A stretch of 63,909 nucleotides of DNA, the filler included, from Thelocarpon superellum (Eukaryota): assembly GCA_026025795.1 (NCBI GenBank). It is 4 parts of 4 records of this genome, joined end to end, with 100 filler letters (N's around TTAATTAATTAA, not from the genome) between each part and the next. Parts side by side here need not be neighbours in the genome. Positions count along the whole stretch, not along the records: positions 48,506 to 63,909 come from JAPEUG010000409.1; 3 more parts are not named here. One strand, given 5' to 3'. The notes below the pieces were generated by a model. It ran no database searches. It was not told where the DNA came from and saw nothing but the letters and a program-made list of their open reading frames with translations. Position 1 is the first letter of the stretch. Every line of letters begins with the position of its first letter. Made by a program: the position numbers and the translations under genes. This document shows positions 1-63,909 of the stretch, piece after piece.

Positions 1-886
1 GAGAATCACGAAAGGCATCATCGAGGGATTCACCAAGACATCCATCACCAAGATGAATAATGTTGCTGAGGACGAATGCCACTGCGCCTGGGACCAAGAC
101 TCGACCTCAAGCTCCAGCCCTTGCAACAGCTGCTGTATCGAGAGCGTGTCGCAGGAGACAGACAGGCGCTCTGCACGCAGCCCATCGATCACGCCCTCGC
201 ATTCCCATCGAGAAAGAAGCCCGCCGGGGTCGGATCCGGAGTCTTGCGGAGCAGCCTTCCCGCCTGCTCTTCTAAACGCCCGCGAAGAAACAGCACACCC
301 ACCCGCGTCGGACACGGCCACGCGTGAAGGAGAAGAAATAGTCACCTCGCTCACGTCGAGCCGCACCGCCGCCGTCGGAGTAATCGCCTCCACCGCCACC
401 TCCACCTCCACCTCCACCCCACCGGGGCCAAAGACCACCCCTCGCCTCGCCACGCAGGTAGCCACGATGATCCAGCTGCACCACGATGAAGTCACCGATC
501 TGAAGACTCAGATCTCAGCGCTGAAGTCCCAGCTGGCCTTGGTGAAAGGGACGCTGAAAGCCCACCTGGTGGCCGCTCGGTCGCTTCCATCTCCTCCGCC
601 ACCGCCTCTACCACCACCACCATCACAGTCACTGCCACCGCTACCGTCACCGCCACCGCTACCGCCCCCGCCACCGCCGCCGCCGCCGCCGCCCGCTACA
701 GTGTTGGGCAAGAGCGACTCGTTACGCACCAGGCGCATAAAGCACGTGACGATGGATTATGTGAATGCTTCGTCGTCGACAGCGGGCAGTGCGTATACGA
801 GCAAGAGTACGAGCTCGCGCACCTTCGAACTGCCCATCCGGACCAGAAAGCTCAGTCCAGCGCCGGTACTTCCAGACGAGAGGTAG
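1..886 (+). CDS. 3' part of a proline/serine-rich protein of unknown function (5'-truncated by the window edge)
   Basis: The frame is open from base 2 to TAG at 884-886. It contains a short coiled-coil-like segment (LHHDEVTDLKTQISALKSQLALVK) followed by poly-Pro tracts. No family recognised. Confidence 0.55.
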   Translation, partial: RITKGIIEGFTKTSITKMNNVAEDECHCAWDQDSTSSSSPCNSCCIESVSQETDRRSARSPSITPSHSHRERSPPGSDPESCGAAFPPALLNAREETAHPPASDTATREGEEIVTSLTSSRTAAVGVIASTATSTSTSTPPGPKTTPRLATQVATMIQLHHDEVTDLKTQISALKSQLALVKGTLKAHLVAARSLPSPPPPPLPPPPSQSLPPLPSPPPLPPPPPPPPPPPATVLGKSDSLRTRRIKHVTMDYVNASSSTAGSAYTSKSTSSRTFELPIRTRKLSPAPVLPDER

Positions 887-1219
887 ATCCAGTTCGGTCC
901 GATCGTGCGGAATGCATCTGCGTTGATGGCTTTGTCGCGGCGACTAGGTGCCGCAGGCGCTTGGAGAAGCTCCAGGAGTGATTTGCAGGGGCGGGGGAAA
1001 GAAGAGAGGGATGATTGCGACGCGGTTCATGCTCTGGCCGAGACGCACGCGGGGGTTCAGAGTGTATCTAATCATGACAAGGCCTCACAGTGAATCTGTG
1101 CAAGTACGATGCAAGCTTACAATGGTGCGATCAATTGACAGAGATCTGACGCCTACACCGAGCCATGCTGTTGTCAACCCATCCACCCGTCCGATGCCTA
1201 CCTCTGCTGCCTCTCACAT

Positions 1220-4200
1220 TCAGATCGTTTCCCATCCCCCACTGTTCACATCGGCCTCCAGCTTCCGCGAGATGGCCGTCGGAATGCCATGTTGCAGCCA
1301 GACAGTGCGTAAGAGGGCGTCGTATCGACGTTGGTTCAACACAAGTTGGCGGTTCCGTCTGAGCCATCGTTAGTCACGCACCGCCACCCTGAGCGCTCAC
1401 GCATACCTCAGTCCCGCATCGACCTCTCCGTGCTTGTCGAGGTAGGGCGCGGTATGCCAGCTCCCCAGCTGGTCGTGAAGATAGAGCACCGTGCACTTGC
1501 GGATGTTGATGAAGAGTCCAATGTTGTAGCCACAGCTATTCGCACGGTCAGCTCAGCGCGGCTCGTCTGCATCACGTCAGCACCTCGGGCACTCACATCT
1601 CCACGTGCTGGTTGCAGCCCCCGATCCGCCCATCGCGCGAGCAGCACTGCGCCTGGCTGCAGAAGATGTCGCCACAGAAGAGGCAGACGCTCGGATCCGC
1701 CAACTCCTTGCCCGTGGTCGGACACCGTCGCTTCATCGCCTCCTCCGAGAGCGTGTCAAAATGCTTGGGCAAGCCCACCAGCTCGAAGATGCCCGGATGG
1801 CTGACCGAAAGCGCCGTCTTGGCCTGCTGGTGCGCCCGCATCCCTTCACGCGCCCAGATCCAGTGCCGGACCCAGCCCGAGGCCATACATTGCATCACCA
1901 CTGCCGCGTTGCTGCTCCCCGTGAACGCGTCAAAGATCTCGTGCAACGAGTCCAGTCGCAGCGCCGTCGTGAGCCGGTCGAGTTCCCTCCGGCCCAGCTC
2001 GGAGAAGCCCGTGTCGGGGAAGTCGACGCCGAAGCGCGTGTGCATGAGGATGACGGCCTTGCGCAGGAAACAGAGCGCGTAGCCCTCCACGAGCGTCCAC
2101 AGCAGCCGGAGCGACCCGCGCGACGAGGGCGTCACCGGTCCTTTGCCCGCCGCCGCCGCCGCCGCCGCTTCGTGCGACGACAAGGCCGGCGTGGCATCGT
2201 CACAGATCTCGCCGAGCCGCGCCGCGAATCCGGCCATAGCCTGCAGCTGTTGCGGCGAGCGCGTCGGCTCCTCGGGCCCCGTCTCGCCCGCCGCGGCGTT
2301 ATATGCTCGAAAGGCCTCGGACTCGCGCGTAAAGGCCAGGACGACCTTGACGATCTCGGCCACGTAGCAGAGCCGCAGGATGTGATGCACATCCAGATTG
2401 ACCGCCGGTACCAGGCACACGGCGCACTCGGCCAAGAAGATGAAGGCGTCTTGCGCGAGCAGCGGCTCGACTTGCTTCAGGTCCAGCGGGAAGCTACTGT
2501 TGTCGAAGATTTGCGGATGGCCCACGAAGAGCTGATGCATCTGTCGCCGGTGCGTGTCGCCAAATTCCGCCACCGTCTTGTTCGTCCCCCCACCCTGCAT
2601 CCCACCGAGGGCGATGAAAGACGATACCGTCTCCGACAAGATCCGGAGCAAAGTGAGACTCTGTGGGGCGATCTTGTCGAGCAACGTTGACCCCGACTCC
2701 GACTGCACTCCGCGCTGCGCTATCTCGACGGCGGCAACGGAGTAGCCCAGCGTCCGTGACAGCGTATCAGTGAAGGTCAGGTCTTCGGTGATGCCGAGCG
2801 GCGACGGCGGGTACGAATACCGTGTCGGTAGGTAGTTGGCCTTGATCGTGTCTCGGAGCCGCTTGTAGATGTTGGTCAGCTCGACGAGCGCGAGCACCTC
2901 CGTCGACAGCGAGAGCGCCGGAGTGCCAGTGGGGATGGAAAAGGACGTGTCAAGATGCATCAGCCCAGTCGTCAGCGGCCCGGGGCTCAAGGAGCCCAGG
3001 GGCGGCGGGATGGCATGCGTGGCGCCGCTCAGATGCTCGATCTTGTGGGCCAAGGGCGGGATGATGTTCTTGGCGACGTAGCCGGCAAAGAGCTCCTGGT
3101 ACCGCGCGAGCGCCTGCTGCTCCTGCCCCTCCCGCGCGGCCGCCTTCTCCAGGCGGGAGATGACGGGCCCGACGTGGGCGCAGAGCCAGTCGTTGAAGGG
3201 CTCGCGCGGCTGGAGCGCGCCCGGGTACGCCTCGTCCTTGCCGCGCCAGATGATGGGCAGAAAGCAATTGCCCAGGGCCTTGCACAACGGACACACAAAC
3301 TCCTTCCGATCGAGCCGTTCGGGATGCGCCCGAGCGATCTGATGCCCCTGGCGTCGTTGCGTTGCCTGGTAGTAATGCTCGAAGCAGCCATAATGCATGA
3401 TGTGCCCACACCCCGTCGTCACCGGGCCGCGCTTGACGCGCGCCGCCGGGAAACCCTTGCCCAGCCCTTGCCGCTCCGCCACCATCTCAGCCCCGTGTGC
3501 CGTGAGCTTGCGGATGAACTCGCGATTTTGGCCCGACACACCAAAGGGCCGGAGGTGCTCCGCCGATCGATCGAGGCTGGCCGGCACCGACGCTGCCTCC
3601 TGCACAAATGCGGCGTCGGAGAGATCCGTCTGCCGCAAGATGTTGCTGTCCATGATCATGGCAAAGGTACCGAAGAGGCGCGCGTCGTTCGTCTCCTCCT
3701 GACACAAGATGCACGTGCCGGACGGATAGCGCCACAGCGGCCGGGGCGCGTCGTGGGCGCCTTCTGTGGCACCCTCGGCGGCAGCCTCCTCCTCATCCAG
3801 CTCCTCGTCGCCCCAGTCGAGCGCGCCTTGGGTGTCGAGGAACTTCTGCTGTTGCTGCTGGAACTGCGCCATGACCTTGGCCTTCCGGTCCATCGCCAGC
3901 TGCTTCTTCAGCGCCCGATCCTCGCCGCCCGCGCCCGCGCCCGCGGGTGAGCCCGTGTCGAGGCCGTCGACGGCGAGGCCGAGGTGAGCGACAGCGGTAG
4001 CGAAGGCCCGCGGCCGTTTCTGTCGCATCCGGCGCAGGATGAGACGGATCTTGGGTTGGCACGCCCGGAGCTCCTCCACCCGCAAGAGACTCTGCAGCAC
4101 GCTCACAATCGTCTGCTGGTCCGCGGCGGCGGAGGGAACCGTCTTCGTCAGGGCCAGCTGGACAAAGGACTGCAGCGACTCCTCCGACATATCCTCCTCG

Positions 4201-7200
4201 TCTAGTCCGTCTTCCGTCACGGCGACCAGGGTCAGATGGAGGCCGACCTGCAAGAAGGTCTCCAGGCGTGTGTGCGGAATGCGCGGCGTCCACGTGTGCA
4301 CGACGAGCGGGTAGCGGAGGCACTGGTAGACCACCTGCGCGAAGAGATTGGTCCGCGTGAAGGTGGCCAGCGTGGTAAAGACGCCGGACCGGATCGGCCG
4401 GAGCCGCGGCTCGTACACCACGTCCGTGGCGGCCGCTCCGGTGCGTTTGGCGATGCGTGTGCGGTAGGCCTGTTCGGACTCCTCGCGCTGGTTCTTACTG
4501 TAGTGAGCAATGTACGGATCGATCTCTTCGATGTACTCTTCTTGGAGCTCGAACGTGCCACTGTCGGACAGGCCCTCGGGCGGCCGGAACTTGGTCATCG
4601 CGTCGAGGATGTCCTGGAATTCCTCCATGTCTTGGAGCTTGTCGGCCAGGCGCGCCGCCAACTCGGAGAAGGAGAGCGGCTTGAAGCACAGGACGTGGAC
4701 GATGTCGCGCTTCATCGCCAGCGTCGCCGCCTGCGGCTCTTCCTCGATGGGGAGGAGGGCGAGGCGGTCGCACAGGAGCACGATCATGAGGTGGAGGAAG
4801 TCCTCGGCCACATCGAGAATCTGGTGCTCGTCGTGATCGGGCCGGACCTCGAAGGTGCCACGGATCCACTGGTCCATGCCGAAGCGGTCGATCATCGACG
4901 CCAGCACCCGGCTCGGGTCGCACGTCACGAGTGCGACCTGCAGCAGGAAGATGTCACGCTGGTGCGCCACGTCCCGTTGCGAGACGCCCCGGTAGGTCGA
5001 CATCTGGTGGCGCAGGCTCAGTCCATTGCGCACCCACATGCCCGCCTTCATTTGCGCCAGCCATGCGCACACGCGCAAGGGAAAGTCGAAGACGGCGAGC
5101 AAGAAGTCCTCCGGGCGGGCGCAGCCGTCGGGGCGGGGGAGAGAGCACTCGGGCAGTTCGGCGCCGCTAAAGGACAGCAGCTGACGCAGGTGCGCGCTCG
5201 ACATGCTCTTGCCGCAGTCGATCAGCCAGGAGAGAGTGTAGTGGAGGCCGTGGTGGAAACTGATGGGCTGCTTCTCCACGGTGAAGCGCACGACGCGATA
5301 CTCCCGCGGCTGGCCCCAGTCGTCCGTGTCAAGGATGAAGCCGCCCATCCGCCGGAAGCGCGTCTCCTCCTTGATCTCCGCCTGCTCGAAGCGCGACAGC
5401 TCGGCGCCGGTCGAGTTGATGATGGCGGCGCGCGCGGCGAGACGGATTGCCCGGGCCACGCTGCGCTCGTCCTCACCCGCCAGCCAGCGGAAAGACTCGG
5501 CAAACTGGCGACAGAGACGATTCAGCTCGCGCGTGATGAGCGATGCGCTGATCCAGGCGTCCGTCTCGTATTCGATGTGCTCGCCCACGGCGCGCACATT
5601 CGGGCAGATGCCTTGATGCAGCTTGACCAAATCGAGGAACTGCAGCATATAGCACTCCTCGCGCCGTAGCTTCTCCTGCACGTGCTCCGAGCCGAAGAGA
5701 TACCGTAGGTCCATGAAGAAGTGATACATGCGCCGGTTGGTGAGCGAGCCAGCCTCGAAGGCCAGCGTGGCGGTGGGATTGACGTCCGACGGGTGCCCGA
5801 CTTGACGCGTGGTGAGGAAGGTATAGAGGATGGCCATCAGATTAGTGAGGAAGTTGCCGCGCTCCACCACCTCGTCGGTGATGGACGGCGTCGTGAGCAT
5901 CTGTAAGGAAAGGTTGATGATGGAGTGGTCGGGCTCACGATCGGCAATGAGATACAATTGGGCAAGCATGGTGTAGAGACCGGCAAACCGCAGGCCGAGA
6001 ATCCGTTTGAAGCGCGGAATCGTGACGACGGTGGTGATGTAGAGATCGCGCAGGTCGATCCGCGCCTTCTTCCACATACGCAGGTCAAAGAGGATCATCC
6101 AGTCTAGGCGCACCCGCTTCCACAGGTCCTCCTCCAGCGGCACCGCGACGTTGGCTCCGTATCCCGCCGGCTTCTCCAGCCAATGACGCGGGGCTCGGGA
6201 TCGCACAGGGCCGGTCACGTTGTTGGCGGGCGTCGGCGGAATCTCCATGCTGGCCTTGGCCAGCCCTGCAGGCGGAATCACGGACCGAGGTGCCACCGAC
6301 GGTGCGTTGGCGGCCGCAGGCTCGGCCTCGGTCGTCGTGGGATCCAGCGGCATGTGCAGGCGCAGTTGTCGTGGCTGGGATGCACCTGTACCCCCACCCC
6401 CACCCCCACCCGTGGGCGGAGGCGGCGGCGGCGGCGGCGGCGGCGGATAACCAGCATAAGTGGCCTCGGAGGCTTCGGTGTCATCCTGTGGCTCTTCGGC
6501 CGTGTCCATGTCGAGGTCTCCATCGGCATCCACCTCGGTAACTTCAAAATCGATCTCCATGACATCATGGCTCTCCTGGGCGGGTGACTCCGTCGTGTTC
6601 TCGGCATCGTCGAACAAGCCATATGCCGCTCCTGCCTCCGGGGTTTCATTCTCGTTGCCACTCTCGTTCTCTTCATCGCTGTCCGACAAGTCGGAGCCCT
6701 CGGGCTCGGCAGGGTTCGTTGTGGTGCGGGTGGCGTTGGGGGTGTTGGGCAGATTGACCGCGGTCACGGGGGCGGCGCGACGGCGGGCAATGCGCGGCAG
6801 GTGCGCGGTGGTGTGGCCCATGGCAATGCGATCAAGCTGCTCGGCTTCGTCCTTCTCATGATCGTCGATGCCGCTGCGACCGACGAGGGCATTGCTCGCC
6901 TCACTCCCGGTACGCCAAGCTTTCAACATCTCCTCGCAGATGGTGCGACGCAGGATGTCGTGGTCGTGGGCGACGCTGCAGGCGGCGATGTCGACCAGCC
7001 ACTCGATGATGGTGCCGCACATCTGCTCACGGAAGGTGTCGCGCGAGGAGCGGATAGTGACGGTCACCTTGATCTGCTCGATTACGCGCGACTTTTGCAG
7101 CAGGCGCGGGATGTCGCGGTCATGCTGGATGATGCTCCGGCCCACGTCGTTGGTCTCGTTGGCCTTCTCCGAGCCATAGGAGAGGGGTTGTTTGCAGGCG

Positions 7201-7985
7201 CGTGCGACTTGATTTCGGACCTCTTCCACCGTATGCTTCTCGTCATTCCACAGGATCAGGGCAAACTCGGGCTGCTCCTCGGACGTGTGATCGCCATGGT
7301 AGTAGCGCGAGGTCAAGCGTGAGGCGCGCTCATCCTGTCGGATGCCGCTCTCGGTCTTGGGCAGCCGGAGCTGCTCGGGTGAGCAGGAGATGACATCGCA
7401 GAGGTAGTCGAATACGCGGGCGATGGTGGTGCGGATGCTCTTCGCCAGGGCGTCTGGCAGCGCTCCCTGGGCCGGCGCCTTGCCCGCAGACGCTTCGCCG
7501 AGCTCAGAGAGGGCGGTGTGGATCGCACAGTTGACCGGGCGCCGCCAGGCCTCGGCGTCGCCACAGTCGCAGCAGCCGCTGTTCCCGGGCGAGATGCTGA
7601 CGAAGATCATGTGGCCGGCGTGGTCGGAGGAGTCGAAACACTTGCTGCAGAGCACGCAGGTATCGTCGACGCTGCATGTCTTGCAGCGATACGTCGCCTC
7701 GCCATTCTTGAAGATGTGGCCGCACGGCTTGCCTCGCGCTGCGGGACCATACTCGGCGCCTTCGACCGCACCCTGGGCCTCGCGCAGGCTCCACTTGCCG
7801 CTGAGGCGAGCAGGGTGGCCGTCGGGGAAGAAGAGGCGGAAGTACTCATCGTTGTTGCCAGCGAGGGCGGTGAAGAGGGCTTGGAGTAGGGCACGTTGGG
7901 CCGTTAGGGTGTAGCGGTTGTCGTGGAGCGGCGGGAGGTCTCGGAGAATCTGGCAAAGACGGCGATCCTGGGATGAACTCATCAT
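1220..7985 (-). CDS. UBR1: E3 ubiquitin ligase UBR1 (N-recognin, N-degron pathway), about 2218 aa; exons 7985-1597, 1535-1407, 1358-1220
   Basis: UBR-box zinc finger (CGHIFKNGEATYRCKTC...CCDCGD), ClpS-like LWNDEKHT, RING-H2 (CILCQE...CGHIMHYGCF...CPLC). Two GT-AG introns restore the conserved C-terminus (CGYNIGLFINIRKC...APYLDKHGEVD...GGWETI*). Exon phases sum to a multiple of 3. Confidence 0.96.
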
Positions 7986-8453
7986 CTTGCCGCGAGAATG
8001 TCCCAACAAGGCAAAGGGGAGTCGCCGCGGCCGTCGGTCGAACCCGGATGCTGATTGGCGTCGACCGTCGACCAAGTAGGGCTTGTGCACGGCGATGTAA
8101 GCTTGCTGCGGGTCCCGGGGGACGGCTCTCCGCCTTGAGCGAACCCGCACCAGGCCTCGAGTGCCGATACGGGGTCCAGTGTCGTCGAGATCACGGATGT
8201 ACCATGGAAGCTGAGTCGGACATTAAGGCTTCGTATGGTCAAGGCGTGCCATCCAACGTCCGGAGGGGTGACGGCGTTTTGGGGGAGTGCGTCGGTGGCA
8301 CCGGACGTGGTGGCCTGACCGATGTCGAGACGACAGCCAACCAGCGTTCTGATGGGATCCGACGGCGATAACTGATCGTGACCGGGACAGCGAGGGGACC
8401 GAGTGGCGCTGGATCTTCCGCGAGAAGCGAGATGCACAACGCCCCGTCAATCG

Positions 8454-8486
8454 TCAAGCATCAAGCATCAAGCATCAAGCATCAAG
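8454..8486. repeat. (TCAAGCA)n heptamer tandem repeat, about 4.7 copies
   Basis: Read directly in the UBR1-QCR9 intergenic region. Confidence 0.9.
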
Positions 8487-9084
8487 TGGCGGGCGTCGAC
8501 TATGCGTACCATGCATCAGGCGGCCACGCAAGCCGCTTATAGCTTTATCTCGAGGCGATCGCGGTCGGGCACGGCGAGCGCCAGAAGCTCCTCAGTTACC
8601 ACCATAGACGGAGTATGCCTACTTGCTCCCAATTGTCCGTGCGTCTTGACAGACGCGCTTTGCTTTGGTGAGTCGGCGGCTATTACTGCGTACCGGCTTT
8701 GGAGCCTGACACGGGCCACGGGCTCTCTTTCGCTCGGAGCCAGTCATCCACCGCGGATCCGCATTTCTTGCGCGTCGCGGCCACTTGTTGTCATGGACTA
8801 CTGGAAGATGTTCTCTGCGGGCCGGAAAAGGTCCCTGTCTCTGTTATGATGCCCGGGACGCAGACCACGTTGGGAATGGCTGCCGGTGGCTCTCGGACAA
8901 CCTGGCGACCCACGCCGCCCCCGTGGCAGCAAAGCATCGCACTCTTTTAGCCCCAGGGCCCCATCGCTTCACGTTCTCATCTAGATTGGACGGCCATCTG
9001 AGGACCAGCACTGCCTAGTATCGTACACCAGACCATCCACACGCTCCCTCCACCCCACACATGGCCCTTTCCTCGCCGGTGCGC

Positions 9085-9505
9085 TTACTCGTCATGCTCG
9101 ATGTATTTGTCGCGGATGTCCTGCCATTGTCGCTGTCCCGGGTATCAGTGACGCCAAGACTGCGTGCGGAGGAATGGGAGAGACGTACGCCTTTGTTGAG
9201 CGTGTTCCAGATGCTGTCCGTCACGGTGTCAAAGGCCCTACCGCGGTCATTCCCATCAGCCTCTGTGTTCCATCCGTAGTGGGGTTCGACGTCCGCCTCA
9301 CATCTCAAAAGCAAATGCACCGGTAAAGACGGTGGCTAGAAAGATGGTATTCTGTCGAAAGATGGAGCTGATGTGGAGATTAGCGGATCGCTCCGCACGA
9401 TGATGCCGGATGACTTGCTTGTAGATACTTGACGCGAGCTGCCGCAATGATGATCAGCGCCCGCCACGAAGGGTCCATGGAGCGAAGAATACTTACGCCA
9501 GCCAT
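9085..9505 (-). CDS. QCR9: Cytochrome b-c1 complex subunit 9, 63 aa; 5 exons: 9505-9497, 9438-9419, 9367-9302, 9237-9189, 9132-9085
   Basis: Spliced product MAGLASSIYNSIFRQNTIFLATVFTGAFAFEMAFDTVTDSIWNTLNKGRQWQDIRDKYIEHDE* has the Qcr9/UQCR10 signature (F..AF.FE..FD......W...NKG..W.DI). All four introns have branch sites. Intron 2 is GC-AG. Confidence 0.93.
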
Positions 9506-9895
9506 TGCGATGGTGGAAGTGCCGTGCACCTCAGTCGATGGAACGCAGCGGATGCACGTCTGGTCAAGAGAGTAAGAAGTCGACCAATGATGGGTAGGGA
9601 AGAGCAAATCGGCGTGTCGGTTGATGGCAGAATTCGGGTCAGTTGTCGGGTCGCATTTGCGCGAGCAAACTGAATGAATCGTGATTGGCTCACTTTTCGC
9701 CGACCGAGGCGGAAAGTCTCCCACCGAAACTCCGGGCTCCCACCGCGCAACTTCTCTCATCCTCTCCCCTCACCACTGCAAAGAAAGGCCGACCCTCAGC
9801 GCGATAGCGCCCAGCGTCTCCCGCGACGTGGGGCCAGCTCCCCACGCTGCGTCCACGACACATTTCCCGACCCCTTCGTCGGCAAGGCGGCCACA

Positions 9896-10519
9896 ATGCC
9901 CTCAGCCAAGGACTCGTCGAGCAAAGCGGGAATCATTACGAGTGACGGCGGGGATCGCCGCATCCCGGCCTCGACCCGGTCCGACGGCTCTACCCGAAAG
10001 GAGATCAAGATTCGCCCAGGCTACAAACCGCCCGAAGACGTGGAGGTCTACAAGAATCGCGCTGCGGATGCCTGGAAGTCAAGGGGGTCAGGAGGCGTTC
10101 CCGGAGCAGCCTCAGTTGACGCAAGTGGCGCCGGGACGCTTGAGGGTACGGCGAGCAACAAGAACGCCAAGCGCCGGGAGGCAAGAAAAAAGGCCAAATC
10201 ATCCGAAAGCAAGCGGGACGAAGGAGGTGGGGCCGACGACGATGCTCGTCCCGCCGCGCCGTCGTCCTGCCCGGACGGCGCCGCCCTGCCCGGCCCGGTC
10301 GACGTAGAGGCGGAGCTGGAGAAACAGGCCAAGAAGCTGCAGAAGAAGCTACGGCAGGCGCGAGAACTGAAGCAGAAGAAGGAGAGTGGCGAGAGCTTAC
10401 TGCCGGAGCAATTTGAAAAGGTCATCAAGATCCATGAGCTCATTCGGCAGCTGGACCAGCTCGGCTTCGACACGGAGGGCGAACGAAAGCAGACGTCAAC
10501 CCCGCCGACCGTCTCATGA
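9896..10519 (+). CDS. PYM1: Partner of Y14-Mago (PYM/WIBG family), exon junction complex disassembly factor
   Basis: N-terminal Mago-binding motif IPASTRSDGSTRKEIKIRPGYKPPEDVEVY and a C-terminal coiled coil KKLQKKLRQARELK...PEQFEKVIK. Confidence 0.88.
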   Translation: MPSAKDSSSKAGIITSDGGDRRIPASTRSDGSTRKEIKIRPGYKPPEDVEVYKNRAADAWKSRGSGGVPGAASVDASGAGTLEGTASNKNAKRREARKKAKSSESKRDEGGGADDDARPAAPSSCPDGAALPGPVDVEAELEKQAKKLQKKLRQARELKQKKESGESLLPEQFEKVIKIHELIRQLDQLGFDTEGERKQTSTPPTVS

Positions 10520-12406
10520 CGACATCAGCACGGGTCGGGTGGGGCGCTCGAGCCCGGTCATGATGTCTTTCGACCTGGTGAAGGCATGGGCTGTCGTCAT
10601 GGCGCTCAGCACGCAGTCATTCAGCCCCACGCCCCCGTACGAGTTGCCCGCAACGCGGACGCGGCCACGGTAGGCTGCGCGTAATGCACGGTCGGCCTGC
10701 GTCAGCCGGGCGTGATGACCGACGGTGTACTGGGGGATGCAGTCACGCTGCAGGCCCACGTGCACCACCACCGGCTCGGCCGTGATGTGGAGGTGGCGCG
10801 CCAGCACCCGCTTCGCCATGACCACAGCCTCATCCTCATCAGGGTACGTCGACCATCCGTCCCACCAATGGCCGCCGAGCATGACCGTGACCTTGGTGCC
10901 TGGCGCACTGTCCTGCCCCACCACCGCGTCCGAGTCAAAGACCACGCCGAGGGCGCGTTCGGGGTTCTGCTCCCACGGGATGCTACGTGGGATGAGGTAC
11001 CCGAAGCCGTGGATGGGGAGGAGCATAGAGTTGGCGTAGTAGACATTGACTACCATGACTGTGACGGCGGGGATATTGGCAAGCGATGGGAGCGGCGCCT
11101 CGCTGATGGAGGCTAGCGTGGGCCCCGACAAGGTGGAAAAGACGTGGGTATGGCGAGCCGGGGGGTGATTGGTCGCGAGCGAGATCTATCCCAGTCAGCG
11201 TGCTTTGAGGAAGGGGGGCCGCGCAAGAGCTAGAGAAGGGGGGAGGTACATGAACCTCGCCCGAGGCCCCATCATGCCGGAGCTTCTTCACCGGCGTCTC
11301 TGTTCTGACGCGTACGTTCTTCTGCCGCCGCAGCGTCTTCTCGACGGCTCCAGTCAGGGTGCCCAGGCCTCCCTTGAAGGAATATACGCTGGCATGGCGA
11401 AACCGATCCAAAATTGGACGCAGTTGGTCCTGGGAGGCCCACATCATCAGCGTCTCGTCGAGCTCGACGACGTTGTCCGACTTGCGCAGAAGGTAGTGCC
11501 GGCCGATGCTCCCACGCCGGTCAAGGGCCCACATGCCGGGGAGCAGGCTCTTGGCGCTGAGTTGGTGCACATCGCCGGCGTAAATGCCGTGCAGCACCGC
11601 GGACACGAGATTGTCCGCCAGCGCGGAGCTGCCTGTGCGACGGGCACAGAAGGCGGCCACGGACTCGTCTTCGAGCTCTGCCGGCCGCTGTGGCTGGATG
11701 AACTCGTACAACAGTCCCCGGGCGAGTCCGGCAAAGAGCGGCTCCTGCCACAGGGCGGCGAGCATGGGAAGAAGGGACTGCCCAGGACCGGGCATGCGCA
11801 CGGCGTGATCGGGGTAATAGATGAATCGGTTCTGTGCCGCGGCCGCGGTCCGCGGCGTGATGAGGACCTCGTCTTCCAACCCCAGCGCGGTGATCTAAGC
11901 CCATGAGCCCTGATTAGGCCCTCGTTCCCTCGTGTCTTGCATTGCCGACGAACCAGCTTGAGAGTGGCATATCCACTCGCCGTCAAGGGCCGCAGGGTGC
12001 GTGGCCCTTGTTCCAGCACCACGTTCCCATTCCCCACGTCCACCGTCTTGCTATCTACCCAGCCTCCCAGACGTGCACTGGCCTCGTATAGCGTGACGGT
12101 CGCCTTCGGCAGCTCCGTCGACAGAGCGAGGGCGGTGGTGAGGCCGGTGATGCCACCACCGAGCACTGCCAAATTGAGGCCTGCCTCATTCGCCCGCACC
12201 GGTTGCGTGGGTTGCTTGCCTTTTTCACTGGATGGCGGGGCATTGACCGAGGCATAGCATCGGGACCGTGGGCATCCGGGACCCACCCTCGTCGATCGAG
12301 TGGCGTGGTGCGGTCGGCGACGGGAGGCGACAGGCGAGCGAATGGACGAGGGATGTAAGAAGCTGAGCGTCTTTCTCAGAGCAGCGCGAGGGCCAATTGG
12401 ACGCAT
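10514..12406 (-). CDS. HEM14: Protoporphyrinogen oxidase; exons 12406-11954, 11894-11250, 11185-10514
   Basis: FAD-binding AVLGGGITGL...YEASARLGGW, EQGPRTLR, HGIYAGD, GFGYLIP, CIPQYTVGH, GNSYGGVGLNDCV. Basic, Arg-rich N-terminal presequence. Two GT-AG introns join the frames. Confidence 0.95.
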
Positions 12407-12882
12407 GGTGTTATCGAGGGGCCTGGAACGGCATTGTCACTTTCCTGCCGGCAGCGTACAGTCTGCCACAAAGTTGTCGTGCGGTCATGGAGGTCGGACA
12501 TCCCTCGGGCGGCGCGGCGAAACAATCATCCGGAGTTTCATGACGCCAAGGGTGAGTATCGACGTCGCCGCACCCAACGTACCGTCAGTTTACTCGCGCT
12601 CGCGCCTACAAGAGGAGACAGGCATCAACGACTTCGGCGAAGGAGCACTAGCATTGGCAAGATCACGACGGGATGCTGTAAAGCGCATGTCGTTCTACGG
12701 CTCCAGATGTCCCTTGTAACTCCTGGCCGAGGAGAGCTTCTATGATACAAGTAAAGTCGATGCGAGACAGGTAGTTCCTCATTTCCCAGCGTGAGGGACT
12801 CGGGGATGATACAGTGCACGCAACCAACGCCCGGTCCCGTCGGCACCAACGCCACGTACAGCTCCTCTTGCGCCCCCGTCCG

Positions 12883-14520
12883 CTAGGTCACCAGCTCATT
12901 CCCCAGGCTCGTATCGGGCGCCTGGCCGCCCGGACGAATCAACTCCTCTTCCCCGGTCGACTTCTCGTCGATGAATTTGCGTTCGCTAACGTGGCCCCGC
13001 TCCTGCTTCTCCCCCGCAGACCACACTTTGTCGTGGAAGGCACCTCGCTTCTGGTCGAGCTCGTGCTTGAAAGGACAGGCCGGATTCAGACAGGGGTTGT
13101 ACTTGCACGTCGTCTTGACATGGGTGAAGGTGCAGCCCGGGCGGGTGCAGTCCGCCCCGTTGCGGCACAGTGGGGCGGCGGGATGTCGGAAGGGACAGGC
13201 GGAGTTGGTGCAATTGGGGAAGAATCTGCAGTCCTGCTCGGCTTGGTGAAGGACTTTGGTCGCCGGGGAGGGGTGGCGGGCTACACACTTCCGGTTCTTG
13301 CAAGCCGCGCCAAAGGCACAATTATCGTGGACATCGATGCTGGCACCAGGCGGAGCGGCCGACGTCTGATGCGCGTAGGGGCAGTCGGATTTCGTGCACG
13401 TCAGGTTGAACTTGCACACCGTCTCGGCCGGATCCGGCGCCGTTGTCCCCGCGTCATCTTGTGGTGTTCCCCGGTCCATCGCCGTCGTGTCGCCGTGTGA
13501 TGACTTCCCTCCGAGGGCATGCGGATGCCGATTTCCGTCGGCCGGTGGCTTTCGCGGATGCTTCTCCACCCGGTCGAATAAGGACCGTCCTGGCGCGGTC
13601 GGGGGCTGGGGAATGGCGCCAAAGTTTCCATTCATCATCGGGCTAGGCATGCCTGCGCCCGTGAAGACTTGTTGTTGTTGTTGTTGCGGCGACAGAATTT
13701 GCGACATCATGCGCGCCTGCTCCTCATACATGGCAAAGAGCTGCATCTGTTGCTGCGGCGTCATCTGGGCCAGGCCGGGGTTGAGGCCCATGGCCGGCAT
13801 CCCTCCGACTCCGTGTGGCATCGGTCCCATGGCCCGGCCGTTCAGAGGACGACCGATCCGACCTTGAAGATTGCGAGGCCCTTTGGGTGGCTCGCGTGCA
13901 TGGGTGTTGATGCGTTCGGTGCCCTGCTGTGGGCGGACGCGGTGGAGGACGGCATCGGGCGCGCGGTCCATGGCCTTGGAGAGCTGACCGAAGAGCCGTT
14001 TGTTGCGGTTGCCACGCATTGAGCGGGGACCCGTCGGTCTAGGGTCAATCATTAGCCTGCCGTACCCAGGCACCGGACGAGAGAAAGGGACATGCATCGA
14101 GGCCTCGGGCAGGTCATCACTTCCTTCGCCCATTTCGGTGTCTCCCGTGACCGAGGAACCAGAGATCGCGTGAGGAGCAGTCGCCACCTCGTGGCCATTT
14201 GCGGGCGGCGCCGTGGCAGGCGCAGCCGTAGCGGATGGATCTCCACTGATCTGGGTGTGGAGAAGGCCGACTTGTTCAAAGAGCCATCGCGAGAACTCGA
14301 TGGCGCCGGGGTCATCGGGACCGAGCTGGAGGAGGTCGCCTGACAGCTCCGCGGCAATCTGTCCTTGGGTCTTGCCGTTGACCAGCATCAGAATGATGTA
14401 TTCCGAGAGGGCCGAGTCATCGGCGCCACCGGTGCTCCAGCCCACCTCCACCAGCTTCGGCTGGATGGCGGCGTTCAGGGCTTCGGCGAGTGGCGTGTCC
14501 AACGCGACCTCCACGGCCAT
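12883..14520 (-). CDS. NAB2: Nuclear poly(A) RNA-binding protein Nab2 (PWI-like N-terminus, CCCH zinc fingers); probable intron 14095-14039
   Basis: N-terminal LSEYIILMLVNGK, Q-rich linker, and tandem CCCH fingers (CKFNLTCTKSDCPYAH, CRFFPNCTNSACPFRH, CRNGADCTRPGCTFTH, CKYNPCLNPACPFKH). Confidence 0.92.
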   Translation of the reverse strand: MAVEVALDTPLAEALNAAIQPKLVEVGWSTGGADDSALSEYIILMLVNGKTQGQIAAELSGDLLQLGPDDPGAIEFSRWLFEQVGLLHTQISGDPSATAAPATAPPANGHEVATAPHAISGSSVTGDTEMGEGSDDLPEASMHVPFSRPVPGYGRLMIDPRPTGPRSMRGNRNKRLFGQLSKAMDRAPDAVLHRVRPQQGTERINTHAREPPKGPRNLQGRIGRPLNGRAMGPMPHGVGGMPAMGLNPGLAQMTPQQQMQLFAMYEEQARMMSQILSPQQQQQQVFTGAGMPSPMMNGNFGAIPQPPTAPGRSLFDRVEKHPRKPPADGNRHPHALGGKSSHGDTTAMDRGTPQDDAGTTAPDPAETVCKFNLTCTKSDCPYAHQTSAAPPGASIDVHDNCAFGAACKNRKCVARHPSPATKVLHQAEQDCRFFPNCTNSACPFRHPAAPLCRNGADCTRPGCTFTHVKTTCKYNPCLNPACPFKHELDQKRGAFHDKVWSAGEKQERGHVSERKFIDEKSTGEEELIRPGGQAPDTSLGNELVT

Positions 14521-14857
14521 GGCGGCGTCGGCGTGTCAGAGTCGGCCGAGGTGGCGGCAGGGTGCTGTGTGGTGGGAGACGGTATGAGGGAGCGCTGATG
14601 GACGCACGATCTTACCCCGACACCCGTTCCAGGAAATGTGGCGGAGACTGGATGGTGGAGAGTAGAGCGGACTGGTGTTCTGTATGACTCCGGTCGGGAC
14701 ATCATGCAGTGATGGCATGCTGACTCAACCCTGACTTATAGGGCCCACACCGTCCGCTTGGATATCGGTTGTAGTTCCCGCCGGTTTCGCCAAATTCACT
14801 GCCGAAACTGTATTCGATCCATGCGTGTTTCACCTCGAGGAGCGCACATAACATACG

Positions 14858-16049
14858 ATGGCGAAGTCAAAGAAGACGAAGAAGACAACGAAAGCGGATC
14901 TCATCTCGGAAATTCGGAAATTAGGAGAAAAGGCCGACAGTCGCTCATCGAAGGCCGACCTCGAGCGTCAGCTGGAAGAACTCCAGCTGGAAGCGGGGAC
15001 GGAGAATCCGCTGGGTGTTGGTGAGTCGAGCACTCAAAGTAAGGGAAAAGGCATAGCAAAAGTAAGTTCTGCACTCATTATTCCTGACCTTTCGCGTACT
15101 TATGCTAATTACATCCTAGGAAACCCTCGCCGCTATCCGCGGTTACGTCGATGATCCCAATGATCTCGAAAGCGAATCCCCGCTGCGTCGGGCGATGATG
15201 GAGATGGTGAACGAGTCGCGGCAACAGCACACTCGTGGTGGGGTGATGTTTGGCAATTCGGCAGCCGCCGACCACGAGGATAATTTCGAGCGGACCGTGC
15301 ATGAGAGCACACGCCTCGCACGTCGTGTCGCTGAACTTGATGCCAAGTTGGACACAATGATGGCGGATTTGGAATCAACTAGGGCGAAGTTGGACTCAAC
15401 TGCGGCGAGGGTGGACTCAATTGCGGCGAGGGTGGACTCAACTGCGGCGAAGTTAGTGATGCTCTCAGATGCAATAGAGCATAACGCCACCACACTGGAC
15501 AAAGACACCAAAGCGATTCGAATGAGGTTCTTTGAAACATTCCTCCGAGATCTTGGACATCGCCAACCGACGAAAGGTCAGTTGAGCAACATCCTGGCCG
15601 GAGATGCGCTTGCACATGAAGGGCATTCTGAACTCGATCGGCTTCTCTTTATGTCGAAGTCGCGAGCCGACGAGAGCGAGTACGAGCTTGTCTACGGCGT
15701 GTCCTTCGATCTCTACCAACGGGTTTGGCGAGGCCACTTATTCCGAACAATCGAATTCTCAACGATTGTCTCTGGATATGGCACGCTTAGAGCGAGCAAC
15801 ACCCCCGAGGTTCCTTCTAGCCACTTCCAAACGGCATACGACGAGTTACTAGCAAAACTTCATTATGCCTATGTCGAGGAGGACGAGGAGGACGAGGAGC
15901 AGTGGATGATCGAGCACAAGACAATGAAGGCATTTAGCGATTCTGAGGTTATCGCCAGACGAGTCATGAAGCTGCTGGACAAGGATCTAGCGACGATGCG
16001 TCGAGCTGTATCTGATAGACTCAGGCGCCAAGGAAACACGAGCAGATAG
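14858..16049 (+). CDS. Hypothetical coiled-coil protein; exons 14858-15061, 15120-16049
   Basis: Intron GTAAGT...GCTAAT...TAG joins two ORFs in frame. Basic N-terminus, heptad repeats, and a C-terminal GDALAHEG...DRLLF...YG segment. Base composition looks less GC-rich than the flanking genes. Confidence 0.65.
15369..15452 (+). repeat. Four copies of a 21-bp coding minisatellite (heptads LESTRAK/LDSTAAR/VDSIAAR/VDSTAAK)
   Basis: Units start at 15369, 15390, 15411 and 15432. Confidence 0.88.
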
Positions 16050-16133
16050 GAGTGGATGGATGGTGTGGTCACCGGGGATATCCACCGTCGTCATCTTCAC
16101 ACTCCCCCTCTGTACGCTCTCGCGGTAGTTGAG

Positions 16134-16233
16134 NNNNNNNNNNNNNNNNNNNNNNNNNNNNNNNNNNNNNNNNNNNNTTAATTAATTAANNNNNNNNNNN
16201 NNNNNNNNNNNNNNNNNNNNNNNNNNNNNNNNN
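16134..16233. other. Artificial contig linker (44 N + TTAATTAATTAA + 44 N)
   Basis: A 12-mer with stop codons in all six frames inside an N run. Identical to the linkers at 32309 and 48406. Confidence 0.97.
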
Positions 16234-16354
16234 ACGATTCAATATCCGCGAGGGCGGCAGGTAAGGGCCTCAATCCTCTCATCCCCTCCTCAGCATTTCT
16301 GACAATCGACTCAGGACCGTCGCGACGGGACTCGTGACTCAGATCATGGAGTAG
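16234..16354 (+). CDS. TUF1: 3' end of mitochondrial elongation factor Tu; exons <16234-16260 and 16315-16354
   Basis: Splicing GTAAGG...CTGAC...CAG gives RFNIREGGRTVATGLVTQIME*, the EF-Tu C-terminal signature. The rest of the gene is lost at the contig edge. Confidence 0.9.
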
Positions 16355-16931
16355 GGGCTGTTTCCGAGGCCTCGTCTCCGTCTCCACCGACCCAAGCAAG
16401 ACGCCCACTTGTGCGGCTGCTCACTGTTCCTGTACCTGTTACCCTCCGCCTTTCGCTTCCCCCTCTTCTCACCCCCAAATGTACCTTCGGATCGAATCGG
16501 ATGGGATGGCAAGGGATCCGATGTACCATAAATGGAAGTAGAGCTCTTCGTTGCGTGTGATATAGAAGATTGACCAAGCTCCTCTCATCCATCCATCCTT
16601 CCATTCTTTCCTCCATCAAACCTTTACCCACCGAGTGTAAGGACCAAGAGGGAGCATCGGTGTCGTGATGCATCTTGATGAATTTGCTGATTTAGACTCA
16701 ACCCTGGCCGCTACCCGGCGAATGTGACGATGCTTGACACCTGAAGAGATCTGTCCATTCCGTGTCTGAATCCGTATCCGCATTCGCATTCGCATCCACA
16801 TCTCCAGTCAGACATCCGGCCGACCGTGGCCACGTCCTGTCTTCATCAACCCCCCCCCCCCCCCTACTATCCTCTCTCCTCCACCTCCCATCTCCTGCCA
16901 TCACTCCTTCCCCGTCACCAGAACCACTCAC

Positions 16932-17362
16932 TCATCGGTGCTAAAGCCATAATCAGTGTCACTTCTCTTCTTAAGAAAGACCCATTGCACTCACCTTGAT
17001 AAATCCAATATCGTGTGATCGTTCCCGGAAGCACTGTCGGCAGATGTTGAGTCCGTACTTGCGGATCAGGCCGGCGGGATGTGTGCACACGCGGCTAGAG
17101 GAGAGTCCGTCGCGTTAGCATCACGCCGGTTTGGTGTGGTCTGATCTGTGGCCTTTTCCACCCTGACGACTCGGCGTTTGATGCGACGGTGGACGGAGGA
17201 AGAACTAGAGGGAGAAAAATCGAGGGAAGGGAAGGGAGAGTGGATCAGGTCGTCGAGTGCATAATTGATCGGTCAAGTGATATGCTTCTTCTTCACATAC
17301 CATTGCCGACTGCCCTTGCCGTACGTCCGTGGACGCGAGAACCACACGGTTTCGTGAGACAT
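16932..17362 (-). CDS. RPS29: 40S ribosomal protein S29 (uS14), 56 aa; exons 17362-17301, 17094-16995, 16940-16932
   Basis: [56 protein letters not shown]. Canonical GT-AG introns with branch sites. Confidence 0.97.
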
Positions 17363-17970
17363 GTTGTGAGAATTGAATTCGAGGGAAAGGCTTCGTGGTG
17401 CTCTGCTCTGAGCTGCGCCGTGCAGTTGTATTTGATGCGTCGAGGTGGTATGTGTGTCAAATCATCGGACTTCCATTCCTGCCACTTTAGTCGACCCAAA
17501 ATTGACGATGGGGTTCGTGCGAGGGCTTACCCTGGCGCTTATGTAAGAATCCGGACTTGTTGCAGTGGAGGTCTCCCGCTAATTTCATCGTTGCGACGTC
17601 GCATGCAAAGTCGGCTGCAGGGGTTTTCGCCAGTGCGAAGTACGACCTGGTCGTGGTCTGATTGGCTTACGTTGAACACCCCTGGGGCATCGACGCAGAC
17701 TCTATTCGTCTGCAGCAATATGATATGGCCCGACCAACCATCGAAATGACCGCTCATGTTATATCATAAATGCGGTGACTCATGATTTCAGTCAGCCTCA
17801 TCTTGAGATTTCTTAAATTACTGCGTAATAGCGATGGTATTTTTGGGGACTGACATATTCTTGGTCCAGGTGAGGTGAAGAGCGCTCCAGGACATATAGT
17901 GGGGCACCATATCCCTCCTCAGCATCGTCTTTCTTCTTGCGAGCACGTTACAGTGTGAACTTCAACGATA

Positions 17971-18963
17971 ATGGCCAACTCCAATGACGCGTCTTGCTCA
18001 TTGACCTTTCATGACTTCGGCCACCATTTCTCCGACCCAGCGGACGTCGAGATCCTCATCGGTACCAAAAAGGAGGGCACCATCTCCGTTTCTTCCACTG
18101 GCTTTCGCGTCCACGCCCAGATCCTCCTCCACTCAAGATTGAGCCAGTACCTCGACGGCAAATGTTGGCCCGAGCAGCCTGAGTGCCGGGGCGAGCCAGA
18201 CGTCAAGTTTCGATTCTTCCTGATCAGTGGCCAAGAGACCTTCACCGTTGGTCGGACAGAGGCCGTAAGCATTCGTGTATTCCGTACGCTTCCCATGCGA
18301 TCGTGGTAACTCACCTCACTCTAGTTCGACCGGTGGACCGGGGGCAGCTGCAACGCCGAGAACGGCGACGTACCATCCGACCTAACCAAGTACCATCAGG
18401 GCTTCCACCAGCTGCTGTTGCATATCTACAAGACGCCCCCACAGTTCAATCTGGTTTCGTGGATATGGTCCCTCAATCTGGCTGTGGCACTGGGGCTGGT
18501 CTGTCAAGCCCAGACATCGCTGGAGCAGTCTCTCGAAGAGAGCCACAGGGCGATTGTTCCAGAGGTCTATGAGCATCTTCTTTCCACCCTCCAGAGCACC
18601 TGCGAGCTGCATTCCCATCCCGCGTTCCGAGAGCATCTGGCATTCTCATCTCTTTCGCAGGACTGGGATTTCAATGGAATCAGAGACGTGCGGCACCATC
18701 GTCCTACGTCATCCGCTTCTGCTAGCGACGGCAGCCCCGTGTCGTTCGCCCTGAGGCACAATGCCTCAACCACCTTGCAAGGCCAGGATGGAGAGCAAAA
18801 GAAGAAGCTGGATGTACCTGGAATGCTGCATGCGACGGATCAAGGGTCCGAAGGATCGTCCATGGAGCTTACTTCCGTACAAGACGCGAGCATCATCCTC
18901 TCGCACTATCCGGGTGTACGCTGGAAGCGCAGCCCCAGCTCCTACTCCACTTCCCCTTGTTGA
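17971..18963 (+). CDS. Hypothetical protein with a possible divergent BTB/POZ-like N-terminus; exons 17971-18264, 18325-18963
   Basis: Intron GTAAGC...TAG joins two ORFs in frame. ADVEILIG...FRVHAQILLHSRLSQYL resembles the start of a BTB domain (weak recognition). Confidence 0.5.
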
Positions 18964-19232
18964 GATACGAAGCATCTCAACTTCGTGCCCGTTAGATAGC
19001 CTTTCCTTGGGATATGATCGTAGTTAGCTGGCCAGCCGTCGCTCTATACTAAAAGCTCGTTGGATCTCACTCCCAATGAAATCATTACGTAAGCGAAATG
19101 GACGAAGCACAAGTGCAAGCATTACAACGCAAGACATACCGAATCCATGCCTTCAACGAGAGAGAAGAGACCAAGTCCCATCGTGCTGTACAGCACGGAC
19201 GAGGGAAAGTAGACGTCCACAGAGCTGCGAGG

Positions 19233-19932
19233 ATGGTAAGCACTCAAAGCACTCGCCATCTCCCATGTCAGCTCTCGTGTCTTCGTGTCTGACACCCACG
19301 GCCTTCATCCAGAGTCGAGACTCCAACCGGACCCAAGTCCACCTCAACCAGCCACGCGTGGCGGATATCTTCGAGGTATGTGGGTCCTGCCTGGCTAACC
19401 ATGCATGACTCCAGCCGCCTTGACCCAGTCCTCTGATACTCATGTCATACCCGGGTAGGACTTCTGTCGCGACAAGCTTCCCGATGATGAGATTTACGTG
19501 CCTCCTCACCACCAACCCATCAACCCCGAAGACGAAGATGACGGTGGGTGGCTCTTTGATTTCCTTGCATGTCTCTTCTTCATTTCATGTTCCCTGGTGT
19601 CTGCATATCTAGAGAGATATCCCAATTTGTATCCTCACCGCTACGTTTCTCTTGGTGATACGGCCACTTTTATCCACTCCCACACCATCTTCCCGCGCCA
19701 GCTCCAGTTTTAAAGCCTCCTTTGTTCAACTGTACCTGAAGGAGACGGAAGCAACGACTGATACCAGCTGGTGGTGGTATGGACAGTGGTACCGGACCAA
19801 CACGCCGCGTTTGGCATCACGCGCGCGACGCAGAAGACGCGTGAGGCTGCGTGGAAGGATCTAGGCCTCGAGGAGCTGATGGCGCGGAAGCCGGACGCGA
19901 AGAGTGCGCGCGGGCCTAAATTGCCGCGGTGA
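19233..19932 (+). CDS. APC13: Anaphase-promoting complex subunit Apc13 family protein, about 98 aa; exons 19233-19235, 19313-19375, 19459-19543, 19787-19932
   Basis: Spliced product MSRDSNRTQVHLNQPRVADIFEDFCRDKLPDDEIYVPPHHQPINPEDEDDVVPDQHAAFGITRATQKTREAAWKDLGLEELM... matches my recollection of filamentous-fungal Apc13 (C-terminal W.DLGL). An in-frame upstream ATG at 19098 is an alternative start. Confidence 0.8.
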
Positions 19933-20138
19933 GACTCATCTTTCTGCTCGGTGTTTCGATTTCATGAGGCGGGGCTGGGCCATGTGGTACAGGGATTGGT
20001 CATGGTTGCTGCTTGTTCCATCTCTATCATATACATCCAATGTTACGCCTCTCATGAACATCGCTTGGTTGCGATGAAGATTCTCATGCAATAAAACCAT
20101 GACGACCTCGCACATCACTCCGTTCTCAATCCGTACGC

Positions 20139-22172
20139 CTAGATCTTGATGATGTCGACGCGTGCGCGTTCGAACAGTTTGTGTCCCACCATCTGCCCTG
20201 CTTTTCGTTCCTCGTCCGTCACCGCGGCCGCGTGTACCGTCAGACGGGCGTATGTGCCTGACGCCTTGCGTTTGGATAACGTCCCCGGATTGATGACGAG
20301 CACGCTCTCGACCACCTCGCAAACGTTAGTGGGCTTGGAAGTACCTGGCTGCGGGAGCCATACCTTGGAGAAGGCCGGTAGGGCGCTGGGGCTGATGAGG
20401 AGGTCCGGTCGCGCATTGAGCCACTCGCCGAGCTTCAGGTAGCTGGTATCGAGCATCGCGCCCGTGGGCAAGCCGTCGTCCGTCGCCGTCTTGGGTTGTC
20501 GGTCACGTCCGGTTGGGGGAAATAAGGGGAAGAAGTGGCGTTGCTCGATGAGATGTCGAGGCAGCCGCGCGAGTAGGTTGGGTGTCTTGGGTCGGGCGCC
20601 GAAGACTTCTTCCTGCCGCAGTGCGGACATGATGTCCTGCGAGGAGATGCCAAACATCACCTCGTTCAGCGAGATGGTGACAGGGTTGGAGACGAGCCGG
20701 GCTTGCTTGGGGAGGCCAAGTTCCTTTCGTGGCAAGGGCTCCTGGGGCCATGACACGTGTTTGCTGACGGCGTCACGGACCGAGGGAACAAGGATGATGG
20801 TGATGCCTGGCACTGCATCCGCGAGCCGTCGTAGTGGAGGCGAGATGAGGCCGCGAAACGCCGCGGTGAGGGTGGCAGTGTTGGGGTCCGCAATAGCCTC
20901 AGGAGGGAGATCAAAGTCTCCAGTCGCGATCAGGGGATGTTCGACATCGAGAAAGGGGCCAGTCAGCACCAGGGCATCGGCATACGTGTTGGCCGCTTGT
21001 TCACAGACCGCACGGAGCGGTTCGAAGTCCAGGTTGTCGTCGGCCGTAAACGGGCCTGCTCCGAGGAGGATGTTGAGCGGTGCGACCGTGTCCTCCTCCA
21101 TCGTGTCCGGCCCACCTCGGAGGCGTTCGCGATGCGTGGCCAGGCTCTCTGGCGTGGAGGCGGCGACAGGAAGCAGCGGCAGCGCAAGCACCTCGGTGAC
21201 AGAGAAGTACTCTCCCGATGCGTTCACACCCCGCAGCGCGACAATCTGGCCGGGGAAAAACTCAAAAGACGGGACGTTGTCTAATTTCAGCGGGACGCGG
21301 ATGCCGGCACCCATGCGCCTCGACGTCTCGAGCACGACTGAGGCGGCGTTGAGCTTCGCGTCCAACGCGTCCGAGGCGATCCGGCCCACCGCGATGATCT
21401 CGCTGGTGCTTTGGCCGGCCGGGTTCCCAAACGCCGTATCCGGTAGAGAGCGGTCCTTCTGCACCCACGCTGATACCTCGTCGATGCGGTCGTCAAGTAC
21501 TTCCGAAGCCTCGGACAAGTGCATGGCCATGGGCCGGTAGGAAAACTTCTTCAGGTCGGTGTTGGCCGTCAATTTGATGCGCGCTTCGGCCACGGGCGCC
21601 AAGGGGGGCTCCGGACAGATCACTTGAGCGTTGAGCGTTTCAAGGACTTGGCCGGCGTTGGCTCGCTCCGCAAAGGGGGTGGCTTTGACGTCGTTGGATC
21701 CGCTACTGGCCGGGGGCCCGGGAGTTCTGAAGCCGGAGGGCGAAGGCGTCACTGGCGCGCGGCCGTCCAACGCCGCCTTCCGCCGTGACGGATGGGTGCT
21801 GGCGGATTGTGGAGTGTTGGGCACGAGACCGTCCAGCATACCGAAGACATCGTTGTTACTTGAGATATTCCGAGGTGTCGCCGGCACCGGGCCTCTTTTG
21901 TCCGCGCTCCGAGTGTGGGTCTTGCCTCGAATCTCCCGCTCGAGGTTGTCCTGCACATCGTTCTTGAAAGCACGCGCGGTGTGCAGGTCCAGACGGGTCT
22001 CATCCGGACCCATCTTGATGCTGTATGACTCCCATTTGTAGAAGAGCTCCTGCGGGGAGATCGAATGAAGGCGGAGGATGGACTGGAACTCGCCCAAGAT
22101 GTCCGGCGGCAATTCAGTGGCGGGTGGGAGGGCAAAGAGCCTATGGAGCTCTTGCGTGCCTGCAGCCGCCAT
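20139..22172 (-). CDS. POL12: DNA polymerase alpha-primase subunit B; probable in-frame 48-nt intron 20363-20316
   Basis: ELFYKWESY, VGRIASD, FFPGQIVALRGVNASG, GPFTADDNL, LTGPFLD, QRHFFPLFP, VLVINPG motifs. Confidence 0.95.
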   Translation of the reverse strand: MAAAGTQELHRLFALPPATELPPDILGEFQSILRLHSISPQELFYKWESYSIKMGPDETRLDLHTARAFKNDVQDNLEREIRGKTHTRSADKRGPVPATPRNISSNNDVFGMLDGLVPNTPQSASTHPSRRKAALDGRAPVTPSPSGFRTPGPPASSGSNDVKATPFAERANAGQVLETLNAQVICPEPPLAPVAEARIKLTANTDLKKFSYRPMAMHLSEASEVLDDRIDEVSAWVQKDRSLPDTAFGNPAGQSTSEIIAVGRIASDALDAKLNAASVVLETSRRMGAGIRVPLKLDNVPSFEFFPGQIVALRGVNASGEYFSVTEVLALPLLPVAASTPESLATHRERLRGGPDTMEEDTVAPLNILLGAGPFTADDNLDFEPLRAVCEQAANTYADALVLTGPFLDVEHPLIATGDFDLPPEAIADPNTATLTAAFRGLISPPLRRLADAVPGITIILVPSVRDAVSKHVSWPQEPLPRKELGLPKQARLVSNPVTISLNEVMFGISSQDIMSALRQEEVFGARPKTPNLLARLPRHLIEQRHFFPLFPPTGRDRQPKTATDDGLPTGAMLDTSYLKLGEWLNARPDLLISPSALPAFSKVWLPQPGTSKPTNVCEVVESVLVINPGTLSKRKASGTYARLTVHAAAVTDEERKAGQMVGHKLFERARVDIIKI

Positions 22173-22745
22173 GATGAAAGCGCCCAGATTGCTGGGGATG
22201 GGACAGCGGTCAAAATCGGTAGGAGAGTGCTTCGTCGATGGTCATTGACGCAATTGTTCGTGGCGTGCTCCCGTGCTTCGGTGTGCCGGTGCTCCAGTGC
22301 TCCACGCGGGGAGCGCGGGGCAGACGCGACTCGCGACTCGTGTCTCCGGCCTCGGATAACGCGACCATGAGCGCTGTCGCGTTCCGTATTATCCACGGCC
22401 AATCGGCGGATTTACCGCCGGATGACAGGCAACTAGAGTAGTACTCTCATACTACCAAGTGCGTTTAGTACGAGTAGACGAGTCCTTACGAGACTCGGGA
22501 CCGGCACCAAAGATAACCGATACGAGATTCCCACCCCGTGAATCCCACAAAGTCCAGTCTTTCGTGCGTGCATTTCTGATCTGTCGCTCCTAGACCGCCT
22601 TCGTAGCTTCGGCATGCCATCGCCGTCGTGTCACGCCGTTCCCTGACCCGTGCGAGGTAATCGTACTTGAGCCGTGTAGCCAACTTCCCTTAGAGAGATA
22701 CCCTATCCTCGAGTACCTGACCCGCAGCCTCCGACACCAGGCAAC

Positions 22746-24034
22746 ATGTCGGCTCCCAGTGACCCCCTCGCCGTCGATTTGACGCCGACAACAGCCGTGA
22801 CTGACCCAGGACTTGCGAATGGAACAGTGGAGGAAGCTTCGACAACACCTGCGGAAGCCACGGAGGCCATTCCGGCCGCAAGCAACGGCCATGTGGCCCC
22901 CACTGAAGATGCGCCCTCGAACACGGCGGAGCCGGCGGCGTCGAACACCACCACCGGTACCGTGCCCAGCTTGTCGGAAAAGACGGGGAATGTGGACGAT
23001 GTCCCACCCTCGGATGGCATTGTCCGTACGCCCTTCCCTGCGCCGTTGCCGACGTCGGCGCCCCCCCCTCCACAGCCACTCAGTCCAGAGCAAAAGGCCA
23101 AGTACGAAGAGGTGCTCGACGTTGTGTCGGCATGGACCGTCATCCCTACGACCTCGGCCAAGAATGCCCCGACCGCCCCCATTACGGAAGACGAACGCAT
23201 GTGGCTCACGCGTGAATGCATCTTGCGTTATCTCCGCGCGGTGAAGTGGTCCGCGGCCGAGGCGCCCAAGCGCCTGCTGGCGACCTTGACGTGGCGGCGC
23301 GAGTATGGGCTGAAGGATCACACCGCGGACTACATCTCGGTGGAAAACGAGACGGGCAAGCAGATCATCCTGGGCTACGACAACGCCGGCCGCCCGTGTC
23401 TCTACCTCCGACCTGGGCACCAGAACACCAACACGCCGGTGCGGCAGATCCAGCATCTGGTGTATATGATGGAGCGCACGATCGATCTGATGCCACCGGG
23501 TCAGGGCACCTTGGCCCTGGTGCTGAGCTTCAAGGAGAGTAAGGGGGGCAGTGGCGTCAGCATCAGCCTGGGCCGGCAGACGTTGCACATCCTCCAGAGC
23601 CATTATCCCGAACGACTTGGGTCGGCCGTAGTTACAGATAGTAAGTCGCCCAAGTGCCGGCCTGAAAGTCGGGTGGTTATCGTGACTGATTGATCTTAGT
23701 TCCGTGGGCGGTCTGGGGATTCTTGAAGATTCTCTCGCCCTTCATCGACCCTCTGACGCGCGAGAAGCTGAAGTTCAACGAGGACCCCCGCAAGTACATC
23801 CCGCCCTCGCAGCTCTGGACGGATCGGGGGGGGGACGTCACGTTTGAGTATGATCATTCCATCTACTGGCCGGCTTTGACCCGCATGGCGGCCGAGCGAC
23901 GGCACGCATACCAGGAGCGCTGGGTAAAGGGGGGCAAGCTTGTTGGTGAGTCGGAACCCTACCTCAACGGCGGTGACCAGGCGAGCGTGGGCCAGGCTCG
24001 GCTCAGCCCGAGAGAGAAAAGTGTGCCGCCATAG
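22746..24034 (+). CDS. CRAL-TRIO (Sec14-like) phosphatidylinositol transfer protein, Pdr16/Sfh3 type; exons 22746-23640, 23700-24034
   Basis: WLTRECILRYLRAVKW, ENETGKQIILGYDNAGRPCLYL, LQSHYPERLG, PFIDPLTREKLKF, FEYDHSIYWPAL. Confidence 0.92.
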
Positions 24035-24928
24035 CGGACTCGGCGCCTCCAGATGTATCGGCGGTGAAGTGTAGGGAGACCTCATGGGCGACCAAAACGG
24101 GCTGGGAGCTGTAATCGTTGGTCAGGGAGCTACACCGCGGGGCGAGACGTGAGACGACGTGTCACTTTGGCATCAGAGATGATCGTGACCGTGATGATAG
24201 AAGATGGAGGAGGCGAGCATGAGCAAGAACAGCGACAACGAGGACGACGATAGATCAATCAAAGTCATGTCCTGGGCCGGCAGATTAGCTAAGCTCAGGC
24301 ACATGCAAAATACCCGTCGCAGCGCTCGCTTGGCGAAAGGGGCTGGATCAGATGACGGGATTGGTGGTGGCATGAGGCTGTCCGGGGACGCTGGAGCTGT
24401 CATGAGCCGGCGTCACCTGTTGGCTACCGGCAAACCCACCCGCGCTTCGGACCCTGGTTCATTGTAACCCTACCGAGACTAGCGCGGATGAGCGCCGCGA
24501 TCCGACCGTCGCGCTGAGCACGCTGACTACACCGCGCACTCGAGCATGATTGGCCAAGGGCCATGGCGGGCGTCGTCGGGCGTGGTCCGTCGGGTGCCTC
24601 TGCTTCACCCTACTGCACGCCGGCGTCGTTCAGCCTGTTGCTGCGCTCTCCGCTGCTGCTCCAACCATCGCGACGCACGACGCAAGCTTCCTTGTCCCTT
24701 CACCGGCCCCCCGCTACCACGGCTTCCGGCGCCCCCTCTGCCGGCTCATCTGTGTGAACTGCTCTTGGGCGCTTCCGTACCGTGCCACTCATCCTCTGGG
24801 TGACCTTCGCTGGGTCGGGTGCGTGGCCGTGATCGTGCCGGTCGAGCTGGTCCCCGAGGAGACCATCGCCTGTTGCGTTCCCGTTCACTCGCCGACAGCA
24901 GACGGCCCATCGCCACGACGACTCCATC

Positions 24929-26953
24929 ATGTGGGAGCTTTGCACTTCATGTTGTCAAGGTAGCCCGCCCACGCACGTCCAACATGCCTCTTTCCCCACT
25001 GACGCCTGCTGCTGACCCAGGCCGATCCCGCGACGGTCTGTACGAACCGGAGCTCGCCGAGGATGAGCGGGAAGCCGTGCGTGACTTGCTACAATTTCTG
25101 GAAAACGTACGTGGGGGGGCACACTTTCTTCTTCGCGCAGCGGTTACATGCTGACGCGTACGCACGATAGCGGAACGACACCGACTTCTTCTCGGGCGAA
25201 CCGCTGCGAGCACTCAGTACCCTCGTGTACTCGGACAACATCTCGCTTCAACGAAGCGCAAGCCTGACCTTTGCCGAGGTCACTGAACGCGGTATGAGCG
25301 TGCTGTGCATGGATCGAGGAGGAGTGAGGACCCTGGCTGATGGCTGTCATGCCTAGATGTCCGCGTCGTCGACCGGGACACCTTGGAGCCCATCCTGTCC
25401 CTCCTCGCCAGCTCCGATGTCGAGGTCCAGCGTGCGGCCAGTGCCGCGCTGGGCAATCTTGCTGTCGACAGTGAGTGCCGCCCACCACGATGAGCAGGCG
25501 TCATACTGATGGGTTCAGCCGACAACAAAGTAGCCATTGTTCTCCTGGGCGGGCTGCCTCCGCTCATCAAGCAGATGATGTCGCCCAACGTGGAAGTGCA
25601 GTGCAATGCCGTCGGCTGCATCACGAATCTTGCGACGCATGAAGAGAACAAGGCTAAGATTGCCCGTTCGGGCGCCTTGGGACCGTTGACCCGTTTGGCC
25701 AAGTCCAAAGACATGAGGGTACAACGGAATGCCACGGGCGCGCTGCTGAACATGACCCACTCAGGTGAGTGCGGCCCGTCGACGGTGCGAAGCCGGGCGC
25801 CGCTCACGCGCGATGCAGATGAGAACCGACAGCAGCTGGTCAACGCCGGCGCCATTCCGGTGCTGGTGCAGCTCCTCTCGTCGTCCGACGTCGACGTCCA
25901 GTACTACTGTACCACGGCGCTGAGCAACATCGCCGTCGACCAGGCCAACCGGAAGAAGCTGGCAGCATCGGAGAACCGACTGATCCATTCCCTCGTGCAC
26001 CTGATGGACTCAACCTCGCCCAAGGTGCAATGCCAGGCGGCGTTGGCGCTGCGCAACCTGGCCTCGGATGAGAAGTATCAGCTCGAGATCGTCAAAGCGC
26101 GTGGTCTCACCCCGCTGCTCCGCCTGCTCTCCTCGTCCTACCTGCCCCTCATCCTCTCGGCGGTGGCGTGCATCCGCAACATCTCCATCCACCCGCAGAA
26201 CGAGTCACCCATCATCGAGGCCGGCTTTCTCAAGCCGCTCGTCGATCTTCTCGGCTCGACCGACAACGAGGAGATTCAGTGCCACGCCATCTCGACCCTG
26301 CGCAACCTGGCGGCCAGCTCGGACCGCAACAAGCAGCTGGTGCTCGAGGCGGGCGCCGTTCAGAAGTGCAAGCAGCTGGTCCTGGACCTGCCCATCAGCG
26401 TGCAGTCGGAGATGACGGCCGCCATCGCGGTCCTGGCGCTGAGCGAGGAGCTCAAGAGCCACCTCTTGAGCCTCGGCATCTTCGACGTGCTGATCCCCCT
26501 GACGGATTCGTCGAGCATCGAGGTGCAAGGCAACAGCGCCGCCGCCCTGGGCAACCTCTCCTCCAAAGGTATGTGATGGGGGATGAGGGTGGAAGAACAC
26601 CGGCCGTCGCTGACAGGAAGACAGTGGGCGATTATTCCATCTTCATCCAAGACTGGACCGAGCCCAACGGCGGCATCCACGGCTACTTGCAACGCTTCTT
26701 GGCCAGCGGGGACCCGACCTTCCAACACATCGCCATCTGGACGCTCCTGCAGCTGCTGGAGTCGGAGGATAAGAAGCTGATCGATCTGATCGCCAAGTCG
26801 GAGGAGATGGTGCAGATGATCCGGACCATCTCGGACAAGACGATCGAGTCGGACGACGAAGACGGCGAGGATGGGGAGGGAGAGGTGGTCAACCTGGCGC
26901 GTCGTTCGCTGGAGCTCCTGGGCAAGAACGACCGCCGACACATCGAAGCCTGA
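24929..26953 (+). CDS. VAC8: Vacuolar armadillo-repeat protein Vac8; exons 24929-24959, 25021-25106, 25171-25291, 25357-25470, 25519-25764, 25819-26568, 26625-26953
   Basis: [69 protein letters not shown] and further ARM repeats. Six GT-AG introns, all phase-consistent. The first exon is less certain. Confidence 0.94.
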
Positions 26954-27576
26954 GCACGCTCACCTTCTCGGCCGCTGTCCGGGCATGTCCCTCGTACGTG
27001 CACTCGACGGCCGGCGTGGGCGACGTCTCTCGCCCGCTCTGGGGAGCACGGCCGGCGCGCGACGTCACTTTCTCTCCCGTCTCCTTGAATTTGTAGCGAG
27101 CATGGGTGGAGTCAGGGTGGGCCGTACAAAGGATTCGGCGTGGCGCATCGCATCTTTCCCGCGCGCGCTCCGACATCCACAGGACCGCAGCGCCACTACA
27201 TTCGTTCCACCACCATCGTTCCCATTCTCTTTCCCATTTTCCATCGTCTGCAGTGCCTCTCGTCTTGATTCATGTAGTGCACCGGATCGGCTTGGACACG
27301 GCGTCAGGCATCCTTCGTGCTCGAGTTTGTGGAGACCGTGGCACCACTGTACCGCCGCACCCGGTAAGACGTATAGAGAGATGCAGATTTCCCTCCGAGG
27401 ACCATGTCTCATGCACCGTAGAGACGACCCGTAGAGAAGATGAGCCTGACAGTCACCGAGAGGTCGATCCTTTCCGACTGGTTCCCTCGGGATCGCGTAG
27501 GTCGCCGAAGCGATCTCGATGCATCGTTATCATCCCCACATGGCTCACGTTGCCACTCTGTTCCCATGGTATATAC

Positions 27577-28512
27577 ATGAGCATGGCCACCACCTCACCT
27601 GGCCCAGGTCCCCCACTGGCCACACCGGGCCAAATCCTCGGGACGACGGCGGAGTACCGTCCGGGACCAGGCACGCACCTCCACGCCTCGCACATCCAGG
27701 CCTCCATTGCAGGCATCATCACGACCATTGCTCCCGCCGCAACCGCGCCCCATACGAAAGTCACAGCGCAGAAACCCCTCCTCGCCATTTCTCCCAACCC
27801 ACCTTTCCCTCCTCTCACGTCCAGCGATGAGCGGCAAGCAGGGACACCGGCACCGGCACATGGACCGAACGAGACCGCGACAAAAAGTCAGGCGTCGAAT
27901 AGCGCAGTCCCCACACGCCATGTAATCCTGCCAGAAGTCAACTCGCAGGTCCTGGCGCGCGTCACGAAGATCAATCCGCGCCAGGCTACGGTGTCGATTC
28001 TAGTCGTGGGCGATCAAGCCGTCTCTGATGGAATAGATACCGCGGGAGCGGCAGGGAGTGGAGGAGAGGATTTCCAGGGCGTTATCCGGTGGCGCTCCCC
28101 CTCCCTTTCTTCTCTCTCTCCCTCTACTTGATACAGCCGCTTTGTTCCATGGAGGCCGGGGCTAATCAGTTGCGGGAGTCCAGAGTGCAGGACGTGCGAG
28201 CGACGGAAAAAGACAAAGTCAAGATCTTTTCGAGTTTTCGACCGGGCGATATCGTCCGAGCTGTGGTGGTAAAGCCGTTCTTGCCCCACCGCCTGCTCGC
28301 GCTCTCTCTCGTGGTGGAAGTCCCCTAACGAGTGATAGATCTCTCTAGGTGACCAATCGAACTACTACCTCTCCACGGCCAGCAACGCCCTGGGCGTTAT
28401 CATGGCCAAGGCCGAAGAGTCGGGAAATGCCATGTACCCCATCAGCTGGCGCGAGTTTCGAGATCCCGTCACGGGCGTCGTGGAGGCTAGGAAGGTCGCG
28501 AAGCCCTTTTGA
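27577..28512 (+). CDS. CSL4: Exosome complex component Csl4; exons 27577-28088, 28184-28268, 28339-28512
   Basis: PGQILG...PGPGTH, LPEVNSQVLARVTK, FQGVIRVQDVRATEKDKVK...[25 protein letters not shown]...RKVAKPF*. Confidence 0.94.
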
Positions 28513-28746
28513 CGCATTGACTGAGCGAACGATCGTGCGTGTATCTGGTCATCGGTCGGTTCTCGACCGACGGGACGGAACATGCCCTTTCTGATGAAGA
28601 GTGCCCACGTAGATCGTTTCATGTACGAGGGTACAAGTAGGTTATGTGATTGCTACAGTCCTAGTGGGAGAAGGAAGAAGAGGAGGAGGAGGAGCTGGTG
28701 GCTGTAGGGGAGGTACATGGCAGGAGATGAGGAGATGACAGAGGGC

Positions 28747-30875
28747 TTAATCACGACGCCGTCGATCCCTGTCCCGGTCACGGTCACGGTCACGGTCGCG
28801 GTCTCGGTCTCGGTCACGGTCCCGACTACCGCTCCGGGTCCTCTTACCAGGCCCGGCCCCAGCTCCGGCCTCCGAAACACTGTTCCTCCCGCTTCCGCCA
28901 CCACCAGGGACGTACCGGTCGATGTCGGTGTATTTGGGTCTTCCTTCTCTCTCCCTCTCTCTTTCTCTGTCCCTGTCCCTGTCCCTGTCTCTGTCCCAAT
29001 CGCGTCCTCGATCCCGCTCCCGCTCCCTATCTCTATCCCAGTCACGTTCCCTCTCCCTCTCCCTGTCGCGATCCCAGCCCCGATCTCGATCTCGATCTCG
29101 GTCTCGATCCCGATCTCGATCTCGATCCCGATCCCGATCACGACGGCTCAAAGCAGGACTATAGCTGCGCGACCGTCGACGAGGAGGAGGAGGAGGAGGA
29201 GGAGGAGGACGAGGAGGCCGCGTAGATCCACCAGGCCGGTAGGAGTCGATATCGACCGCCGGGCTACGAGAGCGCGAGTCGCGACGGCGACGGGGAGGCG
29301 GGGGGGAGCGAGGTGAGCGACTGCGCCGGTATGCGCGGGGTGGGGGCGTGCGAGAGCGGGATCGGTCGCGTCGGCGGCGCGGCGCGAGGATGGGCGAGGG
29401 TGAGCGGCGTCGACGTCGGCGGTCGGGTGGACTGGATCCGCGCCGGGTTCGAGAATCGGCCCGTCGAGCGCGTCCGTCATTGCTTCCGCTCCGGCTCCGT
29501 CGTCGAGATCGTGATCGTGCTCGTCGCGGTTCGGGGCGAAAAGTGTCTTTGGGAGCCGTCGTCGTTCGTTCGTCTGCTTGACGCGAGGAACGGCGCGCGC
29601 GGTTTCGGCTTCGGCTTCGGCTTCGGCTTCGGCTTCGGTGCCGGCTGCTCTCACGTCGTGGGGCGGGACGGTCGCGGGTTCGACTGCGTGACCGCTCCCT
29701 GGTCTCCCCACGGACTCGTGTCGGGGTACGAGAGCGAGAGATGCGCTCCACTTTCGCATTTCGTTCCGTTGCGTGGTGTGATGAGCCGGGGAAATTGGCC
29801 TTGGACATGTGGCTTCGTCGTTGTGGTGGCTCAAGTGATTCGGATCGTTCTAGTTCGGGCTTCGACCGAGCTTTGGCTGCCAGCTCCTGCCCCTCTTTCA
29901 AGAGTAGATTCAGGGCTTCCTCTTCCAGACCCTTCTCATCATCGGGTGGTAGAACGAGGGGTCGTTTTTCGGTGGGCTCCCCTGGTAGATGCCGTGGTGA
30001 ACGCCGACCATGTCGGTCGCGTTCCCGTTCCCGTTCCCGTTCCCGTTCCCGTTCTCGTTCCCTCTCCCGCTCCCGCTCGCGCTCTCGGTCCCGATCGTGC
30101 GCTTTCTCTCGTTCTCGCCGGATCTCCCGCTCTCCTTGCTCTCTTTGTTCTCGTTGTTCTCGCTCTTTCTCACGTTCAGCCTCTAGCTTCGCCGCACGCT
30201 CCTTTTCTTGTCGTCGCTCTTCCTCCTTGATCTTGGCCTTTTCCTCTGCACGTCTTCGCGCCTCGGCTTCGTCGAGTTCGCGTTGCTTCCGGAGTTCTTC
30301 CTCTCGAATCTTCTCCCGCTCCAGCCGTCGCGCCTCGAATGCTCGGGCGTAGTCCTCTTCGGTCTTGTTGCCGACCTGCTGCTCCTCTGCGGCGGCGTCG
30401 TCACCAATCTGAGCACGTCGAATCCCTCGGATCGTCTCCTCCACATGACTTAGGTTTTCGTCGATAAAGGCGTCAATGCTGGCTTCGACGGTGCGGTAGA
30501 TGTCCGTCCGGTCCACGGCGCCCTCGATCAAGGTTGCTGCCTTCCCGCGCTCGCGAGACAGCAGGGAGGGATCACGGTCGATCTCCGCTTCCGCAAGCTC
30601 GACGAGCGAGTCTGTGAACGTCGTCTTGGCTTCCTGCGCATGACACGTCTTCAGCAGGAGGTAGGGTTGAGCAGTAGTGCGCCACTTACGCTGCTCTCAA
30701 AGGTCGTCCATGCTTTCTTGCGAAGCCAATCGAACTCGCCCTTTTTCTGAAAAGTCACATAGAGCGTGTCGATGGCCGACTTCGTAGCTGGCGAGAGCGG
30801 AAGGTCCGACGTCTTGAACTTCTTACGCGCCGGGCCATCCTCTCCCCGCGCGTCCAGGAGAGATTGTGACGACAT
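28747..30875 (-). CDS. Shg1/BOD1 (COMPASS-associated) domain protein with a long RS/RD/RE low-complexity tail; exons 30875-30690, 30633-28747
   Basis: N-terminal FQKKGEFDWLRKKAW...LLSRERGKAATLIEGAVDR recalls the COMPASS-Shg1 domain. Tail has (RE)n, (RS)n, (RD)n and IDRYVPG motifs. Confidence 0.8.
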
Positions 30876-31192
30876 TGCGGCCTCGCACACATGGCCCAGA
30901 GGTGGATCACGACCTTGCCCGATTATCTGGAGAGTTGCGTGACGGTGGACGGTCATGGCATTGCTCCCAGATCGGTTAGCTCTGTCGCGGATCCGAATGC
31001 TCGCCGCACGTGATGTACTCATACGGCGTCTCGACTGCAGCTGTACCGATCCCTCATGAACTCGGAGAACAGGACAACCCAAGCAACGCCAATTGGGTCA
31101 CTCGACGCGGCTCCTCCCGCAATCTTGGCCGGCTGTACTCTCATCCTACTTGAGCCGACATCTCGCATTGATCGACTTCATCCTTCGTCACA

Positions 31193-31544
31193 ATGGTGCA
31201 CAAGGTCCTCTTCTGGAGTGGCTTCGGTACGGCAATGGTCCACCCTGTTTGATCCCACCAAGTCCACTCGACACTGATTCGATACGTTCGATGTAGGGCT
31301 CGCAGTCCGCGCGTGGCAGCTCGGGCTCGAGATGCGACCTTTCTTCAACAAGGAATCGCTCTGGGCATATCCGGTCTTCGCAGGCGTCGGAGGCAGCTTT
31401 GGCTGGTGGTTGATGGGCGTGGAGGAGCGACAGAACAAGATCCTGTCGGAACGGAGAGCAAGCTTGTTGGAGAAACGAAGAAGGCGGGCAGAGAGAGAAG
31501 GAGAGCAGGTGGAGGGGGCGGCATCACTGGCCAGCGCGTCATGA
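31193..31544 (+). CDS. Small NADH:ubiquinone oxidoreductase (complex I) accessory subunit, fungal '14 kDa subunit' family; exons 31193-31226, 31297-31544
   Basis: MVHKVLFWSGFGLAVRAWQLGLEMRPFFNKESLWAYPVFAGVGGSFGWWL... has two short TM segments and a charged tail. Family recognised from memory. Confidence 0.8.
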
Positions 31545-32308
31545 GAGTTCGTCTGTGTGGAAGGGGATGAGGTGAGTCTCCCACTTCCATGGGACATGGA
31601 CCAGATCGCTTACTGCGATGCCACTCTTCAAGCCTCAACAGCTCGTAGCATATATGTTCTGCATGAACGAGTAGAGTCGCTCTATCACCTCCAAGATCAA
31701 TCCAAGACCCATCTTTATCGAGCCGTGGTCACCGACGCAAAGTCAGCAGAATTTGAGGCCCGAGCCCCTCCCTTCTGTAGCTACAGCGAAAGCACCTCCT
31801 GGAGCTACAGCACAAGCGGACCGGCTCCAGCTCATTCCTACATTCACCGTCGATCTTCATGAGATTGGTTGAACGAAGAGACCAAAACTATAACCGAACA
31901 ACGTTCCCGTCGCAGGTCTAGCCCGCTGCTATTTCCCACTCTCAGTCGTACTTTGGCTGGCTTGGATTTTGGTAGAGGAGGAGGACGCAGCTGCTCCTGG
32001 GCTGGACTTTGGACAGCAAGATGTGGGACGAAGTACCACATCCTAGAGTAGAGTTATGACTGGGAACTCTGTGGCAAACCAGGTTACGTAGTGTAGTGTC
32101 CCTGGAGGAGCCGCGAAGGGCGTTGGACCGCTGCGCCAGCTGGCCCTCAGTAGTGGAAAGCGGTGTAACTAATGGTCTCTGCGCTCCACTCGATCCTACG
32201 CGAGAGAGTTGAGCAGCGGAGGCCACTCCCGCCACGCAGCCGCCGACGGGCGCTAAGCGATCGGCTACGGACAACAAATGATTCACATGTCGCCCGCCCG
32301 CTGATGAT

Positions 32309-32408
32309 NNNNNNNNNNNNNNNNNNNNNNNNNNNNNNNNNNNNNNNNNNNNTTAATTAATTAANNNNNNNNNNNNNNNNNNNNNNNNNNNNNNNNNNNN
32401 NNNNNNNN
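32309..32408. other. Artificial contig linker (44 N + TTAATTAATTAA + 44 N)
   Basis: Same structure as the other two linkers. Confidence 0.97.
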
Positions 32409-32616
32409 CAACCCAGCCCGAGTCGCTGGTGGAAGCATTCTCCTTCCTCTTGGTATGCCCTTCAAGCTTGGAATGTAGATCTTCACTGACTGTTGTGTAG
32501 CTGTTGGCGTTGGGTTAGAAGTGATATTGAGCAAGGGAGGGTTGTTTCGACAGAACACGCTATATGTGAGGCCGGCGGCTACGTCTCACAGTAGAAATGG
32601 GAGGAGTCGTGCGGGT

Positions 32617-32637
32617 GTCACGTGTATGGTCACGTGA
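32617..32637. promoter_or_regulatory. Tandem GTCACGTG E-boxes (Cbf1/bHLH-type sites)
   Basis: GTCACGTG at 32617-32624 and GTCACGTGA at 32629-32637 in non-coding DNA. Function is inferred from the motif only. Confidence 0.45.
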
Positions 32638-33608
32638 TCGCCGATACCGTATACCGCGAGTCACCCAGGCAGCTAGCAGAGCTCCAGCGTCCAACTCGAG
32701 TCTTACGACGGAGGCAGAAATAGGGTTCGGAACTCTGTTGCATTACAATGTCCCAGTCAACCGACGGCGTCTATTGATTCTACCTAGCTGTACGCTTCGT
32801 CGTCACAGTGACCCGCGCAAGGGCTCCCGCGGGTCGTTCCGCACACTCGGCTTGAGCGACGTCGTCCAGGTGAAGCGAGGGCGACGGCGTGGTGGAGATT
32901 CGTACCGAGTCCCGTACTCGTACTGACGCACCCCGAAAACTAGACTGGAGATGGGTGGTGTATTCTGCAGAAGCTATTATTCGTCGTTTTGATATACAGC
33001 TATTGTGGGTCACGTGCGGTGGCTTAGTCAGAAGCCTCGAGCTCCCGTATGAAGCCTCCACAGTAACTATGTTACCCTTAGTGGTCTCTGTAGGGTTCGC
33101 ACAACAGCTTTCCCGAGAATTCCCAATACCGGCGGCCGGTTGACCATCTTTGCCCACCATCACCTAGGCAGGCCTCTTGCGCTGTTCGAAGGTACCGGCA
33201 TGCGGCCTCAGCAGCGTGGATCTGTGGGCGACCTACTCTCTTCGAGGAAGAGGAGGCAGCTGATTCGATGAGACGTCCACGCCGATTTTTGCTTTTTCCC
33301 CGGGACCACTTACAGGCGAGAATGTTAGCCTCGCTGCATCATCCCTGCCAACGGGCTGGGCGCCTCGTATGCAGCTCTGCGGTACCATCGGCCTGGGGCC
33401 GGTCAGCCTCGTCGGACGGTATCCGGTGTCCGGCCAGGCTTCTCATATCCTTCTACCACCCTCTAACGGCAGTGCCTCGAAATCCTTTCGGTGATTGGGA
33501 ATTACTCTCAATCCGCGATGTTTCACTCCGCTACCACTCATCCAACCTCTTGATCGTTAAGTAGATGATGCGTCAGGATGCCAGCGTGGCTGGCGGCCGT
33601 CCCTTCTG

Positions 33609-36116
33609 ATGGCAATGTGGCTCAAGTCTCGCGAGAGGACGGCCGATGCCTGGCGGGTCCAGTCAAGCTATATCGAGGCATTTGCCGCGGGCGAGGAAAG
33701 TGAAACATTTGCTGAGGCAGATCTCGAGCTCATCGGCGACCACCTTCACTCTTTGGGAGGAGAGTCATGGAGCGAGCGTCCTCGGATTTACGCCATCTTG
33801 TGGATGATGGATCGGTTACATCTGATGGATGATTTCGTCACTGCGGGCGTCAGCGACTTGTGGTTTCCCTTCTCTGAGCGTGCCCTCCCTCCTATCTTGA
33901 TGCTCCATCCCGATGTCGCTTCGGCCTTTTTGAAATTGCAATCACGGGTCCAACCTGACGTGGTGGAGTTTGAGCAATCTTTGGAGCTTGGCGCCCAACA
34001 TTTCTCCAGCTGTGATGACCTCCCCTTTGATATTCAGGCTCGTCTTGGAGAAGGGAGTTTCGGAGAGGTGCACGTTATTCGCAGTAGGCGCACGTCGAAT
34101 CTCTACGCCTTGAAACGCATGCGCCGCGGCCAGACATATGCGCAGGACCGAGAGGTCTTGGGGGAATTTGAGAGAGAGATCGCGGTGCTCAAGAAGGTGG
34201 CGCATCGACATGCGGTGAAACTAGTCTGCAGCTTGACCGACCTGTCGTCTGTGGGGCTGGTCATGTCGCCCGTAGCGGACGAGAACCTCGCGACGTTCCT
34301 GACCGCACCACGGACGACCCAACGGGATGTGCGGCTTCAGAAGTTTTATGGCTGCATAGCGACCGCGTTGGGATATCTACACGACGAACAGATCCGCCAC
34401 AAGGTCAGAAGACATGCTCTGACCATCTTTGCCACTGACACGATGTAGGATATCAAACCTCAAAACATCCTGATCCACGGGCATAATATCTTGCTGGCAG
34501 ACTTTGGGCTGGCGCGGGATTCGTCAGTTTCAGTGTTGGACGCGACAACGGAAGGACGACCGAACGGCCTCACGCGGCAATACGCGGCGCCCGAGGTTTT
34601 GAGTTGGGATCATCGGAGCTATTCAGCCGACATCTGGTCCTTGGGCTGTGTTTTTTTGGAGATGACGACCGTGTGGCGGGGCCATGCATTATCCGAGCTT
34701 CGCGAATTCATGATGACCCATGCTTCTGAGAGCACGCTCTATTCGATGAATCCCAATGGCTTCTACGAGTGGATCAGTCTCGTCCGAGGGGAAGCCACTC
34801 CGCAGTCGCCCTTTGACTGGGTGATGGACATGCTGCAGATGCGACGGTCCGATCGTCCTAGCATTCATTCTTTGATCGCACGGATAACGGAAGAGGGGAC
34901 CAACTCTGATTACTGTGGAACGTGCTGCGTGAGCAACTCTGTGGAAGAAGGAGCTCGGACGATGGAGAGTGTCGTCGAAGCGCGGGAAGATCCGCCCGCA
35001 CATCATGCCAGTCGCAATGCGGACACCGAATCGCACACGCCGGACACTTTGACGCCTGAAGCGAGCGTGCAAAACGACACCGATGATTATGCACGGTTGA
35101 CCAAAGAGCTGGACGAAGCGAGCATCCACGACTTGCTCTATGACATGGGTTCGGAAAGCTCTGGTGGAATAAGACGGGGAACGGCAAGTGAGGTTGTCGC
35201 TAGCACAAGGAAAAGCAAAAGGCAGATTCCACCTCTGTCTCTGGCTGCCCGTGGCCCGTTATCGACGGTCGAGGCGACTCGAGGGGTCCTATCAACAACT
35301 AACTTAACTGAGTCGTCTCCCAATCCACTCAATGATGGCGCTCAACCTATCGAGCCCCGGACCCGTCCTGGAGATGTGGAGGAGCCCTTGACGCATGAGA
35401 ATCCCTCTCATTCAGTGGAGCAAGAGGCGGGCGCAACTGAAGGCTATCATGCCGGTCTCAACCAGGATAAGGCGGCCCACACTCTACCTCGGCCAGCGTT
35501 GGGCCCAAAATCAAGCGACGCTATCCGCCGGCTCATGGATGGAGTGTCCGCGAAAGACTATGCTGAGGCGGCTCTCGCGTTATCCGGTCAAGGCAACATG
35601 GATGGGTCATGGGCAGGGGCCAAGAAGGGACTCCCTCCGCTCCCACCTCTCCACTGGGCGGCCGAAGAGGGACACGAGTCGATCGTGGAGGAGGTGCTGG
35701 AGCGAGGAGCAAACATTAACGCCCGTGCCGGCCGCTTCAACTGTACGGCGCTACATTTTGCCCTGGTCAACCGGCAAATAGCGGTGGCGGAACTGTTGCT
35801 CAAGAGGGGGGCCAGCACGGAGGTAGCCGCGGCGGACGATCGGCGACCGTTGCATTACGTCTGCGTGGATGGTTTCAAGGCGGGCACGCGATTGTTGCTG
35901 GAGGCGGGGGCCGACGCGGAGGCCTGCGCAGGCCATGAGAAGCGCCCCCTGCACTTGGCGGTGGAAAATGGCAATGGGGCGATTGTCCGAGTGCTCCTAC
36001 AACATGGAGTGGACATCCACGCAGAGGATGAAAAGGGGCAAACGGCCATGTGGTATGCGACCGTGCACGAGCACGATGAGATTGAGGAGATGTTGTTGCA
36101 GGCAAACGAAGGGTGA
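33609..36116 (+). CDS. Ser/Thr protein kinase with C-terminal ankyrin repeats; intron 34404-34448; start codon uncertain
   Basis: LGEGSFGEV, YALK, IRHK|DIKPQNIL across the intron, LADFGLA, YAAPE, DIWSLGCVFLEM. Ankyrin motifs PLHWAA, TALHFA, PLHYVC, PLHLAV, TAMWYA. Confidence 0.9.
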
Positions 36117-36389
36117 TTCTGTCATGGCTTGAGATGGAAGATTCTGAAATAGGACGTACTCGATCATCATGTGGAGACAAGGTTGGAATGTCAAATACGC
36201 TGGCTCCGTGATTGGTGAGTCTAGTAGAGGCTGATTGGCTCTCGGGTCGACGTGCTCCGAGAGCTTACCCGCAGTTGCGTTCTGTTGGCTCCCGCGGGAT
36301 CATCTGCAGAGCTCCAAGATCACGTCCGGGCAGCGGCCGTCCGACAACAATATCAATCCATACTAACCTTCCTCGTCTACCCTCCCAAG

Positions 36390-37585
36390 ATGTCCGTCAA
36401 GCCCGCCCGACAATCGCTCGGGTCGGTCCTGGTGGTGGGCGGATGTGGCTTTCTCGGCCATCACGTCGTCAAGCAGCTGGTGCAATACCACCAAACGACC
36501 GCCATCGCCGTATTAGACCTCCGCACGGTGCGAAATCGAATGCCCGAGTCGGACGGCGTACGGTATTTCGACGGCGACATCACGTCAATCCCATCCATCA
36601 CCCCGGCCTTCACCGCCACCAAACCCGATGTGGTCATCCACACGGCCAGCCCCGTGCTCATGGAGAAGGATCGCGAGTTGATGCAGCGAGTCAACGTGGA
36701 CGGGACCAAGAACCTAGTGGCGGTGGCGGGCAAGTTCGGCGTCAAGGCATTCGTCTACACCAGCAGTGCATCGGTCATCTCGGACAACACCTCGGACCTC
36801 CTCCATGCCGACGAGCGATGGCCGCTGGTGGCGCGGAAGTTCCAGGACGAGAACGACTTTTACACTCTCACCAAGGTTGATCCCCCCCTTCCCCCCTTCT
36901 TTCCCTCCCGAATCCCGTTCTGATCGGATCTATCCATCTTCCCCAGGCCGACGCCGAGCAACACGTCCTCACCGCCAACCGAGCCCACAACAAGATGCTC
37001 ACCGTCGCGCTCCGCCCCGCGGGGATCATCGGCGAAGGCGACGTGCAGAACATGGTGAACGTAGTCGGCGCGTACAAGAAGGGCCTCACGAATTTCCAGC
37101 TCGGCGACAACGACAACCTCTGGGACTTTACGTACGTGGCCAACGCCGCGCACGCATGTGTCCTCGCCTCCGTCGCGCTCCTCAAGACCTCCACCGCCTG
37201 GCCCTCCGTCCCGCTCGACCATGAGCGCGTCGACGGCGAAGCCTTCTTCATCACCAACGACGCGCCCGTCTACTTCTGGGACTATGCGCGCGCGGTCTGG
37301 GCGCTGGCGGGCGACAAGACGGGGCTGAACGTGTGGGTAATATCGAAGGATTTCGGCCTCTTCGTCGGCGGGCTCCTCGAGGCCATCCTGGGCGCCGTCG
37401 GCCGTACCCCGAACCTCACGCGCAAACAGGTCCGGTTTAGTTCGTTTGCGAGATATTATAATATCGACAAGGCCAAGAGTAGATTGGGCTATGCGCCCAT
37501 TGTTGGCCTCGAGGAGGGCATCAAACGAGGCTATGATTGGTTGGTGGAGCAAGAAAGGGGAAAGGCGGAGGAGAAGACGTTATGA
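36390..37585 (+). CDS. ERG26: C-3 sterol dehydrogenase (sterol-4-alpha-carboxylate 3-dehydrogenase); exons 36390-36875, 36947-37585
   Basis: VLVVGGCGFLGHH, VIHTASP, FVYTSSASV, catalytic YTLTK, RPAGIIGEGD, GDNDNLWDFTYVAN, GEAFFITND. Confidence 0.92.
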
Positions 37586-37824
37586 GTGCTGTTCTCTGTT
37601 GTCTTCCTCTCTTCTCCCTCTCTTCCTCTCCTTCTTTCTCCTCTCTATCTACCAAATACCCACCTACCCAGGTGCTCTTGTGCACATCCATGTACATTAC
37701 ATCATGAACCACTGTCATCATCATCATCATCATCACAATGTATAATCAACGCCATCCACTTGATCAATTCCCGACCCCGAACCCGAGCCAAGTGAAAAGC
37801 AGGGAGTGGACAGTTAGAATGGGA

Positions 37825-40423
37825 TCAGGTATTGCCAACGCCAACACCCACACTGACACCAGTAAGAGGAGGGAAAAGCTCATTACCCTGCATCAGTTCG
37901 TCCCAGTAGGACCAATCCATAGGGCTGAAGCCGAAATCCATCGCTGCCTGGTCTTCTCCCTGCTCTACTCCAGTGCCAGGTCCGGGCGGGAAAGTAGACG
38001 GGGGAGGATGAGGAGGTGCAGCGGAGAACATGGTCGTGTCCTGCATTGCGGCTTCCCTGCTCCCCATACCCATGCCCATGCTCATGTTCGCGTTCGCGTC
38101 CGTGTCCATCCCGTGGGGCGGATTGCTAGCGAGGGCGTTTGGATTGCTGGATTGCGCCATGCCGGTGAGAGCGGGGACGGAGCCAGTGGGGCCGGGGCCG
38201 GGGCCGGGGCCGGGGCCGGGGCCACTCGACCCAGTCTTCTGTGCGCCAGCCGTCATTTCATCAGTCGATGGCACCGCGCTACGCGAGCTGCGCGGACTCC
38301 GTGGGGCTCGACTACGCTGGGCGCGCAACGTCGCGACAAAGGGTGGCGCGAGGACCGGGTCCGGCGGATCACGACCCCTTGCACCTTGAGTCAGCGCCGC
38401 CTCGCGCGCCTCCCACGCCTTGAGCGTCAAAGAGCCAATGGCGACGTAGAGGGTGTTGTCGGTATCGGTGATGATTCCCGGGTGGTTCTGGAAGACGAGG
38501 CCGACTTGTTGCCAGGCGCGGTCCGCCATTTCGCCCGTCGTGCGGTGCCGTAGCTCGCCGAGGAGATAGACCAGCGCGTCCAGCTGGAAGTGCATCTGAA
38601 TGTGCCATAGAAACGGCTTGATGCCTGGGTGATGTCGGCCAGTGTTGTCGATTTCGATCGTCTCGAGGCTGGTGAGGAAGATTTTGGTCTTTTCCTCTTC
38701 CGGAAGATGTGCTCCCTTGTCGGCGTATTGCCGCGGGTGGTGCGACAGGAGCTGGATCTTCGAGATCACGGCGCGCGAAAAAATGGTGCAGAGCGCGTGG
38801 AGCGGGATGGACGGGTCGCAGTATCGGAGAATCTTCTCGTTCAGCGTCCGCTCCAGCTCCGCCGTGAGCCGGTCTTTCTCCGCGATGCTGAGCATTCCAC
38901 TGCTCAACCCTTGCCACGCGCCGTCAAAGGCGCTGGTCGAGGGGAGTTGACGCAGGAATACGCCAATCTCAAATCGGATGCGACAAAAGATCATCTCCGT
39001 GACTCCGTCGTGTTCTCGCGGTGGCTCCTTCATGTCGGGGTATAAGTCGCTGTCGTTGACGTTCGCCGGCCCCTTGGTGTCCGACGCGAATGCGGTCATC
39101 AGCACTCCTGTTCCGGCGAGTTTGGCCGTCGTCGCGTCCAGAGTCGCCACTTGCCACCAGATTCGTCGCCGCATCTCCACCTCGAACACGGAGAGTCCGA
39201 GCGCAGCACCGTCGCGATGGAGCCCGATGCGTTGACTGATTCGAAGCGCCACGCCAGTCAAGATCCAGAAGGAGCTTGCATCGCTGCCCTCGCGGATAGA
39301 AAGCTACACAGATGAGCTTGGCGCAGGGCGCAGGCGGAAGTGTCTCCACTCACCAAATAGAGGCAAAAGGCTTGGAGGACGATCAGGTCCGTGCTTTTCA
39401 GCACGTTGGCGCGAATCAACGCTTCTTCCGTCCCCTGCCGATAGCGTTGCGCAACGGAAGATTTGCTCTCCCCGGTCAGGCTCTCACACTCCTCCTCGGT
39501 GAGCGATGTGATGGCGCATGAGTAGATGGCAAACAACAACGCCTCGTTGTTTCTGGGCAAATGTTGAAGGTCCCCACAGCTGTCCAGCACGAGCTGCTGC
39601 ACGCTCGGCGCATGGAAGATCTTGACCAAGGGATTGACCCTTTCGAGGTACGTCTGCCAGAGACGGAAGATTTGGACCGGCGGAGGGTGGAGGAGGGTCA
39701 GATTGAGCTGGTGCGATGGAGCACCAAAGAACAATCGACCGTCCACGAGCGATCCCTGCCTCGAAGGAATGGAAGAACAAGGCTCAGACTTGGCATCTTC
39801 CGAGGAGTCTCGCACGATTCTGGTCTCTCGGAACTACAGACCAGGTCAGTGAGGAGACCACCGATCCTGTCAGACGCGAGCACGACCAACCTCGTCGCTC
39901 AAGCCCGCCCACAAGATGCTAGATCGGCGTCAGTCTCCTGATCACAGATCATTACGGGGAGAACTCACTTGTCCAGATACCTCGTGCCTCCCTGGTCCGC
40001 AATCAATTTACCCGCGTCGGATGATGGGCAACGACCATGATGGGATTGCTCGCCGACCACGGCGGGATCCTTCCGTGATGCACGGCCATCTCGAGTATGC
40101 TCTGCACTGCCTGGGACAAGGTCCTCGCCCTCGTCCTCGGGTTCATCGAGCCTGGCGCCGTAGTTCTTCAACAGCCTCTCATATCGCTTCAACCTCGCAT
40201 GCAAGACGGCTTCCGTCGTCTCTCGCTTTCGTCGTCGCGGTGCCGGCGGAATGACAAAAGTACACTCAACGTTGGATTTCCGACAAGCCGAGCAAGGAGA
40301 GGTTCGATCACATTTCACCTTGCGTTGCTGACAGATAACGCACGCATATCCCTTCAGTTTCCGCGAGGATGATGGAGGCGTCATCGTATCTGAGGCACCG
40401 TCGGTGGTCGGGGGGGACTCCAT
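37825..40423 (-). CDS. Zn(II)2Cys6 transcription factor with fungal-specific TF (MHR) domain; exons 40423-39969, 39918-39891, 39833-39354, 39303-37825
   Basis: CVICQQRKVKCDRTSPCSACRKSNVEC, LWQTYLERVNPLVKIFH, IGLHRDG...EMRRRIWW, PANVNDSDL. Three phase-consistent GT-AG introns. Confidence 0.93.
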
Positions 40424-41093
40424 GACGATACCGATCCTTCCCTTCTTACATGGGGAGCGTGGCTGATTAGATCAGTCGGGGATAGAAGGGTGAGGGGAGC
40501 CTCCGAAGCATGCCCGGGGGACTTCGGAATCTCGGGTCCGAAGCCGTACGTCAAGATGACCAGGGTGGGGTCAGTGCTATTGGACGTTGCCGTGGCGTAG
40601 GCGAAGTCCCCCCGTGCCAGCGCGACCGCCTCCACCAGGCGACCCTAATTTTACGAATACGAGTACTTCCCGCCTCCCCACTACTGGCCCGGAGTATTCC
40701 CGTACTTCGTACTCCGAGGGCCAGTATTCCGAGCCTCCGACGCCTTGCCCGCTGGCGCCACGATCTAGCTAGATCGAGCTGCAACTTTCGCCGTGGCATA
40801 TGGCAGAGAGCTCGGGCTACCTCGAGCATCGTGCAGATCTTTTTCAAGGTATTCATCGGGGCACGCGCTCGGGCCCGAACCTCGTGAGATAGCGTGGTTT
40901 TGACTCGTCACCACTTGTCCTCCGCTGGGTCAGGCCGGCGGTATAAAGATGGCATGCTTCGTGGATCTTGTGGAGGGGGAGAGTATTCGAGCCAAGGAGT
41001 CTTCACCGTGGTCTTCCCAAATGGTCATACATCCATGCATCTTTGCCTACAGGATAACCATCTTCCGTCCTCTCGTCTATAGTCTATCCAACC

Positions 41094-42899
41094 ATGTCGA
41101 GATCAAACATGTCGGAACACAGCGTCCCTGACCCGGAAAAGGCGTCGGAGAGCCTCACAGAGCCAGAGTTAGAGCCAAAGGAGCCGGAGTCTGCGCCTGG
41201 GCCTGGGCCCAGTCCCCCTCAAGCCGAAGATGAGATTAAATATCCACCAGGGAAAGTGGTTGCTGTTGTGATGATCGCTGTCTATCTTGCCGTGTTCCTC
41301 ATTGCTCTTGTATGTCTGTCCAAGTCCAAGTCAGAGCCCCTACCGCTTCACCTTCTGACCTTGGCAGGACCGCATCATCATCACCACAGCCATTCCGCGA
41401 ATCACCGACGATTTCCATTCTCTAGGCGACGTCGGATGGTACGGTAGCGCCTACCTCCTGACCGGCTGTTCCTTCCAGCTCTTCTTCGGCCGCGTCTATA
41501 CCTTCTACTCACCCAAACTGGTCTTCCTGGCCACCATCGCCGTCTTCGAAATTGGATCGGCCCTCTGTGGCGCGGCGCCCAACTCGACCGCCTTCATCGT
41601 GGGGCGTGCCATTGCGGGCATGGGCACGGCGGGTATCTTCTCGGGCACCATGATCATCGTCGCTGGCATTCTGCCCCTGCACAAGAGACCGCTGCACATC
41701 AGCCTCGTTGGGTCCATCTTTGCCGTTGCCTCCGTGGCCGGGCCTCTCATGGGAGGCGCATTCACCCAAAATGTGACGTGGAGGTACTTGCCCCAACGTC
41801 CTTCGCGCGCTCTTTCTCTCCTCCCAGCAGCCAATCTGACAAGAGTAGATGGTGTTTCTATATCAACCTTCCTATCGGCGCTGCCACAATGGTCATCATC
41901 TGGCTGATCCTGGAGTTGCCGGCGGCCAAGAGGGACAAGACGTCCCTCGGCCAGAAAATCGCACGACTCGACCCGCTCGGAACGCTCTGTTTCCTGCCAG
42001 GGATCGTGTGTCTCTTGCTGGCGCTCCAGTGGGGCGGCACGACGTATGCGTGGTCGTCGTGGCGCATCGTCTTACTCCTTGTCCTCTTCGTCGTGCTGAT
42101 CTGCCTCTTTGTCGGCATTCAAGTCTGGAAGAAAGAGAGCGCCACCGTCCCGCCACGCATCATCGCCAAACGCAGCGTCTTCGCCGGTGTCATCTACTCC
42201 ACCTGTACCGGCGGGGCCCTGATAACCATCGTCTACTTTGTGCCCATCTGGTTTCAAGCGGTCAAAGGCGTCGGCGCCGTGGAATCCGGCATCCACATCC
42301 TGCCGATGATGGCGGGGCTGGTGCCAGCCAGCATCTTGGCCGGCGCTCTCATCACGCGCACGGGACAGTATGCACCGTTCATGCTGGCCTGCACGGTGCT
42401 GATCTCGATCGGAGCGGGTCTCATCTCCACCTTTGCCGTCGACACGCCCGAGGCCAAGTGGATCGGATACCAGTTTGTCTTCGGCTTCGGACTTGGCCTT
42501 GGCATGCAGCAGGCCAGCACGGCGGCGCAGGCGGTGCTGTCTAGGGCGGATATTCCGACCGGTGTATCGCTCATGTTTTTTGGGCAGACGCTGGGCGGAT
42601 CGGTGTTTCTGTCTGTCGCGCAAAATATCTTCCTCAATCGTTTGACGAGCGGTCTGGCCCCGCTCGCCAAGACCCTGAGTCCCGCCCTCGTCGTCTCAAC
42701 GGGCGCCACGGATTTGCGCACCATCGTCGACCCTGCCGACCTGCCACAGGTTCTGCAGGCGTATAACGCGGCGCTGGTCAGTGCGTTCCATGTGGCGGTC
42801 GCCGTCACGTCGGCTTCGATCATCGGATCGAGCTTGGTGGAGTGGAAGAACATCAAGAAGGTCAGAGCTCAGAAGGCTGGACCTCCCGCTGCGAAATAG
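41094..42899 (+). CDS. MFS drug:H+ antiporter, 14-TMS DHA2 family (toxin-efflux type); exons 41094-41309, 41368-41783, 41849-42899
   Basis: [85 protein letters not shown]. Confidence 0.94.
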
Positions 42900-43061
42900 G
42901 ACGGCGGTATCGTTGGGATATTGACGGCACTTTTATTGGCTGGTTGAGTGATTGATGATAGGCTTCGTCCATTCCTCTCCTCCCTCTCCGCTCCGCTAGA
43001 ATATATATGGAAAACTTCAAGAATGAAAAGGTGAAGAAGGGCTATCCAAGATGACCGCCCC

Positions 43062-44810
43062 TCATGAGAACACATTGTAGCTCTCTAATTTGGTGGCAAA
43101 CACACTGCTGAGGGCGTCGCGGAGTTCAAACTCCTCCACGACGGCGCCGAATCTAAGTCAATTCACTTCTTAGCAGGTTGGGGCACAGAAGCGGGACTGG
43201 CTAGCACGAGACAGAAACTCACCCGTGACACCGGACCTTGGCCTTTAGCTCCGCTTTGACAGTGGCAAAGTCCCGGGCAGTAAGCTCGTGCAGTCGCTCG
43301 TGCGTCAAGATCGCGCTCCATGCCATCACGGGCGTGATCTCCCCGTCGAGCTGCAGACGCCGACTTAGATTCATCAGCGTCTTCAGTTCCGGACGGCGCA
43401 GGTCCACCGCGTCGTAATCGTACGGTATCGAGGAATTTTCCAGCAGGAAGCTATGCGGTGGTGCATTGGCCAAGAGGGCGTGTCCCGAGATGTCGCCCTC
43501 GGACTCTTGCGCTTGTACCATCAGCGTCTGCATGTGCTCCATGCACGGTCGTTCTAGACTGTTGCACCCGACCCGTCAGTGGCTTGTCCTCGAAGAGCAA
43601 GGGGCACTTTCGGACGAAGAGGGGAAGGTAAGGCACGCGATCATACGTCAAGACAAAATCAATCCCGATCTGATCCAAGTCCAAATCCCCTTGGCTCGGG
43701 CCTGTTGAAGGCTGGCCATAGGGAGCGGCCACAACGTTGGTACTTGTCGCGGCTCCTCCTCCCCCTCCCCCTGTAGCACTCTGTGGGCTGACAGCTTGCG
43801 AGGTGCCTAAACTAAAAGACATACTGGTACTCAAACTGTCGCCATGACTTCCACCGACGTTGTACCCGTAGTCCGCGGTCGATGCGCCATAGGGAATGCC
43901 GTGTTGCCGCAGGAGCTCTTTCAGTCGACGATTTTCTTGCAGGGCGTTGGTTTTCTCGTGCGTCGTCACTGTCAGCGTCTCCTTGAGCTGAAGCACCTCC
44001 TGTTCGAGCGATTTGATGTAGTTTTCTTTTCGTTCGCGGTGCGTTCTGTCACTAGTCAGACGATCCTGCTAGTGTGCATTCTCCTTCCCTCACCTCTGTG
44101 CCTGTCGATTCAGCTCTTGTCGTCGCGTCAGGGCCGGCTTGCTGTCCGGCTTGGGACCTCTTCGCTTTGGGGTTTGCCCGTCTGTCATGCTGGGTGGTAA
44201 GTGTGGGTCGGAGAGCTTGCCATACGTCGACCATGCCTCATACCTCGCGTTGTTGATTTTCCCGTCAGCGTCTTGAAGAAAGACAGGTTCATGTGCAGTG
44301 GACTGCGCCCACTACTTGATTCGCCGCCTACGTCATGGGACTGTGCGAGGCGCTCCACCGCCGAACGGTATTCTGCCATGAGGCCCTCGGCTCCGGACCC
44401 ATCGACATCCCCGGAAAAGGGTGATGGACAATGTGATGCCGGAGGGAGGCTCTCGACGTACCGTTCGACGATCGAGCATGACGCACTTTGGGTCAGCAAG
44501 GGATTCGTTGGGGAGCCATGAGCATCGAGGTGATGGAATGGATCCATGAGCGATGGGAACGGGAGACGGGCAGTGTTGAGCCACGCACAGGACGGGTGAA
44601 AGGTAGAAAGCAAGTGAACATCGAGCAGGGGTAGATAACTTTGCCATGCAGAGAGGAGACTGAGGAAAGGATACATGGTCCGCCGGATTGGGGCATCACC
44701 AAGAGCTCTAGTGGCAAAGGTAGGACACACTCACCGGAGTGGCTGGCGTTGGAGTAGCTGCCGTCACCGGCGCTCCCAAAGCCCGAATCGTATGTCGATC
44801 TGGTGGCCAT
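43062..44810 (-). CDS. bZIP transcription factor; common exons 44181-44094, 44045-43647, 43558-43223, 43152-43062; first exon 44810-44735 or 44547-44244
   Basis: Basic region KRRGPKPDSKPALTRRQELNRQAQRTHRERKENYIKSLEQEVLQL, and a C-terminal GEITPVMAW...KVRCHGFGAVVEEFELRDAL block seen in fungal bZIPs. Confidence 0.88.
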
Positions 44811-45134
44811 GCGGTGGTCATGCAGGAGGGTCCGCACGACGGGCCCTCGACCGCCGTGCCCGGTTCGTGGGGAGATTTCGTTGCGTGCTCGCTACCTAGG
44901 AGCTTGACCGGCGGAAGATCCTGACAAAACGCATGTGCAGTGGTCTGGCAGCACAAACGGGGTGCGAGACAAGGTCATCGGTGTGGGCCATGCGGAACCG
45001 AAGGTCTTGGAACCGGGCCTACAAATAGCCCGAGGCTCGACCTCTGGGCGACGATGGCGGGGTCCTTGGACGGATCAGGCTCAGACTATTTGGAGTCACG
45101 GACGCGGCAGATGATAGAGAACACGGCGTTGACG

Positions 45135-45176
45135 CTACGGCGTGGAACATGGGGCCTACGGCGTGAAACATGGGGC
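45135..45176. repeat. Tandem 21-bp duplication (CTACGGCGTGRAACATGGGGC x2) upstream of the bZIP gene
   Basis: Two adjacent copies with one mismatch. Confidence 0.85.
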
Positions 45177-45717
45177 TGACGGGGGAAGTTGGGAAGTATT
45201 TGTCAATGGGAGAGGGTTTGTATTTCGGCGCTGCATGGTCTGGTCGTGGTGCTACACTCCGCCTGCGACCAACCCCGCCGCACGCAGTCCGTTACGCTGC
45301 TCGGAGCGCAGCGGCATTAAAGCTGGCCGGGAGAGGGGGAATTGTGGGACTACGAGTACTTGTAGGGAGCGAGGAGACCTGCTCAGTCAGCATACCCTCA
45401 CCCGAGCCTGATTGGTGGTAGTTGACCGACGACTGACGGGACATCTACGGTAGCCCAAGGATTTCACATCTCCCGCTCCCTGGCCGGACCAATGTCAAAT
45501 CATGGCAATCAGGATCCCATCGCTACCTCGATGAGACGCATGATCTAGTAGCTACCGGGCTGGAGAAGGGTCCGGCCCCCTTTCGGCAGATCGTCAGGGC
45601 ACACTCCATCCGATATGTCCACGTATCATGTGACTCGGAGATGATTCCAAATCATCAGGCGATCCTCGTGCCAGTCGTCGTATGCTCGTGTCATGGATCC
45701 CCGACGCCGCGTCCGCG

Positions 45718-47586
45718 CTACTCTTCATCCTCCTCCGCCTCACCCTCGACCTTCTCTTCCTCGCCGTCTTCCTCAAACGTATCGACCGGCACGTCGTAGA
45801 GCCGGAGCACGGGCTTGTTGGGGTCCTTGACCAGCACGTATTTACCTTCGGGCATTTTCAGGCACATGTCCACGATCGTGCGGACGATGCCCCAGCCATT
45901 GGACAGGCTGAGGTTCATCTGGTTGGCGAACTCGCGTGGCTTATAGCCCACCACGCCGAGGACGACATGTCGGTCGTTGGATTTGGGGTTCGCCCGCGAC
46001 ACGAAACTAACATCGTCGTCAGCGTCCGATGGCCCACAGCAGCAGCGGACGGCCTTCGACTTACCCGAGTTTCATCACGTCCGCCTTGGCGAGGATGCTC
46101 TGCATCGTCCACCGCGCCAGTTTGCAGCTGTTGTTCTTCATCTCCGTCGCCACCACCGCACCACGCTGGCTCACGAGCTTGGTCCGCCAGTCCAGCGCGC
46201 CGCCGCTCCCCTGCGCCTTGTGGTCGAACTCGTTGAGCGCCTTGACGGTCAGGAACTGATCGTCACCGCTGATGGCGTTCTTCATGACGGCGTCAATCTC
46301 CGTGCGCACGACCAGGTGCACGGGCTCCTCGTCGTTGAGCGAGAGGTCGAAACGGCGGTACTTGTAGGCCTTGGACGCCAACGGCTCCGTCTCCTCGGAC
46401 GGGTTGTAGAAGGGGTTCTCATGGGGCATGCTGAACTTGGCCGTGTCCGACTCGAGCACGGTTTGGTTGGCGAAATTGTGATTGATAAAGGTCGCCTCCA
46501 GCGCCAGCGCGCCGGGACTGTTGATGGAGTCCTTGTTTCCCTCCGACAGTTCCAGCGGTGCGTCCGCGGCATTCTCGTTCACCGTGACCATGTCCAGACT
46601 GGAGCCGTCGCGCTTGTCGAGGAAGACCTTGTTGCCCTGTCGCAGGATGATGATGTCCCAGGAATAGACGGCGCGCGGCGCACACATGAGCATCGACAGG
46701 ATGCTATCCGTGGCAAAGATGGTCCCCTCGTCGCGCTCCGCCAGCTCCTGGATGATGGGGTCGGACGAGGTGGTGACGTTGTACGCGGCGCGATCGACGA
46801 CATTGAGCTTGCGCTCCGCGCTCTTGACCGGCTGCTTATCGTAGGAGCGGTCGTAGTAGTAGACGAAGCCGTAGCTGTCGATATCCTGCCCCTCGTCCGT
46901 CTCCAGATTCAGCTTGGCCAGGCGATTGTAATCAATCTCCTCCAGCATCTTCCAGTCGGGCTTGATGTTGACCGATGAGTCGCGATTCCGCTGCGGCTTG
47001 TCGTAGTCCTTCCATCCGAACCGCCGACCGCCACGCCCACCTCGGCCACCGCGATTGTCGTAGTAGCGATCGTTGCCTTGCTGGCCGCCGCGGCCTTGAC
47101 CCACGCGCTGGAAGGTGCCCCGGCCGCCGCGGGCGTTGGCCGCACCACGCTGACCCCGCCCACGGAAGACGGTGCCGCCGCCTCGACCGAAGCCCCGCGT
47201 CTTGGCCGACGCCCGCTCGTTGCTCACGACGGAAAAGGAAGACTCGTCTTCGGCCAGCTGCACGGCGAAGAGACTGGACGTGCCGGCGCCGTAGACTTGC
47301 TGGTCTAGCAGGGCGGAGGTCAGCATCTGGACGGCCCCATCGCGCCTCCCTCCGACCTTCATCCGACGCACGTACCTCGGTAGTTGCGATTATACGCCTG
47401 TCGTCCGCCTCGCTCCCGCCCATCCTTTCCTTCTGAGGTCCAGTCCGCCATGCGGCCGAGTTTGTCGCCCTTGGAGTAGGGCGCATAGGGCACGCCATCG
47501 AGCGTCGATTCGGTCGTGGTCGCCGGCCCCCAGGATTCATCCGAGGGCAGTGCCGCCACGACGTCCGTCAACGAGATGGGCGCCAT
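45718..47586 (-). CDS. EIF3D: Eukaryotic translation initiation factor 3 subunit D; exons 47586-47376, 47304-46065, 46006-45718
   Basis: [82 protein letters not shown]. Confidence 0.96.
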
Positions 47587-47827
47587 GATGCGGTACTGAA
47601 TCTCCGTGCAGACGGTCACAGATGGGCCTCGGCCTGTTCGCACCTCGCTCTCTGAATGTCTGGATATCGGTGATTTTGCGAAAAGTTCGTGATTCCTCCA
47701 GCGAGATGGTGGGGCGGCAATTCGCTAAATTGACGGGACGCGATTGGCGGAACTTTCCTCCGGACGAGTGCAGGGCGAGTGTGAGCGTACGAGTGCGGTA
47801 ACTATCGCATACGCGAAGTAGTGTGCG

Positions 47828-47904
47828 GGAGTGCTGGAGTGCTGGAGTGCTGGAGTGCTGGAGTGCTGTAGTGCGGGGGTGCTGGAGTGCTGGAGTGCGG
47901 GAGT
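47828..47904. repeat. (GGAGTGCT)n octamer tandem array, about 9.5 copies, upstream of eIF3d
   Basis: Five perfect units followed by variant units. Confidence 0.92.
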
Positions 47905-48405
47905 AGAGGGTAGACGTCCCCATGTTCCCATCTCCTCTCCACGTCAGCTACATGCTTCAACTCCTATTTATATTCTTCCAACTGTAGAAACTATCGAAGG
48001 AGTATAGAAGATGCCGCAGTAATTCCCTCGACACCTTTACCAGCGACTCAATAGCTCAGCATTCAGCAATTACCAAAGTTTCGAACCAGTGAATCGACAA
48101 TCCGACACTCCGACAATCCGGGATCAGCAAATCGACGAATCAGCAACTCCGCGAGGCAACAAGTCGGCCAGTCAACGATCCAACAAATCCACCATTCACC
48201 AGTATCAACACTTCACCAAATCAATCAGCAAAGGGAATGACCCGGCCGCCTTCAAGTACGCAGGTTCGAATCCCTCGAGGGAGGCTGAATTAATAGGGGC
48301 ATCAACCCACACAGGGCCCTGAGACCTTCTGCACGAATGTAAACCTTCCCCCGAAAGGGCGAGGGGTTTCGATAGGAAAGAGGATTGAAGGCACACCTTC
48401 CCTCT

Positions 48406-48505
48406 NNNNNNNNNNNNNNNNNNNNNNNNNNNNNNNNNNNNNNNNNNNNTTAATTAATTAANNNNNNNNNNNNNNNNNNNNNNNNNNNNNNNNNNNNNNN
48501 NNNNN
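48406..48505. other. Artificial contig linker (44 N + TTAATTAATTAA + 44 N)
   Basis: Same structure as the other two linkers. Confidence 0.97.
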
Positions 48506-51500
48506 GGGCGGATGCTGACTGCGTGTATGATGAGAATGTGTGCCTGCTGCTTGTGTCTCCCTTTGCATGCTGAAGGACTTTCCACTCCAATAGCCGAATA
48601 GACCGGTCCCTTGTAACATCTCGTCCCTTCCAGCATCCATCTGAGACGGCAGCTAAGCTTGTGAGTGATGTCGTCATCACCATCATCAGCACCATCATCA
48701 TCGTCATCATCATCTGCCAAGCACTTGCCAGTCCGTGGATGCATCTACGGTCGGCAGGCCGAATCGGGCAACGTCCACGCCGTCCAGTCCTCGGCTCAGC
48801 CATCTGCAATTCTTGTTTGCCCCGCACTTCCTCTCGATACGAAGCCCTACTCTCCCATATAGCGGAGTGATGAGACATCTGTCAAACCCTATCCGACCAG
48901 GATAGGCAGGCCGACAGGCAGGCAAGCATTGAGGGACGCGACGCAACATCGACCCCATGAAGTACCGGGTCCATGGTATTCGCATCGCCTGTGGTGACGA
49001 AGTATCACATATCCGCGTCCGCGTTGGAAAGAGCGCTGAGTCCGGGAGAGGGATGCAGCCGCCGCTCTGGCTTCGTTGGCACATCGGAAGTGAGGAGATG
49101 GATCGCTCCGATCCGCACCGCCCTGTGACGAAACATAGGGTTTTCTTGCTTGTTGGGAGAGCTTCATCTCGGTCTATGCGCGTGGAGGAAGGTAGCAGCC
49201 AAGACGACTGGCATGTTGAAGGTTATCAGAAAGTCACCTTCGCGTCGGGCACTCGCTGGCTCCGACCCCGACCGGTGGTATTCCTCTAGTCTCTAGGCGA
49301 GGGCCGTTGCGGAGGGAAGTGTGGGGGACGGGGCGCCGTCCCGTCCTGGTGGCAAGGGCATGACCCACGAACTATGTTAGACTCGAGGTCGAGCATGGTA
49401 CGGACGTGGACGTGGACGTGACCGTAGACGTGGACCCGGTGAGTAGAGGCGCGGCACTAGAGCTACAGTGGGGTGAGGAATCCGGAGCAGCGATGTCGCA
49501 ATCCTTCCTCCCACCTCCAATAACCTTATCGCGCTCTCGTGCTCGACCGGTTCCACCCGGCGGAGGAAGCCATGGGATTCCCAAGAGTCACTAGAGTCGC
49601 TCTTCCACAGCTGCCATTCTCCGTTATTCTCCGCAATGTCGTTGCGCTAATGCCAGGGAACCACCCGTCGCCGTCGCGCTCTCATCCTCGTTTGCCTTTT
49701 CGGGATATGGCGAGTCTTTTCGCTCCGTCTCACAGCGTCTGAAGCTCGTGAGAAGAGCCCCAGGACGAGGATATCTCGTAATGAGCTACGGACGGCCACA
49801 GGACCTCTATAGCTACGCGACCGCCCGCTTAGTTCGTAGGACAGGACTTTTATCGATCCTCCGTCCCTTGAGCCGGTCATTTTCAACCCATCTTGATTTT
49901 CTTTTGTGGGAACGGAGCCCTCTGCTCTCTCAGCTCTCATCCTGCTATCTCCGTCCGTCACTCGATCCAGTAACGGTCAATTCTTCTCAACGTCCCACCG
50001 ATTGGTCCACTCTCCCCTATCATTCCAGTCGTCACATTCCGCCGTCTGCATGATTTGACACTGGCTGCATCGCATCGAAGTAGCACCTCAGCGTGTCGGG
50101 CAAATGAACCAATACCCTCTCTTCGAGCATGTGAAGACAGCTCCCGCATCTGTCCTACCTTGTTGATTCGTCCATCTTGCAGCTGTGGTTTCCCGATACC
50201 GGAGAGTCTCGCCAGTCTTAAAGGACGAGCGTCGTAAGCAAGGTAAAGTCTCGTGCATCCTCTACACAGGGAGCATGCCGCCTTCCCACGACATTGTCTA
50301 TCAAGAATCGATCAAGTCATACCAAGTGCTCGTTACCGAGACCCGGTAGCCAAACCAAGGCGCCGCGTTGCCACCCAAGTTATGGTAACTTGTTGGCACT
50401 GTAAGGACCCTGGGCGACTCCTCTGCCCTTAGTATCCCCCGCATACCCCACCTACCCCACCTTTTCAGACGCCCTGAGACGAGGTAGATGGCCGTGGCAC
50501 TTTCATTATCTAAACTTACCATGACTCCTACTAGGATACAAGTACGATAGTCACAAGGATACCCATTAGTAACGGCTTGAGCAAGACGCTACTAGCTTCT
50601 TGCTATCAAGGTCCGATCCCGGGTGTCAAGATCCATGACGGTGGTTTGAGCGCAGGCTCGCTATGGCGATTAATCGGTCGTGGAAAGCGAAATGCAAAAC
50701 TGAAGGCGGAAGCGGTGGCGGGAAAGCGCGGACGCGCCACGAGGATGCATCTCGTTCAATGCAAAGGGCGGCACTGTCCCTGAGCCACCTTTGGTACTCG
50801 CGGAGAGGTGCGAACGCTTTTGCCTTGGGGACAGCGCCAGCCCCGCTGGAGCTCATAGCTTTCGGTGCAGTAATGGTAAAGTTGTAGTTTTTCGCCGACA
50901 AGCCTTATCGGTACCTGTAACTCCAGCCCTACGGAAACTGGCTCTCGGCTTGGGCACCGTCAAGAACGGCCTTACCGCTGGCAACGGCGTGCGCAGCTAA
51001 CCGGAAGAGAAAGAGAGGGGAATGATTGCCAACCAAATATGACGACGACAGTATCGTGGCGTGACATTGCGTGGCGTTAAGGTAGCGCGGACAGACGCTG
51101 TTGAGGCATTCCACTTTATTTTCTCTTACTCCATCTGGTACGTACGAGTTAGTTGCATGAGGAGGGGGGTCAACGTGGATCAGCGTTAGCGATGGTAGTA
51201 GAGGGATGCTATGTATGGTAAGATGGTGGCGGCGGTGGTAGTCAGTCCATTTATCAATTCTTGGCTTGTCTCACTTTACCCACTTCTCCCCAACCATATC
51301 AGTACATGCTCCTCGTCATAGCCGTAGCCAAGCCGAAAGATGGCTGCCATACGTATCTGTCCCGCTAGCATGGTAAGTATGGAGCTGACCTGTCTGGCGG
51401 TATCCAATGTAGGCGATTAGCTGGCTTAGTGGCCGCATGTTCTCGTTCGAGCCCCTGCACAGTACCCTACCCATCAACCTGTCGCGATCTGGGCTACTCA

Positions 51501-51930
51501 TTGCATGCATGCATGTACAGTGCAAGTATGCCCGCCTGCCTGCCGAGCAGCCAGGGAATCAACCGACCTGCAGGACCTGACCTGGCTTGCCGACTCGGCA
51601 AGAGAGATGACTGGACACCGCCATGTCTCCGGAAGACGGACCGGAGTTGCCGCTGCTGGTGCACGTTCTTTGCACGCCAACCACGAACTTGGTTAGCATG
51701 CAGGAAACCGCTACGCAGCTGATGGCTGATGGCTGTTTGGCTGCACTTCCTTAGCTCGACATCGACTTGTCGTCCTATCGTAAGTAGTACCGACTGTTCG
51801 GTAAATATTGCGGTGTGGAGATGCGCGTCTTCTGCATATGCTCACTCGTCCATACCCCCCGCCATCCGTATGGATGTATCTCGTCATCAACCCAACTCTG
51901 TCCATCTATCGTGCATCGCGATGTGGCATG

Positions 51931-51956
51931 GCATGGCATGGCATGCCATGCCATGC
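51931..51956. repeat. Perfect 26-bp palindrome built from GCATG units
   Basis: GCATGGCATGGCATGCCATGCCATGC equals its own reverse complement. Confidence 0.9.
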
Positions 51957-52430
51957 GGTGCGACGTGCAAAGATGCCCAACCATGTGGATGTGACTCCGT
52001 AGATTGAGGGTATCTCACAAAATGCAAAGCGACCGGGGATGAAGATGATGGCAGCGTCGTCGGTAGCAGGACAGATCCGTCCGTGGGACGCCAACACACA
52101 TTCTACAATCCAACTTACCCTAGATCGTGGGTACAACACCTTCAGATATGCTCACGATTGTGATAACGATTAGCGCGTAATCTCGATCGAGTCCGAGTCC
52201 GCGCCCGCGTCCCGAAATCGAGTTTGGGAAGTGGCGGCTATGATCGGGGGGCGTCGGGGTGGTATGCGCGATCTGTTTCGCACGGGACACAGGGTATGAC
52301 CTGATCAGCCGATGCAAGGAGGGGACGACCTTTTTGGCGGTGTGGTGATTCCTGACGGTGGTGGTGGTCGGAAGGGTGGGGTAAAACTGCCCTACCCCAA
52401 AACCTTCACCACCCCTGCCACTGCCTCCAT

Positions 52431-52550
52431 GCCACACCCTCCACTACCACCACCACCACTACTACCACCACTATTACCACTACCACCACTACCACCACTA
52501 TTACCACTACCACCACTACCACCACTGACACCGCTTCCACTGCTACCACC
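52431..52550. repeat. Compound (CCA/CTA)n microsatellite with a 9-bp CCACTACCA period
   Basis: Read directly from the sequence, in non-coding DNA downstream of creA. Confidence 0.88.
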
Positions 52551-53386
52551 TACCAAGAACTTACGCTTACTACTAGAGAGTAAGTTCGGTGTACGTGAGT
52601 AAGTGGAGCATGGTGGTGTGGCGCCCGAGGCGATTACCTCCAGTCTGTGTGTCTTAAGCGTGTGGGGGTGGACGAGACTGCCAACTCGTTGGGCCGTTAG
52701 TCACCCGTTACCACTGGCGTGAGCGAGCGCAGGCCAGCAGTCGAAAGTCGGTGTGCGAATACGCATAAGTCACGATGCGACTGCGCCCCATGACCAAGGC
52801 TGTCTGCCCGACCTCTAATGGCTACTGGGCTCTTGGTGGTGATGAGCTTGTTGTCTCAGTAGTTGCAGGGTCGTTTGTACGTCGCGCATGGTGATTTATG
52901 TTCGTCTAATTACGCGGTGGGGAGGAGCTCAGAGAAGAAGTCTTCCCGGATAAGGCAGCTCTAGAATAAGGTAAGAGAGGATATGATTGTGTGAAGCAGG
53001 GAAGATGAGGGTGAAGGAGGGTAAGGTAGTAGCTTCATGTAATCGAAGTGGCGCCTGCGCTGGTATCTTTGGTCACAAAAAGATCACGACGCAGAGAAGA
53101 TCTATTTGGTGCGGGTGTTGCAAAGTGGAGATGTGACGAGAGGGGAGTAGAGCGGAGTGAAGAGGGCGTAGATGTCCGAATCGAAGAAGTCAACAGCGCG
53201 GTGTACCCATCACACCGCGGAGCCGCTTGAGAATCGCCGCCCAGGTCCATCCGCTAGTCTGTTTGGTTGCCTGCGAAAAAAAACAAGCGGCGATACCGTC
53301 GATGGGTACGCCGGACAGGTGCCTCATCGGACCAAACTGGAGGCTCACGCGTAGTCGAGATGTGGTACGACGGAGTGACGCGATCC

Positions 53387-54733
53387 TCACATTCGCTCCG
53401 AGAGATCCCCTCCAGCCACGGACGCGGCGTTCGAGGAGTTGCCGCTCGAGAAGCCACCGTGCAGCATGTCTTGCACGGCGACCTTGGGGATTTGCGGTGC
53501 GGGAAGCTTTCGCTGAGAACCCTCCGATCGGGACACAATGTCGCTGATCCGCAGTCCCGAGGACGGTTGACTCGTCGTGGACGAGACGTGGAAAGACGGC
53601 GGACCGTCCGCCTGCGGCTCCATCGGCGCGAGAGCAGGCGTGTGCTGCAACGACAGATGACGGATTCCCGGCAGATGCATGTCCGGCGCGCCATACGGTC
53701 GGAGGCGTGGCGAATGCGCAGGCGTGGCGAGCGGCGTGTGGTCGGGCGTCGGCGAACACGAGTCATGCGAGAAGGTCGGGGACGAAGGCGCGGTGGAGAT
53801 GGGCGAGTTGGGCTTCGACCGCTTCGACATCCGTCGCAGGTAAGGGTCGTCTTCTTCGTGCGAGTTGGACCGCGACATCGTATGGGAATAGGCATACGCC
53901 GAGAGCGACGGCATCCGACCACTGTTGTGGTGGTACGGGTGGTGCAGATGTCGGTGGTGGGCGTGGTAGGTGGGCAGCGGCTGGTTGTCTCGCTCCACCT
54001 GCGACGCCGCCGTGGCGAGAAGGTTGATGTCGAGTGGGTTCGGTCGCGACATCTCGCCCGCCGATCGAGCGTACGGTCCCAGGCCCGACGGAGCGTTGCT
54101 GCTGTAGTTGGAGTAGGAGTGCGGCGGTGACACGTTGGGCGAAGTCACCTCGGACGCCGGCGCCGAGCGAGAGATGACCTTGGGCGGCGGCGGCATCAAC
54201 GACGCCGAGAAGGAGGCTTCGCCGCCGCTGCCTGGCATGGAGCCGCCGGCCGCGCCCCCGACATGCGGGGACTTGTGACTTCGTCTTGAGTTGGGGTTGT
54301 TGTGAATGCGCGAGTGTCGAGTCAATTCGTCCGATCGGCTGAAGCGTTTGGTGCAGCCGATGAATTGGCACGCGTGCGGTTTCTCGCCCGTGTGCGTCCG
54401 AATGTGTCGAGTCTGATGCTCTAATCGGTGAAAGGCCTTGTCGCACAGCGGGCACTTGTATGGACGAGGGAGGTCCGGTCGATGTTCGCCCGAGTCCGCC
54501 TGGGCTCCACCGACGAGCGACGGGAGCATACTGACGGCAGCGGACGCCATCGGCTGCTCTTGGTCAGACGACGACGACGACGATGACGATAACGACGACG
54601 ATGTGTGGACGACGCTCGTGCCGGTGGTCGCGGGAGGATCGTGAGGGGCGAAAGAAGGGAGCTGGAGTCGGGGGGCGGAGGGTTGGGATTGGAGCAGATT
54701 TGAGAGTTCCCAGGCGGAGGAAGCGCGTTGCAT
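53387..54733 (-). CDS. creA: Carbon catabolite repressor CreA/Cre1 (two C2H2 zinc fingers), intronless, 448 aa
   Basis: [34 protein letters not shown]...[14 protein letters not shown], the conserved [36 protein letters not shown] block, and LPGIRHLSL. Confidence 0.97.
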
Positions 54734-57700
54734 GTGATCGACGTGGCAGCCCTACGAAGGCTTGTGATCGAGCCCGGGCGGACGCGAGGTGTCGGTGACG
54801 AGGTAGACTATGCCGTGACGGTGCGCGAGGAATGAGGACCGAGGACTACTTTTTCCACCACGGCCCTGCTTTCCTTGTGTAAGTCCCCGACTCGATCGGA
54901 GAGATGCCCGCGGGACTAGGGAGGGTATGATCGCGCGGTGTCAAGTTGGCGATAGAGGTGAAGAGTTGAATGATCGGGAGAGCGACAGGCCACGGGAAGG
55001 GGGGGGTACAAATGGGATGCGAGCGTGTGGAGGCGTGTCAGCAGAAACGTGGGGGAGCTCGGCTTGCGTCGCAGGGCCTCGCCAGCAGGGCCCGGGGGTG
55101 GGAGGAACACGGGGGGCGTGGAGGGTGAGGGTGGGGAGGCGTGAAGCGACCAAGCCAAGCGACCGTCAACGAATGCTCTTGCGAGGCCCACTGACTCTGC
55201 ACTGCCCAACCACGTGGTGAAAGCTCAGTGCGCGCAGGGCCAAGGAGGCAGCAGGAACGCGACTGACGAGCGTGGATCGGATGAGAAGCGGATTGGGTGC
55301 GATTCGACACTGTTGACAGTGGTAGGAGGACGTTGGGATTCGTGCATGCGTCCGGGGGGCCCTTCAAGCGAGTCAGGGACGACGCAGGATGCGACGCATG
55401 CGACGCACTTGCTATGCGATGCGGCCGCTGGGATGGGGGGAGCAGCGCGGGCAAGGTCGCCGGGTGGGCTGAGCGTATCTCGGGCGTGCAGCGACGGTGA
55501 CAACGATTACGAGGGCGGAGGGTAAGGGAGGACTCGGGCGTTCCGGTCGGTGGGACAGCGGCTGAAGCAGCGTCGGGGCTGACTGCAGGGGTGGGGTAGC
55601 GTGAGCGACGGTAGGCTGGTCCGGCGTGGAGGAGCGCGCGGCGCGCGGGCGAAGCGTGGAGAGGCAACAAGGGCCAGCCGGGGAGAAGAATTCGAGAAGC
55701 AGAAGGCTCGCGTTTGGCGAAGAGCAAAGTGTCGAGCGATAGCGTGGACCTCGAACCCTAGTCGATCTTAGCGATCTCCATCGAGTGGGGAGAGGCACGA
55801 GAGATTTGATGGGGAAGGGAGGGGGGCGCCCCCGGAAACAGGAAGGCCGGACCGGTCGCATGAAGGGGGGGCCTACAACCAACCTTAACGAAGCAGAATG
55901 TGGAGGACTGGCCGGGTGATGGACCGGCTCATCGGGCGATTCCGGCACTGGCTCGCCTTTGACGGCTCAGCTATCGTCGTCGTTTCGTCGCTGCCGGACG
56001 ACGAATGAACGCACGGCCTGCGCGGTGGAGAAGGAGAAGGCAGGAAAAAGCTTGAAGCCGTGCTAGGGCTGGAGCGAGGTTTCGCCAGGATGGAAGGCGA
56101 GATTGCACCGGGCGAGCACCGCAGTGCACTCCACCGAAGACGGGGCAAGACGCGCACCAAAGGTGCTGCCTTGGTGTCGTCGATCCTGCAGCGCAACGTG
56201 GCGGGCGCTAGGGCCTGACGTCTGGATCACCGCGGCCGTCGGGCGGACTAGGGACGAGAAAAAGGGGAGCTCCCGCGCCACGGCGGTGGAGGCGGCGGTG
56301 ACGAGCGAGCGCCGGATGATGACGACGATCGATTTGAAACTGGCAGACGCGCTGACGCGATCGATCGCGGCGTCGCTCGCGCACTCTTGCGGGACTTGCG
56401 TGGCGTCGCGCACGAGTGGTGAGCCGGAGTTCCGCGGTAGAATTACGGTACCAGATAGACTGGACGAATGCATGGGTTTTGCCCACCCGGTACAAGTAGC
56501 TATCGTGGAGATTGTGGATATTGCACCTTTCTACCAAATCCCGCCCGCTGGCAGGGCGGACGGGCTCTTTATCGTTTCTCTCCACCGACCCTGGCCCTCC
56601 CTGCTCCGCGCGTCTGCGATCTATTTGGCCCGGCCGTCGTATCGCGGGTCACCCCCCGGAACAGGGCCCCATACGGCCACGAACGGGGGCGCCTGGATTG
56701 GACGAGGAGATGATTGCTGAAGTTTCGCGCCGCTGCCGTGACCGATCGTAAGCAGATCATGGGTCTGAAGTGGCTTCGCGATCTCGCCGAACGAGCCGCC
56801 GACTCGCCGAGCGTAGGTCGCTGGGTCGCTGGGTCGCTGATCGACGAGGCGGCGCACCCCTCTCGAAGCTTACCGGGCCTTCTCCGAGGCCTCGTATCAG
56901 ATGAGGCCAAGCGACTTGGTGCATGGTGTCGCTGAGGCCGCTTAGGTGCAGACGCCGGCTGTGGGCAAGGTCCACCCTGCCGGGACACACCCGGCGTTGG
57001 GTTTGGAGCGTGAGATGGAGAAAGAGATTTGTGTGGGTACGGGGATGGGGAAGGTGGCGCGTGCTTGCTGTATCACGCATTTATTGGGTCGTGGTCCCCC
57101 CACAAGAATGCACCTTCTCGTCCCTGGCTCCGTTCCGGGTCCTCGCTCACAATCATCCTCAACGGGCCGGGGGCGCGGGGCCTGCAAACGGTGTGGGGTC
57201 CATTTTGGGACCCGTGCCAACCGCCCAGTGCATGACGGGCTGGGAGGAAGCTTTGCACCATCGCGCCGCGACGTGATACGAGTCACGTACAAGTACAGCA
57301 TATCGGCGCAGAGGGTGCATACCCATGGCTGGGACTGCGTGGGTGCCTGTAGATAGCGACCGGCGTGCATATGGTGGCGGATGCGGCCCCCGGGCTACGG
57401 ATGCACTCCGCGCTGAGCCGGCGAGGTTTTAAATCACGTTTAGCCTAGCCGTGGACCGCACGCCTTCGGACGTCGTGGTCAATGGACGAGGAAGCACGCT
57501 GCGTCAAGCGGCTACGCGGCCAAGAGGCCACGTCCCATGTGCTGATGGCTCGACGGTCCGCCTGATCTGGTGATGGAGCCGGCCGACGAAAGTCAGGTCG
57601 GAGGCCCGTCAGCGTGATCGATCCCGGTGGTCCCCTCGCGTGGGGGTACCGAGCAGACCAGTTGTGGGCCGGACAAGTCATGTCTCTAGAGGGCCTCGGC

Positions 57701-59298
57701 GTCAACTTTGTGGGGACCCTTCCCGTCCACGGGTAGCGGGCAGCCACAAGGACGGCCGTAGCCTGGTCAGTCTGCCTATGCCGGCGCTGAACTGGGGCAC
57801 AGGATCTGGGGAAAGGGTCTTGGATCCGAATGGTCAGACAAGCGAGCAGCAACCCACGCTCGCTTCGGCTCGCACCCCTGCCATGTCTCTCTGGAAGGGT
57901 GGCCCGAATCCTGGAAATGCGAAGCGGTCTCCAGCGACATTACTGGCACACACCTCCCCTCCCTCTGAAGACACGAGACATCGGGATGTCGAACCCCGCT
58001 CGAGGGCGTCTTCATGTGAGAACCTGCGCCGCTTCACCCTCCGTCTGGAAGCTCAATCTTGGGCCGACCGAGCGCAAACTATCGGCCGTGGAGTCACCCC
58101 GGGCCAGCCCGGGCCCGGCGTCGTTCCAAGAATAGGACCGGCCGAGATCGATGTTGCACTCGGGTCGCTTGCGGAGGCAGGGCGACACCACACGGGCACG
58201 CCAGTCGTCGGCGGTCTGCCCTTTGTGCGCACCACCATCTGACATGGTGCTGGTTTCACCGCAGGACCTGCCACTTGGTCGTCGCACAGGAAGATCATCG
58301 ATGGACCTTCATTTATGCTGTGCCTACACCCGAGATTCATACCGTAGCTAAATCAGACATGTTCGGGGCTGGTGGAAGGAGACGGACTTGCGTCCCACTG
58401 CCATAGTCTGACGACGGCTGGTGCTGGTACTGGTACAGCGCACACGGTGCGGGCGCGCGCTTGGTGGGTTCACATGTGAAATCTCATCTTAGGCCTCCCC
58501 CAGATTGTCCTCCGACCCTGGCTACGACGTCGAAAATTCGGATCCACCTTCGTACCTCAGCGATCCCGATCCCCTTGCCGAGGATGTGAGGAGAGGAGGT
58601 AGGAGTTTCCTCACAGACCGAACCTCATCCATCCCCTGCTACTAGTGTATGGTTAATGAGAATGACTTCTTCGACGCACTGTGACTCATCATTACATCAT
58701 GCACCTGGTAGCATCGGGCGTCTGGTGCACAAGTGCCACCCTGCTGCACTCGTGGCTGAATGTGATCCACCGCCTCACCCTTTCTGCCAATTTTTGATTA
58801 CCGCAGTTGCCTCTGCAGCTTGGAAGTTGCAGGCACGCCCTGGACTAGGAACGCATCATGTTGTCCCCGCCGGCCCCGTTGCGAACATTGATTGCATCAC
58901 CTGAGTGCACCGGCATCCCCGGCTATCTGTTCCGGCGAACCCGAGGATCCTAAAACCCCAACCTCGCGTACTCCAGGTCATATTCATGACTTCCAGCATA
59001 TCGAGGCTCATTCCGACGACGAGCGAGGGGGACGAGAAGAGCAAAGGAAACTTTCAGACACTGCACCTAGCTCGCCTGATGGAGTCAAATGCAGGGAGAA
59101 TCTAGACTCGACCTCTGTCAGTCCAGTACTGTCACTAGGATTCAAAATCGACCACGTCCAACAGTCCGCCCCGTAACCATATCGCAGCTTGGCAACAGTA
59201 AACACAAAAGGACACCAGGGGCATCGGAAATGCTTGGATAGTAGCAGTTCGGAGCAATGTAGCAACTGAGAATAGATGCGTGTCGAGGTCAACATGGC

Positions 59299-59303
59299 AA
59301 AAA
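59299..59303 (-). terminator. RNA polymerase III oligo-T terminator (TTTTT) of the tRNA-Ile gene
   Basis: T5 run 3 nt downstream of the discriminator base on the minus strand. Confidence 0.75.
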
Positions 59304-59306
59304 CTT

Positions 59307-59447
59307 TGGTCCCGCGGGGGCTTGAACCCCAGACCTTCGCGTATTCGTGGTAAGCCTATTAGCACGACGCTCTGAAGGAGAATCAGTCAAACAAGTCGGT
59401 GCTAGCGGTGGGGATTATACAAACCTAACCAACTGAGCTACAGGACC
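59307..59447 (-). tRNA. tRNA-Ile(AAT) gene with two introns; exons 59447-59425, 59371-59357, 59342-59307
   Basis: Joined exons GGTCCTGTAGCTCAGTTGGTTAG-AGCGTCGTGCTAATA-ACGCGAAGGTCTGGGGTTCAAGCCCCCGCGGGACCA fold into a full cloverleaf: acceptor GGTCCTG/CGGGACC, D GCTC/GAGC, anticodon stem TCGTG/CGCGA, T stem TGGGG/CCCCG. A and B boxes are intact. Confidence 0.93.
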
Positions 59448-59610
59448 GTGTTTGTTTCCGGCACGTACCAATATATATTCTTTCTCATGAAAACCGGTGG
59501 CACTGCCACTAAAGCCGCTTTTCGAACTTGGATAACGTGTTTAATTTTGGACAGCTACTTACTCTGGCAAACTGTGGTTGGGGAGCTGTCTATCCGACGG
59601 TGATCAATTT

Positions 59611-61906
59611 TCATATCTCCCGACACCACCTCGCCACGACGGTATTCATGCCCGGCACGCTGGGTATGATCTCTTGCAAGGCGACATCGACCTTGAACAT
59701 GCGGCCTGTACGCGCCACCTCCCGAGACCCGCTGCCCCCACCAACGCCACTTGCGGCCCCGGCGGCAACGACCCCGCCGATGGCAGGTACGAGCAGCTCG
59801 TACGCCGCCAGACGTTCCCAGGCGCCGATCGCCACCTCTCGACCCCAGATCCGGGATCCGGCGCCTACAGCAGCCGCGCCCGAGGCCGATGATTGGGCCT
59901 TGACCCGCGACGCGATGATGTTGTACTCATCGTACGCCATGTTGAAGTTGCAGGTGTCCGTGTCCAGGATGATGTCCAGGCGGGCGGCGGCGATCAGAAG
60001 GGCTAATTCGAGCTCGCTGAGCCCGGCCAGCAAGTGAAGTTTGGAGTCGGGCGGGGCCAAACGGGCATCGCGGAAGTCTAGGCCGCTCAGGTAGAGATTT
60101 GGAGGGGTCAGGCTGCCAATAGGGATGAGGCAGGCCGAATAGAAGTCCGCGGCGGATTTGGATCGGTGGTAGACGGAATGTAAAAGCCGTCGGAAGACAT
60201 TGTCCTTGTTCCACAGCTCCTGTAGATCATCAGCGGAGCTCCGGTCAGTCATGGGCGGCCTACAGACCTCTATGGCCTCGTTCCACATCTCGCGTAAGCC
60301 ACTGTGATCATTGGCGAGAATTGCCTTGTTCTCTGGAGATTGATCCGTCTCGTCCGCTTCCGTCCACGTGATGGCCTGCCGGCAAATGCTCCAGAAGGAC
60401 GCCAGACTTCGTGGCAGGGGTAGATGGATGGAACGGTGGCTGAAGCGGCTCTTGACTCTCTTTTCCAAGCTCTCCACCACGTTGATCTTGGTCGTGAGAC
60501 CGACGACTGCGATGGGCGCCTTCCGAGCTTGTGCGATATCAAAGAGGTTATAGAGAAGCGTCTGTCGCGGGTGCGAGGCGAAGAGATCGAATTCGTCCAG
60601 GACAAAGACGACTGAAGTTGCGGTGCGTTCCGGATCGCCTTCCGAGAACTCCGAAGGATGCGAGAGGAGCGCCAGAAGAGAGGACAACGTGTCGGCGTAG
60701 TTGTTGGTCTGAGGGAATCAGCACCACCTCCAGGTGGATCGATCGAGCGTCGCCACGTACTTTACCTACAAAATCGTCTTCGACATTCATCTCGCGGCCG
60801 AGTTGGCGCCATATCTCTTTCAACGCCAGCCGGTCATCCGTGTGGATGAAACCATGCAACCGGATGGCATGAAAATCTCGAGCGTGCTCGATTGATAGAT
60901 CTGCGATGACTTGTTCCACCATCTGCGACCCAGGTCAGCATCCCTCATCGCGTCTCAGCGTCCACATTGGTGGTACCGTCGTCTTGCCACTGCCTCTGGC
61001 CCCGATGACCAGCATGGAATTGCCCTCTCCCGCGACAACTGTCCGTTCAACCAGATGGTGGAGCTTGCGGTACTCCTCGTCGAGGCCAAGAAGCGGCATC
61101 GGGCGTCGCCCCGTTAGCTTCTCAAGGAACGTATCTCTCATCAGGGCGACGAGATCTTTTAGGTCGTAGTCGGCGGCGAGCAGCGCGAAGCGAGCTCGGA
61201 AATGTCGAGGGTCGGCATCCGCTGCGTCTTCCGAAGCCTCGGCCGGAGCATGTTTGGTCTGCAGCTCTGCAGCGAGCTGCTGCTCCACGAGGTTTGCCTC
61301 TTCAATCGGGGCAATAGGAGACTTTCGGGGACGACCCCTCTTTCTCTTCGGGGGCGTTGGTGGATGCCCGCTGATTTCTTGGAGGCCATTGCGGAAGGGC
61401 AGTTCTCCTTGGAGCGTGGGAGAATAGACCGGGGAAACCGTAGAGACAGCTGGAGATTGCGATGTCCGGCTCGCGGCATCCGCTGATCTTGACGTGTCCG
61501 TAGGAATGTCCTTAAAGCCGAGGGAGTTCGGGCTCTCGCTGAAGACATGTCCCCCGAAGCTGACAGCCTTTTTGGGCCGGCCTCGTTTGCGTTTGATCGG
61601 TGTTAAAATGCCCCTGGGCTGTATCTCCGGCAAATTCGCAGACTCATCGGCTTGAGGTCTTGGCTCTGAGTGGTCCAATCTGGGGTGAGTTTCGGGTCCA
61701 ATCCCGAGCGGAGCTTCATCTCGATGCCTTGGCCGGGCAGGTCCAGACGCACCACGCTCCGAGGTCTCTTTGACGGCCACGGGTAGCGGGTGTTTCCGTG
61801 GCCTACCTCGTTTACGCTTGGGGGGTTCTTCGCCTGGGTTGGCGGCGTGACGCTGAGGTTGTGGACGGGAACCCTGAGCACCGGGGTGGATGTCGTCGTT
61901 GGCCAT
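59611..61906 (-). CDS. ORC4: Origin recognition complex subunit 4 with N-terminal AT-hooks; exons 61906-60977, 60922-60761, 60708-60268, 60219-59611; start uncertain
   Basis: GEGNSMLVIGARGSGKTT (Walker A), FVLDEFDLFASHPRQTLLYNLFD (Walker B), LEKRVKSRFSHR, LSELELALLIAA, and three KRKRGRP(R/K)K AT-hooks. Confidence 0.95.
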
Positions 61907-62298
61907 CAATTCCTCCGCCAGTCGCGAGGAGAGGATCAATAGAGATCACTCATGCCGCGACTTGGAAATCGAAGAGAGAACTCGCTTCGTCGCGCGATCC
62001 TCGCTCTTTATTCGAGTCGGCGGATCAGTCATGTTGATGTTGAACAGTACGGCTTAGGATTGTCATATCGCAGTGAAGGCAGGCATGAAAATTATCCGGA
62101 GCTGCACCTCGCCTCAGACGTTACTTCTGCAGCTCCGCTCATATGACGGCGACGAAGCACCTAGCCTTAAAGATCCCACGAGATGTCCACGCATCCAATC
62201 CCAGTCAAAGGTATTTCACACGTGAAGTATCAAGTCGTGGCAGGTGACGTCTCAATACCAGCGGGACGTCGTAGCCAGGAAAATTACTCATCTAACCC

Positions 62299-63658
62299 TC
62301 ACCGCACGATCGGCCCGCCTTCCTTCGCCCAACCACGACTTCTCATATTCTCCTCAATGCTGCCCCAGATACCTTCGACCACTTCTCGATCCCTCCACCG
62401 ACCCTGTGCGCCCACGAGGTGGTTCCATTTCTCGACGGCGGTGCTCACGACACCTCGGCCCCATCCCTTCACGGTGGATGGCACCTCTTCCCCGCGCCAC
62501 CCGACGTAGACGCCCAGCACGTTCCGAAAGAGATCCGGCGCCTGCTGCCACTTGTAGGACTTGAATTGCCACGTCTGCCCCGTCGTGAAGACGGCCACGA
62601 CACGTGACCAGTAATCTGGCTTGAACTGTTCGGGCGTGTCGACGAGAATGAAGCGGAGCGGTCGGGTCGGGTCGATGCTCGGCAGCACGCGCGAGATGTG
62701 CAGGATATTCGCCGAGTTGGAGGAGCCAGCCAGAGCCGAGTCGGCGGGCAGATAGGTGCCCGACTCAAGGAAGGACTTGATGTTGCTCATCCGCAGGAGC
62801 GAGGAGGCCGAGGGCGAGAGAAGAATGATGGGATCCGGACGCCGGCCGGGCTTCTTGGGCAACGACACCAGCGCAGCATTAGCCGCGGCCCCGGCGCTGG
62901 ATGTCGTTGGCTGACCGGGCCGGCCTCGACTACGGCCCAGGAAGGTCTCGGCGATCTTGCGAACGTGGGAGTAGTCCTATGGGTCAGATCAGCCCCCGTT
63001 GGGTTCACACAAATAGGGCCGGGCTCACCGTGGGCTTGATGCCTCTCAATACCGTGTTACGGTCGCCCATCCGCCGTTCCCCGTTGTAGATCTCGGCCAG
63101 GCGTGGGTTGAGCTTCTTGACCGGGCGCGTCGCGGGGGCACCACTGGCAGCGGTCGCGACGGCCCCAGCGGCACCCGCGGCGGATGGCGCGGCACCCGTT
63201 GCACTGGCTCCAGCAGCCTCGGACTCCAGTGGCTTGATGTACTCGCTCTCGTCGGAGGCTCCTTCCAGCCATGTGATCAGATCAAGACGCTCGACGAAGA
63301 CCAGATTCTGCACCTTGCCCCCCGCGCCACCGGGGGCGGAGAGTCCCTCATTCAACCGCTGTGCGGAGGCGATGTAATCGGGAATGGCGACATCTTTCTT
63401 CTGCCAGGCGAAATAGATGCTCCGAAGATCGACGGCTTGATCGGAGGAGACGAATCGAGTGAGCGTGTTCAAGGGAAAGGCGCGGCGGTCCGGTTCGACG
63501 AAGTGAAGGTGGGTGGCGATGGCCAGGTTGAGATCAAGACCAGGGTCGTTCGACGCCGGTCGCTCTTCGGACGCCGTGGGGACGGCGGGATGATTGGAAG
63601 CGATGGCGTGGCGCAGTCGGAGCAGCGGATCACTGGCTAATGCGCTGTTCACCGCCAT
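62299..63658 (-). CDS. CDC73: Paf1 complex subunit Cdc73 (parafibromin); exons 63658-63029, 62976-62299
   Basis: FVERLDLITWLEGAS, DPIILLSPSASSLLRMSNIKSFLE, YWSRVVAVFTTGQTWQFKSYKW, RWRDREVVE. Confidence 0.95.
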
Positions 63659-63909
63659 CGTCTTGAGCGATCTCGTCGAGGGTGAGGATGGGTGGCGAGA
63701 GAATCAATGGGCCATCAGCGACGCCGTCCAGGCGGGCGCTGCTCAAGTGGAAGTGCCGTGTGTGTCACATTGGCGGGGAGGAGGAACTTGGTTTGGGATG
63801 AAGCTCTTCGTTCGAACGACGACCTCTCGCGGGACGTGCCGGCGCTAAAGTTCAACAGAGTTCTGGCCGGTGTGTCTGTTGTGAAGTCGACCGTGGCGCT
63901 GGATTGGCC

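Follow-up and report, generated by a model that had tools for sequence, protein, structure and literature searches.

A Thelocarpon superellum tRNA-Ile(AAU) gene with an ordinary anticodon-loop intron and a D-arm insert bearing spliceosomal-type signals

Can a nuclear tRNA gene carry an intron of the mRNA type? Passages of a review on tRNA processing contrast tRNA introns, which are handled by an endonuclease and a ligase, with mRNA introns, which are handled by the spliceosome (PMC10275265). A tRNA-Ile gene of Thelocarpon superellum may put this division in question. Within the window, by which we mean the whole analyzed stretch of 63,909 nucleotides, the gene is interrupted by two inserts, one in the anticodon loop and one in the D-arm. 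We put the chances at about even that this ascomycete locus is a live nuclear tRNA-Ile(AAU) gene, transcribed by RNA polymerase III (Pol III) and endowed with an mRNA-type intron like that of fission-yeast U6; we infer that it is transcribed, that the spliceosome acts on it, and in which order its processing steps run. More tentatively, and with rather less than even confidence, we propose that it would be the first nuclear tRNA to need both eukaryotic RNA-splicing systems, the spliceosome acting on the D-arm intron and only then the endonuclease and ligase acting on the anticodon-loop intron.

The gene lies on the minus strand at 59307-59447 and comprises 141 nt from the 5' end of the acceptor stem to the discriminator A, as delimited by an ARAGORN call after insert removal. 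It is split into three exons of 23, 15, and 36 nt, all on the minus strand, as are the inserts between them. Exon 1 (59425-59447) contains the 5' strand of the acceptor stem, bases 8 and 9, the 5' strand of the D-stem, the D-loop, and the first base of the D-stem 3' strand. It is followed by insert 1 (intron 1; 59372-59424), which is 53 nt long, runs GTTTGT...CAG, and bears mRNA-type signals. The middle exon (59357-59371) supplies the remainder of the D-stem 3' strand, base 26, the 5' strand of the anticodon stem, and the loop as far as base 37, including the anticodon AAT. Insert 2 (intron 2; 59343-59356), the 14-nt GGCTTACCACGAAT, separates base 37 from base 38, as placed by the ARAGORN intron call and by homologues. 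Exon 3 (59307-59342) holds base 38, the 3' strand of the anticodon stem, the variable loop, the T-arm, the 3' strand of the acceptor stem, and the discriminator A.

ARAGORN returned no gene in the raw 64-kb window and none in the raw tRNA-Ile gene with both inserts in place. After deletion of insert 1, it called a tRNA-Ile(aat) with a 14-nt intron, and after deletion of inserts 1 and 2, an intron-free tRNA-Ile(aat); the cloverleaf with anticodon AAT, the mark of a nuclear tRNA-Ile(AAU) gene (Pol III type 2), is thus present in the ARAGORN call once the inserts are removed. A search of the whole window against Rfam at gathering thresholds gave no match, and at the tRNA locus there was only a chance SNORA73 match (E=1). 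The two-insert anatomy put forward in a preliminary description of this DNA was borne out, in that its coordinates and quoted sequences are exact and ARAGORN restores tRNA-Ile(aat) on insert removal; the same is true of the 15-nt middle exon bearing the anticodon AAT (59371-59357). The term "micro-exon" fits the length of 15 nt, but as a label it is nominal. Because the 14-nt intron is not spliceosomal, the downstream exon presented to a spliceosome would be the whole remaining precursor, 65 nt plus the trailer, so that a middle exon of 15 nt would be no obstacle to a fungal spliceosome.

Homologues were sought by scanning metagenomes with a pattern composed of the anticodon loop, a gap of 5-35 nt, and the start of exon 3, which yielded 13 loci (L001-L013). 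Each of these metagenomic tRNA-Ile(AAT) loci has an intron of 11-24 nt at 37/38, and the D-arm is uninterrupted in 13/13. The claim of a canonical 14-nt intron at 37/38 was therefore upheld, both by the ARAGORN intron call and by an intron at the same place in all 13 homologues, and insert 2 is an ordinary 37/38 tRNA intron. Mature sequences were compared over 74 nt for 12 of the 13 loci, L009 being excluded because it is cut by a contig end; the 12 collapse to three distinct mature tRNA-Ile(AAT) sequences. Across bases 8-48 (D-arm, anticodon arm, and variable loop), the exons of the window gene are identical to the commonest metagenomic form at 41/41 positions. Since these bases match the homologues throughout, removal of insert 1 recreates the conserved D-arm exactly. 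The acceptor and T stems differ from the commonest form, and both still pair internally. The window gene is therefore like the ordinary fungal-type tRNA-Ile(AAT) genes in its D-arm, anticodon arm, variable loop, and short 37/38 intron, and unlike them in its D-arm insert, which none of the 13 homologues has. In addition, the metagenome collection gave 0 matches to a pattern of exon 1, 40-70 nt, and the middle exon; the lack of a relative carrying insert 1 in that search is a point against reading the locus as a live gene.

Insert 1 differs in kind from insert 2. It begins with a 5' site GTTTGT (59424-59419), contains a branch motif CTGAT (59386-59382) whose branch A, at 59383, lies 11 nt before the 3' end, and continues through a pure pyrimidine run to a 3' CAG (59374-59372). 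Its GC content is 0.47, and it has no run of at least 4 T. Because AG precedes both boundaries of the insert, its junction can slide by 0, 1, or 2 bases, and GT..AG is one of three equivalent registers. In this register, insert 1 sits between bases 22 and 23, in the D-stem 3' strand, at an AG|A site. GT and AG therefore stand at boundaries that restore a functional tRNA in one of the three registers, together with a CTRAY motif at the usual distance, a YAG end, and a usual length. A further GTNNGT in the gene, GTTGGT at 59433, sits in the D-loop.

How readily would such a set of signals arise by chance? We defined the full set as GTNNGT, a CTRAY whose A stands 6-25 nt from the 3' end, and a terminal YAG. 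Over both strands of the window, 348 of 126,800 53-mers start with GT and end with AG, and a single one of the 126,800 has the full set, namely insert 1 itself. Even when all three registers are counted, the full set would arise by chance with a probability around 1e-5. We also counted the composite motif GTNNGT plus CTRAY plus YAG at lengths of 45-100, with 30 second-order Markov simulated windows as the control; two ORF-based intron finders, which proved far too permissive in GC-rich DNA, were dropped and this count was used instead. The window contains 43 composite matches, compared to a mean of 18.9 (range 11-26) in the 30 simulations. Seven of the 43 bridge two open, GC3-rich reading frames and were taken as real introns. 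They measure 48, 56, 58, 59, 61, 71, and 94 nt, and their branch A is 9-16 nt away from the 3' end. Insert 1, at 53 nt with its branch A at 11 nt, falls within both ranges. The weak point of the spliceosomal reading is the 5' site: set beside GTRNGT, the extended form in introns native to this genome, GTTTGT keeps G5 and T6 but has T at +3, where all seven frame-bridging introns have A or G. As for the origin of the insert, no further copy of it longer than 13 nt occurs within the 64-kb window, which thus gives no hint of an introner-like repeat family. A mobile element with terminal inverted repeats was considered and rejected, since only the 2-nt AG is repeated at the ends of insert 1.

Read directly from the sequence, the gene also has A and B boxes and a downstream T-run. 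The A-box-like TAGCTCAGTTGG (59440-59429, minus strand) is intact in exon 1, and the B-box-like GGTTCAAGCCC (59328-59318, minus strand) is intact in exon 3; we take both to be promoter elements on the strength of consensus sequences known in general. TTTTT, a Pol III terminator-like run on the minus strand (59299-59303), starts 4 nt past the discriminator, and the precursor itself contains no run of at least 4 T. The 60 nt upstream, in a genome whose GC content is about 0.6, include TATATAT (59471-59477, minus strand), which occupies positions -30 to -24 relative to the tRNA start. By likeness to tRNA genes of fission yeast and plants, it is a candidate upstream TATA element of a Pol III promoter.

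On the same strand, the upstream neighbor is the last exon of an ORC4 homologue (59611-60717, minus; an ORF with Pfam ORC4_C, E 8.3e-53), which ends in a stop codon (59613-59611) placed 163 nt upstream of the tRNA start. The N-terminal exon of this ORC4 gene (60938-61945, minus) encodes three KRKRGRP-type AT-hook-like motifs (Pfam AT_hook, E 3.5e-4), which recall fission-yeast Orc4, itself a bearer of AT-hooks. Elsewhere in the window, an intron-less gene at 53390-54733 (minus) encodes a CreA/Mig1-type carbon catabolite repressor with two C2H2 fingers; its atlas score to an Ascomycota cluster is 0.98. The CreA-like, ORC4, and Cdc73 genes and the intron style place the fungus in Ascomycota. The stretches at 16134-16233, 32309-32408, and 48406-48505 each consist of two 44-base N runs with 12 bases between them; they represent masked or withheld sequence and are not biology.

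Further evidence comes from variation at the locus. The DNA run X1 is probably the source of the window and is not independent of it for the sequence itself. It contains a bubble over 59319-59447 with two haplotypes, at depths of 77 and 30, which differ at 6 sites: 59349 in intron 2 and 59378, 59394, 59403, 59414, and 59417 in intron 1, the latter being intron positions 47, 31, 22, 11, and 8. Thus, 6 of 67 intron sites differ, compared to none of the 62 exon bases in the bubble (one-sided Fisher p=0.0175, on only 6 sites). There is likewise no difference at the 14 splice-signal positions (chance alone, 0.22) and none across the adjacent 250 nt of non-coding DNA (p=7e-5). Alleles, different nuclei in a mixed culture, or a duplication of very recent date could each account for the two forms; in each case they are diverging copies whose exons and signals are intact and whose introns drift. 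According to passages of a study of tRNA genes, conserved mature sequence with variable introns is the pattern of active tRNA genes, which undergo high transcription-associated mutation, and such mutation predicts variable inner flanks as well (PMC6130373). The haplotypes fit this pattern in part, because the flanks are invariant where variability is predicted. The numbers are small, and the invariant 250-nt flanks count against the mark of an active gene.

The two haplotypes of X1 extend over 59100-59737 at a depth of roughly 70:30, with a second bubble downstream of the tRNA that has variant letters at 59133, 59164, and 59189. The ORC4 coding part at 59611-60100 shows no haplotype differences in X1. 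Heterokaryosis, a mixed culture, or partial duplication may lie behind this. In three moss metagenomes (X2-X4), contigs of low depth match the ORC4 region (59738-60085) and the spacer downstream (59100-59183) with 0-1 differences, none of them spanning the tRNA introns, and this near identity points to the same or a very close fungus in those moss samples. X1 and two of the moss metagenomes (X2 and X3) further share an identical sequence that matches only the T-arm/acceptor end (59298-59335; 38 nt, 7 mismatches). This shared sequence, whose flanks are quite different, is another tRNA-like locus.

The main rival to a live gene is a disabled copy, which we regard as less likely but serious. On this view, the genome would have several tRNA-Ile(AAU) genes, and this one would have received a 53-nt insertion that is rarely or never removed, while intact copies serve the cell; reverse splicing or repair may have placed a copy of a real intron there. 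The usual presence of more than one tRNA-Ile gene in a nuclear genome favors this explanation, and the copy at 59307-59447 may be dispensable. When the four DNA runs were searched at 80% likeness, the contigs listed contained neither a joint across one of the introns nor an intron-free paralogue; exons this short may not align, and cover in X2-X4 is partial. A disabled copy would also agree with the atypical 5' site (T at +3, compared to A or G in 7/7), with the lack of insert-bearing relatives among the metagenomic loci, and with the failure of ARAGORN and Rfam to recognize the raw gene. Yet a gene that had lost its function would hardly be expected to keep 62 exon bases and 14 signal positions in both haplotypes while its introns differ at 6 of 67 sites. 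Its exons are identical over bases 8-48 to those of functional-looking homologues, its promoter-like and terminator-like elements are intact, and a random insertion would carry the full signal set with a chance of about 1e-5, all of which argue against a disabled copy.

A second explanation accepts that the precursor is spliced and changes its source. The precursor would be a Pol II read-through of the ORC4 mRNA, spliced co-transcriptionally, released by RNase P and RNase Z, and finished by the tRNA splicing endonuclease (TSEN). Splicing is normally coupled to Pol II, and the ORC4 gene, on the same strand, ends only 163 nt upstream. The spacer between ORC4 and the tRNA also holds a strong, consensus-like 5' site, GTACGT at 59468, 21 nt upstream of the tRNA start. 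That site cuts both ways: joined to the same CTGAT and CAG, it makes a 97-nt intron (59468-59372, minus), and use of this stronger site with the same 3' site would delete tRNA exon 1. As the tRNA gene moreover has Pol III-type elements of its own, we consider an ORC4 read-through improbable.

The last alternative dispenses with the spliceosome. A strict bulge-helix-bulge, that is, two 3-nt bulges with cut sites and a 4-bp helix between them, is absent from insert 1 in all three registers, the central helix having at most 2 of 4 pairs. Eukaryotic TSEN positions its cuts in the 37/38 region by measuring from the mature domain, a rule that does not cover a D-stem insert. Against these two points and a full spliceosomal signal set very unlikely by chance, removal of insert 1 by an endonuclease-ligase route, be it the tRNA splicing endonuclease or another, with GT..AG a coincidence, is highly improbable, even though the 2-nt junction ambiguity makes GT..AG just one of three registers and ectopic or multiple tRNA introns cut via a bulge-helix-bulge are known (PMC3978253, PMC4090602). 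Of the earlier proposal that two splicing machineries act on one pre-tRNA, what stands is a pair of inserts differing in kind: a canonical 37/38 intron, and an insert in the D-arm that has signals of the spliceosomal type and lacks a bulge-helix-bulge. The removal of these inserts in RNA is the part that we infer.

For a live gene with an mRNA-type intron, maturation might run as follows. RNA polymerase III would transcribe the tRNA gene by means of its A and B boxes and the TATATAT at -30, and stop at the T5 terminator. The second intron, of mRNA type, would have been acquired at some point in the D-stem 3' strand, at the AG|A site. In the nucleus, the spliceosome would remove this 53-nt intron by two transesterifications, using GTTTGT, the branch A in CTGAT, and CAG, and the D-arm would form after the removal. 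The tRNA splicing endonuclease and ligase would then excise the 14-nt intron at 37/38, and A34 would then be available for deamination to inosine.

An order with the spliceosome first and TSEN second is plausible for two reasons. The endonuclease would read the folded tRNA body, and, as in yeast, it would work in the cytoplasm, after nuclear export; in both budding and fission yeast, the tRNA splicing endonuclease is cytoplasmic and located at the mitochondrial surface. On present evidence, the order is not obligatory. Whether insert 1 is present or absent, the predicted folds contain the acceptor stem, the T-arm, and the intron-bearing anticodon stem; the D-arm alone is displaced by the insert. 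What takes its place in the predicted minimum-energy structure is an 8-bp helix in which the D-arm 5' strand, with 8 bases of the D-stem and D-loop (59436-59429), pairs with the branch-site region of the intron (59390-59383). Such pairing with exon 1 would hide the branch site and, if anything, hinder the spliceosome; it may be due to chance, or the fold may slow one of the two splicing reactions. The bases of this predicted helix are unchanged in either haplotype. Pol III transcripts also go without the cap and the Pol II coupling that normally aid splicing, and a capless, Pol II-uncoupled transcript is a point against spliceosomal removal of insert 1.

How would such a gene compare with known systems? 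Passages of one paper describe the U6 gene of S. pombe, a single Pol III-transcribed gene whose intron is removed by the spliceosome, as well as spliceosomal introns in the U1, U2, and U5 snRNA genes of Rhodotorula and in the rDNA of ascomycetes, the last after Bhattacharya et al. 2000 as cited there (PMC5855946). As far as those passages go, the window gene is like S. pombe U6 and Rhodotorula U1, U2, and U5 in that a short intron with spliceosomal signals lies in the gene of a small, structured non-coding RNA. It is unlike U6 in that the host is a tRNA and not a part of the spliceosome, and in that splicing here is deduced from sequence. Because a tRNA is not part of the spliceosome, the origin proposed for the U6 intron, reverse splicing at the active site, is not directly applicable. 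With the ascomycete rDNA introns, to judge from the same passages, it shares the placing of an mRNA-type intron in a non-coding RNA gene of an ascomycete that is not transcribed by Pol II; the difference is that rDNA is a Pol I gene and tRNA-Ile a Pol III gene. The presence of more than one intron in a tRNA gene, D-arm positions included, is described for Archaea, the red alga Cyanidioschyzon merolae, and nucleomorphs in two other papers (PMC3978253, PMC4090602). The introns described there are bulge-helix-bulge introns cut by the tRNA endonuclease, whereas insert 1 has GT, a branch site, and AG instead.

If spliced, insert 1 would extend the mRNA-type introns of non-coding, non-Pol II genes, as in U6 and rDNA, to tRNAs. 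In the literature searched, which lay largely outside subscription journals, no spliceosomal intron is reported in a tRNA gene, and the exact phrase "spliceosomal introns in tRNA" is absent. If the reading is true, this would be the first tRNA with an mRNA-type intron, subject to confirmation of the splicing in RNA. If the intron is spliced, standard tRNA finders miss interrupted genes of this type, and fungal gene counts for some anticodons may accordingly be too low. The precursor would in that case also offer a natural substrate for learning how the spliceosome handles a capless, highly structured Pol III transcript. More broadly, spliceosomal introns would be able to colonize tRNA genes and to persist in them. 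For the fungus itself, the supply of one essential decoder would depend on spliceosome activity; such a coupling of isoleucine decoding to the spliceosome would require the gene at 59307-59447 to be its only or main tRNA-Ile(AAU) gene.
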